Under the pieces are notes generated by a model, which worked only from the letters and a program-made list of their open reading frames with translations, ran no database searches and was not told the DNA's origin. A stretch of DNA of 64,000 nucleotides from Escherichia phage dw-ec. The DNA lies in the sequence record OL739525.1; one strand, given 5' to 3'. The translations under genes were made by a program, and so were the position numbers. This document shows, piece after piece, positions 1 to 64,000 of the stretch; position 1 is the first letter of the stretch, and each line of letters starts with the position of its first letter.

Positions 1-211
1 AGGTTAAACACCCAAGCAGACGCCGCAATATCAGCACCAACAGAAACACAAAGACACCGACAACTTTCTTGTCACGGTAGGCGATGATCTGGCTAAACAC
101 CCAAATCTGAAACTGAACGAAGTACAATGAATGTAGACAAGAAAGTTGTCGGTGTCTTTGTGACTTGCCTGTCGCTGCTGATCTTGCGGCGTCTGCTTGG
201 GTGTTTAACCT
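1..211. repeat. large imperfect palindrome (arms about 75 bp, spacer about 62 nt)
   Basis: 1-28 is the exact reverse complement of 184-211; 49-73 is the exact reverse complement of 136-160; arms diverge at 29-48 vs 161-183. Confidence 0.8.
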
Positions 212-376
212 AGCATCTTCTCTTAAACGTAAATAAAATCAGAAAATTCTTGATTTATTCTGGTTTTTATGTTAATAAACGTTTAAATAATAATCATTCT
301 CATATGAATAATAGTCCGTCTGTCATGAGCGGCATTAGTTGACATTGTTCCGTCATATGATGAAGTTGCCAAACCA

Positions 377-407
377 TTGATAAATAAGCGTTTGTGTGAT
401 TTATAAT
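377..407 (+). promoter_or_regulatory. sigma70-like promoter (TTGATA, 18-19 bp spacer, TATAAT)
   Basis: TTGATA at 377-382, TATAAT at 402-407. Confidence 0.4.
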
Positions 408-558
408 CAAGTGGCCCACCTTGTCGCTATGTTGGCATAAGCCTTGCATAAGTCATTGAATACGAATGATAATTATTCTCATTCGCATGATATTTGGGAA
501 TTGTCGCTGCGTGGACCTGACGGCCCGAAAATTCGCGTTAAGCACTTCTTACGTATGC

Positions 559-801
559 GCCATGATTTTTGCCATATCATATTGATTCTATTAGATATTC
601 TTGCCATGATTGCCATGAAACAGGGTGTCCCGAAATAATCTCTCCCCGTAGATATTTTGGGTTACTTTTTATACAAGAATGGGGTGTCAAAAATAATCGG
701 TATATATAGGATAATTGATAGGAATCCCCTATGATAATTCGATTGTAATTCCTTAAGATTGATCGTATGATGTTGGTGATTGATGATTGCCATGAAAGAT
801 G
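559..801. repeat. direct repeats in non-coding leader
   Basis: ttgccatgaaaca at 610-622 vs ttgccatgaaaga at 786-798; gggtgtcccgaaataatc at 623-640 vs ggggtgtcaaaaataatc at 681-698. Confidence 0.5.
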
Positions 802-824
802 GCTAACGATGAGAGGAGATTATC

Positions 825-1169
825 ATGCAAGAGAGTAAAAATGTTCCGTTGAGTAGTTTACGTCTAATGAAGTTTTACAAAGCTTGGCTTGCTGGTGAGG
901 TAGAAGGTCACACAACGAGTGGTTTGTGCATATGTTTGATTAAGTATGTAGAGGGAACATACCCTGATGAACTGTTACCTCGTCTACAACAGGAGATGAA
1001 ATCACAGTTTATTAGTGCAGGACTAGATTACAATTTCCCGTTTAATGAAGGTGGTTATGAGGAATACACCTTCGAACATAAAAAACATATTTGCCATAAA
1101 AACAAACATCGTATACAATGGGTGCTAGATAGAATTCAGGATTACGAAGGAGAGAAAAATGACAAATAA
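825..1169 (+). CDS. hypothetical protein, paralog family A member 1
   Basis: RBS gagaggag before ATG; shared motifs FYKxWL, GLCxCL, PFN, CHxN..RIQWVxDRI. Confidence 0.65.
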   Translation: MQESKNVPLSSLRLMKFYKAWLAGEVEGHTTSGLCICLIKYVEGTYPDELLPRLQQEMKSQFISAGLDYNFPFNEGGYEEYTFEHKKHICHKNKHRIQWVLDRIQDYEGEKNDK

Positions 1170-1557
1170 TATTCCGTTGAGTAGTGCAGAATTGATTCGA
1201 TTCTACAAAGCATGGATGGCTGATCACTTCAGCATGGATCGCACGAAGAATGGTCTGTGCACTTGTCTTGTAAATTTCCTAGCTTCAACACTGCAACCTG
1301 AAAACCCGACAGAGGATCAATGGATAACCTACTTAAAGATACGTAATAAGATTGTAAGAGAGATGAAATCTCAATTTCTTTGTGCTAACCTGTCTTATGT
1401 CTTTCCATTTAATATGGGCTTCCAAGATTATGAAAATGAAGTCAAACACAAAAGGTGTCATGAAAACCCACTCCGTGTGCAATGGGTTAAGGACAGAATT
1501 GAAGATTGTTTGAATAATTATGAGGATGTGTTATGCGAACAAAACAAATCTCGTTAA
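1159..1557 (+). CDS. hypothetical protein, paralog family A member 2
   Basis: family A motifs (FYKAWM, GLCTCL, PFN, CHEN..RVQWVKDRI); start overlaps upstream stop. Confidence 0.65.
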   Translation: MTNNIPLSSAELIRFYKAWMADHFSMDRTKNGLCTCLVNFLASTLQPENPTEDQWITYLKIRNKIVREMKSQFLCANLSYVFPFNMGFQDYENEVKHKRCHENPLRVQWVKDRIEDCLNNYEDVLCEQNKSR

Positions 1558-1898
1558 GTAGTACAATGTTGTTGATGTTTTATAAAAGGTGGTTGGAAGG
1601 AGATACTTCCCTTAATCGCACAGAGCACGGGTTGTGTTTATGTATTAATCATTTTGTGCGAAGTCATTATGCAAAGGATGTGCACAGTCCTAGATGGTAT
1701 GATGACATGGTGAACAGTTTGTTATATGAAATGCGTAAGCAATTTGAGGAAGCTGATCTTAGTGCTATTAATCCATTTAACAAAGCATATGCAGATTACT
1801 TCCTTGAAGTTGAGAACAAAATGTGTCATCTGAATCCGCTTCGCATTCAGTGGGTGAAAGATCGCATTGAAGATGCAAATAATGCTTGCATTGAATAA
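1533..1898 (+). CDS. hypothetical protein, paralog family A member 3
   Basis: family A motifs (FYKRWL, GLCLCI, PFN, CHLN..RIQWVKDRI). Confidence 0.65.
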   Translation: MRTKQISLSSTMLLMFYKRWLEGDTSLNRTEHGLCLCINHFVRSHYAKDVHSPRWYDDMVNSLLYEMRKQFEEADLSAINPFNKAYADYFLEVENKMCHLNPLRIQWVKDRIEDANNACIE

Positions 1899-1957
1899 AA
1901 ATGTCTGTATAGTGGTTTGCATACCGCGCATAACAGATAGCCAATGAGGAGATTGAA

Positions 1958-2167
1958 ATGTCAAATATGAAAACTGTATCCTTGTATTTAGCTAACACTG
2001 ATCGTGTGCACACCCTTGCTAATGCAAGTCGTGTACTCGTGCAGTTCCGAAACTTCGCACCGTCCGTTGTGACAGGCAGTGAAACGTGTGTGATCGATTT
2101 CATCAATGAATATTTCCACGGGAATCCTGTTGCTCGTCACTTCGTGGAGAATATGAAAGATGCATAA
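1958..2167 (+). CDS. hypothetical protein
   Basis: ORF with RBS (ggagattgaaATG), dominant strand. Confidence 0.45.
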   Translation: MSNMKTVSLYLANTDRVHTLANASRVLVQFRNFAPSVVTGSETCVIDFINEYFHGNPVARHFVENMKDA

Positions 2168-2390
2168 CATGAAACGTATGAAAATTCGTATTGAGAATGA
2201 TGGTGGTTATAAAGGATTGGCACATGCAAAATTTCCACTTGTGTTGGAAGCTACAGTGGAATACAGTGGGCTTGCTCATGTGCGATTCTCGAAGATGATG
2301 GAAGTGCAGGAGTGGTTTTGGGACGAGATAGATGCACGAGAAGGGGAAGATTATGTTTTCTTTCCTCACGAATATGAAATTGTCTATTAA
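2160..2390 (+). CDS. hypothetical protein, paralog pair B
   Basis: shares MKIR start, EWF and DYVFF motifs with 6876..7097. Confidence 0.5.
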   Translation: MHNMKRMKIRIENDGGYKGLAHAKFPLVLEATVEYSGLAHVRFSKMMEVQEWFWDEIDAREGEDYVFFPHEYEIVY

Positions 2391-2393
2391 AGG

Positions 2394-2627
2394 TTGTGTG
2401 CAATGATCACACCACAACAGAACGAAGCAGCAATGGATCTTCTTGACAGTTTGTATTTCGATAATTGGTACTCTGAATGTGAATGGATGAATGTGCAAAC
2501 TCTGAAAGAGAAGACGGAAGCGTTGATTACAGTAGATCAATTTCTTGCAGAGACAGAAAGAATGAATTATGATATGGCATCTCGCGCACGACGCGTTTCC
2601 ATTTTCAATAAAATGTTAGCATTATAG
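2394..2627 (+). CDS. hypothetical protein
   Basis: ORF on dominant strand, tight spacing. Confidence 0.4.
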   Translation: MCAMITPQQNEAAMDLLDSLYFDNWYSECEWMNVQTLKEKTEALITVDQFLAETERMNYDMASRARRVSIFNKMLAL

Positions 2628-2638
2628 GGAGGTAGAAA

Positions 2639-3100
2639 ATGAGACAATTCACTATACTGGCAGCTTATGTGCAATGTGTTCACGATTATGTTAGTGCTCA
2701 TACAGGTTTGCTGGAAGTTACCAGTAAAATTGAAGGTAATATGGGTACTGTCTGTGTGCAACATACTTTATCCAATGTGCCGTTTAAAGTGTTCACTGTT
2801 GTAGCTGCCGATTACAATCGTGTAGATGTGCGTTTCTTGGATCATAATTTTCGTAACGCATTAGATAATATTGAAGATTATCTTCCCGTGAAACCTTTGT
2901 CATTTCCACCGAGTCGTGCAAATAATGTAGCGACAAACCTTAATGAAAGGAATGTGGCTATGCACAAAAAAGTCCGTCAACTGAAAACGCTGATGGAAAT
3001 GCAAGAAGAGATTGAAAAAGAACTGAAAGAAGATTTTGGTATGCTTCCAAAAGACGCTTTGAAATGGTATGATGAACTAGGAGGAGAAAGTTATGAATAA
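2639..3100 (+). CDS. hypothetical protein
   Basis: ORF with RBS gggaggtagaaaATG. Confidence 0.5.
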   Translation: MRQFTILAAYVQCVHDYVSAHTGLLEVTSKIEGNMGTVCVQHTLSNVPFKVFTVVAADYNRVDVRFLDHNFRNALDNIEDYLPVKPLSFPPSRANNVATNLNERNVAMHKKVRQLKTLMEMQEEIEKELKEDFGMLPKDALKWYDELGGESYE

Positions 3101-3287
3101 AGAAACTACTGTATATTTAGTGACTAAGAACACCCCAGGTTGGAGCCAATGCAGCACTGTTCCTTACAAGATCTGTGCAACACTGGAATTAGCACAACGT
3201 GCAGAAGCAGAAGTTGATGCTATGCGATACAGCTACGGTGAAATCATTCCTTTTACTCTTGAACAAGAAGGAGCACATCGTGTTTAA
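3093..3287 (+). CDS. hypothetical protein
   Basis: ORF with RBS ggaggag; overlaps upstream stop. Confidence 0.45.
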   Translation: MNKETTVYLVTKNTPGWSQCSTVPYKICATLELAQRAEAEVDAMRYSYGEIIPFTLEQEGAHRV

Positions 3288-3735
3288 AGTAGGGTTTACT
3301 TATAAATTCAAAAGTGTTGCTGACCAAGGAGCTATGGCAACACAGGACAAAGCAAATATTGCTGTTTGCCAAGCGATTGGAAACGAAGTTTTCAAAGTTA
3401 TGAATACAGATGATAAGTATGGTCATGTTCTTGAGTTTTATACCAATGGTACCCTTTATACAGCAGGTGTTACCCCAGGGTTTAATTCGTATACTTATTT
3501 GATTGATAACGAAGAATTTAAATATTTTGAAGAAGTAAAGGAGGAAACAATGGGTAAAGCAGAACCACAATGGCATGTTGTGATCGTAGGATCAGAGTGT
3601 GTAGATGTTTGTTCTAGTTTTGAAAAAGCTTCTGAAGTCGCTACAAAAGCTAAGAAGGATTATCCGTCGAAGACGGTTGAGATTTACGCTCGTGTTGCAG
3701 TAGCAAACGCCACAATCACTATTGATAAGGAGTAA
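3280..3735 (+). CDS. hypothetical protein, tandem paralog family C member 1
   Basis: probable GTG start at 3280 after RBS gaaggag (the track ORF 3199..3735 starts upstream in the same frame); N-terminus MFKVGFTYKFKS resembles the next two genes. Confidence 0.45.
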   Translation: MFKVGFTYKFKSVADQGAMATQDKANIAVCQAIGNEVFKVMNTDDKYGHVLEFYTNGTLYTAGVTPGFNSYTYLIDNEEFKYFEEVKEETMGKAEPQWHVVIVGSECVDVCSSFEKASEVATKAKKDYPSKTVEIYARVAVANATITIDKE

Positions 3736-3740
3736 AGCCA

Positions 3741-4196
3741 ATGTTCAAAGAAGGTCATGTCTACCGTTTCCAGGATGAAGATTATATGCAATTATATTCT
3801 ACCTTTGATAACAGTATGGCTGCTATCATTGGAGAGAATTTTTTCGAGGTGTTGAGCACTGATGCAAATGGTAATATCTTGTCAATTGTTGTGATAGGGA
3901 GAGACGGTATTATCACTGCTAGTGATGGGGATCGTTACATAATCAATTCTGCTCATATAGATTATTTTGTTGACGGTGGTATTCGTGGTAGTCGTGGAAA
4001 ACCCCAAGAAGAACCTGTTGATACAACAAAAGAAGAGTGGTATGTTGTAATGACTGATGACACCTGTATTTCTGGATTTGAAAGTTATGAAGAAGCTTTG
4101 AAAGAAGCAGCAGAGCATAAAATGGCTAATCCTACAGAAGAGGTTGAAGTTTATAAACGTTTGGTTGTTGCTACCATCGGCGTATCTTTTGTTTAA
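3741..4196 (+). CDS. hypothetical protein, tandem paralog family C member 2
   Basis: N-terminus MFKEGHVYRF and C-terminal WYVV..VEVYKRLVVA resemble neighbours. Confidence 0.5.
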   Translation: MFKEGHVYRFQDEDYMQLYSTFDNSMAAIIGENFFEVLSTDANGNILSIVVIGRDGIITASDGDRYIINSAHIDYFVDGGIRGSRGKPQEEPVDTTKEEWYVVMTDDTCISGFESYEEALKEAAEHKMANPTEEVEVYKRLVVATIGVSFV

Positions 4197-4208
4197 AAGG
4201 GGAATGTT

Positions 4209-4646
4209 ATGTTTAAAGTTAATGCTGTTTACTGTTTCAAAAGTAAAGCTGCCTGTGAAGCTTTCTCTATGATCTCTGATGAAAATTTCAAAATGGCAGC
4301 TTTGATTGAAGGGTCTTGTTTCCGCGTCGAAAATGTTAGTGAATCGGGGTCTGTTTGCTCATTGACTTTATTGGACAGTGGAGATATTATTGAAGCTGGA
4401 CAGTATCCGTTCAGGAGTTGGGAGATATTGTTAGCTCGCGGAGAGCGTAACTTTTTTATGTGCGTGTCTGCGGGGGAAGCTGTGAAAGAAACTAAGGATG
4501 TTTCTGTTTACAATTCTGAATTTATAAGTTATAGTGAGTATCAACATCTGGAAGGCATTGTTGGTCACTTGTTATCTCTGATTGACATTGAATGTGACCT
4601 GCCTGAATCATTGAAAGAAGAGTTGAAAGCATTAGATCTGCTGTAA
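4209..4646 (+). CDS. hypothetical protein, tandem paralog family C member 3
   Basis: N-terminus MFKVNAVYCFKS resembles 3280 and 3741 genes. Confidence 0.5.
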   Translation: MFKVNAVYCFKSKAACEAFSMISDENFKMAALIEGSCFRVENVSESGSVCSLTLLDSGDIIEAGQYPFRSWEILLARGERNFFMCVSAGEAVKETKDVSVYNSEFISYSEYQHLEGIVGHLLSLIDIECDLPESLKEELKALDLL

Positions 4647-4673
4647 TGTTTCGCACAACGAAAGGAGAATAAG

Positions 4674-4973
4674 ATGAATCTGACCGAACAGTTACGCCGT
4701 ATTGCAAAAGAAGCTTCCTTCAACTTCCCTGTTGAAGAAGTGATCGAGACATGTTTTGCTGAAGCACGAGCGGGAAACTCTTCAAGAAATTTCACGCCAT
4801 CCGATTTTGGTCTGAATAATTCTCCCACCCACCCAGAGCAGATCTACAATCAGGTGAAGTGGATGGATGAAGCAGTAGCAATTCTTCGTGAGCGTGGGCT
4901 TATTGTTTATAAAGAAATGGATCTGAACGGGGCATACGAGTGGATCACTATTGATTGGTCCGAGGTGAAATAA
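4674..4973 (+). CDS. hypothetical protein
   Basis: ORF with RBS aaaggagaataagATG. Confidence 0.5.
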   Translation: MNLTEQLRRIAKEASFNFPVEEVIETCFAEARAGNSSRNFTPSDFGLNNSPTHPEQIYNQVKWMDEAVAILRERGLIVYKEMDLNGAYEWITIDWSEVK

Positions 4974-5206
4974 TGAAAGGTAACAAGATGAAAGTTAATC
5001 AAGTGCCGAGCGCATACACTTTGTGGCTTGCGCGAGCATTACACCAGACGATCAAAAACCCTAAGAAGCCAATGAAGAGCGGGAAGAAGTTTATGTCTAA
5101 GGGCAAAACAACCTTTGGCTTCACTCGTATGTCTGTCAAGATGAAAAGGCTGGGGTACAAGCCAAACTACGCTCGTTACCCTTCTGAATACAACTGGTTT
5201 GACTAA
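4973..5206 (+). CDS. hypothetical basic protein
   Basis: ATG at 4973 after RBS gaggtg, overlapping upstream stop (TAATG); Lys/Arg-rich. Confidence 0.4.
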   Translation: MKGNKMKVNQVPSAYTLWLARALHQTIKNPKKPMKSGKKFMSKGKTTFGFTRMSVKMKRLGYKPNYARYPSEYNWFD

Positions 5207-5218
5207 AAGGAAAAAGCA

Positions 5219-5692
5219 ATGGCAGGTTTGAAACTGGAGATGTTGACAAAGCAAGAATTTGTTCCCGAACACGGTGAAACTTACATTGCTTTCTTGATTA
5301 GTGATTTTTATGGGGATTTAGAGTATGTTGAACTGGAGTGTGAGTTTCACTACCAAATGATCGACGCAGAAACTGGTTATTGTCTGGGTACGTCTGCGGT
5401 GTATAATGGTGATAATGGCATTCCTTTTCATACCCCAATGAGGTACGAAGCGAAAAACCGATTCAAACTTCTCACAGAAGAAGAAAAAGAGACATATAAA
5501 TATCACGAAGAGGAGGATCAACGCTTCTGGTGGGAGAAAACTTGGTTCCTGTCTGATCGCCGTAATCTTCAGATTCACCCAGAAGAACTGGATGAAATGT
5601 CTATTGGCATTATGAAGAAGAAAGACTTCATGTTCCAGGTGAGAGAAGCTAATAAGCTCCGTATTGCAATTAAAGAGGAGAACAAAATATGA
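5219..5692 (+). CDS. hypothetical protein
   Basis: ORF with RBS aaaggaaaaagcaATG. Confidence 0.5.
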   Translation: MAGLKLEMLTKQEFVPEHGETYIAFLISDFYGDLEYVELECEFHYQMIDAETGYCLGTSAVYNGDNGIPFHTPMRYEAKNRFKLLTEEEKETYKYHEEEDQRFWWEKTWFLSDRRNLQIHPEELDEMSIGIMKKKDFMFQVREANKLRIAIKEENKI

Positions 5693-5973
5693 AAACATCT
5701 ATTCGCGTAAAACATGATCCAAACAGCAGTTACCCATACGCGGATGTTGAACGTCATGAAGGAGACTATTACACCATAAAACGTAAAGTCCCAACTGATA
5801 CAGGGTTTAACTTTGATGTTATTGCGCTGGATGATCAAGGTGTTGATAATCTGGTGAACGCATTACTCGCATTGAAGGAAGTACGACATGAAAATCAGAC
5901 TAAAGGTAAAGTGGCTTTCGATTCTTGTGATCGTTTAGCCGAAGAGATTGCCGAATGGCGTGACACTAACTAA
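5689..5973 (+). CDS. hypothetical protein
   Basis: ORF with RBS aaagaggagaacaaaatATG. Confidence 0.5.
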   Translation: MKTSIRVKHDPNSSYPYADVERHEGDYYTIKRKVPTDTGFNFDVIALDDQGVDNLVNALLALKEVRHENQTKGKVAFDSCDRLAEEIAEWRDTN

Positions 5974-5988
5974 AACAGGAGAAAGATT

Positions 5989-6165
5989 ATGGCTACTTTT
6001 CAACAACTGAAAGATGTTTCACGTTTAGTAAGAAAAATCCGAGAAGCAGACGCTGCTGTGCGGAATGCACTAACGCCAGCAGAGCGTGAAGATCTTGAAG
6101 AGGAGGTGAAAACAGCCGAGAATGCTTTTGCTGTGTATCTTGCAACACTGCATACAGGAGGTTAA
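5989..6165 (+). CDS. hypothetical small protein (58 aa)
   Basis: unlisted short ORF with RBS acaggagaaagattATG filling an intergenic gap. Confidence 0.3.
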   Translation: MATFQQLKDVSRLVRKIREADAAVRNALTPAEREDLEEEVKTAENAFAVYLATLHTGG

Positions 6166-6471
6166 ATGTCAGAAGAACTTAAAGAATTTTATCAAGCATA
6201 TCATAACTGGCTGTTAGCTGGTGCTCCAGATAATAATCCTTTCTGGCATGATAAAGGATTATGTAGTTGCCTCTACCTTTGGACTGGAGGTTATGATGAT
6301 CTAAATTATGAAATGCAAATGCAATTCCGTGAGGCAGGATTGTCTGAAGAATACCCGTTTGATGACGGAGACTGGTTTAAATATGATTTTGCACAAAGAA
6401 ACGGGCTATTGCATTTGAATGCTGCCCGTATAAAATGGGTAAAAGACCATGCTACACAGGAGGATGTGTAA
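6166..6471 (+). CDS. hypothetical protein, paralog family A member 4
   Basis: family A motifs (FYQAYHNWL, GLCSCL, PFD, LHLN..RIKWVKD). Confidence 0.6.
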   Translation: MSEELKEFYQAYHNWLLAGAPDNNPFWHDKGLCSCLYLWTGGYDDLNYEMQMQFREAGLSEEYPFDDGDWFKYDFAQRNGLLHLNAARIKWVKDHATQEDV

Positions 6472-6671
6472 TGCCAATAGTGTTTAGTTTCTTAGTAATT
6501 GTTATGGTTGTTCTTTTCGCGGCATGGCTTTGGGATTTTGACCCAGGAGCAGCGCAGCAAAGAGCTACAGACTGGAAAGAACAATGTATTGTGCTCAAAC
6601 ATGAACGAAATGCGGAGAAATTTCTTGACCTAGAGTGTGATCGCCTTGTAAGATACAAGCAAGATAAATAA
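6471..6671 (+). CDS. hypothetical membrane protein
   Basis: ATG overlapping upstream stop; hydrophobic N-terminus PIVFSFLVIVMVVLFAAWLW. Confidence 0.4.
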   Translation: MPIVFSFLVIVMVVLFAAWLWDFDPGAAQQRATDWKEQCIVLKHERNAEKFLDLECDRLVRYKQDK

Positions 6672-6685
6672 CCTTGAGGTGCAAA

Positions 6686-6874
6686 ATGGTAATTGAGATT
6701 AAACTTGAATATGCTGGGGCTGTTGCTCTGATCGCACAAACGCTTGGAGCAAAGATTGAAGAAGTGTATATCAATGCCTGGAGCGTAGAGATTGATGTTC
6801 CTATGGACAGCATTGCTAATCGCTTGTTGGTGGCAGAGTGTGAACGCACCAACATAATCTACAAAGGAGCATAA
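6686..6874 (+). CDS. hypothetical protein
   Basis: RBS gaggtg then ATG at 6686. Confidence 0.4.
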   Translation: MVIEIKLEYAGAVALIAQTLGAKIEEVYINAWSVEIDVPMDSIANRLLVAECERTNIIYKGA

Positions 6875-6875
6875 T

Positions 6876-7097
6876 ATGAAAATTAGAGTTTGCGATGTAT
6901 TGGGTTATGTTGGTTTTGAGAATGTTCAGATTCCTTTTGTTGTTGAAGCACATCTTGTTAGCGATGACATGACAACATTCTTTGTTACGATAGAAGAAAT
7001 GTCCAAAGTTGAGGGATGGGAGTGGTTTGAAGAAGATGTTTGGGAAGGTTGTGATTACGTATTTTTCTCTGATGAAGTGAATGTTCTTTCGGAGTAG
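6876..7097 (+). CDS. hypothetical protein, paralog pair B
   Basis: MKIR start, EWF and DYVFF motifs shared with 2160..2390. Confidence 0.5.
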   Translation: MKIRVCDVLGYVGFENVQIPFVVEAHLVSDDMTTFFVTIEEMSKVEGWEWFEEDVWEGCDYVFFSDEVNVLSE

Positions 7098-7099
7098 GT

Positions 7100-7306
7100 A
7101 TGTCTTGTTTTACAAAAGCAGTGTCCATATGTAAGAAACAGTATGAAAGTGATTACGGAATATTTAATATTCCAGTGGATCATACGGAGTATTGTTCATG
7201 TGGTGGCAGAATGAAGAAAACAGTGATTTATGCGGATAATGGAGATGAACTTGTTCCGGTTATGGTTTGCAAAGCTTGTCATTCTGTTAAAACATTAAAA
7301 GCGTAA
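7100..7306 (+). CDS. hypothetical protein with 4-Cys zinc-ribbon-like motif
   Basis: CSCGG ... CKAC cysteine pairs. Confidence 0.4.
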   Translation: MSCFTKAVSICKKQYESDYGIFNIPVDHTEYCSCGGRMKKTVIYADNGDELVPVMVCKACHSVKTLKA

Positions 7307-7401
7307 GGAGTCGGGACACCCGACGATTGGAGCTAAAAATTTTGCGTACAACCCTTTCCGCCCAACAGGGGCGCGTCGGGTAAATAAAGAGGAGAGTTTA
7401 T

Positions 7402-7800
7402 ATGAAAAAGATCATCGTAGGTTTATTGTTACTCATTGCATCACTCGGAACAGCAAATGCGTCTCAAGTTTATGAGTGTGTGTCAGATGTGGTTGTTAAA
7501 AATCTGAAAGGTGAAGTGATTTCTGGTCCTAAGAAAATGGCTTCTGTTGTCATTAATAAAGATAACTCCTTTATCCTTAAAAATTCAGGTGGTGCTTTGA
7601 TGAGTGGCATTCTGCAACACACAGGAGAAAAAAGTAAAGATGGTAGTGCTATGTATGGTTCACAACAGTTTATTGGCACTACTGAAGTAGTAATGATGCG
7701 CACAGAGTATCGAGACACTTTAGCTTGGTTTGCATTTCTAAAAAATGATAAAACAATAACGAATGTTCTTACTCTAGAAGCTGATTGTACGCAACGATAA
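7402..7800 (+). CDS. hypothetical secreted protein
   Basis: RBS agaggagag; N-terminal signal peptide KKIIVGLLLLIASLGTANA. Confidence 0.55.
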   Translation: MKKIIVGLLLLIASLGTANASQVYECVSDVVVKNLKGEVISGPKKMASVVINKDNSFILKNSGGALMSGILQHTGEKSKDGSAMYGSQQFIGTTEVVMMRTEYRDTLAWFAFLKNDKTITNVLTLEADCTQR

Positions 7801-7810
7801 GGTGGTATTT

Positions 7811-8257
7811 ATGACTAAAGTGCGACATTACGCTGTAAACTGCAACGATGTTTGGCGTTTGTGTCCTGATGATCCGACAGAAGGCACATTTGTAAGATAT
7901 GAGGATTATAAAGAGTTATCGGATGCTGTGATCGCATTGTTAACCGATATCCGTTCACGTTATCCAGGACAAGATTTCACTTGCCCTCACATCAAACTTC
8001 TTGCTTGTCTGGTAGAAGGTGAGAAAGAAGTGGAAGATGGCTTCAAGCGTGTAGAGTATCAAGGTGAAACTTTAGATGTTCCTGAATTTGTTAATTATAT
8101 TGCAACAGACTCGGATGGTGATCGTTATGGTTACAGCCATAAGCCAGAGATTCCTGATTGGATTCCCGCTTGGCGTATTTCCGTTAGTACCGGAGACTAT
8201 ATCTTCCTTGGCGTAGGTAGTAGTAAGGATTGGCGTTTCTCTTTGACAGAGGTTTAA
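7811..8257 (+). CDS. hypothetical protein
   Basis: ATG at 7811 after RBS aaggtgg. Confidence 0.45.
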   Translation: MTKVRHYAVNCNDVWRLCPDDPTEGTFVRYEDYKELSDAVIALLTDIRSRYPGQDFTCPHIKLLACLVEGEKEVEDGFKRVEYQGETLDVPEFVNYIATDSDGDRYGYSHKPEIPDWIPAWRISVSTGDYIFLGVGSSKDWRFSLTEV

Positions 8258-8261
8258 TAAT

Positions 8262-8525
8262 ATGAAAGAGACATTGCCAGCAGCATACCGTTTGAATGAT
8301 GAACGTATTTGGGAGTGGACCGACGTTTCTTGTTTTTACCCTGAAATAGTTCAATATTGGCGAGCAAAAGGGTGTGTTGTAGTTATCAACCCTTGTGGAC
8401 CAGTAGATGAAGATTGTTTGTATCTCAATGGAAAGTGGCACAGTTATTGTCGCTGGCCTTTTGAGTGGATGTGTAAAGAAGATCTCCCAGAGGGTTGGGA
8501 GTATCCGAAAGCAAATAGGAGATAA
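8262..8525 (+). CDS. hypothetical Cys-rich protein
   Basis: ORF on dominant strand. Confidence 0.4.
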   Translation: MKETLPAAYRLNDERIWEWTDVSCFYPEIVQYWRAKGCVVVINPCGPVDEDCLYLNGKWHSYCRWPFEWMCKEDLPEGWEYPKANRR

Positions 8526-8526
8526 T

Positions 8527-8889
8527 ATGTCTAAAGATTTTGTTGAAGTGTTTGTCAAAGACGAAGAAACTGGTTTAGGCACAGGTTTCATTTGCGAAGA
8601 AACTTTTAAGCGTGAACAAGAAAAAGCTATTCTTATGCACCGCTATGATCATGCATTAGAACAATGGAAAAATGCAGAACAAAAATGCAAAAACCTTTAC
8701 GCAGAAAATAGAAAACTACAAGATCAAATGGAGTTGTTAGCTATCAGTTTACGATCTCTCATTTTGGCTGTAGAAGATGGTTTTAAAAATCCAGATGGTT
8801 TTCCTGTGAGCGATATTGAACATGATTTGTATCTTGCTCGTGGTGCTTACTTTTATGTTAAACAGAAGCCTGTAGAAGGAGAGAAATGA
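8527..8889 (+). CDS. hypothetical protein
   Basis: ATG at 8527 after RBS aataggagataat; in frame with track ORF 8407..8889. Confidence 0.45.
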   Translation: MSKDFVEVFVKDEETGLGTGFICEETFKREQEKAILMHRYDHALEQWKNAEQKCKNLYAENRKLQDQMELLAISLRSLILAVEDGFKNPDGFPVSDIEHDLYLARGAYFYVKQKPVEGEK

Positions 8890-9086
8890 TGGAAGAAAAA
8901 CTGGAACGTATTATCGAGTTAGCCATGTCTATTGGCTACGACGATTGTTTTCTCCAAACTATTGGAGAAACACAGGACGATTACGACTCTTGGGTGAAAG
9001 AGTTGGAAGAACTCAAAACTTCCTTGATTGCTGACTTTGCTGAAGCAGAGGATAAAGCAGATCGTTACAACTATCTGTGTCGATAA
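8886..9086 (+). CDS. hypothetical protein
   Basis: ORF with RBS gaaggagag. Confidence 0.45.
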   Translation: MMEEKLERIIELAMSIGYDDCFLQTIGETQDDYDSWVKELEELKTSLIADFAEAEDKADRYNYLCR

Positions 9087-9089
9087 GCC

Positions 9090-9118
9090 TTGACATTTAT
9101 TTTATGTATGGTATACAT
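9090..9118 (+). promoter_or_regulatory. sigma70-like promoter
   Basis: TTGACA at 9090-9095, TATACA about 16 bp downstream. Confidence 0.45.
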
Positions 9119-9148
9119 ACATTATCAACGTGAGAAAGGTGGTGTAAT

Positions 9149-9421
9149 ATGAATAAAGATCGGTTTCTTTCTTTAGTCGCGGAAGCGCCTTTTGATGTTC
9201 TTGGGGTGAGATTATGGAAAGACAGAAACTATGGGTTAGATGTTCAAACATATTCTCTTTGGTTGGTTGGGGAGCACAGCTTAGATGAAAGCTTGTGCAT
9301 GGGTAGGGATTCTCGTTCCCTTTGTTTAAAGTTTAGAAGCTTAGAACGCGCAAACAAAGAGCAAGAAAAACTAACGAGGTGGCTAAATGAAAACAAGCGC
9401 AGGGTTGATGGAGTTTTATAA
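9149..9421 (+). CDS. hypothetical protein
   Basis: ORF with RBS gaaaggtgg. Confidence 0.45.
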   Translation: MNKDRFLSLVAEAPFDVLGVRLWKDRNYGLDVQTYSLWLVGEHSLDESLCMGRDSRSLCLKFRSLERANKEQEKLTRWLNENKRRVDGVL

Positions 9422-9713
9422 AATTTATCTAGCATGGATTGATGTTGGTGCTCCTGATGGTAAACCTTTTCGGCGAGATTGCGGTTTGTGTGCCAATTTG
9501 TTCGATTATGTGCACGCAGATGGCTACAATCTCCTTATAACAACCTTGTCAGACGAAATGCACTCACAGTTTTACTACAAAGGGTTGAGTCAAGAACTCC
9601 CTTTCAATGAGAACTACGATGCATATGTCTTAGAATCAGATGCAGAGGTATGTCACCTGAACGTGGACAGGATTAATTGGGTAAGAGATCGTATTGCAGA
9701 GGAGGATGAATAA
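9387..9713 (+). CDS. hypothetical protein, paralog family A member 5
   Basis: family A motifs (FYKIYLAWI, GLCANL, PFN, CHLN..RINWVRDRI). Confidence 0.6.
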   Translation: MKTSAGLMEFYKIYLAWIDVGAPDGKPFRRDCGLCANLFDYVHADGYNLLITTLSDEMHSQFYYKGLSQELPFNENYDAYVLESDAEVCHLNVDRINWVRDRIAEEDE

Positions 9714-9940
9714 TGTCGGATTATAACTGGTATGAACTTGAGGCTGTTTGTCAGTTTTACGACTCAATAGTTCTGCGTGATCCAATCTGTCAAGAATTAA
9801 GTCGCCGTGCAAGTGCATTGGCAATCAATGTTAAAGTGCACGATTGGAACGCAGATCTGGAAAAAGAATTGGAATTCCTTTTGGAAACAACCCGTGTCTT
9901 CCATAAAGTGTTCCCTGAATGGTTTGAGATGGAGGAATAA
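9713..9940 (+). CDS. hypothetical protein
   Basis: ORF overlapping upstream stop. Confidence 0.4.
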   Translation: MSDYNWYELEAVCQFYDSIVLRDPICQELSRRASALAINVKVHDWNADLEKELEFLLETTRVFHKVFPEWFEMEE

Positions 9941-9942
9941 GC

Positions 9943-10155
9943 ATGTGGATTGTCCGTCTTAAGTATGATGGCAAGTTTCCGTGGGAGAAAGATGTTTGTG
10001 CCTGTGATTCAGCAGCACATGCCAAAGCAGCGGGTCAGGCAGTAGTTGACATGTATAACAACACCCCCTTTGATCCAGAAATGGCAGGTGTTACAATGAG
10101 CATGTTCACTTACTATTCTTTTGAGGTTTACTATCACGAAGGAGAGTGGAAATGA
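9943..10155 (+). CDS. hypothetical protein
   Basis: ORF with RBS ggaggaataagcATG. Confidence 0.45.
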   Translation: MWIVRLKYDGKFPWEKDVCACDSAAHAKAAGQAVVDMYNNTPFDPEMAGVTMSMFTYYSFEVYYHEGEWK

Positions 10156-10472
10156 GCGAAGAGCTATTAACATTTTACCGCACGTATTTGGCATGGTTGG
10201 AAGCTGGTGCTCCTGAAGGTGAACCGTTCACCCGTTGCACAGGTTTGTGCACGAACCTCTATGATTTTTACGACATAGGAGAAAGCGAACGATACGAACC
10301 TGTACTGGATGAAATGCATGAGCAGTTCTACCTCAAAGGTTTGGTTATGGTGTTGCCTTTCAACAGTAATTTTGGAAAGTACACCTTAGAAGCGGAAAAA
10401 GGCCGTTGTCATTTGAATGTGGATCGTGTGAACTGGGTAAAAGAACGTGTAGCAGAAGAAATAATTGGTTGA
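10146..10472 (+). CDS. hypothetical protein, paralog family A member 6
   Basis: family A motifs (FYRTYLAWL, GLCTNL, PFN, CHLN..RVNWVKERV). Confidence 0.6.
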   Translation: MEMSEELLTFYRTYLAWLEAGAPEGEPFTRCTGLCTNLYDFYDIGESERYEPVLDEMHEQFYLKGLVMVLPFNSNFGKYTLEAEKGRCHLNVDRVNWVKERVAEEIIG

Positions 10473-10497
10473 CAGAAGGATCTGTCTTTGTCATAAT
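10469..10497 (+). promoter_or_regulatory. sigma70-like promoter (TTGACA, 17 bp spacer, CATAAT)
   Basis: TTGACA at 10469-10474, CATAAT at 10492-10497, followed by RBS and the 10527 ATG. Confidence 0.6.
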
Positions 10498-10526
10498 CAT
10501 CTCATCGAAACAGAGAGGAGAAAATC

Positions 10527-10940
10527 ATGAAAAAGTTTATTTGCACCCGTTCCACTAACAGTGATATCCTTGTAGGTAAGGTTATCAAAGGAGAACTCTT
10601 CCATGCAAACGGTAAGAAATATATTCTGCTGAAAGATTCTTTCAACGGGGAATATCCGCGCTGCACTTTCTTCAATTACAATACTCCATTTGCTTTAGAA
10701 GGAGATGCTTGGGACTGGGCTGAACTTCATCCTTGTTGTGAGGAAGAAGAATCTATGTTCTTAGGTTTAAACGTTTACCGTGTAGATTACACCATGTGCG
10801 GAGCGGAATATTCTGTTCGCGTAGAAGCCGAATCCAAACTACAAGCACCTTTCAAGGCGGGATTGACTTTGGGTCATTGTTTGGCAAACATTGAAGATGT
10901 TGTGATCCAAAGAGTTGTTTTAGAGAAAGAGGCTATTTGA
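10527..10940 (+). CDS. hypothetical protein
   Basis: RBS agagaggag; promoter upstream. Confidence 0.55.
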   Translation: MKKFICTRSTNSDILVGKVIKGELFHANGKKYILLKDSFNGEYPRCTFFNYNTPFALEGDAWDWAELHPCCEEEESMFLGLNVYRVDYTMCGAEYSVRVEAESKLQAPFKAGLTLGHCLANIEDVVIQRVVLEKEAI

Positions 10941-10965
10941 CAGAAGACGGTACAATATTTAAAAT
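10937..10965 (+). promoter_or_regulatory. sigma70-like promoter (TTGACA, 17 bp spacer, TAAAAT)
   Basis: TTGACA at 10937-10942, TAAAAT at 10960-10965. Confidence 0.5.
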
Positions 10966-10992
10966 ATAAAGATTAACCACAAAGGAGAGAAT

Positions 10993-11292
10993 ATGCAAGT
11001 TGAAGACCTGATCCACATTCTGAATAAAGCTAAAGAGAAGGGTGCTATCAAAGACTGGAAACGTGAAACAAGTGAAGATTTATCTCATTGTTGCCGAGAA
11101 TTTTACATCGAAGGTATTGCTGACGATCATTATACTATTGAATGGTATATCAACTTAATGACTCTTAAGCACGGTTCATTTGAGGTTTGGTTTGATGATA
11201 TTGATGTAAATGGTTTCCATCCTGGCTATAAAATCGCTATGCAGTTATCTTATCGTAGAGAAGTTGTAGCACATTTGGGTTTACATAACTAA
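10993..11292 (+). CDS. hypothetical protein
   Basis: RBS aaaggagag. Confidence 0.5.
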   Translation: MQVEDLIHILNKAKEKGAIKDWKRETSEDLSHCCREFYIEGIADDHYTIEWYINLMTLKHGSFEVWFDDIDVNGFHPGYKIAMQLSYRREVVAHLGLHN

Positions 11293-11302
11293 GGAGAAAA
11301 GA

Positions 11303-11626
11303 ATGCAAGCAGTTGTTAACGAAGCTATTATGAACTTATCCTTCTTGTTAGCTGGTTTAGGAGGTGTCCTCATAGGTTTGGCTCTTATCTGGTGTATTCG
11401 TCGATTAATCGGGTACCGACAAAAAGGTGTTTCATGTTTTGTATCTTATAATTTTACAACTGCTTACAGCAATGAGGTGGGATCTGGTAACGCTCAAGCA
11501 TTTTTACCAACATATCCTCCTACAGTGGAAGATATTCGAAACTTGGAAGTAGAACTTATGGGACTAAGTGATAATTATACATCTCTCGTTATTCAAAATA
11601 TTTTTCGACTAAAACAGGAGGCGTGA
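11303..11626 (+). CDS. hypothetical membrane protein
   Basis: RBS aaggagaaaag; hydrophobic segment LSFLLAGLGGVLIGLALIWCI. Confidence 0.5.
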   Translation: MQAVVNEAIMNLSFLLAGLGGVLIGLALIWCIRRLIGYRQKGVSCFVSYNFTTAYSNEVGSGNAQAFLPTYPPTVEDIRNLEVELMGLSDNYTSLVIQNIFRLKQEA

Positions 11627-11839
11627 ATGAAGGCACATTACCCTCATCCCTTTGATCCTAAAAACAAAGCCGTAATTCTTCGTCAGTGGCAACGGGTTTG
11701 TCGTACTAAATGTCCAATTAATAGCCCACACAATGTAGACAAGGATTATCTTGGGACATTTGTTGAATACACTTACATAGACAAAAACAAGCGTAAACAA
11801 CATGTCGAGGAATACTGCTTAAGAGTAGAATGGCTGTAA
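11627..11839 (+). CDS. hypothetical protein
   Basis: RBS acaggagg; Cys/His-containing small protein. Confidence 0.45.
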   Translation: MKAHYPHPFDPKNKAVILRQWQRVCRTKCPINSPHNVDKDYLGTFVEYTYIDKNKRKQHVEEYCLRVEWL

Positions 11840-11851
11840 ATAATAAATACC

Positions 11852-11880
11852 TTGACAAGTGTTTATTCATTTTGTAAAGT
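11852..11880 (+). promoter_or_regulatory. sigma70-like promoter
   Basis: TTGACA at 11852-11857, TAAAGT at 11875-11880. Confidence 0.45.
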
Positions 11881-11909
11881 GAGAATACAGCAATGGTTTA
11901 GGAGTGGTT

Positions 11910-12581
11910 ATGAAAAAGTTTGTTGTTTACAGTCGTCTTTCTAAACAGAAAAAAGGCGAGGCACAATATGGTATGGAGAGCCAAGAGAACGATATCCGTT
12001 ACTTCTTAGACTCTGTGCCTGATGCGGAAGTTATTGGTCAATTTTCTGAATACTATTCGGGTAAGGGCGATTGGAAGCAACGTAAGGAACTGGTTAAAGC
12101 GGTTGAAATGTGTAAAGCTACCGGAGCAACTTTATTGGTAGCTAAAGTTGACCGCTTGGGTCGTAACAACGCCTCCGTAGCAACTCTTCTAGAAATGATC
12201 GATGTTAAGATAGCCATTATGCCAGATGCAGATAAAATGGTTATACAGCTTCTGTCTGTTCTGGCTGAACAAGAGGTTAGAGGTATTGCTGATCGTATTA
12301 AAAAGGGTCTTGCTGTAGCAAAAAGCAAAGGTGTTTTATTAGGCAGTGCTAATCCTAAAACTGCCGCTGCACGTAGAAAAGGAAAAATGGAATACAACTC
12401 TGTTAAAGCAGACGCTTTTGCAGAGACATTTCGTGAACGTTTGGAGATCCTTAGAGATTTAAATACACCTTACAAAACTATTGCTGAAAAATTCAATAGT
12501 AAGAAAATAGCAACAGCACGTGGTGGTAAATGGGATGCTAAAACTGTTTCTCGTTTGTGTGCCAGACTGAACATTAAATAG
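11910..12581 (+). CDS. small serine recombinase (resolvase/invertase family)
   Basis: N-terminal catalytic motifs VVYSRLSKQ and VAKVDRLGRN typical of resolvase-type serine recombinases; basic C-terminal tail; RBS aggagtgg. Confidence 0.65.
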   Translation: MKKFVVYSRLSKQKKGEAQYGMESQENDIRYFLDSVPDAEVIGQFSEYYSGKGDWKQRKELVKAVEMCKATGATLLVAKVDRLGRNNASVATLLEMIDVKIAIMPDADKMVIQLLSVLAEQEVRGIADRIKKGLAVAKSKGVLLGSANPKTAAARRKGKMEYNSVKADAFAETFRERLEILRDLNTPYKTIAEKFNSKKIATARGGKWDAKTVSRLCARLNIK

Positions 12582-12589
12582 GAGAGGAT

Positions 12590-13012
12590 ATGAAACAAGA
12601 AAATGAATCTGTAGATCACTTAATCATGCTGTCAGCCCTTTTTGCCGGATGGGACGTATTTTTTGAAAATTTGTTCAATTCTGCTACAGATGGTTCCGAT
12701 TTTATGCGCCAGTTTAAACGACGAACTGTTGAGGACTATGCTTTCTATTCAGGTCGGATTGAAAAAGGTTACGAAGATACAAATACAACACTCACTATTA
12801 AAGTTTTAGATGTGATGTTTAGTGTTATAGATGCTATCGACGAAAGCCTTCCGATCCTAGACAATTGTAATACGAAAGCCTATGTTTACAAAATAGCTCG
12901 TGCTTATGTGTCTGCAAACAGTTGTCTTCTTTCCACCCAGATTGCCGTGAACAATCTTGCCAACTTGTTTGATGAAGGAGAAACTTTTTATGACAATCGA
13001 TTTGAAGTGTAA
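12590..13012 (+). CDS. hypothetical protein
   Basis: RBS ggagaggatATG. Confidence 0.45.
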   Translation: MKQENESVDHLIMLSALFAGWDVFFENLFNSATDGSDFMRQFKRRTVEDYAFYSGRIEKGYEDTNTTLTIKVLDVMFSVIDAIDESLPILDNCNTKAYVYKIARAYVSANSCLLSTQIAVNNLANLFDEGETFYDNRFEV

Positions 13013-13355
13013 GAGGATTCTTTTAGATTTCTATAATAATTGGTTAGAACACCTCCGTCTCTTTCCAAGAGAAAGTGGTTACGCTGATGTTGGCTTATGC
13101 CGAGGTCTGCGTATGTATATAAGTGATGAATTTCGGGCAGAGCATTCTTTAGCATATTCTGTTTATGGTATGCAATTAGCCAGTTTTGAAAACGCTGGCT
13201 TAGATACAACTTTCCCATTTAACACAGCAAAATCTTTTGAGCAAGAGTGTAAGGAAAAACGTTGTATGTTTAATGAAAAACGTGTACAGTGGGTTAAGGA
13301 TCGAGTTAAACAACTGGAACAAGAGTTGGATTTCTTCTATGATGAGGCAGAATAA
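12990..13355 (+). CDS. hypothetical protein, paralog family A member 7
   Basis: family A motifs (FYNNWL, GLCRGL, PFN, CMFN..RVQWVKDRV); start taken at internal ATG 12990. Confidence 0.55.
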   Translation: MTIDLKCKRILLDFYNNWLEHLRLFPRESGYADVGLCRGLRMYISDEFRAEHSLAYSVYGMQLASFENAGLDTTFPFNTAKSFEQECKEKRCMFNEKRVQWVKDRVKQLEQELDFFYDEAE

Positions 13356-13627
13356 TGGATAGACAAACCTTAAAAACAATGGCAGATGCTACTAATTCCC
13401 CGTACTTTGAAAAAGTAAGTAAGTTGGTAGCTCAAGCCGCAGAGGAAGGATATTATAACATAAACATCCACAACCCAAGTCTTATACTAGAAATGCCAAG
13501 TGATAAGAAGATACAAGAAAGTATCTGCGAAGGTATTGTTAGTTACTGGCGCGAGCGTGGGTGTGGTGCAAACATGGCTTTAGACAGTGCAAACATTGTA
13601 AGATATATAAATATTTCTTGGGGGTGA
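13355..13627 (+). CDS. hypothetical protein
   Basis: ORF overlapping upstream stop. Confidence 0.4.
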   Translation: MDRQTLKTMADATNSPYFEKVSKLVAQAAEEGYYNINIHNPSLILEMPSDKKIQESICEGIVSYWRERGCGANMALDSANIVRYINISWG

Positions 13628-13631
13628 TTTT

Positions 13632-14243
13632 ATGATTCAATGCACTCATATCCAAATTACTTGGAGAGATGAACTTTACCATTTGGGACAATTTACTGTA
13701 GGGGAGACATACCCTGTCATTAAACATAATCCTAACATCGCAAACTTTGATAGGATGGTTCTTGTTGAGGACGATCTGGGTCAAACTTATTCTTTAGATC
13801 TAAAATATCCGTTTTCTTACGGCTACGATTGGATCGTTACTTTTGAAGACGTGGAGGAAAATAAAACAATGAACGAAAAAAATTCTTGGTATTATCGTTG
13901 TGAACTGCCGCCAGTAGGTGAAAAGGTTATCTTTGTTCCTGATTTGGAAAGATATTCTTGGGACAGTTCTTATTCTGTTCCTAAAGAAGGCACCGAAGTT
14001 GAAGTTATTGCACATCGCACGACTTCGCATGGTAACGATGTAGCAGTTGTTTTCTGGGATGATGAAGGCGCTGCTTGTGCAGGTGGCTTTGTTGCAGGTA
14101 ACTTTGAACCCCTGCCAGATCCTTTGAAGGAGGCAATTTTAGGCGTAGCTTCTTTTGGACTCTCTTACACGTCTGCACAGGAGATCGTAGAAGGTATTTT
14201 AAACGGTACTGTTCCAAACGAAATTTTCAAACAGATTAAATAA
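13632..14243 (+). CDS. hypothetical protein
   Basis: ORF with RBS gggggtgattttATG. Confidence 0.5.
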   Translation: MIQCTHIQITWRDELYHLGQFTVGETYPVIKHNPNIANFDRMVLVEDDLGQTYSLDLKYPFSYGYDWIVTFEDVEENKTMNEKNSWYYRCELPPVGEKVIFVPDLERYSWDSSYSVPKEGTEVEVIAHRTTSHGNDVAVVFWDDEGAACAGGFVAGNFEPLPDPLKEAILGVASFGLSYTSAQEIVEGILNGTVPNEIFKQIK

Positions 14244-14258
14244 CAGTTGCACCCCGTT

Positions 14259-14283
14259 CTGCGGGGTGTTATTGTATATGTAA
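14259..14283 (+). terminator. putative weak intrinsic terminator
   Basis: hairpin caccccg/cggggtg followed by TTATT. Confidence 0.35.
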
Positions 14284-14294
14284 AGGAGGCGCTA

Positions 14295-14633
14295 ATGTAT
14301 TACACTGAAGACTACATATTGTATAACTTTTTTAAAGGTTGGTTGAAATGGGCGGAACAAGCTCCTGTCGGAGATTGTGTTTTTCCTTGGGATTCTCGTC
14401 AAGGCTTGTGTCGTTGTTTGGAAGATTGGCTTATAACCACAAACTACAATTCAGAAACTAAGAAATCTACATCAAACAGATTAAAAATGTTGTTTGAAGA
14501 AGATGGTTTAGATCCAATTTATCCTTTCGGTGAGGAAAGTTTCCACAATGGTCTTTTCCTTGGCACTCAACATTATGATAAAGATCGTGTAGATTGGGTA
14601 AAAGAAAAGGTAGCACAGTATGAATGGGGTTAA
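14295..14633 (+). CDS. hypothetical protein, paralog family A member 8
   Basis: RBS aaaggagg then ATG at 14295; motifs FFKGWL, GLCRCL, PFG, RVDWVKEKV. Confidence 0.55.
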   Translation: MYYTEDYILYNFFKGWLKWAEQAPVGDCVFPWDSRQGLCRCLEDWLITTNYNSETKKSTSNRLKMLFEEDGLDPIYPFGEESFHNGLFLGTQHYDKDRVDWVKEKVAQYEWG

Positions 14634-14823
14634 GAATTATCACCGCTGGTTAGAAAGCTATCTTAAGAAATGTGAACTTGGTGTTCCAGGTTATACTTAC
14701 GACACGGACGAGATCCTTGATGAAATGGAAGTTTGGTTTAAAGAGCCTCGTGAACTATTGGAAAACATTCTAATGGCTTGGGATGGTACGGCACAAAGCA
14801 TTGAAGGAGGTAGAAATGAGTAA
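14620..14823 (+). CDS. hypothetical protein
   Basis: ORF overlapping upstream gene end. Confidence 0.4.
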   Translation: MNGVKNYHRWLESYLKKCELGVPGYTYDTDEILDEMEVWFKEPRELLENILMAWDGTAQSIEGGRNE

Positions 14824-14958
14824 GAAATTGTTTAATATTCGTGAGAATCGTGATGGATCGTTCTCTGTAGTCAATGAGTTTAACGTTTCAGTTGGGACTT
14901 TTATTACTAAACGTCAAGCAGAACAAGTAAGAGATACTTTAAACAAGTAAATTTTTAA

Positions 14959-14968
14959 GGGGGGGGGG
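14959..14968 (+). repeat. G10 homopolymer tract in the ribosome-binding region of the 14973 gene
   Basis: ten consecutive G at 14959-14968, 4 nt before the ATG at 14973. Confidence 0.9.
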
Positions 14969-14972
14969 ACTT

Positions 14973-15392
14973 ATGTTAGGTAAGATCAAAGCCTTTTTCA
15001 AACGTATTATCGAAGGAAGTCCAACAGAAGGTGCATTAGGAAGATCCCTAACAGGAGAACCACTTGCCATAATTTCTATCAGTCGGCATGGTGGATATTC
15101 CATTCGACAAACACCTTTAGGTATAAAAGGTAGTATGCTTTCTTGGACAATATCTCAAGTTGGTGATAACAGGCTTGCAGCTATAGCGTTACTTCGTGGG
15201 GAGTATGACTACTGTTTATCAGCATCTTCTAAAAAGCACCTCATAGAGCACATTAGAGACAGAGTAGAAAGAGAAGGCGGATACTTCTTCGAAACTAAGA
15301 GAAACGAACAAGGAACTCTTGACTTCACTAAGGTTTACTGGGACAATCATACTCGTCAAACTGTTGAACAACTTCTGGAGGAAAGATGTTAA
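14973..15392 (+). CDS. hypothetical protein
   Basis: ORF immediately downstream of the G10 tract. Confidence 0.5.
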   Translation: MLGKIKAFFKRIIEGSPTEGALGRSLTGEPLAIISISRHGGYSIRQTPLGIKGSMLSWTISQVGDNRLAAIALLRGEYDYCLSASSKKHLIEHIRDRVEREGGYFFETKRNEQGTLDFTKVYWDNHTRQTVEQLLEERC

Positions 15393-15595
15393 AAGCTTTT
15401 GCTGTATACTCTACTGTAGGATTCTTTTATTGGATTATAGTTGTTGTTGGATGTTGGTTGGGTTCTTCTGTTGTGATGGGAGAATGGTTAACATACAATG
15501 TATTTGAATGGGATGTAGTTTGTAGATCATTACTTGTTATATGGACTGCTATTGTTTGTTGGATAACTGTTAGTCTAACATTAGATCTATATTGA
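15386..15595 (+). CDS. hypothetical membrane protein
   Basis: two hydrophobic segments (FFYWIIVVVGCWLG, LLVIWTAIVCWITVSL). Confidence 0.45.
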   Translation: MLKAFAVYSTVGFFYWIIVVVGCWLGSSVVMGEWLTYNVFEWDVVCRSLLVIWTAIVCWITVSLTLDLY

Positions 15596-15762
15596 TTAAT
15601 AGATGGTAGATAGATGATCATAGTTTATCTACCTTCACTTACGTTTCATACCTCACTATCGTGAGTAACATGAAACATTATTATATAGAAATCTACTACT
15701 CGCTATCGCTCGTAAACATATGTTTAGGGTACCATATTTTTTTGAAAAAGTCAATGCTGACT

Positions 15763-15859
15763 CACCTATCAATTATCCGTTTAAGATAAGTCTTACCTAT
15801 CAATCTAACTCTTAACTAGTATTGCACCTATAGTAAGACTATTCCTATAGTTATTAACC
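15763..15859. repeat. iteron-like direct repeats (CCTATCAAT x2, CCTATAGT x2)
   Basis: cacctatcaat 15763, tacctatcaat 15794, cacctatagt 15825, ttcctatagt 15843. Confidence 0.6.
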
Positions 15860-15888
15860 CTCTTCTTCTGTAGAATGTAATTAGATCC

Positions 15889-15918
15889 TTGACAAACTCA
15901 CAAAGCTTGTGTTACATT
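15889..15918 (+). promoter_or_regulatory. sigma70-like promoter
   Basis: TTGACA at 15889-15894, TACATT about 18 bp downstream; precedes the 15956 gene. Confidence 0.5.
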
Positions 15919-15955
15919 GTGTCTCACAGGTGAATAATACCAAACAGGAGGAAGA

Positions 15956-16171
15956 ATGAGTTCCAATTTTCTATACAAAGCAAAAGATTCACGAGATGGA
16001 GAGAACCATTGGTGGTTGATCACAGGAGATGGTGTTATCATCCTGCCGTGGGACGGAGAGACGAAAGTTCAAATACTAGAGAAAGTAAAAGGTGTTAGTT
16101 TTAATGTTAGTCATGACATAACAACTTTCAAAGCTTTTGCTATGAATCCTAGTCTTGTTGCTGAATGGTAA
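15956..16171 (+). CDS. hypothetical protein
   Basis: RBS acaggaggaagaATG. Confidence 0.5.
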   Translation: MSSNFLYKAKDSRDGENHWWLITGDGVIILPWDGETKVQILEKVKGVSFNVSHDITTFKAFAMNPSLVAEW

Positions 16172-16184
16172 TCCAGGAGAAAAT

Positions 16185-16403
16185 ATGACTAAAATGTATG
16201 CAGCCGTTGATAAGCTGGATGGGTCTGATTCTGTTTTTATTTTGAATAAAATGGGTGTCTTAGTTTATGCCCGAACTTCTCAAAACATAGAACACCAAGT
16301 GGAAGCAGCACAAATTTTAGAGCAAATAACCCCTCCATACCTATACTCAAATGTTGAGCGTTTTAACGATGCACTTGGTTTGACGTTAATAGCGGAATGG
16401 TAA
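16185..16403 (+). CDS. hypothetical protein
   Basis: ATG at 16185 after RBS ccaggagaaaat. Confidence 0.45.
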   Translation: MTKMYAAVDKLDGSDSVFILNKMGVLVYARTSQNIEHQVEAAQILEQITPPYLYSNVERFNDALGLTLIAEW

Positions 16404-16603
16404 TAATGGCGAAAATGTTGGAAATTGATAATGTCGTAACAATCACTACGTCCACACCTTGTTCTCCTATGCCTTGCCCCTATTGTGGTGGTGCAGGATA
16501 TGTTATGGCGGATGTAGGTCAAATTTACGAGTGTAACCCGTGCAAAACCACAGGTTATATCCAAATAGAATCAGAGGAGAAACACTATGAGCCAAAACAC
16601 TAA
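16397..16603 (+). CDS. hypothetical protein with CxxC...CxxC motif
   Basis: CPYCGG ... CNPCKTTG zinc-ribbon-like cysteines. Confidence 0.4.
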   Translation: MVIMAKMLEIDNVVTITTSTPCSPMPCPYCGGAGYVMADVGQIYECNPCKTTGYIQIESEEKHYEPKH

Positions 16604-17036
16604 AGAAAAAGAAGTAATCACGGTAATCCGTCAGATGGAAGGTGCCGAAAACAATGCTTTTGTTACTAAGATTCTTCTTAATATCTTTGAAGATGTTATT
16701 TTAAACAATCCTGGTCATAAAGATTATCAGTATGATGTTATGATGGGTGCTTTGCTTGAGATTAACAAAAACACTTTTGCTGAATATGAGCAACACATGC
16801 TTTTACCAGAGGAAGATCAGGATTATTTGTTATCTGGTGCTTTAAGTGCACAAGAAAATTTCTACCACGTTCTTAATATGGCTTATGCAGATGAACTTGC
16901 TGTTTCCCTTGAAGAGCGTATTCAAATGGTTCGTGATGTGATGAATGAACAAATCCAAGAAGTTGAAGACTTGGTAGCAGAACCTTTAGCAGAAATTCGT
17001 GCAGCTATTGAAAAACAAAAAGGAACTCAATCATGA
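16587..17036 (+). CDS. hypothetical protein
   Basis: RBS agaggagaaacactATG. Confidence 0.5.
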   Translation: MSQNTKEKEVITVIRQMEGAENNAFVTKILLNIFEDVILNNPGHKDYQYDVMMGALLEINKNTFAEYEQHMLLPEEDQDYLLSGALSAQENFYHVLNMAYADELAVSLEERIQMVRDVMNEQIQEVEDLVAEPLAEIRAAIEKQKGTQS

Positions 17037-17200
17037 TGCAAGTAGGTGATGTGGTTTGCCTTAAAGGTGCAAACAAACAAATGACAGTAATAGAAAGTTA
17101 TGGTGAATCTTGTAAAGTAACTTGGTTCGATGAAAACGGGGAATTGCAACACGCTATATTCGATCAAAAAGCTTTGAGGAAGGTTGAAGAAAAAGAATGA
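17033..17200 (+). CDS. hypothetical small protein (55 aa)
   Basis: unlisted short ORF, ATG overlapping upstream stop (ATGA), fills gap. Confidence 0.3.
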   Translation: MMQVGDVVCLKGANKQMTVIESYGESCKVTWFDENGELQHAIFDQKALRKVEEKE

Positions 17201-17460
17201 ACCATCCGTCAATATTTTTCTGTTTTGTAGATCTTGAAAACGAGTCTTTAATCGTTGATAGTGAGGGTTACTTCACTTATTGGGAATCCGAGCACGAAAC
17301 TATAAGTGTAGTGAAAGAAATTATGCAAACCAATCCAAACCTACCAGCGCATAAGTACGGTATTGCAAAAGTGTTTGTTACTAAAACAGAGTACACAAAA
17401 GAGCGAAGCACTTTGTACCATAATATTGAAGTGATTCACTATTTCAAAGATGTTATTTAG
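17197..17460 (+). CDS. hypothetical protein
   Basis: ORF overlapping upstream stop. Confidence 0.4.
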   Translation: MNHPSIFFCFVDLENESLIVDSEGYFTYWESEHETISVVKEIMQTNPNLPAHKYGIAKVFVTKTEYTKERSTLYHNIEVIHYFKDVI

Positions 17461-17468
17461 GAGGTTAT

Positions 17469-18077
17469 ATGGAAGAGAAGATTTGGGATGGTAAAGATCC
17501 TTTAGAAGTTGGACACGTAGCGCGTGTCAAAAAATCTACCACAGGTCCTGGTTTTTCTGGTTTGTATCATATACCAGAAGAAGGTCAGCACGTTACAATT
17601 TTGGCTCGTGACAAACAAAACGGAGCAACGCCTGTGTGGATTGTTCGTTGGTATGACAAAGATCTTAACATTTGCTTGTCACCTATTATGGCTCATTTGC
17701 TGGAAGCCCCTTGCTCTGAAGAAGCTCTAATTTTTGTTTCGGCTTTTCAGAAAGCCACAGGTTTAACATTAGATGCAAAAGATGTGCAAAAAGCATTTGA
17801 CATTATTCAGGAAGACAACGATACTACATCTAACGACGAACTGGTTGAAGTTACAATCTTATCTTCAGCAGATATCCGAGAGATTGATAATTGTGATTTT
17901 CCAATCACATTTAAAATGTCGCAGAAAGACATGCAGTCATCTGGAAGTTGTTTTGGTATACCTCGTTGGTTTTTTGATTCTATCAAAAATTCTACTACAG
18001 AGGGATCAGACTATGATCAAGATGACGTGCTTTGGTTCTTAAAAAACCGAGAGATTGTTCTCTCACCACTTAAATAA
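17469..18077 (+). CDS. hypothetical protein
   Basis: RBS taggaggttatATG. Confidence 0.5.
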   Translation: MEEKIWDGKDPLEVGHVARVKKSTTGPGFSGLYHIPEEGQHVTILARDKQNGATPVWIVRWYDKDLNICLSPIMAHLLEAPCSEEALIFVSAFQKATGLTLDAKDVQKAFDIIQEDNDTTSNDELVEVTILSSADIREIDNCDFPITFKMSQKDMQSSGSCFGIPRWFFDSIKNSTTEGSDYDQDDVLWFLKNREIVLSPLK

Positions 18078-18240
18078 GGAGAAATAATGGTTTCATTTAT
18101 CGTAGGTGTAGTTGTAGGCTATCTTATTAACAAATATCAAGACGTTATCACGGCAAAAGTAAAAGACATTTTAGACTCATCTAAATAATCTATCAAAGCT
18201 GCATCTTCAATAGGTGCAGCCTTTTAAAAGGAGATATGGC

Positions 18241-18414
18241 ATGACTAAACGCACTGATTTTAAATGTATGCATTGTGGGAAATCTTTTGGGGATCATCAA
18301 GCTCGCACATTCAACTGTCCACGTAAAGGTCGCGGAAATTTTAAAGGTTTTAATCCGGCACATGTTTATTCTCCAGATTACGATAAGCCAGAAGAAGAAA
18401 AATTTGTTATTTAA
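18241..18414 (+). CDS. hypothetical small zinc-finger-like protein
   Basis: RBS aaaggagatATGGCATG; CMHCG...CPRKG cysteines. Confidence 0.4.
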   Translation: MTKRTDFKCMHCGKSFGDHQARTFNCPRKGRGNFKGFNPAHVYSPDYDKPEEEKFVI

Positions 18415-18426
18415 TAAGGAGGTCAT

Positions 18427-18708
18427 ATGGAACTCGTTCAAGAACTGTATAATGCTTTAGGAGCAAAAGGAAAAGATTGGCCCGAACATGCGCTTATTGC
18501 TATAAGAGACTCCGATGGTGAGATTAAGTTTTCAAGCGTAAGTAAAGAGCACATCGTAGAAACAAAACTGGGTATTTACATGCGTGGAACTTATTGTTTA
18601 TTCAACACCAGAATGGTAGAAGCTCCTGTTATTGAAGATGGAACAAAAGATTGCCCCACAATCGTAACAAAAGCTGAATATGAGAAGTTTTTCTACGCTA
18701 AGGCTTGA
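18427..18708 (+). CDS. hypothetical protein
   Basis: RBS taaggaggtcatATG. Confidence 0.5.
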   Translation: MELVQELYNALGAKGKDWPEHALIAIRDSDGEIKFSSVSKEHIVETKLGIYMRGTYCLFNTRMVEAPVIEDGTKDCPTIVTKAEYEKFFYAKA

Positions 18709-18752
18709 CACAGAAACAATACTATAGGATAGTGATCCTATCGTAGCAATAG

Positions 18753-18775
18753 AACCCGCTTCGGCGGGTTTTTTC
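18753..18775 (+). terminator. intrinsic (rho-independent) terminator
   Basis: hairpin aacccgc-ttcg-gcgggtt followed by TTTTT. Confidence 0.75.
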
Positions 18776-18799
18776 ATATCTGTAGCAATAGGAGGTCGT

Positions 18800-19030
18800 G
18801 TGTTAAATAAAATCGAAGAAGGTTGTATGGCATTTTTGGTAGATAACCCGTTTCCCTTTATGGTTAAGGTCCATGTAGGAGAGTATTTAGGTTATGACGA
18901 ATGGGATTGTAGTATCAATAGTGAAATGCACCACTACCAACCAACAATACTTAAGACGGATCAAATGGCGCGTATTACAGTAGAGGATGAATTGATCATT
19001 GAGTTATACGAGAGAGCACTACACAAGTAA
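18800..19030 (+). CDS. hypothetical protein
   Basis: RBS aataggaggtcgtg; last plus-strand gene before strand switch. Confidence 0.45.
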   Translation: MLNKIEEGCMAFLVDNPFPFMVKVHVGEYLGYDEWDCSINSEMHHYQPTILKTDQMARITVEDELIIELYERALHK

Positions 19031-19069
19031 GCTAGAACCCACCTAAATCGAACAGAGACGCTCTAAAAT

Positions 19070-19105
19070 AGAAAAGGCACCCACTTGGGTGCCTTTGTTT
19101 TATTC
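19070..19105. terminator. bidirectional intrinsic terminator at convergence of plus and minus blocks
   Basis: hairpin ggcaccca-ct-tgggtgcc flanked by A-run upstream and T-run downstream. Confidence 0.7.
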
Positions 19106-19114
19106 TTCGTTAGA

Positions 19115-19372
19115 TTACGTTTCAGACGCGTTAAATTCGGTTTCAGTACAACTTGCTAGGTAACTTATGTTTTGCATCACTACAACTACAGGTGTTTGAA
19201 GTTTATCTTCTAGCCCCGCAGCCACTTGAGCCAAGGCATTATCAATATTTGATTTCCTAACGCCTGTTCCATGTCCTGTTGCCAAGTAAAGATTACCTTC
19301 GCCTTTTTGTGTGGCATTGGCAAAGTAGTAAACGTAATGTGCAAGGTAGTAATCACGGATTTCTTCAGTCAT
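19115..19372 (-). CDS. hypothetical protein
   Basis: ORF with RBS; last gene of the minus block. Confidence 0.45.
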   Translation of the reverse strand: MTEEIRDYYLAHYVYYFANATQKGEGNLYLATGHGTGVRKSNIDNALAQVAAGLEDKLQTPVVVVMQNISYLASCTETEFNASET

Positions 19373-19383
19373 TTTATTCTCCT

Positions 19384-19406
19384 AATAAGAAAGGGGCCGA
19401 AGCCCC
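19384..19406 (-). terminator. intrinsic terminator (minus strand)
   Basis: hairpin ggggcttcggcccc followed on the minus strand by TTTCTTATT. Confidence 0.55.
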
Positions 19407-19415
19407 TTGAGTGGT

Positions 19416-20231
19416 TTATTTGTTTAAGTGGTCTTCGACCATTTTAATGAAACCTTCATTGCTGAAGGCTGTTGCAGCTTTTTCTCGGTAAACAAAAACT
19501 CCACGATCTTCATAGAGAAGTGTTTCTTCGTAATTAACTCCAGGGTTAACTACAACCATTTTTGTACCCATACTAAGTGCAGGAAATAATTCCCAATTAA
19601 AATTGATAACTTGGTTTGAACATCCTACTACTACAACCAAATCTTGCATGGTCAAAGTATCGAACAAGTGAGCCATATCTGCATACAAAGGTGCAGCCTC
19701 ACCAAAAAATACAACATTAGGCTTCACCCAGTTATAATCATCTATGTTTATACTATTGTAACCGATATCTACCAGTGTTTTGTAATCTCCAGGATGCATA
19801 CGGTAAACCACTTCAGGAAGATATCCGTGCACGTGAATAACAGAATCTCTGTCTACACCTGCTCGCTCTAGTAGATCATCAACGTTTGTTGTCAAGTTTA
19901 CTACTTGGTTAGGATATTCTTTAAACCATTTTGCTATTTGAATATGTGCAGCATTAGGCTGTACATCTTTAAGTTCAACACGTCTTTTGTTATAAAATTC
20001 GTGTGTTTTGGCATACAAATCCATGCCGTTCTCGTCTACACCACCGACCACTGGAAGATCTGGAGATGTTCTAACACGATAACCTGCTTGGAAAGCTCCA
20101 ATATCGCAGACCTCTTCTAAATCATATTCTTCCCATAAGGCACGACCACTGTCGGTGTCTGTTCGGAATGTTCTAATACCACTATCTGCACTTAAACCTG
20201 CACCGCTTACAAAAATCACTCGTCTTGGCAT
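19416..20231 (-). CDS. Sir2 (sirtuin) family NAD-binding protein
   Basis: motifs VIFVSGAGLSADSGIRTFR, LTTNVDDLLERAG, HVHG, VVFFGE, VVVGCS match the sirtuin Rossmann core. Confidence 0.6.
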   Translation of the reverse strand: MPRRVIFVSGAGLSADSGIRTFRTDTDSGRALWEEYDLEEVCDIGAFQAGYRVRTSPDLPVVGGVDENGMDLYAKTHEFYNKRRVELKDVQPNAAHIQIAKWFKEYPNQVVNLTTNVDDLLERAGVDRDSVIHVHGYLPEVVYRMHPGDYKTLVDIGYNSINIDDYNWVKPNVVFFGEAAPLYADMAHLFDTLTMQDLVVVVGCSNQVINFNWELFPALSMGTKMVVVNPGVNYEETLLYEDRGVFVYREKAATAFSNEGFIKMVEDHLNK

Positions 20232-20701
20232 TCTTCCTCCTCAAATGGATCATAAGAATCGTACTCGTAAGTATCATCTTCTGAAAATTCTACTTCGAAA
20301 TAAATATCAAACTCTGCAAACAGACGTAGGATGTTAGACATGCTGTAATAATTATCGTAGGCAGATTCAGCTTCATAGTAAACATAAAGCAAATGGTTAG
20401 CCTTATCATCTTCCAAATATTTCCCGTCTGCATACGCATAGTCTGCATATGCTTTACCTGCATCTTCCACAAGAGAACGATCAAGCAGAGTAGGAAATGG
20501 TTTCTCTTTTTCTTTTAGTTTGCTCACCAACCAATGTGCAATATCATTCCATTCTGCATCCATACCACTAAAGCAACTTGCTTCTTCTCCAAAAGAAGCT
20601 TCTCCTAAATCGCCACTAATACGAACAACATTAGATGAATTATAGCCACACGTTTCACAATCAGAGTAACTATTATGCACATTGACATTTACTTGAAACA
20701 T
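20216..20701 (-). CDS. hypothetical highly acidic protein
   Basis: ORF; C-terminal half very rich in Asp/Glu/Tyr. Confidence 0.45.
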   Translation of the reverse strand: MFQVNVNVHNSYSDCETCGYNSSNVVRISGDLGEASFGEEASCFSGMDAEWNDIAHWLVSKLKEKEKPFPTLLDRSLVEDAGKAYADYAYADGKYLEDDKANHLLYVYYEAESAYDNYYSMSNILRLFAEFDIYFEVEFSEDDTYEYDSYDPFEEEECQDE

Positions 20702-20759
20702 ATTCCCTCCTATAAAAGAAAAGCCCCCTGAAACAGGAGGCTTTGTTCAGATATCGGCA

Positions 20760-21413
20760 CTATACCAGACTTTCAAGGTATTTGTCAAGGGCTTCTTGAT
20801 CACCTTGACAAACATAGCAACGGAAGTCTTGAGCCGAAGGTTGTTTATTTTCATCCCAGTCCCAATAAACATTACCCTTATAACGTGAACCAGGAAACTC
20901 AAAAGAGGCTGTATGTGTAATGTACCCTGGGCCACCAGTGAAATCACAGAATGAGAATTGGGGGTATGCCGCCTTTACTGCCTCAATAAACCAAGCTTTA
21001 CGATCTAAAGCTTCATTGATGCTATACGCATGTCTCTCCATTTCTTCCCACGTTTTCCAGACACTTCTCTCATCAGGAGAAAAGACAAGCCATTCTGGAA
21101 GGTATAGAGTGTCATAGTAATCATCATATTCGATCTCGGAGGCGCACGAAGCTGACTCCTCCAGTTTTGAGTAATCAAAAGCAGAATATACCCACCAACC
21201 ATCTTCCAGTAAGGCTTTGATAGGGACGAAGCCTTTATCAGCATATTGATCGAATTGTTTGACACGGTGGCTTGTGCAGTCTTCAAACTCACATTCTAAA
21301 CGATATGCACCTTTTCGACGAGCCTCAAGACCGTGTGTACTGAAAATAACAACACTTCCTTCACCATCATTACGATCTACTTGATAAGCAACCACTGGTT
21401 TTGAATTTGACAT
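20760..21413 (-). CDS. hypothetical protein
   Basis: ORF with RBS; 217 aa. Confidence 0.5.
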   Translation of the reverse strand: MSNSKPVVAYQVDRNDGEGSVVIFSTHGLEARRKGAYRLECEFEDCTSHRVKQFDQYADKGFVPIKALLEDGWWVYSAFDYSKLEESASCASEIEYDDYYDTLYLPEWLVFSPDERSVWKTWEEMERHAYSINEALDRKAWFIEAVKAAYPQFSFCDFTGGPGYITHTASFEFPGSRYKGNVYWDWDENKQPSAQDFRCYVCQGDQEALDKYLESLV

Positions 21414-22096
21414 TATTTCTCCTTATCTAGAAGATTGTTAGACAAAAACACTGCACGAGCAAAACCACGTGCGGTTAGTGATCTAAGTTGTTTTGTTTTT
21501 GCACTAGCTCCACCTAAGCTTTTCCAACCCCAGAAGCAGCCTATATGATCTACTGGTTTCTTCACTGGTTGAACAAAACCGTTGCCGTGCCAAATACAAG
21601 TTTTCTTTGTATACCCATCACGGGTAGGCATTTTAGGATGAAAGCTTCCTTCCTCTTCAAACAAATACCCACCATACTCATAAGGATCAAAGTAAAAATC
21701 GGGTTTACGCCATAAGGTTGAAAGTTTACCTACTGGGTTCTCAATCATCCAAGGAACATTATATTTGTTACCCAAAGCTTCCACTACACGAATATTAGCT
21801 AAAGCTTCATCCAATGCCTCTGTGCTGCGTTCGTGTTTGCTACCACTACCTGCTAACATAGTGCAAGGTGGAAATCCAAAAATAATATCGGGTTTAGGTA
21901 TCCCATGATCTTCAGGGTTGAATGTAGAATCTATCCAGGCATTCACATAGGTTATGTTTGGGTGCTCCATCCTAACCTCGTATTTACCGTGATCCCCTTC
22001 ATCAGCGTTTACACAAAAACATTTGTGACCTGCTTCGGCATAACGTAACACCATGATCCCAGATCCGTCAAACATAGACAAAACTGTTTTACTCAT
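21413..22096 (-). CDS. DNA (cytosine-5)-methyltransferase-like protein (short, catalytic core only)
   Basis: motif I-like SMFDGSG, motif IV GFPPCTMLAG (PC), motif VI IENPVG (ENV); start set at internal ATG with RBS ggagggg. Confidence 0.5.
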   Translation of the reverse strand: MSKTVLSMFDGSGIMVLRYAEAGHKCFCVNADEGDHGKYEVRMEHPNITYVNAWIDSTFNPEDHGIPKPDIIFGFPPCTMLAGSGSKHERSTEALDEALANIRVVEALGNKYNVPWMIENPVGKLSTLWRKPDFYFDPYEYGGYLFEEEGSFHPKMPTRDGYTKKTCIWHGNGFVQPVKKPVDHIGCFWGWKSLGGASAKTKQLRSLTARGFARAVFLSNNLLDKEK

Positions 22097-22502
22097 TACC
22101 CCTCCATTCAAGACAAGCCATAACTTTACGCCAATCACTTTCTGTAAGAAAAATCTCGTTTGCTTTCTTCCACAAATCTAAATCGTGAAGGGTTGGAATA
22201 CGATATGTTAGTTCACAGAATCTATGCTCTTCTTCTGTAATATAACCAAAATGCAGAGCCACATCGTGAAACCAACACCAACCATGCATCTCTCGAACAA
22301 CATGGTCATGTTGAGACATTATTTTATGCCGTAAACCTAACCAACAAGGAACAGATACTTTAGTAGTCTTTAATCTGTGATCAACAGTATTAGAGTATTC
22401 AATAATAGCTGTCAGTTTCAATCGTGCTTTTTCTAAATCCTCATGGGTCACTTTGAAATAACTTTCTGAAAGATATCCACACATATTAATAACCTCCTTC
22501 AA
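22089..22502 (-). CDS. hypothetical protein
   Basis: ORF in operon, 137 aa. Confidence 0.45.
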   Translation of the reverse strand: MKEVINMCGYLSESYFKVTHEDLEKARLKLTAIIEYSNTVDHRLKTTKVSVPCWLGLRHKIMSQHDHVVREMHGWCWFHDVALHFGYITEEEHRFCELTYRIPTLHDLDLWKKANEIFLTESDWRKVMACLEWRGNE

Positions 22503-23427
22503 AAGGCTTAACTACATGTTGATTAGCTTTAAAACGTTCAACATAGTCGTTTTCGCCCATGTTTTCATATAGCTTAGTAATAACATAAAAGTTTTCCCAA
22601 GCATATTCCCTAAACCAACCACTAGTGATGGATGTGCAGACTTTAGATAAAGCCATTATAAAACTTTGCTTAGGGGTTGGACCTCCGATCTCTTCACCGA
22701 AAGGAATTTGTGAACGTTCCAAAGCCAAAACACACGCTTCTTCATAAACACCTAACAGGCGCACATGTTTTGGTTGAGCAAAAAACTTTTCTTTGCTGGT
22801 CATAACTTCACTTCCATCTTTCATATAAGATTTATATGCTGGAGCATCCATTACCGCGATTGCTTCATGGATAGAATCATGATCATAAACATACGGAACC
22901 TCATCACCTTTAAAGAAGTCTTTACTTTTTACGTTTAAGTTCGGATGAGAGTAAGTGTATGTTTCTTTCTCACGCAACTCATAAATACTCTTAAGATTTT
23001 CTGGGATCTTTGCACCCAGTGACCGCATGAAATGAATATCTTTCATAGTTTTAAAGAAGTGAGGACTATCCTTTTTAAAACGATGACTCATTTTAAGAAG
23101 GTAGAGCACATCTAAAGGAGCAACAACATGTCCAGCGTAAGTTCGACGAACATCATCAGAATCTTCACAATAACTAATCAAAGCTTCTGTGCTATCTCCT
23201 TGAGAAGCAATATCGTATTCCAAATGTGCACCAGCTATCATTTTGACATGGCCTTTGTTTCCTTTACGTTCTACAAGTTCAACAAACTCATCTTGAGAGA
23301 ACATTTTTGATAATTCTTCCCACTCTTGTTCTGTACACAGGTAATCTAAATCTACACAAGGGCGATACAAGTCTTTTCCCATGTCCATAGTATGAATTTG
23401 TAATGCACGGCTACCAATTAACACCAT
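22486..23427 (-). CDS. hypothetical protein (possible Pol-beta-type nucleotidyltransferase motif)
   Basis: N-terminal LIGSRAL...DLDYL resembles the GS...DxD nucleotidyltransferase signature, but spacing is atypical. Confidence 0.4.
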   Translation of the reverse strand: MVLIGSRALQIHTMDMGKDLYRPCVDLDYLCTEQEWEELSKMFSQDEFVELVERKGNKGHVKMIAGAHLEYDIASQGDSTEALISYCEDSDDVRRTYAGHVVAPLDVLYLLKMSHRFKKDSPHFFKTMKDIHFMRSLGAKIPENLKSIYELREKETYTYSHPNLNVKSKDFFKGDEVPYVYDHDSIHEAIAVMDAPAYKSYMKDGSEVMTSKEKFFAQPKHVRLLGVYEEACVLALERSQIPFGEEIGGPTPKQSFIMALSKVCTSITSGWFREYAWENFYVITKLYENMGENDYVERFKANQHVVKPFEGGY

Positions 23428-23483
23428 AATATTTCTCCTCTATTGGTTGATAGGTTAAGTTTATCAAGCTTCCAGATTCCTGT

Positions 23484-23508
23484 CAATAAAAAACCCGCCG
23501 AAGCGGGT
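23484..23508 (-). terminator. intrinsic terminator (minus strand)
   Basis: hairpin acccgcttcggcgggt followed on the minus strand by TTTTTATT. Confidence 0.6.
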
Positions 23509-23517
23509 TATTATTTA

Positions 23518-23790
23518 CTAACACATTGAGGAAGAAGAGATCCAAACACCTCTTGTGGTTAAACCATTTTCATCCAACTCTACACCATAATCTTCACAAA
23601 TGAAATCAATATAGTGATCTGCGGCTGGCGTTCCTGTAGGGTAATAAGTTTCTCCGTTACCGTAGTCACCTATCCAAGCTTGTTCCTGAAACTGTTCACA
23701 AAGTTCTTCAATTTCCTTACGAAACTTTCTTTGTGCTTGTTCCATCTCTTTAACTTTCTTTTTTATCAGCAGTTCGCCTTCAGACTCCAC
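23518..23790 (-). CDS. hypothetical acidic protein
   Basis: ORF, 90 aa. Confidence 0.4.
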   Translation of the reverse strand: MESEGELLIKKKVKEMEQAQRKFRKEIEELCEQFQEQAWIGDYGNGETYYPTGTPAADHYIDFICEDYGVELDENGLTTRGVWISSSSMC

Positions 23791-23799
23791 AATCCCTCC

Positions 23800-24060
23800 T
23801 TAACAGCTACTACTGTGCCAAACGCCTTGAGAATTAACGACGAAACCATCATCACCTTCACCATAACAAGAAGAGGATTGCCAATCTTCAAAACAGATTG
23901 CGTCATTTTCTAAACTAAGACCAAAACCAGCATCTTCAGCTTCTTTTGTAAGTTCGTCCACTAAAGCCATAATAGCTTGGGCTTTTTCAGTTAATTCTTC
24001 AACATTACGATCACTCATTAGTATTTCTCCTCTGGTTGGAAAACTGAACGACAAGCCCAC
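23800..24060 (-). CDS. hypothetical acidic protein
   Basis: ORF, 86 aa. Confidence 0.4.
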   Translation of the reverse strand: MGLSFSFPTRGEILMSDRNVEELTEKAQAIMALVDELTKEAEDAGFGLSLENDAICFEDWQSSSCYGEGDDGFVVNSQGVWHSSSC

Positions 24061-24332
24061 ATACTAGCTTCTTTTAAATGTTTAATAGCACAACGGATTT
24101 GATCAATACGTTCGTATGCAAGATCTAATTCTTTTTCTGTGCCGTCAAAAGACCCATGATATGCTTCACAATACTCTTCCTCTAAAGCTTTGAAGATTAA
24201 ACCTAAACGCTCTTCTGCATCTTTAATAGCGTTAACCTTGCCAATCTTATCGTCAGTATGCGCCTTATAACCTTTGATATCTTCGATTCCCACTTTACCT
24301 CCTATTAACAACTTAAAGAAGATGGATGCCAA
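24018..24332 (-). CDS. hypothetical protein
   Basis: ORF; overlaps both neighbours so the start is uncertain. Confidence 0.3.
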   Translation of the reverse strand: MASIFFKLLIGGKVGIEDIKGYKAHTDDKIGKVNAIKDAEERLGLIFKALEEEYCEAYHGSFDGTEKELDLAYERIDQIRCAIKHLKEASMWACRSVFQPEEKY

Positions 24333-24502
24333 TTTGTTCCAGTGTTCTCATTTTCATCCTCTGGATCATAATAACCACCCATCCCATATTCAGGGGAGAA
24401 ACGGAAACCTTTACCAGTCTCATCTGCTAACTGCTCTGCTTCCGCTAAAGCCTCATAAGCTGCTTTTACAGCTTCTTCTACTGTTTTAAACTTGGTCGTC
24501 AT
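24305..24502 (-). CDS. hypothetical acidic protein
   Basis: ORF, 65 aa. Confidence 0.35.
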   Translation of the reverse strand: MTTKFKTVEEAVKAAYEALAEAEQLADETGKGFRFSPEYGMGGYYDPEDENENTGTNWHPSSLSC

Positions 24503-24776
24503 AAAATTTCTCCTCTCCTAAAGACATGTTGACATGAAATGCACGATATGTAAATTCATTGTCCGTTGTGTTTGAATAAAACTCAAATTGAACAACACCG
24601 TCTTGAGAAGACAGATACATGCCAATTTGAACTGTTCCTTCTGGTACCAGGTAAGCATACTCTGGACGTAGTGTTACATTGTAAAAATAAAGTTCCCCAA
24701 CACCCATTTCATCCCAAGCTTCCCAAGCGGTAACGAAGTTACTTTCAAAACTTGTTACTGATCCGAACTCTGCCAT
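24486..24776 (-). CDS. hypothetical protein
   Basis: ORF, 96 aa. Confidence 0.4.
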   Translation of the reverse strand: MAEFGSVTSFESNFVTAWEAWDEMGVGELYFYNVTLRPEYAYLVPEGTVQIGMYLSSQDGVVQFEFYSNTTDNEFTYRAFHVNMSLGEEKFYDDQV

Positions 24777-25267
24777 AAAACCTCCTCAATCTTGTAGTTT
24801 GACTCCATCTCCAACACATTTCCACGAACGTCTCTCCGAAGAAAGGCATAAGCTTTATTAGGTATTGTAGACTCATATTTAACCATATCTGGCACAGCAA
24901 AAGATACTACTACTCCTGCTGGGCTTCTGTCAAGAGCCTTATTAATATTTCTAAGAATATCGTTAGCCAAGATTTCTGCCAATTCTCCAAGAACAGTTTC
25001 GGTTATATCTTTATATCCCATTAAGTATTTGTTGATATCTTTCATCTCTGTATTGTTCAGAGTATAGTCCAAAGGATAGAAATTCAAAGCGGAGTCACTT
25101 TTATGTGTCCACATGAAATGCACCCGATCAGAGCAGAATCGTAACCCTCTATGAAGAATATCTTCTACAACAGGGAGAATTTCTTTTGTCACATCATTAA
25201 CCATGTTGTAATCTAAGATTTCTGCCAAGTTTGTTCTTTGTTCACCACGTTTACGTTTAGGAATCAC
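24755..25267 (-). CDS. hypothetical protein
   Basis: ORF, 170 aa. Confidence 0.45.
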   Translation of the reverse strand: MIPKRKRGEQRTNLAEILDYNMVNDVTKEILPVVEDILHRGLRFCSDRVHFMWTHKSDSALNFYPLDYTLNNTEMKDINKYLMGYKDITETVLGELAEILANDILRNINKALDRSPAGVVVSFAVPDMVKYESTIPNKAYAFLRRDVRGNVLEMESNYKIEEVLWQSSDQ

Positions 25268-25838
25268 TTGTTATTGCCCTCATTACCAAAGGTCGTAGAA
25301 AATCGTAAATCTCTTGTTTTGTTTTCCCACGAATGTTTAAACAAGGAACATTATTGGCTTTAGCTATCTTCCAAGCCGTAGCTGTTCCACCTTTTGCATC
25401 TCCATGTTTATCAGTATTAGCACAAGCCAACAAGAAACAGGATGGAGCAGGATTTTCCAAATCTCTACCTAACACTTGATGCACATTACGTTGGTGCAAT
25501 TTTCTAGCACCCTGCTTAAGCTTTTCATAAGCTGGGTGAACATCTTTGATCCATTGCACAGAGATAGCATAGTTCATTGTATCTGGTTTTGCAAGAACAA
25601 TAACATCCCCTGGAATCTGATTACCTTTGAAATTTTCCCAAGGAACATAGATCTCCTTGTTAGTAGGATTTTCAGACTCTTGGACACCTGTTTCAAAAGC
25701 AGAATCACTACCCTCTGCCTTCCCAGACCTTAATTTAAACCCAAGGTTTGAAAGCCATTTCCCTATGCCTACCATCAAAGCCCACTCTTCTTCGGATATG
25801 TCTCTACTTCCAACTCCCGTATAGAACAGTTCTGCCAT
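25257..25838 (-). CDS. DprA/Smf-like (SLOG-type Rossmann) protein
   Basis: FYTGVGSRDIS ... LRSGKAEGSDSAFETG resembles the DprA signature GSR ... SG.A.G.D; start at internal ATG with RBS gaggtgatt. Confidence 0.4.
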   Translation of the reverse strand: MAELFYTGVGSRDISEEEWALMVGIGKWLSNLGFKLRSGKAEGSDSAFETGVQESENPTNKEIYVPWENFKGNQIPGDVIVLAKPDTMNYAISVQWIKDVHPAYEKLKQGARKLHQRNVHQVLGRDLENPAPSCFLLACANTDKHGDAKGGTATAWKIAKANNVPCLNIRGKTKQEIYDFLRPLVMRAITSDS

Positions 25839-25845
25839 AATCACC

Positions 25846-26154
25846 TCAACAAGTAATTTCAAAAGGTGTATACGGTTCCGTATTTCTCATGATCCAAGGA
25901 CTGCTAGGATTGCTCGGATCATAAGGACCAAAAGGTTTTATGGTCGGTTGTGTTTCTTTCTTCTGAATCTCTTCAAAAATACGACGAAGTTCAGAATATT
26001 CTTGATCCACCATAAGATTCGGTGCATCTGATTCTACAGCTTGCAGGTTATCTTCCTTAAGAACAATCTCACGAACAAGATTAACATCTTCTGTTTCTAA
26101 GATAACTTCTTTACGGATATTACCTACACTTTGAATAATTGTAATCTTATACAT
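25846..26154 (-). CDS. hypothetical protein
   Basis: ORF, 102 aa. Confidence 0.45.
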   Translation of the reverse strand: MYKITIIQSVGNIRKEVILETEDVNLVREIVLKEDNLQAVESDAPNLMVDQEYSELRRIFEEIQKKETQPTIKPFGPYDPSNPSSPWIMRNTEPYTPFEITC

Positions 26155-26897
26155 TAATCCTCCTCAAGAGTTGAATAAAATTGAAGACCACCGTCCATAT
26201 CGAAATAAGCAAATGTTAAGTTATTATTGAACACAGATCCAGTATCCATATAAACACGATTCGCATTGATAATAGGTGTTTTTACATAAGAGTGTCCATG
26301 AAACACATAATCCACACCCATCACAACAGGAAGTTTCATTCCCTCTTTAGCACAGTCTACCATATCTCTGTCCCACATAAGTGCTTCAGCAAAACGGTTT
26401 TCCTGTGTTTTTGTCATCTTCGAAATGTATTCTGGAATATCTGTTACAGGGAGATATTCCAAAGAAGATGGATACCCACCATGAATAAACGCAAGTTTCA
26501 TGCCTCTGTAGTTAACAATGAGAACAACAGGTAAATCTTCTGTCATCATTGCTAAGGCTGTAGCTCCTTCTTCACCACATTCTTCAAAGACCGTATATCC
26601 TCCGTTTTGATACCAACACTCGTAGTAGCTACGATCTCCTTCCAGCATACCTTTAATCATCATGTCTTCATGATTGCCACGAATAGCGTAGCGATTGTGT
26701 TTACGAGTAAATTCTAAAACACAACGAAAGTTTTGCTTTCCACGGTCAGTAAGATCTCCTAGAGATACAACCACATCTGTATCTCGGATACCTAACTTTG
26801 CCTTTCCTTTTTCATACAAATTATAACAACCGTGTAGATCTCCAATTATAAAAAGATCTTGATCGTTTTTAACAGTAATTTCTTTGTGTATGATCAC
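26154..26897 (-). CDS. Ser/Thr protein phosphatase (metallophosphoesterase, lambda-PPase type)
   Basis: GDLHG, GDLTDRG, GNHE metallophosphatase motifs in order. Confidence 0.7.
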   Translation of the reverse strand: MIIHKEITVKNDQDLFIIGDLHGCYNLYEKGKAKLGIRDTDVVVSLGDLTDRGKQNFRCVLEFTRKHNRYAIRGNHEDMMIKGMLEGDRSYYECWYQNGGYTVFEECGEEGATALAMMTEDLPVVLIVNYRGMKLAFIHGGYPSSLEYLPVTDIPEYISKMTKTQENRFAEALMWDRDMVDCAKEGMKLPVVMGVDYVFHGHSYVKTPIINANRVYMDTGSVFNNNLTFAYFDMDGGLQFYSTLEED

Positions 26898-27223
26898 TTA
26901 TCCTCCTCAAAATCTAAGAAAATAAAAATATTCACCTTTCCTTCAATCTCTTGTTCTAAAACAAGATCGGCAAATTCTGCATAAGCTTTCTCTTCAACTT
27001 TTTCAATATGTTCTGCGGCATCTTTAAAAGGCGTATCCCCATCCACCTTTACTAATAAGAAAAGAGATCGCATTTCGACGTTTTTACTGTTACGAGGAAG
27101 GAAATCTACAGCTTCAACAATTCTCCAACCCAAATAGCCAGGGGTTTTATGAATCTCCCCTAAATACTTTTCTAAGATTTTACGACCCTCGTCGATAAGG
27201 GCTTGTTCTGTAGTAATTTCCAT
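26894..27223 (-). CDS. hypothetical protein
   Basis: ORF, 109 aa. Confidence 0.45.
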   Translation of the reverse strand: MEITTEQALIDEGRKILEKYLGEIHKTPGYLGWRIVEAVDFLPRNSKNVEMRSLFLLVKVDGDTPFKDAAEHIEKVEEKAYAEFADLVLEQEIEGKVNIFIFLDFEEDK

Positions 27224-27233
27224 TCCTTCCTCC

Positions 27234-27824
27234 TCAAATTATTAACGAAACTGCATGACTAAATCTTGGTTCAGATATAACCTCTGCTACAGTCACATAT
27301 GTATCGTGCAGCCAAAAAGATTCTACTCTACAAACACAAATACCGTTGATAATGAAATCTACACAGGCTTTATTATTTTCGCACACTTGTTGACTATAAA
27401 CAACCCCTAAAGAGTCATAAAGTGATCTCACTGTTGCTACCATTTCATCTGTTTCGTCTTCCTGTGAAACAAAGAAAACGAATACAGACAAGTTATTAGC
27501 GAAAGTATTGCTATTCTCTACTTCAACCGACTTACAAGGTAAAAAGGAGTAATATTTACCGTTAGGTATCAATTTCGCCTCAACCTGGTTAAGTATGCTT
27601 TGAGATGGTTTTGTTACATAAAAAAGATTTTCTGTTGGGTTTTCAACATTACTCCTTACTATGCAACGAGTGGGGTTCGAAGGATCAAAAACATGATCGA
27701 AATCGACACACACAGGTAAGTTAACAACTTTAAACTTTTTGCTAAGAATGCTTACTGCTGTAAAAATCAAACCAGCATTTATTTTGCCAGTGAAAGTTGA
27801 ACGCATAACTACTCCTCGGATCAT
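27234..27824 (-). CDS. hypothetical protein
   Basis: ORF, 196 aa. Confidence 0.45.
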   Translation of the reverse strand: MIRGVVMRSTFTGKINAGLIFTAVSILSKKFKVVNLPVCVDFDHVFDPSNPTRCIVRSNVENPTENLFYVTKPSQSILNQVEAKLIPNGKYYSFLPCKSVEVENSNTFANNLSVFVFFVSQEDETDEMVATVRSLYDSLGVVYSQQVCENNKACVDFIINGICVCRVESFWLHDTYVTVAEVISEPRFSHAVSLII

Positions 27825-28015
27825 TCTACCAAAGAGAATTCCGCCTCTTCCAGGTAGATTACAGACCTTGTTGCATGATATTTAACGCTCCAGAAATTAC
27901 CTTCGCGCCGTAAAAGTATCTCATTCACATCAAGATTGCTTAGAAAAACCATATAACTTAAAGCTTGTTGACGCGTTGAGAATTGTTTCTCTAAAAGTTC
28001 TTCTCCGCTCTGCAT
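27821..28015 (-). CDS. hypothetical protein
   Basis: ORF, 64 aa. Confidence 0.35.
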   Translation of the reverse strand: MQSGEELLEKQFSTRQQALSYMVFLSNLDVNEILLRREGNFWSVKYHATRSVIYLEEAEFSLVE

Positions 28016-28060
28016 AATCCCTCCTTAAAATACTCCCTCCGAAAAGGGAGTATAAGTATA

Positions 28061-28264
28061 TCACGTAGTTGTTATGTTGTCTTCTTGGATACTAGAATCC
28101 ACTTCTGCAAACATATCTTCTGCACTGTAATTATTTCCAGTCCAGCGTGATAAAAGGATAGCACCAATCTCTTTTGCATGAGATTCGGACTCCGCATAAA
28201 CGTTAGTCCCAGTGTCACCTTTTTTCTTTTCATGTGCATAAATGCAGTAATAATTGTAAGCCAT
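28061..28264 (-). CDS. hypothetical protein
   Basis: ORF, 67 aa. Confidence 0.35.
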   Translation of the reverse strand: MAYNYYCIYAHEKKKGDTGTNVYAESESHAKEIGAILLSRWTGNNYSAEDMFAEVDSSIQEDNITTT

Positions 28265-28500
28265 TAATCTTCCCAGTCATTGCCCTCGGTAGAGTGAACT
28301 AAAGCTCGCACGATACCACCGTAATCTACTGCCTGATTTGCAGCATGTTCGGCATAAACTTCAATGGCTTTTTTGAAGAAAAGAGCAGTAGCTGCTTCAA
28401 TATTATCCATTTCGCCATCTACGTCAGTAGAAAGTGAAAGGTTGAGGCTTTCATCTACTTCATCAAAATCAATAGCCACTGTCATAATTAGTTTACCCAT
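28264..28500 (-). CDS. hypothetical acidic protein
   Basis: ORF, 78 aa. Confidence 0.4.
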   Translation of the reverse strand: MGKLIMTVAIDFDEVDESLNLSLSTDVDGEMDNIEAATALFFKKAIEVYAEHAANQAVDYGGIVRALVHSTEGNDWED

Positions 28501-28512
28501 AGTTCACACTCC

Positions 28513-29022
28513 TTAAACAAAATAAAATGGTTGAGAGAGGCCCAAACGATTCTTTGGGTCGTATACATACCAAGCGTATGCTGTCTTATCTGTTCCACCT
28601 GCAACAAACGAAGGCCGTTCTGAAAGGACTATAAGGTTTGTTGGTGGATTCTTTTGATGGAACTCTCGTCGTTTCTTTGACTCCAAGAAGCCCAACCGAA
28701 GAAGATAAATACAAACATCCGCCTCTTTTAAGCTCTTTTCCAAGAACTCCATTGCTAACTTAAATGGAGGGTTTGTAATTATAATGTCGGGACGATTTTC
28801 CCATTCATGACTAAAATAATCTTTACCTTCTTCAAGTTCGCAATATTCTGAACCTTCAGGAAAATGGCGATAAATCGCTTCAGCTTCACCTCTGCAAGGT
28901 TCTGCAAAAACCCAACCTTCTTCCTTTAGATTTTTGAAATCTATAACACTAAACAAACTATTGATTGCTTTTTGCGGTGTCGGATAATAATCGCTCGTTG
29001 GGCGATCATAATCTAATGCCAT
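28513..29022 (-). CDS. DNA N6-adenine methyltransferase-like protein (small phage Dam-type)
   Basis: YYPTP N-terminal motif and catalytic IIITNPPF (NPPF). Confidence 0.55.
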   Translation of the reverse strand: MALDYDRPTSDYYPTPQKAINSLFSVIDFKNLKEEGWVFAEPCRGEAEAIYRHFPEGSEYCELEEGKDYFSHEWENRPDIIITNPPFKLAMEFLEKSLKEADVCIYLLRLGFLESKKRREFHQKNPPTNLIVLSERPSFVAGGTDKTAYAWYVYDPKNRLGLSQPFYFV

Positions 29023-29440
29023 CTAAAATCTCCTCTTTTGTAATATTATCCAACTCTTTAAAAGATGAAATCTCGTTTAATAATCCTATTTGATCAGCCT
29101 CTAGAGGATAAGTGTTTTTATCTGTTTTTCTAGACAGAATATCTTCAACAAACTTATCAATAGCCAAAGAAGAATCATAAAATTTTAAAAGTTGGTAATC
29201 CATAGGAGATATTTTATCATCTCTTAGAAATATTTCTAACATGTTTTCAGGAGTATCGTGGTTTAGTTTATGTTCACCAAAAATATTAACTTCGTAAACA
29301 TCTTTGCCAAACCAACGTTTTTTCTTTTCAACAGTATAGGTTTTTGCCACCAGACCATCTAAACAGTTTCTTGCTCTCTTACATGTTTGACGGTAAGAGT
29401 GGATAGCGCCTTCAACAAACTTAGCAGGAACTTGTAACAT
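29006..29440 (-). CDS. hypothetical protein
   Basis: ORF, 144 aa. Confidence 0.45.
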   Translation of the reverse strand: MLQVPAKFVEGAIHSYRQTCKRARNCLDGLVAKTYTVEKKKRWFGKDVYEVNIFGEHKLNHDTPENMLEIFLRDDKISPMDYQLLKFYDSSLAIDKFVEDILSRKTDKNTYPLEADQIGLLNEISSFKELDNITKEEILDGIRL

Positions 29441-29454
29441 TATTAATCTCCTAT

Positions 29455-29477
29455 GTTTAAGAAATGCCCCCGAAGGG
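29455..29477 (-). terminator. intrinsic terminator (minus strand)
   Basis: hairpin gcccc-ttcg-ggggc followed on the minus strand by a T-rich run. Confidence 0.5.
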
Positions 29478-29485
29478 GCAGTTTG

Positions 29486-30178
29486 TTAAATAGCGGTTTC
29501 TTCGAAATCCGCCACATTTACGAGATTAATATTTTCAGATTTAGAAGTCAAGTTGTTTTCTGCAACAGATTTTTCTTCAGTATCCGCCTCGTTACCTGCC
29601 ACGTTACGAGGTTCTTCTTCACCGTAGGGATTACCGAATTTCAAAAGATTGATTAATTCTTCTTTGGAGAAGTTTTCTAAATCATCATCTGTTAATTCAA
29701 TAATCTCATCTTGTTCTTCAATAAATGTTTCACCACCAGAAAAAGCATCTCGCTTTTTAGCTACTTCCATAGCCTGTTCTGGTGTTGCTCCTGCATCAAG
29801 AGCAGCTAAAGCAAAGTCTGACCCGCTTCCTACCGCATAATATTCTTCATCAATCGGATATGCACGTGTTGGGTTGTTACCTTCGTGCAGGAAAATACGT
29901 CCATCTGGATGAACAACAAGTGCAATAAACTCTTCATCTTCTTTATCTGGATCAGAGTGAATCATCAAACCAGGGACAGCATCACGTGCTGCTTCGCACT
30001 GTAGATTTTGTTCAAACCATTGAAAGAAAGAAAGCACGGAGGTCAGACGACCAGCACCGCCTACAAGGTAATCTCCAATTTTTCGGACCTTTTTGAAATT
30101 AATAGAATCTACACGTCCACCAAAAGTTACCTTACCGTCACTCAAAATCTTATTTTTGGTCGCAATAATTGTCGTCAC
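29486..30178 (-). CDS. HslV-like Ntn-hydrolase peptidase with acidic C-terminal extension
   Basis: N-terminus MTTIIATK (Thr nucleophile after Met), GSGSDFALAAL resembles the HslV GSGG motif; about 60-aa acidic tail. Confidence 0.55.
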   Translation of the reverse strand: MTTIIATKNKILSDGKVTFGGRVDSINFKKVRKIGDYLVGGAGRLTSVLSFFQWFEQNLQCEAARDAVPGLMIHSDPDKEDEEFIALVVHPDGRIFLHEGNNPTRAYPIDEEYYAVGSGSDFALAALDAGATPEQAMEVAKKRDAFSGGETFIEEQDEIIELTDDDLENFSKEELINLLKFGNPYGEEEPRNVAGNEADTEEKSVAENNLTSKSENINLVNVADFEETAI

Positions 30179-30681
30179 TATTCTTCCTCCTCTGTTAATG
30201 TTTTAAGAACCGCTTTCCCGCCATTCACATATTTGCAGATGTATTCTATCGCACGTAGTGTCTCTTTGTCAACAAAAATTTGATCAGACGTTGCGAGCGG
30301 GTTATTAAGAAGATCACTGCAATCACGAACAAGCAGTGCTTTCTTATTAAACAAATTACTTAAGAACAGTAACTTCGCCTCTTCTTCTGTTATGTGCAGA
30401 AGGCTAGGATCGGAGCCAGCTATTCCTATTATACAATCAAACAAGCTTTCTTTACTATCAGAAAGTTCTTGAAAATGGTTTAAAAGCCAATCTTCTCCTA
30501 GACACCAACATTTAAACATTTCCAGTTTATCTCGGAGGGTCATATTCTCTAAAGTAAGAGCAATCTCTTTTTCAATATGGTTTACACAAATTTGACGAAA
30601 TTCGTTAGGTTTTACGAGTCCCGTTTGATAGCACTCATCTATACCGCTTCTTCCGATAGCTATTGTTGCTACACCCATCAA
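30178..30681 (-). CDS. hypothetical protein
   Basis: ORF, 167 aa. Confidence 0.45.
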   Translation of the reverse strand: MMGVATIAIGRSGIDECYQTGLVKPNEFRQICVNHIEKEIALTLENMTLRDKLEMFKCWCLGEDWLLNHFQELSDSKESLFDCIIGIAGSDPSLLHITEEEAKLLFLSNLFNKKALLVRDCSDLLNNPLATSDQIFVDKETLRAIEYICKYVNGGKAVLKTLTEEEE

Positions 30682-30713
30682 TCCTCCTTATAAATGGCTT
30701 CCCTGCCACATTA

Positions 30714-31472
30714 TTAAATAAACACTTCAGTAATCAGTTTAGACAAACGTCCACGTTTATTATCGTCCGTTGTCAGTTCAACATATCCAATAAAATCTAC
30801 AATTGGCTCACGAACACCCTCTTCGTTCTCTGGATATAAAAGTTCCAAAATTTGATGCAGACCATTGCTACGTTTTTTAATTGCATATGTCTGGCGAACA
30901 TCGCCTAATACAATAACATGCGTATTAATACCTGCACGTTCAATAAGAAGTTTAAGTGTTTCTGTTGACATAAGTTGTGCTTCGTCAATAATGACGATTG
31001 TATTATCCAGGGTAGCCCCCAACAAATAGTTAGGAATATTCAATTCGATCTTACCTGATCCAATATCGTTTTCCAATTTGTTGGCTGTCATGAATTGCTG
31101 GAAAATACGTTTTGTAGATTCATAGTGTGCTGCTAGTTTATCTGTTTTATCCCCAGACAAGAAACCAATCTGGTCATCTCCGACTTCAGTAGGGTTCTTG
31201 ATAAAAAGTAGTTTACGGAAGTCTCCTGAACGAAGCATCTGCAAAGCTTTCCATAAAGCAACAGAGGTTTTACCAGTCCCTGCCGGAGCATTTACAACAG
31301 TCAGATCATTCCAAATCATGCTTTGAACAATCTTATTTTGGTCCCCTTCAGGCATAAATTCATCTAAACGGTAATCGTCATTACCTACCGCTTTTGCTGC
31401 ATAACGGCTTTCAATCTTTGCTGAATTAGCCAGTTTCTGCCGTTGTGTTTTAGCTGCGGTTTTATTTCCCAT
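30714..31472 (-). CDS. phoH: PhoH-like ATPase
   Basis: Walker A APAGTGKTS, IIDEAQ, VLGDVRQ motifs; start set at ATG 31472 (RBS aaaaggag) downstream of the lysozyme stop. Confidence 0.75.
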   Translation of the reverse strand: MGNKTAAKTQRQKLANSAKIESRYAAKAVGNDDYRLDEFMPEGDQNKIVQSMIWNDLTVVNAPAGTGKTSVALWKALQMLRSGDFRKLLFIKNPTEVGDDQIGFLSGDKTDKLAAHYESTKRIFQQFMTANKLENDIGSGKIELNIPNYLLGATLDNTIVIIDEAQLMSTETLKLLIERAGINTHVIVLGDVRQTYAIKKRSNGLHQILELLYPENEEGVREPIVDFIGYVELTTDDNKRGRLSKLITEVFI

Positions 31473-31509
31473 AGTAGCACTCCTTTTAGAAGGGGCCGAA
31501 GCCCCTTTA

Positions 31510-32010
31510 TTAGTTGTAAGCATCTAAAGTTCCAGAAGTCAGAACTTTAATTACTCGTTCAGCACGGTTTGGCGTCTGGCTATACCATCGGCTTTTACGC
31601 ATGTTTTTACCTGCTTGAGTATAATATGCATTGCTGATTAAAGTCAAGCTATTTTGAAACCCTTCAGCACCTTTTAACCCCAACTGGAAAACCATGTTGA
31701 TTATTCCCAATTTACGAGTATCACTAACCTTATCATAGATTGGTGATAAGATAGTACTGTTTTTTATGTCTCTCTTCACTTTTGCAACATCGTCAGCAAA
31801 GATTTGACGGGCTTCTTTTTCTGTGATAACTCCATTAGTCTTACGACCAAGAAGATTATCTAAGATTTGAATAGCCTTTGCTTTATCTTTTATTTTAGTC
31901 AGAAGGTGTCCTATGCCGACTGTCCAATAACCAAGATGGTCTTGATAAACAGTAAGCTTCAGTCCTTCATCGACTCGTAGCATATCAAACTCATCTACTA
32001 CTTTAGCCAT
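31510..32010 (-). CDS. T4-type lysozyme (endolysin, glycoside hydrolase family 24)
   Basis: N-terminal FDMLRVDEGLKLTVYQDHLGYWTVGIGHLL closely matches the T4 lysozyme catalytic region. Confidence 0.85.
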   Translation of the reverse strand: MAKVVDEFDMLRVDEGLKLTVYQDHLGYWTVGIGHLLTKIKDKAKAIQILDNLLGRKTNGVITEKEARQIFADDVAKVKRDIKNSTILSPIYDKVSDTRKLGIINMVFQLGLKGAEGFQNSLTLISNAYYTQAGKNMRKSRWYSQTPNRAERVIKVLTSGTLDAYN

Positions 32011-32172
32011 TTACTTCCTATTCGTCGTCTCCTACTCCGTGATCCAACTCGTTAAACAACAGATGTTCTGGAGAAGTTTCACGTTTTGGTTTCGTTTTCT
32101 TTATGTTGGACTTCAGCTCATTTGCCAAAGCACGAGAAAAGATCTTACGTTTCTGTTTACTTTTCATAATTG

Positions 32173-32433
32173 TTACTCCGCAATTTGAGCCATGAGATCA
32201 CGCAGTTCGGTAAAACCGCCTACGTATGTTACCTCCCCGTTCACTTCAGACAGAATTTGTGGAAATGTGCGTGGAGGAACTCCGGTAAGATCAACAACTG
32301 TTTTAGTCATTGATTCTAAATCATAGTCTTGATCAAGACTTAAATATTCAAACTGTTTATTGCGCATGGTTAATAGTTGTTTTGACATTTCGCAAAATTG
32401 ACAGTTAGGTTTACCAAAAATTACAAATTCCAT
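32173..32433 (-). CDS. glutaredoxin-like protein
   Basis: N-terminal beta strand plus CQFC redox motif; adjacent to RNR genes. Confidence 0.65.
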   Translation of the reverse strand: MEFVIFGKPNCQFCEMSKQLLTMRNKQFEYLSLDQDYDLESMTKTVVDLTGVPPRTFPQILSEVNGEVTYVGGFTELRDLMAQIAE

Positions 32434-33275
32434 TACCTCTCCTTATTAAGTAATACTGCTAAAGACTGTTCAATACCTTTATTTAAATCTGATTTTGTAA
32501 GATAGTGACTGGTTACTAGTTGTGACTTCACCGGACGTGCTGCTGGAGCATTATAGGTTGAAGCTGATACCGCCGATATCTTAACAGGTTCTGGCATCTG
32601 TGTCAAGATCTTTTCCGCAAACTCCGCCCAAGAAATAAAATGGCTTCCTGCAAAATGGTAAGTCTTAACAGACCTTGACCAACCTGTTTTTAATACTTCA
32701 AAAATAGCTTCTGCTAAATCTGGAGCATATGTTGGGCAAGAGAACTGATCAGCAACAACAATAAAATCACGTTGTCCATCATTATAGCGAGACAACATGG
32801 TTTTTAGAAAGTTATTTCCAAATTCGCTATATACCGAGGCTGTTCGAATAATATATGCATTTGGGTTAACTCCTCGCACCATTTTTTCACCAAGTTCTTT
32901 CGTATACCCATAATTGTTTATTGGGTTAGGTGTAGTATCTTCAAAAATAGGATGAGAATAATTAAAAATATAATCTGTAGAAATATGCACAAAATCAATT
33001 TTAAGTTTGCTGCACACTGCCGCAATATTTGCAGGTCCATATGCATTAACAGCCAAAGCAGTAGCAAAATCATGTTCTGCTTTATCTACAGCCGTATAAG
33101 CAGCGCAGTTAATAACACCGTCTACATAATCTTCAACAATAGCGTTTCGCACAGCTTCAAAATTTGTAATATCTACACGTTCTTTAGGATAAATTAAAGA
33201 TACATTTGAAGGAACCACTTTACGTAAAGCTTGTCCCAGTTGTCCATTACCACCCAATACCAGATATATTAGCAT
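32433..33275 (-). CDS. dTDP-4-dehydrorhamnose reductase-like (RmlD family, SDR fold)
   Basis: N-terminal LVLGGNGQLG nucleotide-binding motif, AAYTAVDKAE, STDYIF motifs typical of RmlD. Confidence 0.6.
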   Translation of the reverse strand: MLIYLVLGGNGQLGQALRKVVPSNVSLIYPKERVDITNFEAVRNAIVEDYVDGVINCAAYTAVDKAEHDFATALAVNAYGPANIAAVCSKLKIDFVHISTDYIFNYSHPIFEDTTPNPINNYGYTKELGEKMVRGVNPNAYIIRTASVYSEFGNNFLKTMLSRYNDGQRDFIVVADQFSCPTYAPDLAEAIFEVLKTGWSRSVKTYHFAGSHFISWAEFAEKILTQMPEPVKISAVSASTYNAPAARPVKSQLVTSHYLTKSDLNKGIEQSLAVLLNKER

Positions 33276-33835
33276 ACACCCTCACTACGCAACTGTTGAA
33301 AAGATTTAGCCATTGCATCTTTTGTTGATAAGATAGGTTTAAAATCTTCATCAAAAATCATATCAAAGCCCCAATCGATCCCTATATCAGGATCATCCCA
33401 ACGTAAACTTTGTTCGCTAGAAGGGTCGTATGGAGTTGTGCATTTGTATTCAAAGATAGCATCCATACTCAAAACTATAAAACCATGTGCCAAACCAGGT
33501 GGAAGCCAAAATTGCGTATGGTGTCGTGCACGAAGAACAACACCGTCCCAAGCACCGTAAGTTGGACTATCTTTACGTAAATCTACAGCGAAATCCAATA
33601 CTTCTCCACTTACACAACGAACAAGCTTACCTTGCGGGTTGTTTGTTTGGAAGTGCATTCCTCGCAAAACACCGAAGTTTGATTTAGACATGTTATCTTG
33701 AACGAAAGTTTGTCTACCAATAATATCTTCGTATTTTTGTTCATTGTATGTTTCTAAAAAGAAACCACGATCATCTTTATAAACGTCTGGTTTGATAATT
33801 ACCGCACCTTCAATTTTTGTTTTTTCTACTTTCAT
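33269..33835 (-). CDS. dTDP-4-dehydrorhamnose 3,5-epimerase-like (RmlC family, cupin)
   Basis: DDRGFFLETY, VQDNMSKS..GVLRGMHFQ, GKLVRCVSGEV.DFAVDLRK, GLAHGF motifs match RmlC. Confidence 0.7.
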   Translation of the reverse strand: MKVEKTKIEGAVIIKPDVYKDDRGFFLETYNEQKYEDIIGRQTFVQDNMSKSNFGVLRGMHFQTNNPQGKLVRCVSGEVLDFAVDLRKDSPTYGAWDGVVLRARHHTQFWLPPGLAHGFIVLSMDAIFEYKCTTPYDPSSEQSLRWDDPDIGIDWGFDMIFDEDFKPILSTKDAMAKSFQQLRSEGVC

Positions 33836-33844
33836 TTTCTCTCC

Positions 33845-34171
33845 TTACCAGACATGTTGAGAAATAATAGTTTCCGTTTTAATGTTATATTTTTCAAGTA
33901 GCTCTGCATAGGCTTCTTTTGCATTCTCATTTAATTGCTCAAGATCTACAGCTACGCTTCCTTCTCCGCCTTCTAAATAAATACCATATATGCAATAAGA
34001 CTCATCAGCATCGTAGAAAGGAGAGATGCGACTTAAGTCCAGACCTTCTTGTAAGAACCAGTTAAAATCTCCGTCAAATTCTTCTTCAATTCTAGGATCT
34101 TCTCCTACAGCCTCTTCCCACTTATTAAAAGGTGCACCCTGTAACATACGCCATTCGATATCAATACCCAT
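33845..34171 (-). CDS. hypothetical acidic protein
   Basis: ORF, 108 aa. Confidence 0.45.
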   Translation of the reverse strand: MGIDIEWRMLQGAPFNKWEEAVGEDPRIEEEFDGDFNWFLQEGLDLSRISPFYDADESYCIYGIYLEGGEGSVAVDLEQLNENAKEAYAELLEKYNIKTETIISQHVW

Positions 34172-34463
34172 TTTTCATCTCCTCCTCTTGAGCAGCTTTA
34201 ATAATTGCTTCATAAATATCGTAAGCAATGCCTCCACAACATCTAGCTTCGAAAGCTATTGCTTCTGCAATGTGGTCTGTTAGTTCTCGTGGAATTCGGA
34301 CATACTCTTTTTCACTCTCCATCTTCTACCTCCGACCCTGCTTTTTCAAATACTACTACTCGTCCTTCACCATGACAATTCAGGCAAGGAAATGTTACCA
34401 TAATTTCCACTTCCATCTGTCCAGTCCCACCACACACAGGACAAAAAATAAGTTTTTCAGCCA

Positions 34464-34673
34464 TTATTCCTCCTTAATTATTTCAAACTTGGCAACACCA
34501 TTTACAATAATATGACCACAAGACATAACTCCTAGCCAAGGATCGCCGTTTTTCTTCAGGCGTTTACCGAATACATCACAAAAACCATTCTTCATTTCGG
34601 AGGCTTCATAAGAAGCCCCTTTGTCAAAAACGTCTTTGAATGTGTCGATTATACCAACACATCTCAAAATCAT
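34464..34673 (-). CDS. hypothetical protein
   Basis: ORF, 69 aa, immediately downstream of nrdB. Confidence 0.4.
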   Translation of the reverse strand: MILRCVGIIDTFKDVFDKGASYEASEMKNGFCDVFGKRLKKNGDPWLGVMSCGHIIVNGVAKFEIIKEE

Positions 34674-35758
34674 TAGAAGTCAAGCTCCTCATCATCAGAG
34701 AGATCTTTGTTAGCTGAATTCAATTTGTAATTAGTTAACTGAATCTCTTGGGCTGCTGACTGAATCAAATCAGGATTCAACCATTTTTCCATCCAAGCTA
34801 AAGGACTATGTTTAGGTGCTTTAAACTTGGCTTTCATTTTCAATCGACGATAAATAGGAGCAGCATTGAAATAAACCCACTGTTTAGACAATTCGGCGTT
34901 AAGACCTACAATAAAACGACCTTCACTAAACAGGTAGTCACACCACTGTTCCTCTTGTTCAACAACAGTGTCGAGGATCAAAGTCAACTCTTCAATATTG
35001 TCTTCGTAAATTTTACGCCAAATTGGGTCATGCATCAATGCATCAATTACAGCATAATCCATCTTAACATGCAAGATTTCATCTAGCATAATTTTCTGGA
35101 TCAGCTTACAAGCCCCAACAAACAATTGTTGTTCTGCCATAGCAAAAGTAGCAGAGAAGGAAGATATAAACTGAATACCTTCTAATCCAATCAGGGCTAC
35201 CATCCCTTTAAGAATCAGCAATCGAAGTTCATCGTTAGCTTCAATCAATCCTAGAGCATACTTATGACCAGCTTCTTCCAACTGACCCATGATATCAGCA
35301 ATGATACCCATACGATTGAAAATTTTATCATTAATCATAATCTGATTGATGACTTCAATTGGATCTGGAGTACATTGACGAATTATTTCAGAATACGTTA
35401 ACGCATGGAGAACTTCCATTTCACTCTGCTTCATCATCATAGCACAGGCTTCATTGTTACTCAAGAATGGAGAGAACAAAGTGATGATTGATTTTGCAAG
35501 AGAATCATTTTCCCATTGGAACGATAAGTTTTTAATCATAACATCATAGTTGTTTTTAGAACAAGCTACGAAATCTTTACGTGTCTGATCCAAGTTAACT
35601 TCGTTTTCATCCCAATCTTGTGCTTTTTGAAGTTTGTAGAGTTTGTGCATTTCTGGATAAGTTACGTTAACAGAATCAAAGATCCCTAATTGCTCCCCCA
35701 AAAATACTGGATATTTTCCTGTTTTGTAAACTTCGTTGTGTAAATTAATTGCTGCCAT
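34673..35758 (-). CDS. nrdB: ribonucleotide reductase small subunit (class I beta)
   Basis: size 361 aa, E..H iron-ligand pairs (DEILH), adjacent to nrdA. Confidence 0.7.
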   Translation of the reverse strand: MAAINLHNEVYKTGKYPVFLGEQLGIFDSVNVTYPEMHKLYKLQKAQDWDENEVNLDQTRKDFVACSKNNYDVMIKNLSFQWENDSLAKSIITLFSPFLSNNEACAMMMKQSEMEVLHALTYSEIIRQCTPDPIEVINQIMINDKIFNRMGIIADIMGQLEEAGHKYALGLIEANDELRLLILKGMVALIGLEGIQFISSFSATFAMAEQQLFVGACKLIQKIMLDEILHVKMDYAVIDALMHDPIWRKIYEDNIEELTLILDTVVEQEEQWCDYLFSEGRFIVGLNAELSKQWVYFNAAPIYRRLKMKAKFKAPKHSPLAWMEKWLNPDLIQSAAQEIQLTNYKLNSANKDLSDDEELDF

Positions 35759-36083
35759 TTAAATCCTCCACTATTTCACAAAAACCTCTTAAGCTTAAAA
35801 TATCTTCTTCCTCAAAATCATTGCTCCGGTAGAAAGCTTCCAGTGCTTCCCATACGCTTCTACCAAGTATAACAGTCACTGTTTCTTCACTTCTTGCCCT
35901 TGTTATTGCGTAAGCCGTGGCTTCTGGATAAAAAGATTCCCAAATCTGCATGTTAGCTATTTCAAGACCGCCAAGATAATGGTGACACCAAGTAGGGGTA
36001 AAATCTTCAGGGCGAATCAACAGAGGCTTAAACCCAGGTCGGTAGATTGGGGTTACTCCAGGTAAAACTATAAGTGTGCTCAT
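35745..36083 (-). CDS. hypothetical protein between nrdA and nrdB
   Basis: ATG at 36083 with RBS gaggagg. Confidence 0.4.
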   Translation of the reverse strand: MSTLIVLPGVTPIYRPGFKPLLIRPEDFTPTWCHHYLGGLEIANMQIWESFYPEATAYAITRARSEETVTVILGRSVWEALEAFYRSNDFEEEDILSLRGFCEIVEDLNGSN

Positions 36084-36092
36084 AATCCTCCT

Positions 36093-36115
36093 CAATAAAA
36101 AGGGGCTGAAGCCCC
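36093..36115 (-). terminator. intrinsic terminator or attenuator (minus strand) after nrdA
   Basis: hairpin ggggcttcagcccc followed on the minus strand by TTTTTATT. Confidence 0.55.
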
Positions 36116-36123
36116 TAGTTTCA

Positions 36124-38364
36124 TCACATCTTGCAAGCTTCACAACCACCATCAGAATCTTCTTGTGCTAAAGAGTCTGCTGATTTTGTTCTACTATTAA
36201 GGTAATACAACGACTTACCACCCAGTCTAGCAAAATTCAGAATAAACTGCATCTCAGCTTTCACTGATAAACGTCCACCTACCAATTTAGAATAATCTAG
36301 CCAAGAATCACAAGAAATTCCTTGGTCCGTAAACTTGGTAAAGATACCATACATTTCTGCAAGGTCTTTAGCCGGAGTGTCCCAGGCGGACTGGTAGAAC
36401 ATTTTCAGTTTTTCGTAGTCTGGAACAATAAATAATACACTACCTTTCTGACTTTGTTTATACATAATAGTATCACGAACAGGATACAGAGAGTTAGTAG
36501 TATTGCTTACCAAACTGCTGGACTCATTAGGTGCGATAGCAGCCAAGACACTGTTACGGATACCACCTTGTTCAATGATTTCAGCACGTAAGCCTTCCCA
36601 GTCCATTTTAAGATCAAAATTACCGATACTATCTACTGTTTTAGCATAAGTGTCAATTGGTAGCCAACCTTGAGGCCATTTGGTCTTATCAATCCATTCC
36701 GCATTACCTTTTTCCTTAGCCAGACGCAGAGAGGCTTTTGCCAACCAGAAGTAATGACGTTCTGCAAGTTCATGCATTAATTTTTTAGCGTAAGCATCTG
36801 AATAATTTACAAAATTACTTGCCAAGTAATGCGCTAAGTTTGTAATGCCTACACCAATAGATCTACGTGCTTTAGCAGTTATTTCGTTATGTTTAAATGG
36901 ATAATCCATTGTTTCAATAACGTTGTCAATTGTCAATACAGTGTAGTATGCAACATCCTCATATTCTTCAGGTAAGACACGACCAGCAACAATAGAAGAT
37001 AAGAAGCATAAAGCCAACTCTTGATCTTCTGTATTCTCACCAGTAAAGAGATCCGGCATACTGTGGAAAGCTTTAGTTGGTAAGAAGATCTCTTGACACA
37101 GGTTTGATTGATACACCGTATCCAGGAAAGGTGTATGGTTGTTAACGTTGTCAGCAAAGAACATGTAAATACGTCCTGTTTCTGCACGTTGAACAATAAT
37201 CTCTGTCAGAAGATCACGAGCCTTAACAAATTTTTTCTTAATGCGACGACGGCTTACTTTGTCATAAACTGCATCAAACTCTTCTTCACTTTTATACAAA
37301 GCTTCATAAAGTTCAGGAGCATCATCACAACTAACTAACATCCAATCTTCGTTTTTTGCTGCTCGACGCAAGAATGAACGGTTAACAACAATAGAATAAT
37401 CCAGTTTGTCTACTCGTTTATCTATAGGTGTTGTTGGATTCTTCAGTCGAATCAGATCGTCGAAGTCTGGTTCAAGTATGGTAAAGGTAACTGTAGCACT
37501 ACCTCCACGGCTTGCTTGCTTCGAAGCTCCAACACTATCTTCCATCCATTTCAGATACGGAAGAAGACCACCATGAATAATACGATTATTCTTAACACCT
37601 TGACCTGTGGCACGAGTTTGAAGATTAACACCAATACCTGCGTTATTCAACGTATACTCATGAGCTAAGTAATTAGCAATGGCTAAAGACTCTGCTGTGT
37701 CATCTGCACGGAATAAACAACAAGACGCACTTCCTTTGATTGGAGTTCGTAGAGTTGTCAGATATGGTGATGGCAGATTAATCTTAAGATCGCTAACATA
37801 AGTATACAGTTTTTTAATATCTTCTATACGGCGTTCTTTTGGTTGGATCTCCATAACCTTCATTGCGATACCAATGAAAAGAAACTGTGGAGACTCATGC
37901 ACCACATCGTTTACTGCATCTCGGATAAGATATTTATCCACCATCTGACGTAAAACAGAATAGCCATAAGTTAGATTTTTATTATGCTTTACAATCTTAC
38001 CAATTTCTTTGATCTCTTCATCAGTATAATCCATTTTAGCCCAATGTCCACGTTCTACCATATCATGATAAAAGGTATTCAGTGAAGGGATACTGTGGTA
38101 TCCCCCATGAGCCTGTTTGTAAATCATACCCAGAAGAAGTCTTCCTGCCATATCACTGTAAGCTTGTGTTTTCTTGTCAATACACGCTGCAATCATTGCT
38201 TTATGCAGATCACGTGTAGACACACCGTCATAACACCGCTTCACAGCTTCTAATTCAATTTCAGACCAGTTTAGTTTACCTGCTGCAAATTCAGACCACT
38301 TGCGAAGTTTTTCTGGATTAAACTCCTCTGTCTTACCGTTAGATTTAGTTACAAAACGAATCAA
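36124..38364 (-). CDS. nrdA: ribonucleotide reductase large subunit (class Ia alpha)
   Basis: N-terminal ATP-cone (VTKSNGKTEEFNPEKL), 746 aa, C-terminal Cys pair CEACKM as in class I NrdA. Confidence 0.9.
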   Translation of the reverse strand: MIRFVTKSNGKTEEFNPEKLRKWSEFAAGKLNWSEIELEAVKRCYDGVSTRDLHKAMIAACIDKKTQAYSDMAGRLLLGMIYKQAHGGYHSIPSLNTFYHDMVERGHWAKMDYTDEEIKEIGKIVKHNKNLTYGYSVLRQMVDKYLIRDAVNDVVHESPQFLFIGIAMKVMEIQPKERRIEDIKKLYTYVSDLKINLPSPYLTTLRTPIKGSASCCLFRADDTAESLAIANYLAHEYTLNNAGIGVNLQTRATGQGVKNNRIIHGGLLPYLKWMEDSVGASKQASRGGSATVTFTILEPDFDDLIRLKNPTTPIDKRVDKLDYSIVVNRSFLRRAAKNEDWMLVSCDDAPELYEALYKSEEEFDAVYDKVSRRRIKKKFVKARDLLTEIIVQRAETGRIYMFFADNVNNHTPFLDTVYQSNLCQEIFLPTKAFHSMPDLFTGENTEDQELALCFLSSIVAGRVLPEEYEDVAYYTVLTIDNVIETMDYPFKHNEITAKARRSIGVGITNLAHYLASNFVNYSDAYAKKLMHELAERHYFWLAKASLRLAKEKGNAEWIDKTKWPQGWLPIDTYAKTVDSIGNFDLKMDWEGLRAEIIEQGGIRNSVLAAIAPNESSSLVSNTTNSLYPVRDTIMYKQSQKGSVLFIVPDYEKLKMFYQSAWDTPAKDLAEMYGIFTKFTDQGISCDSWLDYSKLVGGRLSVKAEMQFILNFARLGGKSLYYLNSRTKSADSLAQEDSDGGCEACKM

Positions 38365-38380
38365 CTTCTCCTCCCTATTA

Positions 38381-38635
38381 TTAATGCATATTCAAAACAT
38401 CTACATCATAACCGAACTTCATTTCATTAAAAAGTCCATTAGCATATAGAAAACCTTCAAAATGAGTTATGTCATCAAACCCTTTTGCTTTTGCTCGACG
38501 GTCTGCTTCTTGTCTTTTAGGAGATAAACGTTTTGAAGTGTCTAGAATTACAGTTACATTACAACCAACAGTTTCATCAAAATAGACTTCGATTTCACAG
38601 CCTTCATATTTATTATCAGTCATTGTCCCTCTCAT
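38381..38635 (-). CDS. hypothetical protein
   Basis: ORF, 84 aa. Confidence 0.4.
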   Translation of the reverse strand: MRGTMTDNKYEGCEIEVYFDETVGCNVTVILDTSKRLSPKRQEADRRAKAKGFDDITHFEGFLYANGLFNEMKFGYDVDVLNMH

Positions 38636-39042
38636 TGATTAGTATCATCTGCTTTCGCAGGATCATAAGAGTTACCGAAATCATCCATCTTAATATGTGA
38701 CGCACCCCAACCTGTAAATTCTTCATCACCAAAATGAAAAATATCATTTTCTTGATAGATTCGTTTAAAACCACAATTAGGTGAAACAGGGAAAGTGAAA
38801 AGCGTTGTATTTGCAAACACTACTCGCTTATCGTTATTGCTTCGGATATTCACATTACGCTCAACAGAATAGTGTGAATCTTCAGCCATACCCAGCATTA
38901 CAAGCGACGCTCTAATAACAGCATTTTGTTTCTCGTGTGGGATATTGCCATTGTGTTTATTTGATTCTAGTTTCCAGATAGGGGTAGACATTACAGTAGA
39001 CATGCTTACGGTAGCCCAAGTTGTAGTATTTACTAATGACAT
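38632..39042 (-). CDS. hypothetical protein
   Basis: ATG at 39042 with RBS ggagaaaat; the track start at 39075 is GTG. Confidence 0.45.
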   Translation of the reverse strand: MSLVNTTTWATVSMSTVMSTPIWKLESNKHNGNIPHEKQNAVIRASLVMLGMAEDSHYSVERNVNIRSNNDKRVVFANTTLFTFPVSPNCGFKRIYQENDIFHFGDEEFTGWGASHIKMDDFGNSYDPAKADDTNQ

Positions 39043-39140
39043 ATTTTCTCCTTCGTTTTGAATGGGAGGACTCACCTCCTCCCAGTATTGTGCTATATTA
39101 TACTAAAACTAATACTAAAGTCAATAACTATTTAAACAGA

Positions 39141-40139
39141 TCACCATTTAGTATGATTTGTTAAAAGTTGACGATGTTGAATCCAGCCTTTGAAATTGCC
39201 AGACCAAAACTTACCATTACGATCTACATGGGTAATACCTGGTTCCCAAGAGTTAAAATCCCAAGGAGCATTGATAAACAAATCTTCAAAACAGTTCTCT
39301 CCATATTGTTCGTATGTTTCTTGCATTGGAGTGGCTTGATGTTCAAACGGAGAAGCATGAACCTTGCGCCCAGTCAGCAAACGACCATAGATATCTAAAG
39401 CTTTATCTTTAGTTGCATTTAAACGACGATAGCTAACCTGTGCACAACACGAAGCTGAAATAGCTTTGGCTTCTTCCAAAGTAAGCACAACAACTTCTCC
39501 AGATTCATCTTGAACATAGTATCCACCAAAAACAAAATGATCGTCACCTTCTGTGCCAATATTATCATAGAAATGGTTTACATAAGGTGTGTGCCATTGC
39601 CCTGGTTTCAGCACTTCTGGTGTAGATTCTTCATACTCTTTGTGCATCTCTTTAGCCAAAGCTTCGATAGTAGGATCGGCTTCTTTGTCATCACGTAGCC
39701 ACCAGAAATTTTCATATTCTGTTGCTGTCAGAACTGTTTTAATTCGTTGGAAAGGTTCCAGAAGACGGTTTGCAACTTGTTTGTGGTACCCTGCCAAAGA
39801 GAATTCTTCTGCAAAACGTGCTGCACTAAGCGCGGCAAGATCCCACCACTCTTGAGCAGTATAACCTGCATCAATAAGAGCATCATGGTCAACACCTTTG
39901 TCCTGCATACCAGGTTGGTTAGCCCCGAAACGATAAGGACGAGCAGGCTGATTTCGAACCATTTCGATCAGTGTTTTAACAGGTATAGCACGGCTAGAAG
40001 CAGCATTACGACTGAACAGGCGGTGAGTCATCAGTTCTGAATGAATAATACGTGGATATTCAAGTTCGAAAGTTACAATCTCTTTTCCGTCTTCAGTGAT
40101 GGAATGTGCAATAATACTAGCCGAAATCTGTTTTGTCAT
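39141..40139 (-). CDS. thyX: flavin-dependent thymidylate synthase-like (ThyX family)
   Basis: HRLFSRNAASSRA fits the ThyX signature RHR-x7-S region; nucleotide metabolism context. Confidence 0.55.
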   Translation of the reverse strand: MTKQISASIIAHSITEDGKEIVTFELEYPRIIHSELMTHRLFSRNAASSRAIPVKTLIEMVRNQPARPYRFGANQPGMQDKGVDHDALIDAGYTAQEWWDLAALSAARFAEEFSLAGYHKQVANRLLEPFQRIKTVLTATEYENFWWLRDDKEADPTIEALAKEMHKEYEESTPEVLKPGQWHTPYVNHFYDNIGTEGDDHFVFGGYYVQDESGEVVVLTLEEAKAISASCCAQVSYRRLNATKDKALDIYGRLLTGRKVHASPFEHQATPMQETYEQYGENCFEDLFINAPWDFNSWEPGITHVDRNGKFWSGNFKGWIQHRQLLTNHTKW

Positions 40140-40148
40140 TTTTTCTCC

Positions 40149-40757
40149 TTAGTTTTTAAAATTGTTCAAAGTGTTAAAAACATCCAAACATGTTAGCCAC
40201 TGATCTTCTAAACCTGTGATCACAACATTTGGTTTTTTCTTTAGTTCTTCTAGATGGTTATCTTTATAAGGCGTATTAAAATATATTTTAACCACTTCAT
40301 CTGGAAAATATAGTAGGTTATCAGCCCTGTCATCTATTGCTATATCACAAGGCAATAAGTATTTTTCTTTCGTAGCAAAAAAGCCGTTGCCAGATCCTTT
40401 GCTAAAATCAATCGTATCTAATGTTCTTAAAACATGCTTATGTTTAGAACTTAAGTGACCACCTTTTGTCACACTTGCGATCAAAAGATTGCTACCTTTC
40501 CTTGAAACATACTTTAAGAAATCTGGCATACCTGGAACAAAACCCATTGTATCATAGAGATGAGGATTATCCAGAAATCCGTAAGGATCTATATTGAACT
40601 CCTCCCTGAAACCAGGAAAGTAGTTGGTAAGATCGTAATCTGCATTTTTTGTGAATGTGTCGATTTTAACACCAAGGCCACTAATCTTATTCAACCATTC
40701 TAACCAAGCAACATCTAACGGAGCCACAACTAAATCCCAATCACATACTATCTGCAT
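40149..40757 (-). CDS. HAD-family 5'(3')-deoxyribonucleotidase-like phosphatase
   Basis: N-terminal CDWDLVVA (DxDx[TV] HAD motif I). Confidence 0.5.
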   Translation of the reverse strand: MQIVCDWDLVVAPLDVAWLEWLNKISGLGVKIDTFTKNADYDLTNYFPGFREEFNIDPYGFLDNPHLYDTMGFVPGMPDFLKYVSRKGSNLLIASVTKGGHLSSKHKHVLRTLDTIDFSKGSGNGFFATKEKYLLPCDIAIDDRADNLLYFPDEVVKIYFNTPYKDNHLEELKKKPNVVITGLEDQWLTCLDVFNTLNNFKN

Positions 40758-40793
40758 AAAACCTCCTCTCTCTTTTAGTATAGTTATCTTATA

Positions 40794-41369
40794 CTAACTT
40801 TCAATTTCCTGCAATAGGATTTTGACTATTTGTTTACGGCGTTTCGCTACTGTGCTTTCAGGTTCTATTTTACGCTTCTTCAGCCATGCTTTATCTTTCT
40901 TAGCTCTGCACAAAGCTATCGCTTCTTTTTCAGCTTTCGCTTCTTCAAAAGATATGCCTTGCTTGTCTGCATAAGCAAGAATAGAGTTGCACAATTTACA
41001 AACCATTCGCAAATCTTCTTCTTTCACATAGATCAAACGGAAAACAAAAAGGGGAATATCCTCAAAACATTGAAGTTGTTTTGCTGCGTGAATATGATCC
41101 ACTTGGAAGTCTTTCATTCCTCCTCTGTGTCCACATATTTCGCACTCACAATTCCAAACTTGTTTTGGTTTTCCAGTTTTCTTGTCTATCATTACATTGC
41201 CGTCTTTATCTACACGATCAACTTTAAAACGCCTTGCATTGATAACCTTAATTTTATTAGGGTGTCTCATCCATGCTTTTCTAAAACATCCCCTAAGATA
41301 AGTATAAAATTCAGCTTGTGTTTTCCAGGGTGTTCCTTCACCCCACATTATTTTTGGTTCACCTGCCAA
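40794..41369 (-). CDS. HNH endonuclease
   Basis: CECEICGH ... QVDHIHA ... CKLCNSIL (HNH core with zinc-binding cysteines). Confidence 0.6.
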   Translation of the reverse strand: MAGEPKIMWGEGTPWKTQAEFYTYLRGCFRKAWMRHPNKIKVINARRFKVDRVDKDGNVMIDKKTGKPKQVWNCECEICGHRGGMKDFQVDHIHAAKQLQCFEDIPLFVFRLIYVKEEDLRMVCKLCNSILAYADKQGISFEEAKAEKEAIALCRAKKDKAWLKKRKIEPESTVAKRRKQIVKILLQEIES

Positions 41370-41415
41370 TATTGCTCACCTTTTTAGCTGTATATTCCCC
41401 TGGTGGGATATTGTG

Positions 41416-41448
41416 TTTAAAAAACAAAAGGCGGTCTAACCCCGCCTT
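41416..41448 (-). terminator. intrinsic terminator (minus strand)
   Basis: hairpin aaggcgg-(7 nt)-ccgcctt followed on the minus strand by TTGTTTTTT. Confidence 0.55.
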
Positions 41449-41536
41449 GCACATTGTTTCTGGAATAGTCAAAGTTAGTAAAAGTTTATCACCTTTTCGG
41501 TTGAATATTTTATAAACTTCTCCTGCTCCATATTGT

Positions 41537-41938
41537 TTAGTATTGCTCGCCACTAATACGTTCCTTAAGTTGTTTAATAGCTTCGATTGCATCTACATAA
41601 GAAGAGTTATACATGTGTTTCAGTGCTACTCGTACTAAAGGATCTTTTGTGAAGAAATCAATAAGAAGCATAGCTTGATCATGTTTAGCTGCATTTGTCA
41701 TAGATGGATAATTTTCACGAACCATATACGTGTTATTTTGCATAAGGGTTCTTTCTAGTTCAATACAATGAATAGCTTTATCTAGGTTAATCTGACGTTC
41801 ACCTTTAATACGTGTTGCGTATTTTGCCAATTTGCAAAAACAAGGTGTGCCACCAACCAAATAAGCTAGTTCAATAGGTTGCATTGCCATTTTTGTGTAG
41901 TGATCACCGTCAACCTGATTATCAAAAGCATTAGACAT
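41537..41938 (-). CDS. hypothetical protein
   Basis: ORF, 133 aa. Confidence 0.45.
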   Translation of the reverse strand: MSNAFDNQVDGDHYTKMAMQPIELAYLVGGTPCFCKLAKYATRIKGERQINLDKAIHCIELERTLMQNNTYMVRENYPSMTNAAKHDQAMLLIDFFTKDPLVRVALKHMYNSSYVDAIEAIKQLKERISGEQY

Positions 41939-42203
41939 AATTTTCCTCCTGAATTCCTACTGCGCCTTCTTCTGGGTAATCTGTATAATAAGCTACCCTA
42001 CCTTGATAGATAACATCACCATCATCATTGTAGATTGCTGTATCTTCTTGAATTGTTATTTCAACGTCAAGTAAATCTGGGTCTTTCTCGATGGTATAGT
42101 TTAAACCTAACATTTCAAACAGTTCGAAAATTTCGTTACCTGTTAATGTAATGCTCATATTTCCTCCTTTTATTGTGGTTAGCAGAGTATACACTAATAT
42201 CAA
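41931..42203 (-). CDS. hypothetical protein
   Basis: ORF, 90 aa. Confidence 0.4.
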   Translation of the reverse strand: MILVYTLLTTIKGGNMSITLTGNEIFELFEMLGLNYTIEKDPDLLDVEITIQEDTAIYNDDGDVIYQGRVAYYTDYPEEGAVGIQEENYV

Positions 42204-42244
42204 ATTTTTGTCAATAAAAAAGGGAGCAATAAGCTCCCTGATTA

Positions 42245-43204
42245 TTAGATTCCAATAATAGTTGCTGCTCGTTTATCTTTGGATCTGGTGTTTGCTCTAC
42301 TACGTGACAAACCTCCACAAGATTCACAACGAATGATATCGAAAGAACTTACCGCAGTGTGGTATTGCTTACCAGTAACAACGTGAACATGATCACTGCC
42401 GCAACGAGAACAACGGACTTTCTCATCTGGGTAATAAGCGGATAAGTTAGGATGCTGTGGAATCCACGGAAGGATTTTCATATACAAATCACGAAGTGAA
42501 ACAACATCACCATCATTGTAAATCTGCATACGTTCAAAAGCATCACGATCACCTTCACAACATGCTTTCCATAAAGGGAACCCCTCGTTATCCAGTTTTT
42601 CACTTTCTGTTTCAAAATACGCTCCCATCTCTTTAAGAGAATTGGAAGGAAGTGCAAACTGTTTCTTAGCTGCCTTCAAGGTATCAACAACTACATAGTT
42701 AGAAGGTGGAGCCATATCATGATATGCGAAGCGTTGGTTAATGTATGCACGGTCAAACTTGTACCCATTGTGAGCCACAACAACATCAGCTTCATTCAGA
42801 AGATTCCAAAGATCTTGGCAAAGTTCCCAATCATCTGTATGATCGATATCGAAAAGAGGATAAGAAGATAAGTTCTTACCTTCTACTTCACCTGTATACA
42901 AATCAGCAGAAGAGTAAGATAACAAATAACCCCTACGAATTACCTGGTCTGGAGAAATGAAGGCTTTGAATCGACGGAAAGTATATGCAATCTCTGGTGC
43001 AGTTTCAACATCAATAATTTTAATAACTGGTTGTTTCTTTTTAACTGGCTCTTGTTTACTTGCACCGAAACGTGCAAGAAAATCATTTACTGTGCTTTTT
43101 CTTGTTGGACTACCTAAAACAATTGCTGCAATATTGCGAGAAGACATACCCTCTGCACTCATACTAAGGATATCTGCTTTCTGCTCTTCTGTTAATCTGC
43201 TCAC
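42245..43204 (-). CDS. DEDDy-type 3'-5' exonuclease with N-terminal HTH and C-terminal zinc ribbon
   Basis: Exo motifs IIDVETAPE, AHNGYKFDRAYI, YNDGDVVSLRDLY; C-terminal CSRCG...CESCGG. Confidence 0.6.
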   Translation of the reverse strand: MSRLTEEQKADILSMSAEGMSSRNIAAIVLGSPTRKSTVNDFLARFGASKQEPVKKKQPVIKIIDVETAPEIAYTFRRFKAFISPDQVIRRGYLLSYSSADLYTGEVEGKNLSSYPLFDIDHTDDWELCQDLWNLLNEADVVVAHNGYKFDRAYINQRFAYHDMAPPSNYVVVDTLKAAKKQFALPSNSLKEMGAYFETESEKLDNEGFPLWKACCEGDRDAFERMQIYNDGDVVSLRDLYMKILPWIPQHPNLSAYYPDEKVRCSRCGSDHVHVVTGKQYHTAVSSFDIIRCESCGGLSRSRANTRSKDKRAATIIGI

Positions 43205-44319
43205 TCTGCCTCCTGTTGTGAGATGTATGACTGAAGCATACTCTCAAATGTTGTATCGTCATTATCCCAGCGTTTCATGTATACCAACTGGAAAATTGTT
43301 TCTATCCATTCATCTGTTGTCATATGGACTTCTTCTCCATCCCAAGAAGTAAAATTAACGCCATCTGGGAACCACGAGTAGTAAGTATCTTTAACTGTTT
43401 GGAAAAGTTCTGCTTGAGTTTTACAAGCTGAAAGAAGATTAAAACAAGTAATATCTCCGAACTTAATATCAAAATCTTGATAAGGTCGGATACTATCTGT
43501 TTTATCTCCCATTAGCATCTGATAGGCTAACCAATAACTTCCCCAACCTTTAACTTCTTTCTTTTTACCTTTATCTACGATCCATATGTCGCCAATAGAC
43601 TCGTCAATAAGAATTATATCTGGATTTTTAAATACTCCATCCTCTTTGTAGAAATTAAAAAGGATACTAGGAGTATGTAAACTATCTTTATCTATAGACA
43701 CTACGATATAAGAAAATTTACCCGTCCTTTTATAATCTTTATAACCTTGGAAACCATACTTCTCTAACTCATCGTCAGCCTCTATTACAGTAACAACATC
43801 ACCATTGTGGAACTCCACAAGATAATCTTTGGTTTCTGAAAGCTGAAGTGGTTTGATATCTAATCGTTCAGATTTATATTCTACAGGCATTTTGAAGGCG
43901 TGTCTGAAAGTTTTTCCTACGCCAATAACCCCGCAATATTTTTCTAAACGTAGATGTTTTAGAATACCTAAGACTTTTGTTTTAGCTGCTTGGAAGGTGT
44001 GTCCGATATCTTCTGGCGGGTATTGCTTATCAATAATTTCGAACTCTTCCTTTGTGAAGGGACGTTTGTTTTTGGAGGCTCTTTCTGCATTTGTATCTCC
44101 TAGCCAACCTCCAATTTTAGTCTTACTTTTACCCCAAAACTCTGTCTTATTTTTAAATTCCTTTTGAGCACCTGAAGGGATGTGCTTCGCAATGATTGTT
44201 CTTTTCTCTAATGCAGACGCTGCTTGGAAAGCGATCTGATCATAATCAATTGCAGCTATTGTTTCTTCGTTGACATATAAATGAAGATCTTCAGGTTTAA
44301 TTAAAATATAACCGCTAAT
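43201..44319 (-). CDS. RNase H-like 5'-3' exonuclease (T4 RNase H / flap endonuclease family), start codon uncertain
   Basis: reading frame open from 44331 to 43201 with no ATG/GTG/TTG before 43890; upstream part AAIDYDQIAFQAASAL resembles the T4 RNase H N-terminus and MLMGDKTDSI resembles the H3TH motif; putative AUU start after GGGGGA. Confidence 0.5.
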   Translation of the reverse strand: MSGYILIKPEDLHLYVNEETIAAIDYDQIAFQAASALEKRTIIAKHIPSGAQKEFKNKTEFWGKSKTKIGGWLGDTNAERASKNKRPFTKEEFEIIDKQYPPEDIGHTFQAAKTKVLGILKHLRLEKYCGVIGVGKTFRHAFKMPVEYKSERLDIKPLQLSETKDYLVEFHNGDVVTVIEADDELEKYGFQGYKDYKRTGKFSYIVVSIDKDSLHTPSILFNFYKEDGVFKNPDIILIDESIGDIWIVDKGKKKEVKGWGSYWLAYQMLMGDKTDSIRPYQDFDIKFGDITCFNLLSACKTQAELFQTVKDTYYSWFPDGVNFTSWDGEEVHMTTDEWIETIFQLVYMKRWDNDDTTFESMLQSYISQQEAE

Positions 44320-44331
44320 ATTTCCCCCTAA

Positions 44332-44541
44332 TTATTCATCGTCATCCTCTGTTGAGAATGTTTTAGTATACGGACATTGACGACTTTTCGGGATTGCTAT
44401 AACTTCATCTTGGTTAGCGTTAGAATAGTAGCAATATTTTGTGTTGCCATTAACTTCAGAATCAGACAAGATTAAAGTAATTTGACCTGCTGCTACTGTG
44501 AAACTAAAAGCTAAAAGAACGACTGTCAGAATCTTTTTCAT
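44332..44541 (-). CDS. hypothetical secreted small protein
   Basis: RBS aggagg; signal-peptide-like N-terminus KKILTVVLLAFSFTVAAG. Confidence 0.5.
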   Translation of the reverse strand: MKKILTVVLLAFSFTVAAGQITLILSDSEVNGNTKYCYYSNANQDEVIAIPKSRQCPYTKTFSTEDDDE

Positions 44542-44550
44542 AACGCCTCC

Positions 44551-44580
44551 TAAAAAGCCTACCTCATTAAGTAGGTAGGC
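44551..44580 (-). terminator. intrinsic terminator (minus strand)
   Basis: hairpin gcctacct/aggtaggc followed on the minus strand by TTTTTA. Confidence 0.5.
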
Positions 44581-44613
44581 ATAATATCATAACTAATCCC
44601 GCAAGTCAAGAAC

Positions 44614-45492
44614 TTATTTAAGGATTGTTGCTTTGGTTAAATCTTCCATCAGACCTCGAATCTCATTGAAGCACAGAAGGACTGAAGCTTCAATACTACC
44701 TTCTTCGTCTGCAAAATATTTCGGAAAACGTAGTTTAGAAAGTTTAAACTCTTTATCCACTACAAAATCTACAACACCGTCATATTCAAGACCGATTGCA
44801 ACCACATCTTTACCATCTTCTTTTAGTTCGACAGCTTTAGACTCATATAAGGATTCTTTACTCCAAACAACAACGCCCTCGCTATCCTCCATTTTGATAT
44901 AATTTCCGAGAGTAATACGATCTGCTTCGTGATTCTCCAGCAATTCACCAAAACCTTTTACAATAGCTTCTTCGTGCACACTAAAACCTACTGAAGGGAA
45001 AGTCCCCAGAACGGAACGGAGGAAAGAAGTAATCTCTTCTGCAACCTTTTTACTTCCATTAAGAACATAAAGAAGATTCGTAGTTTTATCCAAGACAACA
45101 TAGTTAAAGAAATCTTCAGGTTCTGTTTCAGGCAATAGTGCAAATTCAATATCTTCCTTCATTGCTTTGACTACTTCTTTATCGACATAAAACTCTTTAC
45201 CCTCGCTCTCCATGTCCTGACGCATTTCTTCTAGACGTTCATTCAGAATACGTTTAACTTTCTTTTTATCTACCTTCTTCACAGATTGACCTACATTAAG
45301 TAGTTCAAGATCTGAAAACTCTTTTACAAATTTAGAGTCATCTTCGAAACGAACAAGACCGATGGTGTGGGACTGGGAGCCTTCTGCTGTTACAAATTCC
45401 AGAGGAATATCTGTAATGCTGTTAAGGGATGCTACAGAAGCATTGTCACCAACAACCATAGGCAGAGCGGATTTAAAAGATTTTACAAACAT
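44614..45492 (-). CDS. hypothetical protein
   Basis: ORF, 292 aa. Confidence 0.5.
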   Translation of the reverse strand: MFVKSFKSALPMVVGDNASVASLNSITDIPLEFVTAEGSQSHTIGLVRFEDDSKFVKEFSDLELLNVGQSVKKVDKKKVKRILNERLEEMRQDMESEGKEFYVDKEVVKAMKEDIEFALLPETEPEDFFNYVVLDKTTNLLYVLNGSKKVAEEITSFLRSVLGTFPSVGFSVHEEAIVKGFGELLENHEADRITLGNYIKMEDSEGVVVWSKESLYESKAVELKEDGKDVVAIGLEYDGVVDFVVDKEFKLSKLRFPKYFADEEGSIEASVLLCFNEIRGLMEDLTKATILK

Positions 45493-45548
45493 GTTTCCTC
45501 CTATTTAATACATCTCACATTACCGCCCGTAAAGGGCGGCTTACAACA

Positions 45549-46274
45549 TTACTTGTTAATAATACCTGCAATATTAGGTTTGACAAAGGTCGATGGTTTC
45601 ATGATCTTACCTTTATCATCAAAGAACACATACACTTTCTGTTTTTCATTATAAACAGCATGAACACCAGTGTATGCCCCTTCTGGACGATTGGCATTTC
45701 GTTCTTCAATTGCAGCGCATTCTTGTGCAATGGCTGAATCGATATCCGAAGTTTTCCAAGTTTTCAGCAACTGTTGTTTAGTTGGATACTTGGAATCATT
45801 ACTTTTCAATACCTCTTTAATAACTTTCTTTTCTGGATATTTTGAACGGATTAGAGTGTCACGAGACATACGCATAATACCAGCAGCCATTAGTGCCATT
45901 TGAACTGGCTCTGTAAATGTTTGTTCCAAAGCATCAAAATCAGTATACACAGTTGGAGTAAAAACATCGCCTACAGCATAGTCCAAGAAATTCATCGTAT
46001 GTTCTTCACCAAAGAACATGTAAGTCAGATAACTGGATACTACAAAAATATCTGCTGCTGCATCCAAGAGTTCTACATGATCGTTTACTTTCGCGGCTGT
46101 TTCATACTCTTTAAGCTCTTCACGAACGAACCCGATTTGGGACATAAATAGCTCTTGAGTGAATTCAGGTTGTTCACCACCTCGTGCTTTGGCATTCCAA
46201 TCAATCACGTGCTTTGCTGCATTTTTGAAAAATTCAGTATCGAATTTAATATCTTTAAAAAAATTCTCGATCAT
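45549..46274 (-). CDS. MazG-like nucleotide pyrophosphohydrolase domain protein
   Basis: EELKEYETAAKVNDHVELLDAAADI fits the E-x2-E ... E-x2-D all-alpha NTP-PPase motif. Confidence 0.45.
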   Translation of the reverse strand: MIENFFKDIKFDTEFFKNAAKHVIDWNAKARGGEQPEFTQELFMSQIGFVREELKEYETAAKVNDHVELLDAAADIFVVSSYLTYMFFGEEHTMNFLDYAVGDVFTPTVYTDFDALEQTFTEPVQMALMAAGIMRMSRDTLIRSKYPEKKVIKEVLKSNDSKYPTKQQLLKTWKTSDIDSAIAQECAAIEERNANRPEGAYTGVHAVYNEKQKVYVFFDDKGKIMKPSTFVKPNIAGIINK

Positions 46275-46283
46275 TATAACTCC

Positions 46284-46544
46284 TTATTTAAAATAGCTTT
46301 CTAGAAAGTTGCTAATATTTACTACAGTCTCACCCATGTAAATTCCTGCGAAACCGAAAACAAGCATACGTGGAATATTGAAATACCATTTATCCGCCGG
46401 AAAAGATGCCAGAATTACAATAGCAATTGCTATCAACATCATAAGAATTGTTGCTAAAATTATCATAAAAATGCCTCCAGGTATTTTGCACAATGGTAAG
46501 CTAAGAAACAAGAAACTACCGCATACCCAACTCCAGACATACAT
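46284..46544 (-). CDS. hypothetical membrane protein
   Basis: two hydrophobic helices. Confidence 0.45.
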   Translation of the reverse strand: MYVWSWVCGSFLFLSLPLCKIPGGIFMIILATILMMLIAIAIVILASFPADKWYFNIPRMLVFGFAGIYMGETVVNISNFLESYFK

Positions 46545-46657
46545 GAATCAATCGCAATACATACGGTTCTTTTCTTTGAATTCTTAGGAAAGCTTTCCGA
46601 AGCATTCATACAATAAAAAGAAAGCACACTGAAAACGATTAAAATGGCTAAGAACAT
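46463..46657 (-). CDS. hypothetical small membrane protein
   Basis: hydrophobic N-terminus; overlaps neighbour. Confidence 0.3.
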   Translation of the reverse strand: MFLAILIVFSVLSFYCMNASESFPKNSKKRTVCIAIDSCMSGVGYAVVSCFLAYHCAKYLEAFL

Positions 46658-46666
46658 TTTTCCTCC

Positions 46667-47794
46667 TTATTCTGCTGGTTCCCAAGTGCCTGGGATCATT
46701 TCTCGAATACGAACACCAACAGGTTTTGTTGGAATACCTTCATCTGAAAATTCTTCATACTCTATTTCAACGAACTGATTAATCAAGGTAGAAGCATTCT
46801 CTGCTTTACGATAATTGATAGTCTCATGAGCATCTTTACGCATTAAGAATTCGACTACTTTACCATTTTCCATCTCACCTGTCAACACTCCATCACCATT
46901 TTTATCACTTTTTGAATTTGTTACTTTAACTTCAAGGGTGTGGCGAGGCTTACGTTTAATAACGTCATAAGAACGTTTATCAAATTCGTAAACTCCGTGA
47001 GCATTACGATATACTACACCTTCAGCTTTCTCAAGTAAAGCTTTTTCATAGAAAGCATCAAACTGTTCTTGGTTTTCAATATACTCTGTATGAACTACAC
47101 AAATAAGCTCGTCAAGACCATAATCTTCAACTACTGCCTTAAGAGCAGTAAGAACATCAACACGTTTTTCAAACGGTAGATCTGGAACTGGAATATCGTA
47201 TACGTAATAATTCAGCAAAGGTGTATTTGCATTATGCTTCTTCCAGGCACTGTTAATTTGTTGCAGACTAAGGACACCTAACCCAGCAAACACTTCACCA
47301 TCAAGAGGATGACCAACAACTTCACTAATAAAGTTTGGAATACCTTTCCAATGAGGTGGCAGGTTATACACTTCCCCAGCTTTTGATAAACACTCCCCTT
47401 TCATGTTAATCATAGAACGTAACCCGTTCAGTTTGTATTGTGCATAACCAGGGAACACAACCCTTTCAGGATAATCTTTATAATCCTGGCATTTCATTGG
47501 TGTAGAAGGAACATGGTTTTCAGCTTCTTCTTTTGTTTTATAATAGCCATTCTTTAACTGTTTTGTCCATTTGGCAAAAGCTTCAAGTTCAGCTTGTTCT
47601 TCTGGTGTTGTTTCATTGGAACGACCGATGTTTTTTGCTTCTGCTGTATAAGATTTTTCTGTGATTTTTCCACCTACCCTTCCATGAGCTACAGTAACAA
47701 CTGCACCATCTGTATACACTGTCCACTGTTTAAGTTTTCCTTTTGAATCTTTACCATACAGCGTTTGATTTGTTTGTTGCATTAGTCCTCCCAT
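46667..47794 (-). CDS. ATP-dependent polynucleotide ligase (covalent nucleotidyltransferase superfamily)
   Basis: motif I KLNGLR, motif III LDGEVF, motif IV-V AEGVVYR, KRK; unusual N-terminal domain. Confidence 0.55.
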   Translation of the reverse strand: MGGLMQQTNQTLYGKDSKGKLKQWTVYTDGAVVTVAHGRVGGKITEKSYTAEAKNIGRSNETTPEEQAELEAFAKWTKQLKNGYYKTKEEAENHVPSTPMKCQDYKDYPERVVFPGYAQYKLNGLRSMINMKGECLSKAGEVYNLPPHWKGIPNFISEVVGHPLDGEVFAGLGVLSLQQINSAWKKHNANTPLLNYYVYDIPVPDLPFEKRVDVLTALKAVVEDYGLDELICVVHTEYIENQEQFDAFYEKALLEKAEGVVYRNAHGVYEFDKRSYDVIKRKPRHTLEVKVTNSKSDKNGDGVLTGEMENGKVVEFLMRKDAHETINYRKAENASTLINQFVEIEYEEFSDEGIPTKPVGVRIREMIPGTWEPAE

Positions 47795-48003
47795 TTAAAA
47801 ACTGAAATTTTCAATCTGTTACACACTTCATCCAAATCTGCGTCGAGTAACGTTGTGGATGTTGCCAACATATAATCAATGCTTGTGAAACCTTGCCCTT
47901 TGGCATAGTCAAGCATATCTTCATACATATCTTCAAGATCACCGTCATCAAAAGTAGCTAGAAAATCCTCGTCCCCGCTACGAACATAAAATGCAGTACT
48001 CAT
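47782..48003 (-). CDS. hypothetical acidic protein
   Basis: ORF, 73 aa. Confidence 0.4.
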   Translation of the reverse strand: MSTAFYVRSGDEDFLATFDDGDLEDMYEDMLDYAKGQGFTSIDYMLATSTTLLDADLDEVCNRLKISVFKWED

Positions 48004-48191
48004 TCATCTTCATCCCAAGATTCAAAAACGCAGCAATCATCGGTTTCTATAATACCAACACGTCCGCAGGTATTGCAAGTGATTTTATCACCGTAGAATA
48101 AATAATTTTTATCACCCTCTGTGTTTACAGTTATGTCATTACTACCACAAGGGCAAGTCAGCCAACCAACAACAACGATATCTTTTTTCAT
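48000..48191 (-). CDS. hypothetical zinc-ribbon protein
   Basis: CPCG ... CNTCG cysteine pairs. Confidence 0.4.
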   Translation of the reverse strand: MKKDIVVVGWLTCPCGSNDITVNTEGDKNYLFYGDKITCNTCGRVGIIETDDCCVFESWDEDE

Positions 48192-48200
48192 AATCCCTCC

Positions 48201-48527
48201 TTAAGCGTTCAGTTCGTTGTTGAGTTCGTAAATCTCTTCTTGAAGAGCATCAATCTCTTCCTCCAAACGGGAGATCTCTTCTTTTAGATATACCGTTTCT
48301 GATTCTTTCTCTTCTAATTCATTTTCAAATTTTACTTTATTCGCCTCATTTTCATAATGCAGTTCAGCGTAATCATCACGCATTTGTTCAATAAGATGAA
48401 TCAGAGATAAGATATAGTTATCCCCAGTTTCATCTCGCCACTCTTCCCCGTGGCGCAAGATTGTGATTCGTCCCGTGTTTTCATCTAAAATTGTCTCATA
48501 TTTACGATCATCTGTATAAATCTGCAT
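48201..48527 (-). CDS. hypothetical coiled-coil protein
   Basis: ORF, 108 aa, heptad-rich C-terminus. Confidence 0.45.
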   Translation of the reverse strand: MQIYTDDRKYETILDENTGRITILRHGEEWRDETGDNYILSLIHLIEQMRDDYAELHYENEANKVKFENELEEKESETVYLKEEISRLEEEIDALQEEIYELNNELNA

Positions 48528-48536
48528 TATTACTCC

Positions 48537-48941
48537 TTATTGAAGTTTAAGTGAACCACGAAGACGTTTCTCTTGCTGATCACGAATATATTGTGGAACC
48601 TCGTGAATTGAATCATTACCGTGCCTATTTTCAACAACTAAAGAGATAACTTGATAACCAAACTCTTCAGCAAGAGTTAGATAAGGTTTAAGTTCTTTCT
48701 CTGTGGTTGAAGTGTTAGAAACAATAATCTTGTTAAGATTAGATGCCATAGCATCACGAACAATACTCTGACACCATGCGTGTGCTTTACCTACATTTTC
48801 TGGCTTCCAATCGTAAACACCACTTTCTGTATAATGATATTGATCTGCCTCACAGATAGGCCAATAACCTTCAGAAATAATTTCTGCTACCGTAGATTTA
48901 CCAGCACCTGAAACGCCACGTAAAATGATAAGTTGTTTCAT
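48537..48941 (-). CDS. P-loop polynucleotide kinase-like protein
   Basis: Walker A GVSGAGKST; N-terminus resembles the kinase domain of T4 polynucleotide kinase. Confidence 0.55.
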   Translation of the reverse strand: MKQLIILRGVSGAGKSTVAEIISEGYWPICEADQYHYTESGVYDWKPENVGKAHAWCQSIVRDAMASNLNKIIVSNTSTTEKELKPYLTLAEEFGYQVISLVVENRHGNDSIHEVPQYIRDQQEKRLRGSLKLQ

Positions 48942-49874
48942 TTATCCTCCAAAGAAGTTTTCGATTTTTTCACGTCGCTCTTGCTGATTTAAAGCAGCCC
49001 ATTGAGTCTTCGTAAAATTATTTCGAATCCATTCTAACAAAGCGTAATATTCTTCGTCAACAATTTGTTTGGCATTTTTTGGATTATCCCAAATCAGATC
49101 CCACTTTTTATCTCCACCACGCATAAGAAACTTCTTAGTAAGATAGTGTGGTGATTTAATTTTTAAAAGTAAGTTGAACGGATAGTTTGTTTCACGAACT
49201 ACAAACCCTTCGTGTTTACAATGTTTAGACATTTCAACAACATCTGAAAACTTAACCATTGGATGAACTTCAGGACGCTTAAATTTGGTGACAGAAGCAA
49301 TTCCATCAAGAGCACCTTCAGGTAACATAAAACTTGTCCCATCAGGATTTTGAATTCTGGCACCAATTAAGTATGCACCTGGTTCTTCTTCGACAATATG
49401 TGGATCAGAAGGATCACAGATTTCAAACAGGAAAGTTGCTTTTGCACTCTCTGCCCATTTGATGAAATGTTCTATGTCATCGCACTCTGAAACAATATGA
49501 TTCTTTGCAATACTTGCAAAATCTGATTCAAGGCTTCCTGTTGTCGATACAATAAGTTGACCTTTATATACACCTACAGAGGCCATAAAACCATTTACTT
49601 TACGAACCACATCTACAAGTTCATCCGCTGGTAGATCTGTGCCATTCTCAAAACGATTAAAAATCTTAGTGAAAGGCCAAATAACAACATTGTCATCAGC
49701 ATCAACAACGATTCCGCGACATTCTAGAAGACGAGAATCAATGCTCCATAAATTATCCCAGAAAACTTTGTTCTTATACTTAAGAACAGATAGACCAGAA
49801 TACTCTCCTTCTTTATATGTTTTCTTATGAACTAAACCTTTTTCAACCAAATCGTCGCAATTAAATTTAGTCAC
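48942..49874 (-). CDS. RNA ligase (Rnl1 family, T4 gp63-like)
   Basis: LLECRGIVV and FNRFEN match T4 Rnl1 ALECRGIMF and EKFFNLNEN; motif I KVNG, motif IV EGFVVRE, motif V KIKSPHY. Confidence 0.65.
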   Translation of the reverse strand: MTKFNCDDLVEKGLVHKKTYKEGEYSGLSVLKYKNKVFWDNLWSIDSRLLECRGIVVDADDNVVIWPFTKIFNRFENGTDLPADELVDVVRKVNGFMASVGVYKGQLIVSTTGSLESDFASIAKNHIVSECDDIEHFIKWAESAKATFLFEICDPSDPHIVEEEPGAYLIGARIQNPDGTSFMLPEGALDGIASVTKFKRPEVHPMVKFSDVVEMSKHCKHEGFVVRETNYPFNLLLKIKSPHYLTKKFLMRGGDKKWDLIWDNPKNAKQIVDEEYYALLEWIRNNFTKTQWAALNQQERREKIENFFGG

Positions 49875-49875
49875 A

Positions 49876-50427
49876 TTACTCTCCTTTGATTATTTTGTGA
49901 TGGTCTACAGTCACGATATCTCGTTTACTCATCATAGAAATTATCTCATCAAAATGCAAGATTTTTCCGTGTGCATCCCAACCCACATCTAACATTTTAC
50001 CATAAGCTTCATCAGGGAAAGATCCGTGGGAATGCCCGTGTAGCATGATTGATCCACGACCTTGTTTATTCCAGGAGGCAATAGGGTAATGACTTAAGAC
50101 GAAGAACAGCTTCTGGTATTTCACTTCGTCATAATACACCACTTCGCCATACTCTGCAAGCACTTCTCGGTGCTTGCTGTAATCATGATTCCCAACAAGA
50201 TAAGTGATATCCCCTTGCAGACGGGAAGCAATCTTACGGGTATCTTCTTCAGTCCCGAAACAGAAGTCGCCCAAATGCCACATCTTAACACCAGGGGTAG
50301 TAGCACATTTGTTCCATGCTTCGATCAAGGCTTCTGTCATGTGGTCCATATCTTCCCACGGACGATATTCAGGAGCAAACTCTCGAATGCGTTTATGCAT
50401 AAAATGCAAATCGCTTGTAATAAACAT
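49876..50427 (-). CDS. calcineurin-like metallophosphoesterase
   Basis: SDLHFMH, LGDFCFG, GNHD, HGHSH motifs. Confidence 0.65.
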   Translation of the reverse strand: MFITSDLHFMHKRIREFAPEYRPWEDMDHMTEALIEAWNKCATTPGVKMWHLGDFCFGTEEDTRKIASRLQGDITYLVGNHDYSKHREVLAEYGEVVYYDEVKYQKLFFVLSHYPIASWNKQGRGSIMLHGHSHGSFPDEAYGKMLDVGWDAHGKILHFDEIISMMSKRDIVTVDHHKIIKGE

Positions 50428-50783
50428 TAGTATAATCCCTCGCTAAATAATTCATGGTCGTGACCATTACGCTCATGGTCGATCTGGTCAGCATTTTCCG
50501 CGATGATGTAAGCATCCGCACGACTCCACCAATTGTAATACTGATCGATAAAGCCTTGATTATCTGGTGTGCACAAAGTTTTGTTGATTACACCTGCTTC
50601 TTTCAACACGTTTAACTGTGCATATAGTACAGGATTTGCATGTCGAACACAAGGAATAATTAACTCTTCGCCATTATTCAAAATATACTTATTTGCAGCA
50701 CAGACAATAACACGTTGCGCATAATGACCCTCACCCATCCAGGTAAGAGGTTGGTAACAAATGTTGTTTTCAATACCACTCAT
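50427..50783 (-). CDS. hypothetical protein
   Basis: ORF, 118 aa. Confidence 0.45.
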   Translation of the reverse strand: MSGIENNICYQPLTWMGEGHYAQRVIVCAANKYILNNGEELIIPCVRHANPVLYAQLNVLKEAGVINKTLCTPDNQGFIDQYYNWWSRADAYIIAENADQIDHERNGHDHELFSEGLY

Positions 50784-50942
50784 TGTTTCCTAATCCTCCT
50801 CTCTTAAATTATCCTCGAAAAAACTAGTATCTGGAAGTAAAAGATCATTGCTTGTGTCGGGCGAATCCTCTTCTTCTCTGTAGATAAAGTAACCTTCGTC
50901 CTCTTCTTGTTCCGACCAAACCGAATGATGCATGTTCTCTCC

Positions 50943-51299
50943 TTAGTAGTGCACACGAATCATTTTAATACCATAACGCTGCATGGATTCTTTTGCAAGC
51001 ATGAATTTATCCCCAGCGGCGGGATTAGAAGTATGCACGAAAATGGTAGGTGAACCAAAGCAAGGTTTACCAAACGCCAGAAGTTCTTCCAGGTGCAGGA
51101 AAACATCATACCCATCTTGGTCTGACTCCATACCTAAATCGTTGTCAAAATGCCACTCGTCTACAAAACGATAACCCTTCTGCACCTCATTCATGTAACG
51201 AGAGGCAAGAAGTTCCTGTGAGGTTTTAAACCAGATTGCATCTGGACAACCATAATCTTTTGGATCACGTAAATCATCAAGCCAAATAATAGTACCCAT
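50943..51299 (-). CDS. hypothetical protein
   Basis: ORF, 118 aa. Confidence 0.45.
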   Translation of the reverse strand: MGTIIWLDDLRDPKDYGCPDAIWFKTSQELLASRYMNEVQKGYRFVDEWHFDNDLGMESDQDGYDVFLHLEELLAFGKPCFGSPTIFVHTSNPAAGDKFMLAKESMQRYGIKMIRVHY

Positions 51300-51309
51300 A
51301 TAACCTCCT

Positions 51310-51780
51310 CTAAGCTGGCATGATTAAAAAAGAACTCTCCACTTCAAAATGCCAATCATCCACAAGCCCTGATTCCCAATCCTTCTCTTCATGGAAAGAG
51401 CAAATCCAACGGTACATACCTGGCGGTGTATTCTCAACATCTTCTGGCAACCCATAATCCAAAGCTGTCTTACCGTTCTCTGTAAAACCAGGATGGAGAT
51501 TAGGAGCTTTCAGTACAGAAACCATACCTCCAACATCCACAGCTACGATCCACTCTGTCATGTATGGGCTGTCATATTGAGGCTCATCAGAACCTACCTC
51601 AACAGCCTCTGTGCGTAAGATGATAATAGCCTGCTCTGTGATTGGGGCTTTGACAATATACCCGTGATCCTCAAAAAGATCGATAACCTCGAACTCATCG
51701 CCGTTTTCGACACCATAACTCTTATTCAAAGAGATAAACTTCGGGTTATCATCATAAGCTTTAGTTACTTTAATTCTCAT
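51310..51780 (-). CDS. hypothetical protein
   Basis: ORF, 156 aa. Confidence 0.45.
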   Translation of the reverse strand: MRIKVTKAYDDNPKFISLNKSYGVENGDEFEVIDLFEDHGYIVKAPITEQAIIILRTEAVEVGSDEPQYDSPYMTEWIVAVDVGGMVSVLKAPNLHPGFTENGKTALDYGLPEDVENTPPGMYRWICSFHEEKDWESGLVDDWHFEVESSFLIMPA

Positions 51781-52001
51781 TTTTCCTCCTTCACTTTAAC
51801 CTCAAATTCTACAGGCTTACCCTCAATGTAAAAACACTGATACTCTGCCTTATCATCCTCATCATGAGGCCAAGTTACCAAGGAGTTATAGCAATCTTCT
51901 GGTGCTTTGAAGATGGTTTTAGTCTCCACAGTAACATTCCCATTAAGTGTTGCCAATACCACCCACCCAGCTACATGGATCATAGTGCCTCCACTTTCCA
52001 C
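51777..52001 (-). CDS. hypothetical protein
   Basis: ORF, 74 aa. Confidence 0.4.
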   Translation of the reverse strand: MESGGTMIHVAGWVVLATLNGNVTVETKTIFKAPEDCYNSLVTWPHDEDDKAEYQCFYIEGKPVEFEVKVKEEK

Positions 52002-52162
52002 GTTTTACCCTTATCAACCAAGGTCTTTGCTACAGCATACTCCTTCCCATTAACAAGGAAATAATAAACGATAAAAGATTTCCCGATTGTTACTGTCTTA
52101 GTAACCTCTACACGTTTAACACCTTGCATGTATTTTGCCTTACCGGAATAGAGTAGAATCAT
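51980..52162 (-). CDS. hypothetical protein
   Basis: ORF, 60 aa. Confidence 0.35.
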   Translation of the reverse strand: MILLYSGKAKYMQGVKRVEVTKTVTIGKSFIVYYFLVNGKEYAVAKTLVDKGKTWKVEAL

Positions 52163-52440
52163 TTTGCATTCCTCTTGTTGTTGATAACATCCATAGCAGT
52201 ATATGGTTTATTAGTGCCATGATACTCCAGAATCATTGGAGAGCCTTCTTGCACTACTTCAAAGATACCATAAACAGAACTTTCAGCAAATACCATTTGC
52301 TTCGTTCCTTCATCATTTACAACAAGAGAAAACTTCTTGCCTGTTCCGTTGAGGATCTCGTATTTCTTGCCAGCAGTGAATAATCCAGAGTACCACTCAT
52401 TATCTGTTGCTTTTACACACTTCAGAAAAGTCTTGATCAT
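52159..52440 (-). CDS. hypothetical protein
   Basis: ORF, 93 aa. Confidence 0.4.
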   Translation of the reverse strand: MIKTFLKCVKATDNEWYSGLFTAGKKYEILNGTGKKFSLVVNDEGTKQMVFAESSVYGIFEVVQEGSPMILEYHGTNKPYTAMDVINNKRNAK

Positions 52441-52790
52441 TTCTTTTTGCTCCTCTTTTTAGATTTCTCATACAAACCTAACACAGCCGCTTCTTTTGCA
52501 CAAGTAGGAACTGAAGTCATTCCTCTTCTTTTTGCTTCTGGTAGTTGCAAAGTCCATATTCCCCACCAATAAATTTGGTCTGCCGTGAGTGGTTCAGCCA
52601 TTGGATCTGCCTCCTGCTCCTCAAGACGTTGCAACGCTTCTTCAATCTTCTCGATTGGTGTGTCAAAGACGAATGCCTCCGTATCAAATTTATCTTTCTT
52701 AGGAACTGATTTGGCTACTTTGAGAACCTCGTTTTTCGGTTTCTTAGTAACGTTCTTTGGCTTTGATAACTTCTTCGGTGTTTTCGCCAC
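52437..52790 (-). CDS. hypothetical protein with Lys-rich N-terminus (possible nucleic-acid binding)
   Basis: N-terminal KTPKKLSKPKNVTKKPKN. Confidence 0.4.
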   Translation of the reverse strand: MAKTPKKLSKPKNVTKKPKNEVLKVAKSVPKKDKFDTEAFVFDTPIEKIEEALQRLEEQEADPMAEPLTADQIYWWGIWTLQLPEAKRRGMTSVPTCAKEAAVLGLYEKSKKRSKKK

Positions 52791-52983
52791 TTACTACCTC
52801 CATACGATCTAAAAAGTCATTCACAAATCTCCAGTAACGTTGACCTGTTCTAAGATCTTCATAGATAACCACAGGATCAAACACTTTAGATATTCCGGCA
52901 GGTTTTGGAAATTCCACTACCGTATATAAACCACCTTTTGCTACACAAGAATAGGTTACGCCTGTAATTGGATAGTTGCTCAT
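52744..52983 (-). CDS. hypothetical protein
   Basis: ORF, 79 aa. Confidence 0.4.
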   Translation of the reverse strand: MSNYPITGVTYSCVAKGGLYTVVEFPKPAGISKVFDPVVIYEDLRTGQRYWRFVNDFLDRMEVVSGENTEEVIKAKERY

Positions 52984-53174
52984 TTCTTTACGTACTCCAT
53001 GATTGGGGTATGGTCGCCAGTAAGCGTAACACGGCTGTAGGACACATCTTGTGTCTTCAGTGTATCAATCCACTCTAAGAAGTGTTCTTTCGCTTCTGTG
53101 TAGTTCTGTGTGCCTTTAACAACGTGTATACCATCTAGAGTTACACGGAATACCATTTGAATAACGTCTTTCAT
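52980..53174 (-). CDS. hypothetical protein
   Basis: ORF, 64 aa. Confidence 0.4.
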   Translation of the reverse strand: MKDVIQMVFRVTLDGIHVVKGTQNYTEAKEHFLEWIDTLKTQDVSYSRVTLTGDHTPIMEYVKK

Positions 53175-53270
53175 TTCTTACCTCCTTTGTTGTCAAAATA
53201 ACTTACCAGAACATCGTGAACCACACACATGGCAAAAATCAGAACAATTGTTGTCAGGACTGGATTCTCA

Positions 53271-53594
53271 CTAATTAGTGCTATCATCTTCAACCACCTC
53301 CAATTGCCTTTCGAGTTTGACTTTGTTTGAGAACTGATAATGACACAACTTACATTGCATGTCAACAATCTGATCGTGATTTAACCCTACAATTTTAACT
53401 TCCTTTGCACCATCCCATTCCAAATACTCAAAGCCATCCAAATGATTACTCTTGTCCAACAAGAATGCTATCTGCTGCCATTCAATCTGAATGTCATTTA
53501 AATGATATGCTGCACAGAAGATATCCTCGTAGTAAAAGACGATCATTGTCATTGCTTCGTCCAGCACAACTACCTCTTGTCTTGTAAATCTCAT
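53271..53594 (-). CDS. hypothetical protein (first gene of minus block)
   Basis: RBS ttaggagg before ATG at 53594. Confidence 0.5.
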   Translation of the reverse strand: MRFTRQEVVVLDEAMTMIVFYYEDIFCAAYHLNDIQIEWQQIAFLLDKSNHLDGFEYLEWDGAKEVKIVGLNHDQIVDMQCKLCHYQFSNKVKLERQLEVVEDDSTN

Positions 53595-54064
53595 TCTAGC
53601 CTCCTAAACGCGTCTCTGACGCACTTTTTATATATAAGATGATAAATCACCTTACCTAGTAAGTGAACTTGCTCTACGAGCCTCTTATGAAGCTTATGTT
53701 ATAGGCTATACTATTGCTACCTGTTTAAGCAAGGTTTTTGCACACAGAAAATAATTTTTAATTAAACTCTTGACTTTTGTGTTCGAAGTATGCTACCCTA
53801 GAAATCTATTAACGAGCGCAGCGAGTTAAGGTTTTAGGTTGTTGATGTAGTACTCTGTACTCCGTACTAGATTAATAATTATTAAATATTAATAATAAAT
53901 AATTATTAGATCTAACAAACAGGTACAGTGTATCAGAACTGGTACGTACAGATCAACTTCTATCAATTAAAAAAATAAAATAATAAATTATTATAAATAA
54001 TACTTGATCTATAGATCAGTATGAAGTACAGTACGTAACATCTTAACAAGAATGGAGGTGTGCA
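53595..54064. promoter_or_regulatory. AT-rich divergent control region with palindromes and clustered GTAC motifs
   Basis: separates the divergent gene blocks; palindromes ttaataattattaa (53871-53885) and gatctatagatc (54006-54017); nine GTAC within about 190 bp. Confidence 0.5.
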
Positions 54065-54250
54065 ATGATTAGTGAGAATCCGTGCAAATGGCATCATGTG
54101 CCTATTAAAGATTGTATGTCTTGTAATCCACGTTCTATTTATAACATTGCATCTTATGATGATGACAATGTGTTAGACGATGATGAAGGCTGGGAGGATT
54201 TGGATTGGACTGGTTATGAAACCAAAAAGGATAAAATTATTCCTAGTTGA
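54065..54250 (+). CDS. hypothetical protein
   Basis: RBS aatggaggtgtgcaATG. Confidence 0.45.
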   Translation: MISENPCKWHHVPIKDCMSCNPRSIYNIASYDDDNVLDDDEGWEDLDWTGYETKKDKIIPS

Positions 54251-54287
54251 CTTAAGATATCCTTCGTGCTAAACTAGAAGTGAGGAG

Positions 54288-54539
54288 ATGCCGATCACTC
54301 CCCATTTGGGGTTCGAAGGATATATGCAAAATAGCTTTTATTTTAGGTGCCGTGCTTGTAATAGGCATTTGACAAACCACTCCAGACGTGATAAAAATGG
54401 AGTCATCAAGGAATCAGACCTCTGTTCTATTTGCACAGGTTTGGCTTTTGATGATAGTCCCGAAAGGGTTTATCAGCATCAATGTATAACAGACGTTCTC
54501 GTGTCAAACTTGGTAGAGGACGAACAACTAACAGATTAG
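54288..54539 (+). CDS. hypothetical zinc-finger-like protein
   Basis: CRACNRH ... CSIC cysteine pairs. Confidence 0.4.
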   Translation: MPITPHLGFEGYMQNSFYFRCRACNRHLTNHSRRDKNGVIKESDLCSICTGLAFDDSPERVYQHQCITDVLVSNLVEDEQLTD

Positions 54540-54547
54540 GAGGAACA

Positions 54548-54796
54548 ATGTCTCTATTAGAAAAACACGTGTTTGAAGATGGTAACGGCAATGCAGTTTT
54601 TCTTTTCCATCCAGAAAAATACACATCTGAAAACAATGGTACAACTTCTATTGTAATCACTAAAGATGTTAAAGTTATTGATTTCTTGGCTCTGATGCGA
54701 GAGATGGATCTTGAAATTAATACTTTTAACGCAGAAGCTTTGGTTGTTGCTCTTCTGGAAAAGAAAGATAGTGAAGAAGTAGCAGAATATGCTTAA
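54548..54796 (+). CDS. hypothetical protein
   Basis: ATG at 54548 after RBS ttaggagg; in frame with track ORF 54482..54796. Confidence 0.45.
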   Translation: MSLLEKHVFEDGNGNAVFLFHPEKYTSENNGTTSIVITKDVKVIDFLALMREMDLEINTFNAEALVVALLEKKDSEEVAEYA

Positions 54797-54803
54797 ATAA
54801 CTA

Positions 54804-54833
54804 TTGACAAACGTATCCTTCATATGTTAGGAT
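54804..54833 (+). promoter_or_regulatory. sigma70-like promoter driving the tRNA cluster
   Basis: TTGACA at 54804-54809, TAGGAT 18 bp downstream. Confidence 0.5.
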
Positions 54834-55042
54834 ACGTTCATCAAGTGTGGTAACAGGGTCGTTGACTTTTGTTAAGAGGGGCTTGCACTGCGGTAGTGTT
54901 AGAGACTACTTCTTCAGAGGTTAGCTACCAAAGAGGAAAAGGAATAGTCTCGGCTCAAGAACTTTTACGCTGAAAGTTGGGCTTGGTCTTAGAGAATGTA
55001 GCGGTTCTCTACAATCGTCAGCGTCTCTGTTACCACATTTAT

Positions 55043-55117
55043 GGCCCTGTAGCTCAATGGGAGAGCTGTCGGCTCATAACCGATAGGTAGCTGGATCGAA
55101 ACCAGCCAGGGCCACCA
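55043..55117 (+). tRNA. tRNA-Met (anticodon CAU)
   Basis: acceptor ggccctg/cagggcc, anticodon loop ctCATaa, T-arm and encoded CCA (hand fold). Confidence 0.7.
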
Positions 55118-55119
55118 AC

Positions 55120-55194
55120 GTCTTTATGGTGTAATGGATAGCACAGGAGTCTTCTAAACTCTTAGTCAAGGTTCGATTCCTTGTAAAGACACCA
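55120..55194 (+). tRNA. tRNA-Arg (anticodon UCU)
   Basis: acceptor gtcttta/taaagac, anticodon loop ctTCTaa, T-loop ggttcgattcc, CCA (hand fold). Confidence 0.65.
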
Positions 55195-55390
55195 GAACAT
55201 TTTAACATGAATTAGCTCAAGTGATTTGAACCCACTACTGATCATGGTGGCAGAGAATGAGGCAAGTATGTCAGACATTATAAACAAAGGCCACGGTTAT
55301 ATTAGAAGACATAAATGCTCGAAGAGCACCGTTCGTTGAGAACGGGGGTTGGTGGAGTCACCATTCATGGTAAAATGTTTTAAAAAACTA

Positions 55391-55420
55391 TTGACAACTA
55401 ACATTATTTTATGTTAGATT
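55391..55420 (+). promoter_or_regulatory. sigma70-like promoter inside the tRNA cluster
   Basis: TTGACA at 55391-55396, TTAGAT/TAGATT 17-18 bp downstream. Confidence 0.45.
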
Positions 55421-55428
55421 ATAAGTAT

Positions 55429-55519
55429 GGAAGGGCAAATCGATGTGGCGACGAAAACGGTCTTGAAAACCGCCGAGCTTGAAAGAGCCTTGGGAGTTCG
55501 ACTCTCCCTCCTTCCGCCA
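55429..55519 (+). tRNA. tRNA-Ser (anticodon UGA), type II
   Basis: acceptor ggaaggg/tccttcc, anticodon loop ctTGAaa, long variable arm, CCA (hand fold). Confidence 0.6.
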
Positions 55520-55524
55520 GATTA

Positions 55525-55610
55525 GGTAGATTGGTGAAATGGTAGCCACAACAGTTTGCTAAACTGTAGTCGGAAACGGCGTGTAGGTTCGAGTCCTACA
55601 TCTACCGCCA
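55525..55610 (+). tRNA. tRNA-Ser (anticodon GCU), type II
   Basis: acceptor ggtagat/atctacc, anticodon stem acagt/actgt with loop ttGCTaa, long variable arm, CCA. Confidence 0.65.
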
Positions 55611-55740
55611 AGTTCTTTTTAATATAGCTTACTTTAATAGAGTAAACTTTCGGCAGATGGCCTCCACCATCTTACCGATAACTCATAGTTAGTGGTGTGA
55701 ACACTGGCTATTTTAAAAAGAATTTAAATATTAGTATTTA

Positions 55741-55828
55741 GGTGAGTTAATTCCGTAGGGGTAGCGGGGCAGACTGTAAATCTGTTATCATTGCGATTCG
55801 GGTGGTTCGACTCCATCACTCACCACCA
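55741..55828 (+). tRNA. tRNA-Tyr (anticodon GUA), type II
   Basis: acceptor ggtgagt/actcacc, anticodon loop ctGTAaa, long variable arm, CCA. Confidence 0.65.
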
Positions 55829-55834
55829 AATTAA

Positions 55835-55920
55835 GATGAGTTGGCTGAATGGTTTAAGCGGCGGACTGTTAATCCGTGTTCGAAAGAACGATATAGGTTC
55901 AAATCCTATACTCATCGCCA
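55835..55920 (+). tRNA. type II tRNA, anticodon apparently GUU (Asn-reading), identity uncertain
   Basis: acceptor gatgagt/actcatc, 3-bp D stem, anticodon stem gcgga/tccgt with loop ctGTTaa, variable-arm hairpin gttc-gaaa-gaac, CCA (hand fold). Confidence 0.5.
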
Positions 55921-55927
55921 GAATTAT

Positions 55928-56004
55928 GGACTTGTAGAGTTAAGGTAAACCCCCAGTCGCCAAGAGGCTTCTGGAATTGCAGGTATCGAATCCTGCCGAG
56001 TCCC
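55928..56004 (+). ncRNA. tRNA-like sequence, fold unresolved (possible degenerate tRNA)
   Basis: acceptor-like pairing ggacttg/cgagtcc and T-arm-like gcagg..cctgc, but no clean anticodon arm. Confidence 0.3.
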
Positions 56005-56010
56005 AGTTTT

Positions 56011-56085
56011 GCTCCTATAGTATAATGGCTATTACAACGGTTTTGTAATCCGTGGATCTCTGTTCGATTCAGAGTGGGAGCACCA
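56011..56085 (+). tRNA. tRNA-Thr (anticodon UGU), tentative
   Basis: acceptor gctccta/tgggagc, T-arm ctctg-ttcgatt-cagag, anticodon loop ttTGTaa with a U-U at the stem end, CCA. Confidence 0.5.
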
Positions 56086-56358
56086 ACATAACATTAAGAG
56101 CACTGTGATTGATCGTCGTATCCTGTGCACAAGGTCTGCTCGAAAGACAGTGTTCTTAGTATTGTGTTGATCACACAAAGAGTTACCTGAAACTTGACCG
56201 GAGTAGGGTTGGATGGGGCAAAAGAAGAAGCGGCTCTCCCATCGACAGCAACGAAGAATAATATTTGACTTTGGTTTTGTATTATTTTAAGTTAGCTTAC
56301 CGAACGTAGGGCTAGTCACCCAATGGGATACTCGTCACTGTCCCACTCAATAAAACTA

Positions 56359-56388
56359 TTGACAACCAATAGTAAAATGTAGTATAGT
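56359..56388 (+). promoter_or_regulatory. sigma70-like promoter inside the tRNA cluster
   Basis: TTGACA at 56359-56364, TATAGT at 56383-56388. Confidence 0.55.
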
Positions 56389-56399
56389 AAAGATGTAGG

Positions 56400-56473
56400 G
56401 CGTTCTTGGTGTAGCGGTAGCATTCCGTCCTTCCAAGTCGGCGGCACGAGTTCGATCCTCGTAGAACGCTCCA
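56400..56473 (+). tRNA. tRNA-Gly (anticodon UCC)
   Basis: acceptor gcgttct/agaacgc, T-arm acgag-ttcgatc-ctcgt, anticodon loop ctTCCaa, CCA. Confidence 0.6.
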
Positions 56474-56571
56474 AATTATTTAATAAAGGGTTGCCAGAAA
56501 ACTTTCTCTTTTACTCATGGTTTTCTCCTTCTCTCACACCTCTTCTGGTTGCCCTTCATTAAATGATTTAT

Positions 56572-56647
56572 TGGTTTGTAGTGTAGTCCGGTAGCACACG
56601 ACACTTTGACTGTCGTAGGTTTGGTTCAAATCCAGACAGACCAGCCA
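56572..56647 (+). tRNA. tRNA-Gln (anticodon UUG)
   Basis: U1-A72 acceptor tggtttg/cagacca, D stem gtgt/gcac, anticodon stem cgaca/tgtcg with loop ctTTGac, CCA. Confidence 0.65.
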
Positions 56648-56652
56648 TATAA

Positions 56653-56729
56653 CGGAATTTAGCTCAGTTTGGTAGAGCATACGCTTTGGGAGCGTAGGGT
56701 CGCAGGTTCGAATCCTGCAATTCCGACCA
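56653..56729 (+). tRNA. tRNA-Pro (anticodon UGG)
   Basis: acceptor cggaatt/aattccg, anticodon stem tacgc/gcgta with loop ttTGGga, T-loop ggttcgaatcc, CCA. Confidence 0.7.
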
Positions 56730-56735
56730 ATCAAA

Positions 56736-56809
56736 TGTTTCGTAGTTCAATGGTAGAACCCACGACTGATAATCGTGAGACACAAGTTCGATTCTTGTCG
56801 AAACAACCA
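56736..56809 (+). tRNA. tRNA-Ile (anticodon GAU)
   Basis: acceptor tgtttcg/cgaaaca, anticodon stem cacga/tcgtg with loop ctGATaa, T-arm acaag-ttcgatt-cttgt, CCA. Confidence 0.65.
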
Positions 56810-56811
56810 GT

Positions 56812-56881
56812 TTCCCGTTAGACTTACAGGATAAGAGTTCCACAACTTATTGTGATGCTGGTTCGAATCCAGCACGGGATA
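56812..56881 (+). ncRNA. tRNA-like sequence with canonical T-arm but aberrant anticodon region
   Basis: T-arm gctgg-ttcgaat-ccagc and partial acceptor pairing; anticodon arm would need a 10-nt loop; no CCA. Confidence 0.3.
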
Positions 56882-56887
56882 CATAAT

Positions 56888-56966
56888 AGCGGGATAGAGG
56901 AGTCTGGTCGTCCTCGCCAGTTTCATATGCTGGAGATCATCGGTTCAAATCCGATTCCCGCCTCCA
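56888..56966 (+). tRNA. tRNA with anticodon CAU (Met or lysidine-Ile), A1-C72 mismatch
   Basis: acceptor agcggga/tcccgcc, D stem gagg/cctc, anticodon loop ttCATat, T-arm atcgg-ttcaaat-ccgat, CCA. Confidence 0.6.
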
Positions 56967-57082
56967 AATATCGCTTGCCAGCGGTATCTTTGAAGACCTT
57001 GCCTGGTTCCTTCTAAGATGGAGGGGTGCGACTCCTTAACGCACAATTATAATAAAGCATTTCAAATTAACAGTATTTATTA

Positions 57083-57105
57083 GCCTCCTTATTGGAGGCT
57101 TTTTG
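57083..57105 (+). terminator. intrinsic terminator ending the tRNA cluster
   Basis: hairpin gcctcc-ttatt-ggaggc followed by TTTTT. Confidence 0.75.
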
Positions 57106-57123
57106 CTATCTATTGAATAAAAC

Positions 57124-57152
57124 TTGACTTATTATTTTTTATATGTTAAGAT
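57124..57152 (+). promoter_or_regulatory. sigma70-like promoter (TTGACT, 17 bp spacer, TAAGAT)
   Basis: TTGACT at 57124-57129, TAAGAT at 57147-57152. Confidence 0.5.
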
Positions 57153-57173
57153 AAAGTTTAGGAGGATTTTATT

Positions 57174-57470
57174 ATGCCTAAACTAAAACGTGGTCGTGGA
57201 AGACCAACAGCCGAAATGCAACAGATCTACGCAATGGATGCGGCGCAAGCAAGTGTAAAAGAATTATTTGCAGAGCATTATTTAGAAGCTATGCGATATA
57301 TTGTTGAACTTGTTAATGATAAGGATGCAGCAAAACCTCTCCGCTTCCAAGCAGCTAAAGCTATTAAAGAGCAAGTAGAAGAATGGTTAGAAGAACATTA
57401 TGAAGCTATGGAAGAAGAAACCCCTGCCGTGCAGAATACAGATGACGTTCCTAAAAAGATCGTAATCTAA
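57174..57470 (+). CDS. hypothetical DNA-binding protein with N-terminal KRGRGRPT motif (possible small terminase subunit)
   Basis: RBS taggagga; GRP[ST]-type motif common at small-terminase N-termini; lies upstream of the large terminase. Confidence 0.35.
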   Translation: MPKLKRGRGRPTAEMQQIYAMDAAQASVKELFAEHYLEAMRYIVELVNDKDAAKPLRFQAAKAIKEQVEEWLEEHYEAMEEETPAVQNTDDVPKKIVI

Positions 57471-57485
57471 TCCCTCTCCTCTCTT

Positions 57486-57555
57486 GGGGCTTTGCCCCTC
57501 CTCCTTGTTATTTTTAACACCCCTCTCCGAAAGGTTAGGGGCTTTTTTTATTTTT
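57486..57555 (+). terminator. tandem intrinsic terminators
   Basis: hairpin ggggc-ttt-gcccc with T-rich tail, then cccct...agggg hairpin followed by CTTTTTTTATTTT. Confidence 0.6.
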
Positions 57556-57611
57556 AATGCTTGCAATTGTATATCATTTTGTGATAAGATCAGATATGAG
57601 GAGGATAAAAT

Positions 57612-57782
57612 ATGCGCAATTTTGTAGTTAAAAATGATTTTAACCGTTCTTCTTATCATAAAGATAAAAAGAATGATTACACACGGGTTTGGAACTTGGA
57701 GGAAGAACTTTATGATGACAGAGAAGACTTGGGAAGAGATCCTAGCGGAGGCTCAACCAATGGAAGTGAAGAAGATAGTTAA
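57612..57782 (+). CDS. hypothetical small protein
   Basis: unlisted ORF with strong RBS gaggagga before ATG at 57612. Confidence 0.3.
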   Translation: MRNFVVKNDFNRSSYHKDKKNDYTRVWNLEEELYDDREDLGRDPSGGSTNGSEEDS

Positions 57783-57832
57783 CAACGCCCCTTCTCTTCC
57801 TAAAATAAAATTTTATGAGGAAGTAGAAGATA

Positions 57833-58225
57833 ATGAATCTAAAGACTAAAACTGTATTAAGTTTTGTTTTAATTGTTGTTCTTATTCTTGCCGGAATGTT
57901 TGCTTATAACAAGATACGTGAGTCTGGTTACAAAGATGGTGTTGCCTATCAAACGCAAGTATATCAAGCAGCCCAAGCAAAAGCAAAACAAGATTTCGAT
58001 GTTCTTCAAAAAAGAGCGGATGAAGAAAGAGCATTATTAAATACTCAAATAAACAACTTGTCTAAAAACAATGCACAATTAAAAGCAGATTTAGAGAAGA
58101 AGAAACAAACGATCAATGAGGATACAACGAATTATGCAAAAACTAATTCTGGCAGTATGTCTTGCTTTGCCCCTAATGATGACGGGTTGTTCATCATCAA
58201 CAAAAGTTTCCCCAGTTCTTATTGA
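57833..58225 (+). CDS. putative i-spanin (inner-membrane spanin subunit)
   Basis: N-terminal TM helix VLSFVLIVVLILAGMFAY followed by coiled-coil periplasmic domain; embedded partner gene. Confidence 0.5.
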   Translation: MNLKTKTVLSFVLIVVLILAGMFAYNKIRESGYKDGVAYQTQVYQAAQAKAKQDFDVLQKRADEERALLNTQINNLSKNNAQLKADLEKKKQTINEDTTNYAKTNSGSMSCFAPNDDGLFIINKSFPSSY

Positions 58226-58460
58226 TGAGTGTAAGGCTGTAGCCATAGAAAAGGTTAAAGGTCCAGATTCGGACTTGATGGATAAAGTATCGACACCTGT
58301 GCCATACACTAAAAATCAAATTGCAAAAGGGGCTAGTAGATCTGAAGTTGTTAACAACCAAACTCAAAACAATGCTCTTTGGGAGCAAGATAGACGAAAG
58401 GTTCTAGGTTTACAAACATATATTAAAACACTGCAAGAAAAAGGTATTATTGCTGAATAA
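58134..58460 (+). CDS. putative o-spanin (outer-membrane lipoprotein) overlapping the i-spanin gene
   Basis: lipoprotein signal ILAVCLALPLMMTGC with lipobox-like MTGC; starts inside the i-spanin gene in another frame. Confidence 0.45.
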   Translation: MQKLILAVCLALPLMMTGCSSSTKVSPVLIDECKAVAIEKVKGPDSDLMDKVSTPVPYTKNQIAKGASRSEVVNNQTQNNALWEQDRRKVLGLQTYIKTLQEKGIIAE

Positions 58461-58469
58461 GGAGGGAAT

Positions 58470-60545
58470 GTGGCAAAGAAAAAGGCAGCAGGTAGTTTAG
58501 CTGGAGTAGATATTGAAGTAAAGGCTCAACCAGGTAAACAGACTCTTGCAATGGATTTAATGCCAGAAGTTATGATTTATGGTGGTGCCGCTGGATGTGT
58601 TTCTGCTGAAACGGAATATCTTACAAAAGATGGTTGGAGGCAGATTAGTGAATATTCGGGAGAGGATATTTACCAATACAATCCTAAGAATAAGCGTTTA
58701 GAATTGGTAACACCTTATTTTGTAGAATACGATTTAAATGGAGATAACCTATACAGAATAACAAATGGTGTAGGATTGTTCCAAGAACTTAGTATGGAAC
58801 ACCGTTTTGTATTCTATAAGAAAAAGAAATCAAAGAAACATTTCGAGATTCTTGTAGGAGATCTTATTGCATTACAGCAAATAGGAAAACCCCTTCAAGG
58901 TTATGTAGAAAATCCATTCGGTAAACGTGTTCCTTTTAACATACCTGGTAAAAAGAGCACTTACTTAAAAATACACGAGGTTATTTCAACAGATGATAAG
59001 AAATATTGTTTTGAGACTCCAAGCAGTTATATTGTCTTTAGACGTGGCGATCACTGCTTCGTTACTGGGAATAGCGGCAAGTCTCGTCTGCTATTGCTGA
59101 AAGCTTTAAAATACGCCTACAAAGACCCTTTGTTTGGTGGAATACTTTTCCGTAAGAACACCACTGCTCACCGTAAACCAGGTGGTCTGTTTACAGAAGC
59201 AAAACGTTTGTATCTTCCTTTACAACCGCACGTAAAAGAAAGTACAATGGATATCATTTTTGAAGCCACTGGTGGTGGAACCCTCAAATTTGACCATTTG
59301 GAAAATGATAACGTAACAGCAGAAACAAACCATCAGGGTACACAGTATTCAATGGTAGGTTTTGACGAGTTAACCCACTTCACACAATATGAAATGCTCT
59401 ATCTTCTGGGACGTATGCGTTCAGAGTCAGAAACAAGTTTCATGTTGTGCACATGTAACCCTGACGCAGATAGTTGGGTTTTGAATTGGGTGTTACCTTA
59501 TCTTGATGAGGGTGGTTATCCTAGAGAAGATATGTGTGGTAAACAAAAATATTTCATCATTGTTAACGATGAACCTGTTTTTGCTGACACACCTGAAGAA
59601 CTGAAAGAAAAATATCCAGAAAACTGTTTCATGGAAAACCCTAATACAGGGGAGACAGTTGTTATTGAACCACAAACTTTCGTATTTATTGGTGGGACAA
59701 TATTTGATAACCCAGAACTCATTAGGCTTAACCCTAATTACTTAGCACAGCTTAAATCACAAACAGCGATTAAAAGAGCACAGCTTCTGGACGGTTGTTG
59801 GTTTGCACGTATTCAGAAAGAATCTTTCTTTCAACGTGAATGGTTACATAAAATATCTTATAAAGATGTTCCTAACAATCTTAAACTAATGCGAGCATGG
59901 GATAAAGCTGTTTCAGTTCCTACAGAAACTTACCGTTATCCAGACTATACAACATCTGTCAAAATGGGTAAAGACCAAGATGGTAATATCTACATCTTTG
60001 GCGACTATGATTATGATGCTGTGGATGAGAAAAGTAAAATTTTTGGAAGGTTTCGAAGACTACCTGGGGAAAGGGATAACCTGATTCTAAATCAATGTAA
60101 GATCGATGGACCAGAAGTTACAGTAGTTCTTCCTAAAGACCCATCTGGTGCTGGGACAATAGAATATACAGAGTCTGCAAAGAAACTCATTCTGGAAGGT
60201 TTTGTTGTTAAACCAGATGCTATGCCAGGTAACAAGAAAAAGCTTCAGCGTTTTATGCCTTTTAGTAGTGCGTGTCAAAACGGTTTTGTTTATATTGTTG
60301 AAGATTCTTTCCCTAATGTGGAAACTTTAACCCACTTTTATAAAGAATTGGAATCTTTCAATGGTGAAAGATCTACAGCCACTATTAAAGATGACATTCC
60401 CGATGCTGCTGCCTCTTGTTTTAATACTCTGTCAAAAGAGAATACTTTCAAGGCAGTAGCTATCCCTACAACAACAAATGCTCCTACAGGATACAGTAGA
60501 ATGAACAGCGGATTTCACCAACCGTATAGTGTCCGTAAAAGATAA
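58470..60545 (+). CDS. terminase large subunit (intein-containing precursor)
   Basis: Walker A split as GGAAG / SGKS around the insertion, Walker B MVGFDELTHF, nuclease domain downstream. Confidence 0.8.
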   Translation: MAKKKAAGSLAGVDIEVKAQPGKQTLAMDLMPEVMIYGGAAGCVSAETEYLTKDGWRQISEYSGEDIYQYNPKNKRLELVTPYFVEYDLNGDNLYRITNGVGLFQELSMEHRFVFYKKKKSKKHFEILVGDLIALQQIGKPLQGYVENPFGKRVPFNIPGKKSTYLKIHEVISTDDKKYCFETPSSYIVFRRGDHCFVTGNSGKSRLLLLKALKYAYKDPLFGGILFRKNTTAHRKPGGLFTEAKRLYLPLQPHVKESTMDIIFEATGGGTLKFDHLENDNVTAETNHQGTQYSMVGFDELTHFTQYEMLYLLGRMRSESETSFMLCTCNPDADSWVLNWVLPYLDEGGYPREDMCGKQKYFIIVNDEPVFADTPEELKEKYPENCFMENPNTGETVVIEPQTFVFIGGTIFDNPELIRLNPNYLAQLKSQTAIKRAQLLDGCWFARIQKESFFQREWLHKISYKDVPNNLKLMRAWDKAVSVPTETYRYPDYTTSVKMGKDQDGNIYIFGDYDYDAVDEKSKIFGRFRRLPGERDNLILNQCKIDGPEVTVVLPKDPSGAGTIEYTESAKKLILEGFVVKPDAMPGNKKKLQRFMPFSSACQNGFVYIVEDSFPNVETLTHFYKELESFNGERSTATIKDDIPDAAASCFNTLSKENTFKAVAIPTTTNAPTGYSRMNSGFHQPYSVRKR
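58596..59072 (+). mobile_element. mini-intein (Hint domain, about 159 aa) inserted in the terminase Walker A motif
   Basis: begins CVSAETEYLTKDGW (Cys1, block A), ends ...HCFVTGN followed by Ser+1; flanking exteins rejoin to GGAAGSGKS. Confidence 0.65.
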
Positions 60546-60548
60546 TTG

Positions 60549-60577
60549 TTGACAAAAGTCACTTTAAAGTGTATTAT
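60549..60577 (+). promoter_or_regulatory. sigma70-like promoter upstream of portal gene
   Basis: TTGACA at 60549-60554, TATTAT at 60572-60577. Confidence 0.55.
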
Positions 60578-60646
60578 AACTAGATAGGTGAGGTTGTATA
60601 TAATACAGCCTTGCCTTAACGATTTTATACCTGACTGGAGGAACAA

Positions 60647-62212
60647 GTGTCAACAGGAAAAAGAACGTACACTAAAAAGTCAGAATACTGGGACAAAGGT
60701 GCTGCAAATAAAGCTGCTCTCTCTCCAACAAAAGAAGCAGAGAAAGAGAAAACGTTACTCCTGTCACCTGAAATAGGAACGATCGGATTAAACTCAATCA
60801 AAGCATTTACGAATTTCATGCAACCCTATGAGACTCGTTTCCCAGAATGTATTCGCACTTTTAAAGAGATGGGTGAAGACCCTGATGTAGCTACTGCTCT
60901 TGACGCTACATATATCTTTGTAGATAGAGCATTCTTTGATTTCAAGATAAAATACAATGTAAACTCGGCAAAGTCAAGAAAAGCTGCTAAGTTTATTGAT
61001 TACATGTTACGCAATATGCAAGCCCCTCTACGTCAATATGTTAGATCACTTTTGACATATAAGCAATATGGTTTTGCATTCGCAGAGAAAGTTTATGAGT
61101 TGGATGAAGATCCTAAAAGTCCTTACTTTGGGTATTGGCGATTGACCAAATTGGCTTTTAGACCACAAGACACTCTTCACATGGCTCAACCTTTTACATA
61201 TTCGGCAGACGGACGTTCTATTCTATCTGTTAACCAGAATATCACCAATACGATGTTAGCTCCAGGTAATACAACTTTAGAAACGGGTATTAAAGAAATT
61301 CCTTTCAGTAAAGTTTTATTTGTTGGTAGCAACATTACAGAGAATAACCCATTAGGAGTTAGTCCGCTTTTAGCTGTATATCGTAGCTGGCGTGAAAAAT
61401 CTCTTATTCAGGAATTTGAGGTTATTGGGGTATCTAAAGATTTAGGCGGTATGCCAGTTCTTAAGGTTCCAAGTGACATTCTAAACAGGGCATCTTTAGA
61501 TCCTGCGGGGGATGAAGCACAATCTCTTCGAGTTCTCCAAGCCAACATCGCTAACCTGCACTCTGGTGAGCAAGCCTACATGGTGTTGCCTTCAGACGTT
61601 TATGAAGGCACAGTGATGCGTCAATACGATCTTGTATTCCAAGGTGTTGATGGCACGGGTAAACAGTTTGACACTCAAGCACTAATCAAACAACGTAAAC
61701 TGGATATTTATAACCGCTTTGGTGCGGGTGTGTTGATTATGGGTGATGGTGACGCAGGAAGTTTTGCGCTTTCTGACAACAAACAAACACTATTGTCTCA
61801 TTTTATTGAGCGAGATGTAGATATTGTTGTAGAAGCTATAAACTCTCAACTGATTCCTCAAACACTACGACTAAACAATATCTTCCTTTCTGATGAAGAT
61901 ATGCCTAAGTTTGTCAGTGGTGAAATGGGTGATCCTGATATTGAAGTAAATGCTAAAGCTATTCAGCAGTTGGTAGCCTCTGGTGCAATACCTTTAACCC
62001 CAGAAGTTATTAACGAGTTTCTTGAAAAAATTGGTTTTGAATATCGCATCCCTGATGATATTGTTGCCAATAAAGAGAAATTCTTTGAATTCATGGATAA
62101 CTATATGCCTGACAAAACTTCACGATCAGGAGATGGTTTAGCTACAGCGGGAACTGGAACGTCTGATACTGTTTCTGCTCTAGATCCTTCAGCACAAAAC
62201 CTGTCGAATTAA
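60647..62212 (+). CDS. portal protein
   Basis: 521-aa ORF directly downstream of the large terminase; size and position typical of portal. Confidence 0.6.
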   Translation: MSTGKRTYTKKSEYWDKGAANKAALSPTKEAEKEKTLLLSPEIGTIGLNSIKAFTNFMQPYETRFPECIRTFKEMGEDPDVATALDATYIFVDRAFFDFKIKYNVNSAKSRKAAKFIDYMLRNMQAPLRQYVRSLLTYKQYGFAFAEKVYELDEDPKSPYFGYWRLTKLAFRPQDTLHMAQPFTYSADGRSILSVNQNITNTMLAPGNTTLETGIKEIPFSKVLFVGSNITENNPLGVSPLLAVYRSWREKSLIQEFEVIGVSKDLGGMPVLKVPSDILNRASLDPAGDEAQSLRVLQANIANLHSGEQAYMVLPSDVYEGTVMRQYDLVFQGVDGTGKQFDTQALIKQRKLDIYNRFGAGVLIMGDGDAGSFALSDNKQTLLSHFIERDVDIVVEAINSQLIPQTLRLNNIFLSDEDMPKFVSGEMGDPDIEVNAKAIQQLVASGAIPLTPEVINEFLEKIGFEYRIPDDIVANKEKFFEFMDNYMPDKTSRSGDGLATAGTGTSDTVSALDPSAQNLSN

Positions 62213-62240
62213 AAATATTTAATATTTTTTAATTTTTCTA

Positions 62241-62269
62241 TTGACAAAACAACAAATATCCTGTAGACT
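62241..62269 (+). promoter_or_regulatory. sigma70-like promoter
   Basis: TTGACA at 62241-62246, TAGACT at 62264-62269. Confidence 0.5.
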
Positions 62270-62305
62270 AAGATTTATGGGATATCTGTTTTTAAGAGGT
62301 TTCAA

Positions 62306-62785
62306 ATGGAACTCAATAAAGATACACTGTGGGAACTCTTCAAAACCTTCGCTGGTTTTAAAGAGAATTCTGAATCCCAACAAGATTCTATACCATCTCA
62401 AAAACCTGAAACTCTAGTCAAACAAAATAAATTTGATGAAGAAAAGATGCAGGTTATTGAGGTCTTGTATTGTCCACCTGAAGAAGACGATCTCCACGGA
62501 GAGCGCATGTCTGATTTGGAAATCAGGAAGATGGTTGACAACTTCAATGAGAATATTACCAATATTAGCGGTAATCTTGGTCACATGAAGAACACCGATA
62601 AGTTTGCTCCAATTAAAGCTTGGGTAAATGAAGTCGATTGTTACATTGGTGACGAACTCGTTGTGGAAGGAACTCCCCTCGTTAAAATCCAATTCAACGA
62701 CCCTGAATTATATCAAGCTCGTAAAGACGGCGTTCTTAAAGGTTTGAGTATAGGCGCAATGGGCGTTAAAGTCAAGAAGGACTAA
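62306..62785 (+). CDS. hypothetical head-morphogenesis-associated protein
   Basis: ORF between portal and scaffold-like gene. Confidence 0.4.
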   Translation: MELNKDTLWELFKTFAGFKENSESQQDSIPSQKPETLVKQNKFDEEKMQVIEVLYCPPEEDDLHGERMSDLEIRKMVDNFNENITNISGNLGHMKNTDKFAPIKAWVNEVDCYIGDELVVEGTPLVKIQFNDPELYQARKDGVLKGLSIGAMGVKVKKD

Positions 62786-62787
62786 TC

Positions 62788-63903
62788 GTGGCAAATACAT
62801 ATTTAACTAACGTAGACTTTTCAGGAAAAGCTACGGAAGAGTCACTAGGTGCTCATATTGCTTACACTTTTGATTTTCAAGGTGGAGCGGCATCTGGTTA
62901 TAATACCCCCCTTTTATTTAAGTCAGACGGATCTCCAGACATAACTTTTGAAAAGTTAGAAGCTCTCACTAAAATGGGAGAAGATGTTACAGAGTTACGT
63001 AAAAGCTATATTCAACAAGTGATGGATCGCATTTCTGAAAAAGTGCGTGAAAAATTTGAAGCTGGTTGGGATTGGGTTTACGTTATTGATGCTGACTTCG
63101 ATGCGAACGTTGCAATTTTCTGTTCAGATAACGGTATGTTCTCTGTTGGCTTTAAAGTTGACGGACTGAATGTTGAAGTTGAAGAGGTTGCTAAACCTGT
63201 TGTTCGTGTTACTGATTATCAAGTTGTTGATGGTGATGTAATGATCTCCATTGATTTCTTTGAGGACGTTTTAGACGATGCTTTGAGTAATCTCGTTAAG
63301 AGTTCCTTAAAACAAAGTCAAGTTAAAGATTATTTAGTGAAAGCTCACGCTAAAGCTAATACAAACTCTGTGGATGCAGAGGCTAACCCCGCAGGTGATA
63401 AATCTGCAAACACAACTGGAATCAATAAAGGAGAAACCCCTTTGGAAAATATCAACAAAGAAGAATTCCTGAAATCTGCTGAATTCCAAGAACTGATGAA
63501 AGCACAGATCGCTGAAGCTGTAGAAAAAGCAGCCGCAGATGCACGTGCAGCCGCAGAACTTGAAGCACAGGAAAAAATCGCTAAGGCAGAACAGGAAGCA
63601 GAAGAACTTCGTAAAGCTGAACAAGCTCGTATCGAAGAAGAATATACAACTGTTGTTAAATCCTATTCTTTCGTAGAAGAAGACAAAGTTGAAGCTCTCG
63701 TTAAATATCTGGTAGACAATAAAGATATCGCTGAAACTATCGTCAAAGCATTCGAAAAAGCACGTGCAGAAGTGGACGCAGTTAAGAAAGAATTTGGAAC
63801 AGAACGTGGTGTTGACGTGATCAATACTCAACCTGTAGCTAAATCTTCTTCTGAACTGATTAGTCAGAAAGCTGCTGAACTTAAAAAAGCCCAGAAACAA
63901 TAA
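62788..63903 (+). CDS. putative head scaffolding or decoration protein
   Basis: 371 aa with Ala/Glu/Lys-rich coiled-coil C-terminal half (AKAEQEAEELRKAEQARIEEE). Confidence 0.45.
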   Translation: MANTYLTNVDFSGKATEESLGAHIAYTFDFQGGAASGYNTPLLFKSDGSPDITFEKLEALTKMGEDVTELRKSYIQQVMDRISEKVREKFEAGWDWVYVIDADFDANVAIFCSDNGMFSVGFKVDGLNVEVEEVAKPVVRVTDYQVVDGDVMISIDFFEDVLDDALSNLVKSSLKQSQVKDYLVKAHAKANTNSVDAEANPAGDKSANTTGINKGETPLENINKEEFLKSAEFQELMKAQIAEAVEKAAADARAAAELEAQEKIAKAEQEAEELRKAEQARIEEEYTTVVKSYSFVEEDKVEALVKYLVDNKDIAETIVKAFEKARAEVDAVKKEFGTERGVDVINTQPVAKSSSELISQKAAELKKAQKQ

Positions 63904-63922
63904 TCTTAGGAGATTAAATTAA

Positions 63923-64000
63923 ATGGCTAAAGGAATTACTTTATCTAACTCTCGCCAGGAATTCGGACACCTGGTTCTGGGTGGAGTGTTTAGCTCTGAC
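63923..64000 (+). CDS. hypothetical protein, 5' fragment truncated by window end (possible major capsid protein)
   Basis: RBS taggagattaaattaaATG; ORF runs off the window. Confidence 0.35.
   Translation, partial: MAKGITLSNSRQEFGHLVLGGVFSSD

What the first reader, a model, noticed from the sequence alone, without database searches (positions are those of the whole stretch)
3280..4646. Tandem triplication (family C) and a dispersed pair (family B) of small early genes
Three consecutive genes (3280, 3741, 4209) start with MFK and share a Y-x-F core, and the first two share a C-terminal W[HY]VV ... VE[IV]Y.R[VL].VA segment. Separately, 2160..2390 and 6876..7097 share an MKIR start and EWF / DYVFF motifs. 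With family A, this shows the early region evolves by repeated local duplication and divergence.
Basis: seen in the sequence. Interest (0 to 1): 0.45.

Follow-up and report, generated by a model that had tools for sequence, protein, structure and literature searches.

The report
Variable array of GoF-like phage genes
The three neighbouring small genes are real but ancient relatives of the phage T4 protein GoF, sitting in a slot of a phAPEC8-like E. coli phage where closely related phages carry one to four such genes; this is a modest extension of a known, functionally unsolved family.

Summary
C1 (3280-3735), C2 (3741-4196) and C3 (4209-4646) share an ~88-aa N-terminal domain (shuffle z 9-11). 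C1 and C2 also share a ~59-aa C-terminal domain (z 13). C3's C-terminus is unrelated. B1 (2160-2390) and B2 (6876-7097) are homologous (E 3e-13).

The window is a Phapecoctavirus (phAPEC8-like). Family C belongs to the T4 GoF/Frd.2/MotB.1 family described in 2025 (PMC12152347). Support: hhalign 93.7% to GoF, an HMM built without T4 sequences scoring GoF at E 5e-15, and an AlphaFold model whose best PDB neighbour is FeoA, as published for GoF.

The paralogues are old (25-32% identity) and do not cluster with each other in a tree. The same gene order occurs in a divergent lineage. Eleven near-identical genomes carry one to four genes here, including a two-N-domain fusion and a hybrid gene. Every indel junction lies in a short repeat, either at the gene starts (ATGTTYAAAG) or in the linker.

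Family B is a small protein restricted to these phages, with a weakly supported SH3-like fold, and is not detectably related to C.

Function is unknown. RNA or host-factor binding is inferred only from GoF. This is a new member of a known kind, of modest interest.

The parts
3280..3735 (+). C1: 151-aa GoF-family protein (GTG start). N-terminal domain aa 1-88 (nt 3280-3543), low-confidence linker aa 89-94, C-terminal domain CTDa aa 90-148 (nt 3547-3723).
   Evidence: AF2 mean pLDDT 85. Present in only 4 of the 11 genomes compared.
3741..4196 (+). C2: 151-aa GoF-family protein. N-terminal domain aa 1-79 (nt 3741-3977), CTDa aa 92-150 (nt 4014-4190).
   Evidence: Matches phrog_3710 at 9.6e-33.
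4209..4646 (+). C3: 145-aa GoF-family protein. N-terminal domain aa 1-88 (nt 4209-4472) and an unrelated C-terminus CTDb (about nt 4494-4643).
   Evidence: Matches phrog_22975 at 4e-99. Present in all 11 genomes compared. dN/dS 0.06-0.22.
3268..3333 (+). 5' repeat of C1: ribosome-binding site, start codon and first ~18 codons. It is similar to the 5' end of C3 and of the N-N-C gene found in relatives.
   Evidence: D4/D5 in the window; D1/D6 in L005, where a 45-nt repeat is 76% identical. The ukendt indel junction maps here.
4197..4262 (+). 5' repeat of C3. Sequence up to ATGTTTAAAGT is identical to the sequence upstream of the N-N-C gene of ECO340P1, and the rest is C3. This is the junction of an N-N-C-sized indel.
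2160..2390 (+). B1: 76-aa family B protein (MKIR at 2178).
   Evidence: (phrog_15322, 1.5e-41). dN/dS 0-0.15.
6876..7097 (+). B2: 73-aa family B protein.
   Evidence: (phrog_15322, 2.5e-44).

Best explanation
SHOWN
- The window is a phAPEC8-like E. coli myophage (Phapecoctavirus, Stephanstirmvirinae).
- C1, C2 and C3 are three anciently diverged paralogues of the T4 GoF/Frd.2/MotB.1 family. Each has an ~88-aa N-terminal SH3-topology beta-barrel with two helices inserted after strand 1 (signature MF.....Y.F ... F.V ... G ... YF.E), a flexible linker and a C-terminal domain.
- C1 and C2 share a small beta-beta-alpha-beta C-terminal domain (CTDa). This is the commonest C-terminus in this branch of the family. 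C3 has a different C-terminus.
- The genes occupy one hyperplastic slot between a conserved 153-aa gene and a conserved 99-aa gene. In phi92 this slot lies just inside the left terminal repeat.
- Genomes that are about 84-99% identical in the flanks carry one to four family members there, including a fused N-N-CTDa gene and a C2::N-N-C hybrid.
- Every indel junction lies in a short direct repeat. Some are at the shared gene starts (ribosome-binding site plus ATGTTYAAAG..., 14-45 nt) and one is in the shared QEEP linker (about 14 nt). Recombination between paralogues therefore adds, removes and fuses cassettes in frame.
- C3 is always kept and is under purifying selection. C1, C2 and N-N-C are dispensable.
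- B1 and B2 are paralogues of a 70-aa protein seen only in these phages.

INFERRED (probability about 0.3)
- Like T4 GoF, these are non-essential, abundant early proteins.
- The barrel would act as a binding module for RNA or for a host RNA-metabolism or transcription factor. The variable C-terminal domains and the copy number would tune this to the host.
For: Identity of the phage: 99.1% to Escherichia phage ETEC-TG, with 110 matching records that are mostly Phapecoctavirus.

Homology within the window.

Link to GoF:
- PHROG hits to 'goF mRNA metabolism modulator' families and to phrog_622, 3710 and 5347.
- hhalign of the family profile against T4 GoF: 93.7%, E 1.9e-7, GoF residues 5-89.
- hhalign against Frd.2: E 2e-4.

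Fold:
- AF2 model with pLDDT about 90 over the N-domain and below 50 in the linker, residues 89-94.
- 79 BFVD matches at E<1e-3, mostly uncharacterised proteins of T4-like phages.

Cassette variation and junctions.

Conserved slot: phi92 gp001-gp003 just inside the left terminal repeat, and phiWec188.

Selection.

GoF biology (early, abundant, non-essential; the D25Y mutant stabilises RNA post-transcriptionally): PMC12152347.
Against: - No function is known even for wild-type GoF. In PMC12152347 only the D25Y mutant, and neither wild-type GoF nor MotB.1, stabilised RNA.
- The positions equivalent to GoF D25 and G84 are not conserved across the family.
- Early expression was not shown. The sigma-70 promoter scan was at background level: 28 sites found against 24 expected.
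- dN/dS values rest on 7-15 substitutions per gene pair.
- Similarity to MotB.1 is marginal.
Confidence: 0.75

Rival explanations
1. The array was not built by local duplication in this lineage. Already diverged GoF-family genes were brought into one permissive slot by recombination with other phages, using the conserved 5' ends as landing sites.
For: - The N-domain tree is star-like, and C1, C2 and C3 each have closer relatives elsewhere than within the array.
- Cassettes are demonstrably exchanged or lost at the 5' repeats.
Against: - Adjacent genes sharing both domains (C1/C2, and the two genes of phiWec188) are most simply explained by tandem duplication.
- The N-N-C then C3-like order is conserved in a divergent lineage.
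- An 88-aa tree at about 30% identity has little resolving power.
Confidence: 0.3
2. The proteins are host-range or counter-defence accessory factors. The SH3-like barrel would bind a host protein, not RNA. The variable copy number would reflect an arms race with host defences.
For: - Presence or absence varies among genomes about 84-99% identical in the flanks.
- C-terminal domains are modular, and fusions N-N-C and N-N-N-C (P0032) exist.
- C1 shows relaxed dN/dS of 0.35-0.71.
Against: - There is no similarity to any known anti-defence protein.
- The only experimental phenotype in the family concerns mRNA level or stability (PMC12152347).
Confidence: 0.3
3. Family B is a highly diverged, helix-less relative of the family C N-terminal barrel, so B and C would be one superfamily.
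For: - Both end in an aromatic Y.FF..E strand.
- One metagenomic protein (P0023) joins a B N-terminus to a C-family C-terminus at a shared EGWF motif.
Against: - hhalign of B against C gives a probability of 0.5%.
- P0023 comes from a single 1.3-kb contig with coverage 0.75 and may be an assembly chimera.
Confidence: 0.1
4. The similarities are chance or compositional, arising among short AT-rich ORFs.
For: None, beyond the low identity (25-37%).
Against: - 0/1000 shuffles reach the observed score for any within-family pair, while cross-family controls are at chance.
- The families are recovered independently by PHROG profiles and by an exhaustive HMM search.
Confidence: 0.01

Closest known systems
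T4 GoF / Frd.2 / MotB.1 family of 'LSm-like fold' early proteins (Kim et al. 2025, PMC12152347)
   Same: - Homologous N-terminal domain of about 85-90 aa.
- Same predicted SH3-topology barrel, with FeoA as nearest PDB neighbour.
- N-domain, flexible linker and variable C-terminal domain.
- Several paralogues per genome, in a large virulent myovirus of enterobacteria.
   Different: - Found here in Stephanstirmvirinae, whereas the paper describes the family in Tevenvirinae.
- Members are tandem in one slot, not dispersed.
- Copy number is polymorphic (1-4) among near-identical genomes.
- Fused N-N-C forms exist, and a conserved beta-beta-alpha-beta C-terminal domain (CTDa) not present in GoF.
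- No experimental data exist for these proteins.
FeoA and the DtxR/IdeR C-terminal SH3-like domain (CATH 2.30.30.90)
   Different: No sequence similarity and no Pfam FeoA hit. There is no metal-binding histidine pattern and no iron-transport context. This is a fold resemblance only.
PeSL-mediated modular shuffling in hyperplastic regions of T4-type phages (Arbiol et al. 2010, PMC2839356; Comeau et al. 2014, PMC4122927)
   Same: Small early ORFs of unknown function are gained and lost as cassettes between close relatives, by recombination at short conserved repeats flanking the ORFs.
   Different: The repeats here are the ribosome-binding site plus the first codons of homologous genes, or an in-frame linker. 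They are not promoter/stem-loop motifs. Recombination can therefore produce in-frame hybrids and fusions. No enrichment of promoter or terminator motifs was found.
PHROG families phrog_15322 and phrog_13367 (family B)
   Same: B1 and B2 match phrog_15322 at 1e-41 to 1e-44.
   Different: The PHROG family has no function or description. One GenBank record labels a B2 orthologue 'protein ea8.5', which nothing here supports.

Membership tests
GoF/Frd.2/MotB.1 family (PMC12152347) | Sequence homology of the N-terminal domain to T4 GoF and Frd.2 | tested here: met
   hhalign to GoF 93.7%, E 1.9e-7. HMM built without T4 sequences: GoF 5e-15, Frd.2 3.7e-7. PHROG goF families hit at 2.6e-4 to 9.5e-3. 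MotB.1 is only marginal: E 1e-3, probability 19%.
GoF/Frd.2/MotB.1 family (PMC12152347) | Predicted N-domain fold: bent five-stranded antiparallel sheet of SH3 topology, nearest PDB neighbours FeoA-type domains | tested here: met
GoF/Frd.2/MotB.1 family (PMC12152347) | N-domain joined by a flexible linker to a variable C-terminal domain | tested here: met
   pLDDT below 50 at residues 89-94. CTDa in C1 and C2 against CTDb in C3.
GoF/Frd.2/MotB.1 family (PMC12152347) | Early expression; non-essential | not testable with these tools
   Indirect only. The slot is just inside the left terminal repeat in phi92. C1, C2 and N-N-C are absent from some viable isolates. The promoter scan was uninformative.
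GoF/Frd.2/MotB.1 family (PMC12152347) | Effect on mRNA stability or RNA binding | not testable with these tools
   Shown only for GoF(D25Y) in PMC12152347. The D25-equivalent position is variable in the family.
Pfam PF03197 (FRD2) | Score at or above the gathering threshold (29 bits) | tested here: not met
   C1 scores 16.2 bits. C2 and C3 give no hit. Relatives score 14.6-16.5 bits. T4 Frd.2 itself scores 133 bits. T4 GoF has no Pfam or NCBIfam model.
Sm/LSm (Hfq-like) proteins proper | Structural neighbourhood to Hfq/Sm proteins; ring oligomers | tested here: not met
FeoA (Pfam PF04023) | Sequence match to the FeoA profile | tested here: not met
   No Pfam hit at E <= 1. Only fold similarity, at 13% identity.
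ClpS-like adaptor (for CTDa) | Sequence or full-domain structural match to ClpS | tested here: not met
PeSL cassettes of T4-type phages | Conserved early promoter plus stem-loop motif flanking the shuffled ORFs | tested here: not met
   The junction repeats are ribosome-binding site plus 5' coding sequence, or linker codons. Promoter-like and terminator-like sites are at shuffle level.
phrog_15322 (family B) | Full-length profile match | tested here: met
   B1 1.5e-41 and B2 2.5e-44, both end to end.
SH3-like small beta-barrel (family B fold) | Significant structural match to SH3/KOW domains | tested here: inconclusive

The most novel reading that the evidence does not exclude
The conserved gene starts (ribosome-binding site plus ATGTTYAAAG...Y.F codons) and the QEEP linker are maintained as in-frame recombination sites, not merely left over from common ancestry. 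The slot would then act as a combinatorial shuffling locus that swaps, stacks (N-N-C, N-N-N-C) and hybridises SH3-like binding modules and C-terminal effector domains. This would let these phages quickly retune an early host-takeover or counter-defence function to new hosts.
Probability: 0.2. Interest if true: 0.55.

Novelty: new member of a known kind. Interest (0 to 1): 0.3.

Why it matters
- It extends the recently described GoF/Frd.2/MotB.1 family beyond T4-like phages to Stephanstirmvirinae, which includes phAPEC8/phi92-type phages used in therapy work.
- It defines the family signature and a second conserved domain (CTDa).
- It shows natural 'knock-outs', fusions and hybrids among near-identical isolates. 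That gives a ready-made comparative panel for finding the still unknown function of GoF-like proteins. C3 is the member to study first because it is always retained and is under purifying selection.
- It gives a clear example of in-frame cassette recombination at conserved gene starts.
- It does not reveal a new kind of system.

Tried and rejected
1. More family C or B members elsewhere in the 64-kb window. None were found with the 3-sequence, iterated or non-T4 HMMs.
2. Pfam, NCBIfam and PDB sequence searches for C and B. Only sub-threshold hits appeared: DUF2782, DUF7336, FRD2 and a designed protein.
3. The 64-aa gene upstream of C1 (3093-3287) as a free-standing CTDa domain, suggested by a similar beta-beta-alpha-beta pattern. 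HMM E 4.2 and hhalign probability 0.2%. Rejected.
4. Homology between family B and the family C N-domain. hhalign probability 0.5%. Not supported.
5. Duplication of an A-x-B gene block (A3-69aa-B1 against A4-78aa-66aa-B2). The intervening genes show no similarity. Not supported.
6. Promoter and terminator scan to support 'early' expression or PeSL-like motifs. Results were at background.
7. P0039 (899 aa) and P0043 (497 aa) from the exhaustive search. These are repetitive, unrelated proteins matched only over short stretches and were discarded.
8. The B::C chimera P0023 as evidence for shuffling. It is encoded on a single 1.3-kb contig with coverage 0.75, so it was treated as a possible assembly artefact and not used.
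9. Mapping the GoF suppressor positions D25 and G84 onto the family. Both columns are variable, so this is uninformative.
10. Literature on this cassette in Phapecoctavirus. Nothing was found.

Full report
**What the window is.** Bases 2000-7300 are 99.1% identical to Escherichia phage ETEC-TG. They match 110 phage records, mostly Phapecoctavirus (phAPEC8-like myoviruses, Stephanstirmvirinae). Positions 1 to about 19,500 are tightly packed small + strand ORFs. In the related phage phi92 the homologous genes are gp001-gp003, which lie just inside the 343-bp left terminal repeat.

**Check of the observation.** All five ORFs exist.
- C1 begins with GTG at 3280, 7 nt after AAGGAG. The same codon is ATG in ECO340P1.
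- BLASTP: C1-C2 4e-15 over the full length; C1-C3 1e-6 over residues 1-85; C2-C3 0.003; B1-B2 3e-13.
- With 1000 shuffles the z-scores are 23.3, 9.7, 7.8 and 16.0, and no shuffle reaches the observed score. C-vs-A and C-vs-B controls are at chance.
- Splitting the proteins shows an N-terminal domain common to all three (z 9-11) and a C-terminal domain common only to C1 and C2 (z 13). C3's C-terminus is unrelated (z about 0).
- No further C or B members occur in the 64 kb.
- Family A has eight members, not four.

**What family C is.**
- PHROG profiles link the N-domain to phrog_3710, 622 and 5347, and to two families named 'goF mRNA metabolism modulator'. Pfam gives only sub-threshold hits, including FRD2.
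- A profile of C1-C3 and their relatives aligns with T4 GoF residues 5-89 at 93.7% probability, E 1.9e-7. It aligns with T4 Frd.2 at E 2e-4 and marginally with MotB.1.
- An HMM built only from non-T4 N-domains scores GoF at 5e-15, Frd.2 at 3.7e-7 and MotB.1 at 5e-3.
- The AlphaFold2 model of C1 (mean pLDDT 85) has a beta-barrel N-domain with two helices after strand 1, a disordered linker (residues 89-94) and a beta-beta-alpha-beta C-domain.
- Kim et al. 2025 (PMC12152347) describe exactly this for T4. [quoted passage not shown] The proteins are early, abundant and non-essential. Only the GoF(D25Y) mutant stabilises an mRNA.
- Family C is therefore a set of GoF-family proteins in a phage subfamily outside the Tevenvirinae treated in that paper. 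A few GenBank records already carry automatic 'goF' labels on C2, C3 or the N-N-C gene.

**Size and shape of the family.**
- An exhaustive HMMER search of 1.84 billion representative proteins finds only 35 at E <= 1e-3.
- Structure search of viral models finds 79 at E < 1e-3, mostly in T4-like phages and all uncharacterised.
- Across 42 N-domains the conserved positions are M1, F2, Y8, F10, N26, I33, F38, V40, G48 and F83 (C1 numbering), mostly hydrophobic residues. The GoF suppressor positions D25 and G84 are variable.
- CTDa (consensus ..[YW]hVh...s.eeA..A...K...P...VEIY....A...V) occurs in 22 of the sequences examined.
- Multi-N forms exist: N-N-C (261 aa in ECO340P1, 258 aa in P0019) and N-N-N-C (P0032).

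**Is it a local triplication?**
- The paralogues are 25-32% identical and share no nucleotide similarity apart from their first ~45 nt.
- In an NJ tree of N-domains they do not cluster together. C3 is nearest to P0026 (41%), C1 to P0003/P0005 (52-54%) and C2 to P0016/P0018/P0019.
- P0026 lies on metagenomic contigs directly downstream of an N-N-C gene. The gene order therefore predates these lineages.
- phi92 has a single N-CTDa gene in the same slot, and phiWec188 has two.
- Tandem duplication is a reasonable origin, but it is ancient and cannot be separated from acquisition of already diverged members.

**What varies today.** Domain HMMs were run on eleven genomes whose flanks are about 84-99% identical. 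The slot contents are:

| Genome(s) | Genes in the slot |
|---|---|
| window, tuntematon, WPEC1 | C1, C2, C3 |
| ECO340P1 | C1, C2, N-N-C, C3 |
| phAPEC8_ev052, vB_Ec-G1 | C2, N-N-C, C3 |
| ukendt | N-N-C, C3 |
| SF1-1, SKA64 | C2, C3 |
| phAPEC8 | C2::N-N-C hybrid, C3 |
| MirsaeidiM_Esher1 | C3 only |

- Mapping each genome on ECO340P1 shows that neighbouring alignment blocks overlap by 11-35 nt at every junction. The breakpoints therefore lie in short direct repeats.
- These repeats are the ribosome-binding site plus the first codons of the genes. One junction lies instead in the linker codons CAAGARGAACC (QEEP) and produced the in-frame phAPEC8_0024 hybrid.
- In the window, the sequence upstream of C3 and its first 11 nt are those of the N-N-C gene, and the remainder is C3.
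- C3 is retained everywhere and has dN/dS of 0.06-0.22. B1 has 0-0.15. C1 has 0.35-0.71, on few substitutions.

**Family B.**
- B1 and B2 (37% identity) both match phrog_15322 end to end.
- Homologues are confined to these phages.
- SF1-1 carries an extra adjacent copy.
- Profile comparison with family C is at chance, probability 0.5%.
- Function is unknown.

**Mechanism.**
- Shown: homology, fold prediction, domain architecture, slot conservation, copy-number polymorphism and recombination junctions.
- Inferred (about 0.3): these are early, accessory host-takeover proteins whose barrel binds RNA or a host RNA-metabolism or transcription factor, as suggested for GoF.
- An equally plausible alternative (about 0.3): protein-binding accessory or counter-defence factors, which would fit the presence/absence pattern.
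- Neither reading can be tested with sequence tools.

**Comparison with known systems.**
- The cassette behaviour resembles PeSL-mediated shuffling in T4-type hyperplastic regions (PMC2839356, PMC4122927). Here, however, the repeats are coding 5' ends and linkers rather than promoter/stem-loop motifs, and no enrichment of promoter or terminator motifs was found.

**Verdict.** This is a new member of a known, functionally unsolved family, with a tidy example of in-frame cassette recombination. Interest is modest.

Noticed in passing
window 825-1169, 1159-1557, 1533-1898, 6166-6471, 9387-9713, 10146-10472, 12957-13355, 14247-14633 (+): Family A (phrog_2510) has eight paralogues in the window, not four, at 27-52% identity. 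Members A1-A3 share a GLCxC ... C-H ... R[IV]QWV.DRI pattern that could be a metal site.
   Followed up: partly
window 3093-3287 (+): The 64-aa gene just upstream of C1 is part of the variable slot. It is absent from phAPEC8_ev052, SKA64, vB_Ec-G1 and phAPEC8. Its secondary-structure pattern resembles CTDa, but no sequence relation was detected.
   Followed up: yes
window 4976-5700 (+) and the equivalent parts of loci L001 and L006-L011: Further indels occur downstream. The 157-aa gene (5219-5692) is missing in tuntematon, ev052, Ec-G1, ukendt, SKA64 and phAPEC8, and extra 69-74-aa genes are inserted after the 99-aa gene in several relatives. The whole left arm is hyperplastic.
   Followed up: partly
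L002 (Shigella phage SF1-1) 1083-1331 and 1318-1539: SF1-1 has two adjacent family B genes where the window has one (B1). Family B copy number therefore also varies.
   Followed up: partly
P0023; L017 870-1295: A 141-aa protein joins a family B N-terminus to the C-terminal part of the N-N-C protein at a shared EGWF motif. It is encoded only on one 1.3-kb metagenome contig with coverage 0.75, so it may be an assembly chimera.
   Followed up: partly
window 1533-2390 and 6166-7097: The order 'family A gene, then unrelated small gene(s), then family B gene' occurs twice (A3-69aa-B1 and A4-78aa-66aa-B2). The intervening genes are not similar.
   Followed up: yes
search hits: Records named Campylobacter phage B15 and C3, Acinetobacter phage vB_AbaM_ABPW7, Klebsiella phage ZCKP1 and Pseudomonas phage PsgM04F match this region of an E. 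coli phage (B15, ABPW7 and ZCKP1 at about 96-98% identity; C3 and PsgM04F at 89% and 73% over short stretches). The host labels of the near-identical records look doubtful.
   Followed up: no
window 2639-3100 (+): The conserved 153-aa gene that bounds the slot on the left is annotated in phi92 and SKA64 as 'predicted transcription-repair coupling factor fold'. Here Pfam TRCF is only a sub-threshold hit (E 0.094).
   Followed up: partly

Follow-up and report, generated by a model that had tools for sequence, protein, structure and literature searches.

A conserved small serine recombinase gene in the early region of a phapecoctavirus genome: relatives, candidate sites and possible roles

The gene and its predicted product

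The window analysed here, a stretch of 64,000 nucleotides from Escherichia phage dw-ec (OL739525.1), contains an open reading frame on the plus strand that extends from an ATG at 11910 to a stop at 12581 and encodes 223 amino acids (Table 1). The gene lies in a long plus-strand block of small, early-type genes, behind a promoter-like site with a TTGACA hexamer. The translation start is most plausibly the ATG rather than a GTG at 11904, because the homologues also begin with MKKF, or more generally with M-K-K-F/Y.

Table 1. Features of the recombinase locus (positions in the 64,000-nucleotide window)
Feature	Position	Strand	Remarks
Serine recombinase gene, 223 aa plus stop	11910..12581	+	Same as ETEC-TG CDS0081, 'DNA invertase'
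Candidate sigma-70-like promoter, TTGACA-17 nt-TAAAGT	11852..11880	+	Function inferred from sequence
Imperfect palindrome AATAAATACCTTGACAAGTGTTTATT, 26 bp	11845..11870	.	Best dyad in the 160 bp upstream, with its centre on the -35 hexamer; weak candidate for an operator or site
Ribosome-binding site AGGAG	11900..11904	+	5 nt before the ATG; read from sequence
Catalytic domain and long E-helix, aa 1-145	11910..12344	+	PF00239 match, AlphaFold2 model, Foldseek
YSRLSKQ motif, aa 7-13	11928..11948	+	Read from sequence
Ser11 codon, predicted nucleophile	11940..11942	+	Invariant in 45 relatives; equivalent to gamma-delta Ser10
VAKVDRLGRN motif (D81, R82, R85), aa 77-86	12138..12167	+	Sequence, alignment
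Basic helical C-terminal DNA-binding domain (predicted), aa 146-223	12345..12578	+	Variable linker and recombinase-type HTH (IAEKFN..TARGGKW..TVSRL)

The original prediction, made from the letters of the window, gave the gene its own consensus promoter. A candidate was found at exactly that place, with 10 of 12 matches (a perfect -35 hexamer and only four of six positions in the -10 hexamer), so the word consensus was too strong. Promoter-like sites were not in excess in the interval 9000-16000, where 23 were counted and shuffled sequences gave 19.5 +/- 4.4. The promoter-like segment was kept upstream of the orthologue in phages phiWec179 and L015, the outer flanks there being unrelated, and was missing from the P0002 and P0003 orthologues (78-81% identical), both of which lie within operons and have no promoter-sized gap in front of the gene. 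The palindrome AATAAATACCTTGACAAGTGTTTATT, whose arms pair at 9 of 12 positions, was at chance level and its right arm was not conserved in phiWec179.

The Pfam model PF00239 (Resolvase) matched residues 5-142 with an E-value of 5.2e-18 and a score of 66 bits, the gathering cut-off being 23.3 bits, and PHROG 125 (phrog_125, 'DNA invertase') matched at 2.6e-32. The best sequence matches in the PDB were Tn3 and gamma-delta resolvase, Sin was also among the nearest structures, as was Gin, a distant relative that had an E-value of 0.006 with the single sequence and became the top PDB match, at 1.8e-17, with a profile. Both catalytic motifs that had been predicted were located, and Y7, R9, S11, Q25, R58, D81, R82 and R85 were invariant in an alignment of 45 relatives that reached down to about 31% identity. 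The catalytic serine, the absence of which would have spoken against the assignment, is thus present throughout. The alignment equates D81, R82 and R85 with D67, R68 and R71 of gamma-delta resolvase; from motif position we take S11, R9 and Y7 to correspond to S10, R8 and Y6, and R58, by alignment, is presumably R45. The AlphaFold2 model (mean pLDDT 88) had the expected catalytic alpha/beta fold, a 31-residue E-helix at residues 109-139 and five helices in the C-terminal region. Foldseek matched the model to the catalytic domains of Sin, gamma-delta, TP901-1 and Bxb1, the alignment with the large serine integrase Bxb1 covering 259 columns. At the level of sequence, the gene product was confirmed as a catalytically intact-looking small serine recombinase rather than a large serine integrase, with 223 residues and no zinc-ribbon detected.

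Two more specialised assignments were considered and rejected. NCBIfam returned only matches far below threshold (YneB-like, XisF, Mpi and CcrB); the full-length match to the Mpi-type master DNA invertase family, NF009949, scored 22.6 bits for a cut-off of 272. In the IS607-type serine transposases a MerR-like HTH is N-terminal and the catalytic domain follows it; here the order is reversed, with a catalytic domain from residue 5 and a C-terminal DNA-binding domain. The PADLOC defence search gave zero matches.

The short C-terminal region is basic, as had been predicted, with 19 lysines and arginines and 8 acidic residues among the last 78. A domain search for its HTH found no match to HTH_7 (PF02796), the resolvase type, at E<=1. 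Instead, residues 187-216 gave a weak match (E=0.003) to PF07508 ('Recombinase'), limited to positions 19-48 of the 102 in the model. When the C-terminal 78-110 residues of 31 relatives were scanned, PF07508 was matched by 27, HTH_62 (PF20552, 'Recombinase-like HTH') by 10 and HTH_7 by a single one (E=0.13). A profile of the region aligned to residues 206-244 of SPbeta SprA/YokA. These comparisons showed that, by sequence, the C-terminal HTH is of the kind with which the 'recombinase domain' of the large serine integrases begins. The original description, like resolvases and DNA invertases, therefore applies to the small size of the protein and not to its HTH.

The protein shares with Tn3, gamma-delta and Sin and with Gin and Hin its size class (about 185-225 residues), the catalytic domain, the E-helix and the catalytic residues, and the same chemistry would be expected. 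It differs from them in identity (only about 20-25%), in an insertion, YSRLSKQKKGEAQYGMESQ, after the serine motif, in a C-terminal domain of about 75 residues rather than about 45 that is not HTH_7, and in that neither a res or gix/hix-type site next to the gene nor an invertible segment was found. With the large serine integrases (Bxb1, phiC31, TP901-1, SPbeta SprA, A118) it shares the HTH motif IA..LN..G..T.RG..W....V.R, which matches the first part of PF07508, but at less than half the length of these 400-700 residue proteins it covers only the stretch of PF07508 given above and has no room for a coiled coil, the element that controls att-site directionality in the large enzymes.

Relatives, selection and domain exchange

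Over positions 10500-14500 the window matched Escherichia phage ETEC-TG (OR786310.1; Phapecoctavirus, Stephanstirmvirinae; 149,880 bp) with 100% identity and some 60 further phAPEC8-like phages with 96-98.5%. The genome is of the Phapecoctavirus type (phAPEC8-like, about 150 kb, lytic), and the impression of a virulent genome was borne out in that it belongs to a virulent-type myovirus. Between ETEC-TG and the window the offsets drift and some stretches differ. In 62 phage records the protein had an identity of 99% or more. Identity fell to 57% in the phi92-like Justusliebigvirus, to 52-55% in the Klebsiella relatives, to 35-38% in myoviruses of Vibrio and Shewanella and to 30% in some ICP1 isolates. 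A comparison of organism counts indicated that about 106 of about 108 Escherichia records matching subfamily genome segments carry the gene, which is near-universal in the Stephanstirmvirinae of E. coli. Its names in GenBank include 'hypothetical protein', 'methionine ABC transporter ATP-binding protein', 'DNA invertase', 'resolvase' and 'serine recombinase'.

The surroundings of the gene are far less constant. In Justusliebigvirus and Klebsiella phage FBKp34 it is found in a different block, from PhoH to a NinI-like phosphatase, with other small neighbours. In phiWec179 the homology is confined to window positions 11842-12343 and both flanks are unrelated, and the DNA upstream of the orthologues in P0003, P0002 and P0006 (67-81% identical) is likewise unrelated. 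No conserved partner gene emerged when 1,120 neighbouring ORFs from IMG/VR were clustered, the best neighbour family being present in 12 of 80 viral loci. Only some ICP1 isolates have the gene, within a variable island. Prophage relatives lie near tail-end or integrase modules (one of these prophages has a separate large serine integrase, and a Pseudomonas relative lies near tail-type genes), some viral contigs carry a relative alongside tyrosine integrase, RecT-like and exonuclease genes, and two relatives adjoin primase or primase/helicase-like genes, one of the two elements also having a separate tyrosine integrase.

A library of 1.84 billion representatives contained 2,542 clusters related to the protein at E<=1e-10, hundreds of them full-length proteins of 215-245 residues with 35-42% identity. 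In PLSDB, full-length homologues with 35-40% identity and the same PF00239 plus PF07508/HTH_62 layout were present on 124 plasmids, of which 104 are non-mobilizable and several measure just 5.8-7.3 kb; besides the recombinase, pMaD11 encodes RepA, a ParA-like protein and three hypotheticals. By its sequence and layout, the gene belongs to this clade of small recombinases annotated as 'recombinase family protein' (about 215-245 residues, 35-57% identity over the full length), examples of which are Marinovum pMaD11, Klebsiella pIIIF7SW-P1_2 and phi92 gp052. The searches showed the clade, whose members are typically about 220 residues long, to be large, uncharacterised and distributed over phages, prophages, satellite-like elements and very small plasmids. 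Its plasmid members have large non-coding regions right upstream, some with dyads, which the phage gene does not. The dyads are strong and directly upstream of the recombinase gene in two small plasmids, one from Klebsiella (TATCATTTGTTTGCCG-AA-CGGCAAATTTATGATA) and one from Synechococcus (perfect 16-bp arms and a third copy). On such a minimal replicon a lone serine recombinase would most simply be a multimer-resolution enzyme.

The window gene and its counterpart in WPEC1 differ by 12 synonymous and 0 nonsynonymous changes. In comparison with phiWec179, dN/dS was 0.03 over codons 1-145 (the catalytic domain, which is under the tightest constraint in the protein) and 0.80 in the C-terminal part, with a pN of 0.45. 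These figures indicate that the gene is kept under strong selection in a lytic family of E. coli phages. They also bear on the idea that the protein is a DNA-binding regulator, for example a repressor of an early promoter, that has lost its recombination activity. The weak palindrome overlapping the -35 hexamer of the gene and the common autoregulation of resolvases would suit a regulator, but a full catalytic set that is invariant down to about 31% identity, in the domain that tolerates the least change, makes such a role extremely unlikely.

Two C-terminal alleles were recognised, type A in the window, P0002 and P0003 and type B in phiWec179, L015 and P0006. In phiWec179 a type B C-terminus follows a catalytic domain that scarcely differs from that of the window (about 96% identical), with the junction near residue 148, which suggests that the DNA-binding module has been exchanged between lineages; it is either swapped or fast-evolving.

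The changing surroundings raise the possibility that the gene was acquired from plasmids or prophages by horizontal exchange, as an accessory gene ('moron') or a selfish one, and has no or a marginal role in the phage. Its position differs between genera, close orthologues and the phiWec179 gene have unrelated neighbours, no neighbour is conserved among the 80 viral loci, and relatives abound on plasmids and in prophages. Against this, the gene is near-universal in the E. coli subfamily, its catalytic residues are invariant and its catalytic domain is under purifying constraint, no terminal repeats or target duplications were found flanking it, and a serine recombinase without linked sites cannot mobilise itself. 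We consider this account doubtful. The earlier suggestion of a mobile cassette remnant was correct insofar as the gene has passed between genera and its flanks are not conserved, but a remnant would be decaying, which the substitution pattern does not indicate.

Recombination sites and the question of inversion

The original prediction also proposed a DNA inversion switch, for example of the tail fibres or host range, and called for a search for inverted-repeat sites flanking an invertible segment. When the complete ETEC-TG genome was compared with itself, the only inverted repeats of at least about 18 bp were terminator hairpins and one AT-rich palindrome, and a scan within the window agreed. 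A perfect 22-bp pair at 18753-18774 and 23488-23509, with a third copy, was set aside as the GC-rich terminator hairpins AACCCGCTTCGGCGGGTT. A dyad scan of the genome with 12-bp arms and spacers of 0-10 gave 105 matches, compared with about 52 in shuffled sequences; most were terminators, and no two had half-sites in common. A palindrome inside the gene, at 12398-12425, was conserved in neither P0002 nor P0003 and was attributed to chance.

Inversion polymorphism was surveyed with seven megablast queries that tiled the whole genome against 50,697 phage records. None was observed; about 60 close relatives were colinear over the entire 150 kb or so, the tail-fibre module included, and a relative had two match places only where the ends of its record cut the query. 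Variation in the tail fibres took the form of cassette replacement, not inversion. The records of WPEC1, WPEC2, WPEC4 and WPEC6 are non-colinear and were rejected as inversions because they are scrambled scaffolds, that of WPEC1 fusing an exonuclease gene to the tape-measure gene.

Sites of other kinds were sought near the gene and its relatives. Alignment of six orthologue upstream regions for a res-like site revealed only the promoter-like segment shared with phiWec179 and L015. Dyads upstream of 74 viral relatives were not enriched over 522 control genes (p=0.17), and no convincing inverted repeats were found beside the prophage relatives.

A segment that switches appreciably should appear in both orientations among 60 assemblies, so the invertase reading is disfavoured. 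Several observations had nevertheless pointed to an invertase that drives a programmed switch of tail fibres, host range or a promoter elsewhere in the genome, 1) PHROG 125 and several GenBank records bear the label 'DNA invertase', 2) Gin is the top profile match in the PDB, 3) there is a full-length, if sub-threshold, match to the Mpi family and 4) the Pseudomonas prophage relative lies near tail-type genes. Set against them are the lack of any inverted-repeat pair of at least about 18 bp besides the terminator hairpins, the genome-wide colinearity of some 60 independent assemblies in which tail fibres vary by cassette replacement, the absence of HTH_7 and the prophage relatives, which are also without adjoining inverted repeats. 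Such a switch is very unlikely, and the proposal of one was not supported: with neither recombination sites nor evidence of inversion found, the prediction was contradicted in respect of inversion only. We argue that the enzyme is neither an integrase of a known kind nor a host-range switch.

Possible reactions and significance

The family allows the chemistry to be stated with confidence, but not the biological reaction. Serine recombinases bind as dimers to a short dyad-like site, and two such sites are brought together in a tetramer. By the textbook chemistry, Ser11 would cut all four strands, giving 5'-phosphoseryl links and 2-nt overhangs, half of the tetramer would rotate by 180 degrees and the strands would be rejoined.

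As to the reaction, the lack of inverted repeats and the colinear genomes favour one that does not invert, while the homologues on small non-mobilizable plasmids, the upstream dyads and the primase neighbours suggest a role of the clade in replicon resolution. Resolution of replication dimers, another of the roles originally listed, appears from these comparisons to be the reading most compatible with where the relatives occur. We assign a probability of roughly 0.3 to a resolvase-type enzyme that would act on one short, putative site per phage genome. In this scheme, each step of which is proposed with low confidence, the enzyme would be made early, from its own sigma-70-type promoter, would act by deletion or resolution at one short site in each genome, would reduce circular replicative forms from multimers to monomers and would have no invertase role in a tail-fibre or promoter switch. 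P1 Cre/loxP offers an analogy of role only. The phage enzyme Cre resolves dimeric circles and is also able to cyclise DNA that is terminally redundant, but it belongs to the tyrosine recombinases, the P1 prophage is a plasmid and loxP adjoins cre.

Several findings weigh against the resolvase reading. Classical resolvase and invertase genes adjoin their sites, but no recombination site was found here, the upstream palindrome being at chance level and the internal one unconserved. Unlike in classical res/resolvase modules, nothing upstream is conserved among orthologues that are 67-81% identical, the gene occupies a different block in Justusliebigvirus and the Klebsiella relatives, and dyads upstream of the 74 viral loci are not enriched. 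Nor is it obvious why a lytic phage should need to resolve multimers when it packages its DNA from concatemers, and a search of 5,426 complete E. coli genomes gave no match to phapecoctavirus DNA as a plasmid or prophage. Finally, a C-terminus that evolves fast or is swapped accords better with a target that changes, and may be non-self, than with a constant site in the phage's own DNA.

An alternative is that the enzyme acts on DNA other than that of the phage (the host chromosome, prophages, satellites or plasmids) for takeover, counter-defence or occasional integration or carriage. This would accord with the early placement of the gene, with a phage genome in which no site or rearrangement was detectable and with two swapped DNA-binding alleles on catalytic domains that are about 96% identical, as well as with the case of ICP1, where the gene is an accessory one in a variable island and the phage is engaged in an arms race against satellites. 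A preprint that recovered genomes of 'persistent' virulent phages from assemblies of E. coli isolates kept the Phapecoctavirus/Justusliebigvirus cluster in its set, of which BACPHLIP classed 19 of 55 as temperate (bioRxiv 10.1101/2024.12.31.630880). There is also a precedent for a small serine recombinase with a proven role other than resolution, the Int protein (ORF14) of phiRSM, which integrates this filamentous phage into tRNA-Ser (PMC3816273). Like the window protein it is phage-encoded and small, and it matched the family profile with an hhalign probability of 98.8%; it differs in being of the canonical resolvase/invertase group, outside the present clade (PF00239 157 bits, with a short C-terminal HTH that is weakly HTH_7-like, E=0.046), in not having the TARGGKW insertion and in coming from a temperate inovirus. 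The E. coli genomes contained no integrated or episomal phapecoctavirus, no candidate host site was identified, PADLOC gave no match and the case is entirely circumstantial. Action on non-phage DNA is possible, if rather unlikely. That the core early recombinase of a strictly lytic family targets DNA outside the phage's own genome, where it would reorder or cut out DNA of the host, of prophages, of satellites or of plasmids as a means of counter-defence or takeover, or would support the recently reported 'persistent' carriage, seems unlikely to us; if the target were non-self, the two swapped DNA-binding alleles would record retargeting.

No functional study of, or experiment on, the gene or any member of the clade was found in the literature. 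Papers on such phages state that a recombinase is absent (PMC5374246, PMC10269720), and a 'resolvase for concatemers' was guessed without data in another (PMC10282059). Phapecoctaviruses and phi92-like phages have repeatedly been proposed for phage therapy and biocontrol, and safety screens for therapy ask for the absence of integrases and recombinases. Judged from its sequence, the gene encodes a bona fide site-specific recombinase that is inconsistently annotated, and we suspect that its presence may be the reason for which some of these phages are classed as temperate by lifestyle predictors. It also offers a way into a very large and unstudied group of compact serine recombinases, and their modular, swappable DNA-binding domain could interest genome engineers. 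The main interest of the finding is a conserved and widely mis-annotated recombinase in a lytic phage family that is relevant to therapy.

Sequence at the start of the window and the ends of related records

The first 211 nucleotides of the window formed a nested palindrome that had no match in any of the approximately 60 related phage records listed, the matches beginning at position 212 at the earliest. The inner arms contained a sequence, present in both orientations, which we take to be Oxford Nanopore barcode 01, while GCTTGGGTGTTTAACC, within the same segment, is presumably the flank of that barcode. Rather than phage DNA, the segment most probably represents adapter sequence that was left untrimmed where the source assembly begins. 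The phage part of the window started within the short stretch that follows, at approximately 212-465, as did numerous independent records of phapecoctaviruses (ESCO5, ESCO37, Schickermooser, Ro121lw, BI-EHEC, 3A1_SA_NWU and ABPW7); this clustering may reflect either a physical end of the genome or a common linearisation convention.

The "circular" record of ETEC-TG (OR786310.1), the phapecoctavirus used for whole-genome comparison, had an identical 111-bp sequence at both ends, probably an assembler overlap remaining in the deposited sequence. The WPEC1 (L012, PV659873.1), WPEC2, WPEC4 and WPEC6 records (155-161 kb) showed rearrangements in comparison with every other phapecoctavirus; WPEC1 had a replication block inverted and fused to the early region, and its exonuclease gene directly adjoined the tape-measure gene. 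These records look like contigs joined in arbitrary order, not genuine rearrangements.

Coordinates of the features (window positions unless another record is named)
Feature	Position	Sequence
Nested palindrome	1-211; arms 1-43/169-211 and 47-73/136-162	
Presumed barcode 01	139-162; reverse complement 47-70	AAGAAAGTTGTCGGTGTCTTTGTG
Clustered record starts	~212-465	
Recombinase gene	11910-12581	
Small early paralogues	12990-13352; 14295-14630	
Possible third paralogue	phiWec179 (L006) 4684-5013	
Inverted pair	18753-18774/23488-23509	AACCCGCTTCGGCGGGTTTTTT
Third copy of the pair sequence	ETEC-TG 147449-147468 (outside window)	AACCCGCTTCGGCGGGTTTTTT
AT-rich near-palindrome	54231-54264	AATAATTATTAAATATTAATAATAAATAATTATT
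ETEC-TG end repeat	ETEC-TG 1-111 = 149770-149880 (outside window)	
Klebsiella plasmid pIIIF7SW-P1_2 dyad	L098 4323-4356	TATCATTTGTTTGCCG-AA-CGGCAAATTTATGATA
Synechococcus plasmid dyad	L100 4794-4857	CTTGTAACACCCTCAA, 32 nt, TTGAGGGTGTTACAAG

Inverted repeats

The Sir2/methyltransferase block was bracketed by two perfect inverted copies of a 22-bp sequence, separated by 4.7 kb. The pair does not constitute a recombination site; the sequence is a rho-independent terminator hairpin, reused at three intergenic sites. The 34-bp near-palindrome was located in the large divergent intergenic region separating the minus strand block from the plus strand block of tRNA and structural genes, where it could serve as an origin or have a regulatory role.

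Strong dyads were found immediately upstream of homologous recombinase genes on two tiny plasmids, from Klebsiella and Synechococcus, the latter with a third copy, TGTTACAC, between the arms. Both dyads are candidates for the crossover sites or operators of this recombinase clade, which is so far unstudied.

The recombinase, its neighbors and its name

Two small early proteins encoded near the recombinase were mutual paralogues (31% identity, E=2e-9) that shared W..W...GLC..L...YPFG...R..WVK motifs. Judged by eye, the gene directly downstream of the recombinase in phiWec179, a phage with a related recombinase gene, looks like a third member of the family.

Among the GenBank records matching the recombinase gene, many from phapecoctaviruses, for example phAPEC8_ev052, 118_SA_NWU and tuntematon, list this protein (99.6-100% identical) either as "methionine ABC transporter ATP-binding protein" or under the name "putative ABC transporter ATP-binding protein". 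This naming is a propagated annotation error that conceals a site-specific recombinase in phapecoctavirus records.

Follow-up and report, generated by a model that had tools for sequence, protein, structure and literature searches.

The run of ten G residues 4 nt ahead of the start codon of a conserved early gene in Escherichia phage dw-ec (OL739525.1) is best read, with a probability of about 0.6, as a slippage-prone Shine-Dalgarno (SD) sequence that has recently expanded and that would act as a dimmer of translation, or be nearly neutral, rather than as an evolved ON/OFF switch. In the window, that is, the whole stretch of 64,000 nucleotides that was analyzed, the run occupies positions 14959-14968 and is followed by ACTT and then by the ATG at 14973. 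The initial annotation had singled it out as a rare run in DNA of roughly 40% GC placed 4 nt before this ATG, and both the positions and the rarity were confirmed: the GC content of the window was 38.4%, within the 64 kb no further run of G or C reached 7 residues (the runner-up being a single C6 at 62906), and A or T homopolymers reached a maximum of 7. The number of G10 runs expected in the window was only ~0.003 under independent-base and first-order models alike, so base composition and chance are inadequate to account for it. The surrounding features are compiled in Table 1.

Table 1. Features in and around the G-run (positions in the window).
Feature	Position	Strand	Remarks
Terminator-like hairpin, upstream edge of the five-gene unit	14249..14269	+	Terminator at the homologous place in the ASO2A record
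112-aa gene	14295-14633	+	SD is the canonical AAGGAGG
67-aa gene	14620-14823	+	
44-aa gene, same transcription unit as the 139-aa gene	14816-14950	+	SD GGAGG; TAA 8 nt before the G-run
T5 run directly 5' of the SD	14952..14956	+	T4, T5, or T6 among relatives
Full SD element, AAG(10)	14957..14968	+	AAGGGGG(G) in relatives, which departs from AAGGAGG at one base
G10 homopolymer, expanded core of the SD	14959..14968	+	Relatives have G4-G7 at the homologous site
139-aa gene served by the G-run	14973..15392	+	Homologue of phAPEC8_0057 (gp57) and phi92 gp027; phrog_14510
GCCUUUUUC, codons 7-9	14991..14999	+	Predicted partner of longer G-runs, enclosing the AUG; weak, z = -0.66
69-aa hydrophobic protein gene	15386..15595	+	ATG and the preceding stop (139-aa gene) share bases in ATGTTAA
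Hairpin 3' of the 69-aa gene	15605..15633	+	Rho-independent terminator annotated at the homologous position in ASO2A

That the tract forms the ribosome-binding site of the 139-aa gene, as first proposed from the letters of the window, is supported by an independent annotation, by the SD motifs of orthologues, and by computed duplex energies with the anti-SD, all of which point to the G-run as the SD of this gene. In phage ESCO13, the depositors' record labels the homologous AAGGGGG a ribosome_binding_site. Orthologues with 33 to 68% protein identity carried SD-like motifs at the same place, namely GAGGAG (phiWec179 and L046), AGGAG (phi92), GGAGGGGG (L044/L045), and AAAGGGGA (L047); together with the AAGGGGG, AAGGGAG, and AAGAGGGG of other relatives, a purine-rich motif was kept in position before the orthologous ATG. 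The duplex with the 3' end of 16S rRNA (ACCUCCUUA) was computed at -11.2 to -11.7 kcal/mol for UUAAGGGGG(G) and at -10.9 kcal/mol for a pure G-run, in which the central U of CCUCC is in a G-U wobble. The spacing of 4 nt between the end of the G-run and the ATG falls within the ~4 to 10 nt at which an SD precedes a genuine start codon, and the ORF is a conserved gene. With a canonical SD (AAGGAGG), the G-run shares a position 4 to 9 nt before the AUG, a purine-rich composition, a strong predicted anti-SD duplex, positional conservation in orthologues, and annotation as a ribosome-binding site (in ESCO13); it differs in that a G takes the place of the central A, giving a homopolymer prone to slipping that has here reached 10 G. 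Because the SD is expanded to 10 G, the pairing register and the spacing are ambiguous in this genome.

Other short G-run SDs were seen in the window, namely TTGGGGGTGATTTTATG (13620-13624) for a 203-aa gene at 13632 and AAAAGGGGAATGTTATG (4199-4202) for a 145-aa gene at 4209. Of these, the G5 at 13620, which lies inside the upstream coding sequence, showed no length variation among 22 relatives. On the minus strand, an ORF at 14939..15103, in which the C10 would code for PPP, was judged spurious because it overlaps conserved plus-strand genes. It appears as a 47-aa CDS annotated across the G-run in the record of phage BI-EHEC (OL505078; L006/L026), in which a 1-nt insertion also truncates the adjoining 67-aa gene; both the CDS and the insertion are probably over-annotation or an error in the sequence of that record.

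The G-run falls within a series of small plus-strand early genes, of which five (14295-15595) make up the local unit. All five proteins were assigned to PHROG families of unknown function, and none had a match in Pfam or PADLOC. The 139-aa protein itself matched its PHROG family at 1e-71 and had homologues in 131 phage records; it is conserved across the subfamily, with identities of 42% to phi92 gp027 and 34% to a Klebsiella phage homologue. A sequence search of the PDB returned nothing for this protein and no PDB fold matched it; an AlphaFold2 model built with 15 homologues was confident (pLDDT 88, pTM 0.75) and had a mixed alpha/beta layout. The overlap between its stop codon and the ATG of the 69-aa gene makes translational coupling of the latter to the former possible. 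Farther upstream, ~2.4 kb from the tract, lies the gene (11904-12581) for a serine recombinase (“DNA invertase”), which in related contigs matches PF00239 Resolvase. An invertible segment near this gene was considered and set aside, the flanking inverted repeats not being convincing.

A 2-kb segment around the tract matched 70 GenBank phage records, 64 of them at 95% identity or higher, and nearly all were Escherichia phages of the genus Phapecoctavirus (Stephanstirmvirinae; the phAPEC8 group, with genomes of ~150 kb). By this similarity the window is that of a Phapecoctavirus, a phAPEC8-like E. coli myovirus, and its nearest relative is phage ETEC-TG (99.5% over 25 kb); none of the records matched was identical to it. 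The homologous site was read directly in ~36 relatives (11 GenBank phages, 24 Logan/ENA/NCBI contigs, and one JGI contig), although some of the Logan contigs are perhaps re-assemblies of phages already counted. The modal allele was G5 (n = 20), followed by G6 (n = 10; e.g., ETEC-TG and phAPEC8), G7 (n = 2; Mt1B1_P17 and L029), and G4 (n = 1; Schickermooser); two relatives had an interrupted AAGGGAG (L038 and L043) and one an interrupted AAGAGGGG (L025). These interrupted alleles keep their complementarity to the anti-SD, whereas the mutability of a homopolymer would be lost in them. None of the ~36 relatives read directly had 8 or more G, and the tract in dw-ec is 4 G longer than the G6 of ETEC-TG. 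All 60 GenBank records listed spanned 195 to 198 nt across the region for which the query has 201 nt, so that no listed GenBank relative comes near G10; the span in phage EP57 fits the length of a G5 allele. Pattern scans for the locus gave no match in IMG/VR and one match, a G6, in JGI metagenomes. With megablast, the 201-nt region likewise had no match among complete E. coli genomes or plasmids, leaving no prophage or plasmid copy for comparison.

The initial annotation considered slipped-strand changes in the length of the tract and took a uniform length across deep reads and related isolates, with no effect on expression, as evidence against its reading. Among related isolates, length was found to vary instead, with G4, G5, G6, and G7 among relatives, as slippage would produce, and the flanks of the tract were otherwise identical among the length alleles, the adjacent T-run aside. 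In a 3.4-kb alignment of 22 sequences, the G-run was the sole multi-allelic indel site. On a neighbor-joining tree of 28 sequences, for which 2562 gap-free columns outside the tract were used, the state of the tract changed at least 10 times, compared with an average of 0.15 changes per site in the surroundings and a maximum of 7 changes for any substitution column. To judge from these alignments, the tract is clearly the most changeable site of the region. As substitution columns also reach 7 changes, however, part of the homoplasy of the tract may stem from recombination between phages rather than from repeated slippage. The T-run 5' of the SD was T4 in ESCO13, L038, L043, and L048 and T6 in L023 and L025; since this run is length-polymorphic too, the whole intercistronic spacer of 17 to 22 nt appears to be a slippage hot spot. 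Given that relatives have an SD of G4 to G7 at this place, the G10 would be the expansion of an existing functional G-run and not a de novo element.

We propose that the canonical AAGGAGG gave way to AAGGGGG in this clade and that slippage of the resulting homopolymer during replication accounts for the differing numbers of G among isolates. The G10 outlier would most probably be a recent slippage expansion, its exact count being uncertain by ~1 base; a counterpoint is that a step of +4 from G6 seems large for a single slippage event. A G-run can be expected to pair with the CCUCC core of the anti-SD in any register, with a G-U wobble at the central U, so that lengthening would not abolish initiation. 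Either the UAA-AUU pairs at the flank or an optimal spacing would nevertheless be lost on expansion, and a hairpin with the downstream GCCUUUUUC would be slightly favored. The tract would thus behave as a mutational dimmer or as a near-neutral polymorphism under stabilizing selection for G5-G6.

The size of the translational effect was estimated with our own simplified thermodynamic model of initiation, in which the energy of the anti-SD duplex is added to the cost of opening the mRNA and to a penalty for spacing; the spacing constants follow the published RBS Calculator. Kinetics, standby sites, and coupling are not part of the model, so that the fold changes are rough. Relative to G6 (1.00), predicted initiation was 0.06 for G3, 0.29 for G4, 1.04 for G5, 0.70 for G7, 0.30 for G8, 0.28 for G10, and 0.20 to 0.36 for G11-G15. 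The model optimum thus lay at G5/G6, and from G8 on there was a plateau without an OFF state, since at optimal spacing any stretch of five to seven G would be available to the ribosome for pairing. On this model the tract is expected to be a roughly 3- to 4-fold dimmer and not to have an OFF state, the drop at G10 being ~3- to 4-fold and the change anywhere within G4-G15 at most ~4-fold. The dimming may pass on to the overlapping 69-aa gene if the two genes are coupled. The order of the natural alleles (G5 > G6 > G7, G4) matched the ranking by the model, as would be expected if selection keeps a strong and well-spaced SD. The predicted cost of a hairpin between a longer G-run and GCCUUUUUC was small, and the local fold around the tract was no better than that of shuffled sequences (z = -0.66).

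Among the other explanations of the G10, an artefact of sequencing or assembly is the most probable: the true length would be G5-G7, as in relatives, and would have been over-called because of a platform prone to homopolymer errors, the polishing, or a k-mer path. The length of 10 is indeed unique against the ~36 sequences read directly and the 60 listed GenBank relatives, the nearest relative at 99.5% identity has G6, and the longest homopolymer of the window is also its least reliable call. Yet the site demonstrably varies in nature, and over the ~62 kb compared with ETEC-TG (~290 substitutions) the additional 4 G were one of just 14 indel events, only four others of which were homopolymer length differences, of 1 to 4 nt; with indels this scarce, and only a minority of them at homopolymers, noise in homopolymers is not a general trait of this assembly. 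An over-call of +4 would moreover exceed typical consensus errors, and we regard an artefact as unlikely, though far from negligible. A function of the G-run as a G-quadruplex or as a C/U-rich RNA or protein target, and not simply as an SD, is suggested by analogy only, the RepG small RNA (sRNA) of Helicobacter pylori sensing the length of a G-repeat in a 5' untranslated region (UTR) (PMC8322730), and we hold it to be very improbable. An intramolecular G-quadruplex can be dismissed on reasoning from the sequence, as a single G10 is too little for four G-tracts with loops; in addition, no Rfam family was found in the region of the tract, the local fold did not rise above shuffles, C-runs of at least 6 were limited to the one C6 in the 64-kb window, and relatives function with G4-G5 or with interrupted motifs. 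The comparison with 5'UTR G-repeats is nonetheless instructive. In H. pylori, the G-repeat of tlpB is read by RepG, which results in graded translation (Pernitzsch 2014; reviewed in PMC8322730), and in Mycobacterium tuberculosis a poly-G insertion in the espR 5'UTR tunes translation (PMC11898584). Like the G-run, both are variable G homopolymers before a start codon, and they alter translation gradually and without a frameshift, as is predicted for the G-run; tlpB requires a trans-acting sRNA, however, and espR refolds its UTR, whereas the G-run is itself the putative SD and has no known partner RNA and no significant predicted structure.

A phase-variation switch, the candidate function offered for the tract in the initial annotation, was not borne out: against the ~36 sequences read directly and the 60 listed GenBank records, the long tract was confined to one genome, the modal G5 is too short to switch at high frequency, and the model predicted a ~3.5-fold drop at G10 without an OFF state. 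The related proposal that the SD tract was selected for hypermutability, so that reversible changes in length would spread the levels of the 139-aa protein, along with those of its overlapping 69-aa membrane neighbor, in a form of bet-hedging toward hosts or defenses, can draw on the recurrence of length changes between perfectly conserved flanks, on a G10 long enough for high slippage rates, and on precedents in phages and in 5'UTR G-repeats (tlpB and espR). Close isolates do differ in length (G4/G5/G6/G7/G10 with identical flanks), but no tract of a length that would slip at high frequency was maintained in the lineage, G5 being modal and none of the ~36 relatives reaching 8, with the 60 listed records agreeing; the predicted response is a shallow plateau instead of a switch, non-mutable interrupted alleles (AAGGGAG and AAGAGGGG) are tolerated, distant orthologues have ordinary SDs, and the 139-aa gene is without known function or link to defense. 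Selection for hypermutability is quite unlikely, and the failure of the lineage to conserve a long tract speaks against an evolved contingency locus. It also appears improbable that the poly-G SD is a genuine translational contingency locus at which continual slippage creates subpopulations with a varied dose of the early and membrane proteins and at which G10 was selected on a particular host. Among the phage precedents, the agt and rIIA genes of T2/T4 contain frameshifting homopolymer simple sequence repeat (SSR) contingency loci, and phage homopolymers of at least 6 are reported to mutate at ~3e-4 per read (Gomez, Barrick and Waters 2025 preprint, PMC12633550); polyG tracts are also connected with phase variation in receptor-binding genes of Campylobacter Fletchervirus (Sorensen et al. 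2021, Cell Rep 35:109214, cited in PMC10877375). These loci share with the G-run a homopolymer in a lytic phage whose length differs in close relatives, presumably by polymerase slippage. They lie within reading frames and act ON/OFF by frameshift, whereas the G-run is intercistronic, within an SD, and predicted only to modulate initiation, and what is known of it here comes from the sequences of isolates. In bacteria, the poly-G/C tracts of Neisseria porA/opc and Bordetella fim are upstream or promoter-spacer homopolymers that undergo phase variation. Like the G-run they are noncoding G/C homopolymers, and their length sets the level of expression, as is predicted for the G-run; they differ in acting on -35/-10 spacing, and hence on transcription, and in being kept at 9 or more across strains, whereas the G-run is at an SD and long in one genome.

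We consequently class the tract as a slippage-prone SD, on the grounds that a long tract is unmaintained, interruptions are tolerated, distant SDs are plain, the predicted effect is shallow, and the gene has no known role; on the sequences compared, it would be a fresh example of a polymorphic homopolymer of a kind already known. If nothing but slippage at a G-rich SD is involved, the use is practical, the site being a hot spot for miscalls and length polymorphism in Phapecoctavirus and a handy strain marker; several Phapecoctavirus genomes belong to candidates for phage therapy. If expression does scale with the number of G, the recently proposed idea of contingency loci in phages, which concerns frameshift switches, would be widened to include a graded control exerted through the ribosome-binding site, and the pair of 139-aa and 69-aa early genes would be pointed to as dosage-sensitive. 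Were a contingency locus nonetheless the true reading, no phase-variable element embedded in an SD and acting without a frameshift would have been described in a phage before it.

The wider comparison also bore on the makeup of this genome. An exact protein match for the terminase large subunit (58551-60545) was found only in EP57 (OR544956), whereas the early region is nearest to ETEC-TG, which indicates a mosaic genome with recombination between Phapecoctavirus lineages. Two segments (1217-1846 and 35769-36152) were missing or replaced in ETEC-TG and look like mosaic cassettes on this alignment; the ORFs 1159..1557 (+), 1533..1898 (+), and 35745..36152 (-) had no significant Pfam match. Eleven tRNA genes were clustered at 55043-56963 (Rfam), and the intergenic DNA around this cluster contained most of the other indels relative to ETEC-TG, including 13-bp and 11-bp duplications and differences in A-runs. 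Among the records matching the 2-kb segment, Campylobacter phage B15 (MG065650), Acinetobacter phage ABPW7 (OP562383), and Klebsiella phage ZCKP1 (MH252123) were 97.5 to 98.3% identical to this coliphage across the segment; their non-Escherichia host labels may reflect contamination or claims of polyvalence.
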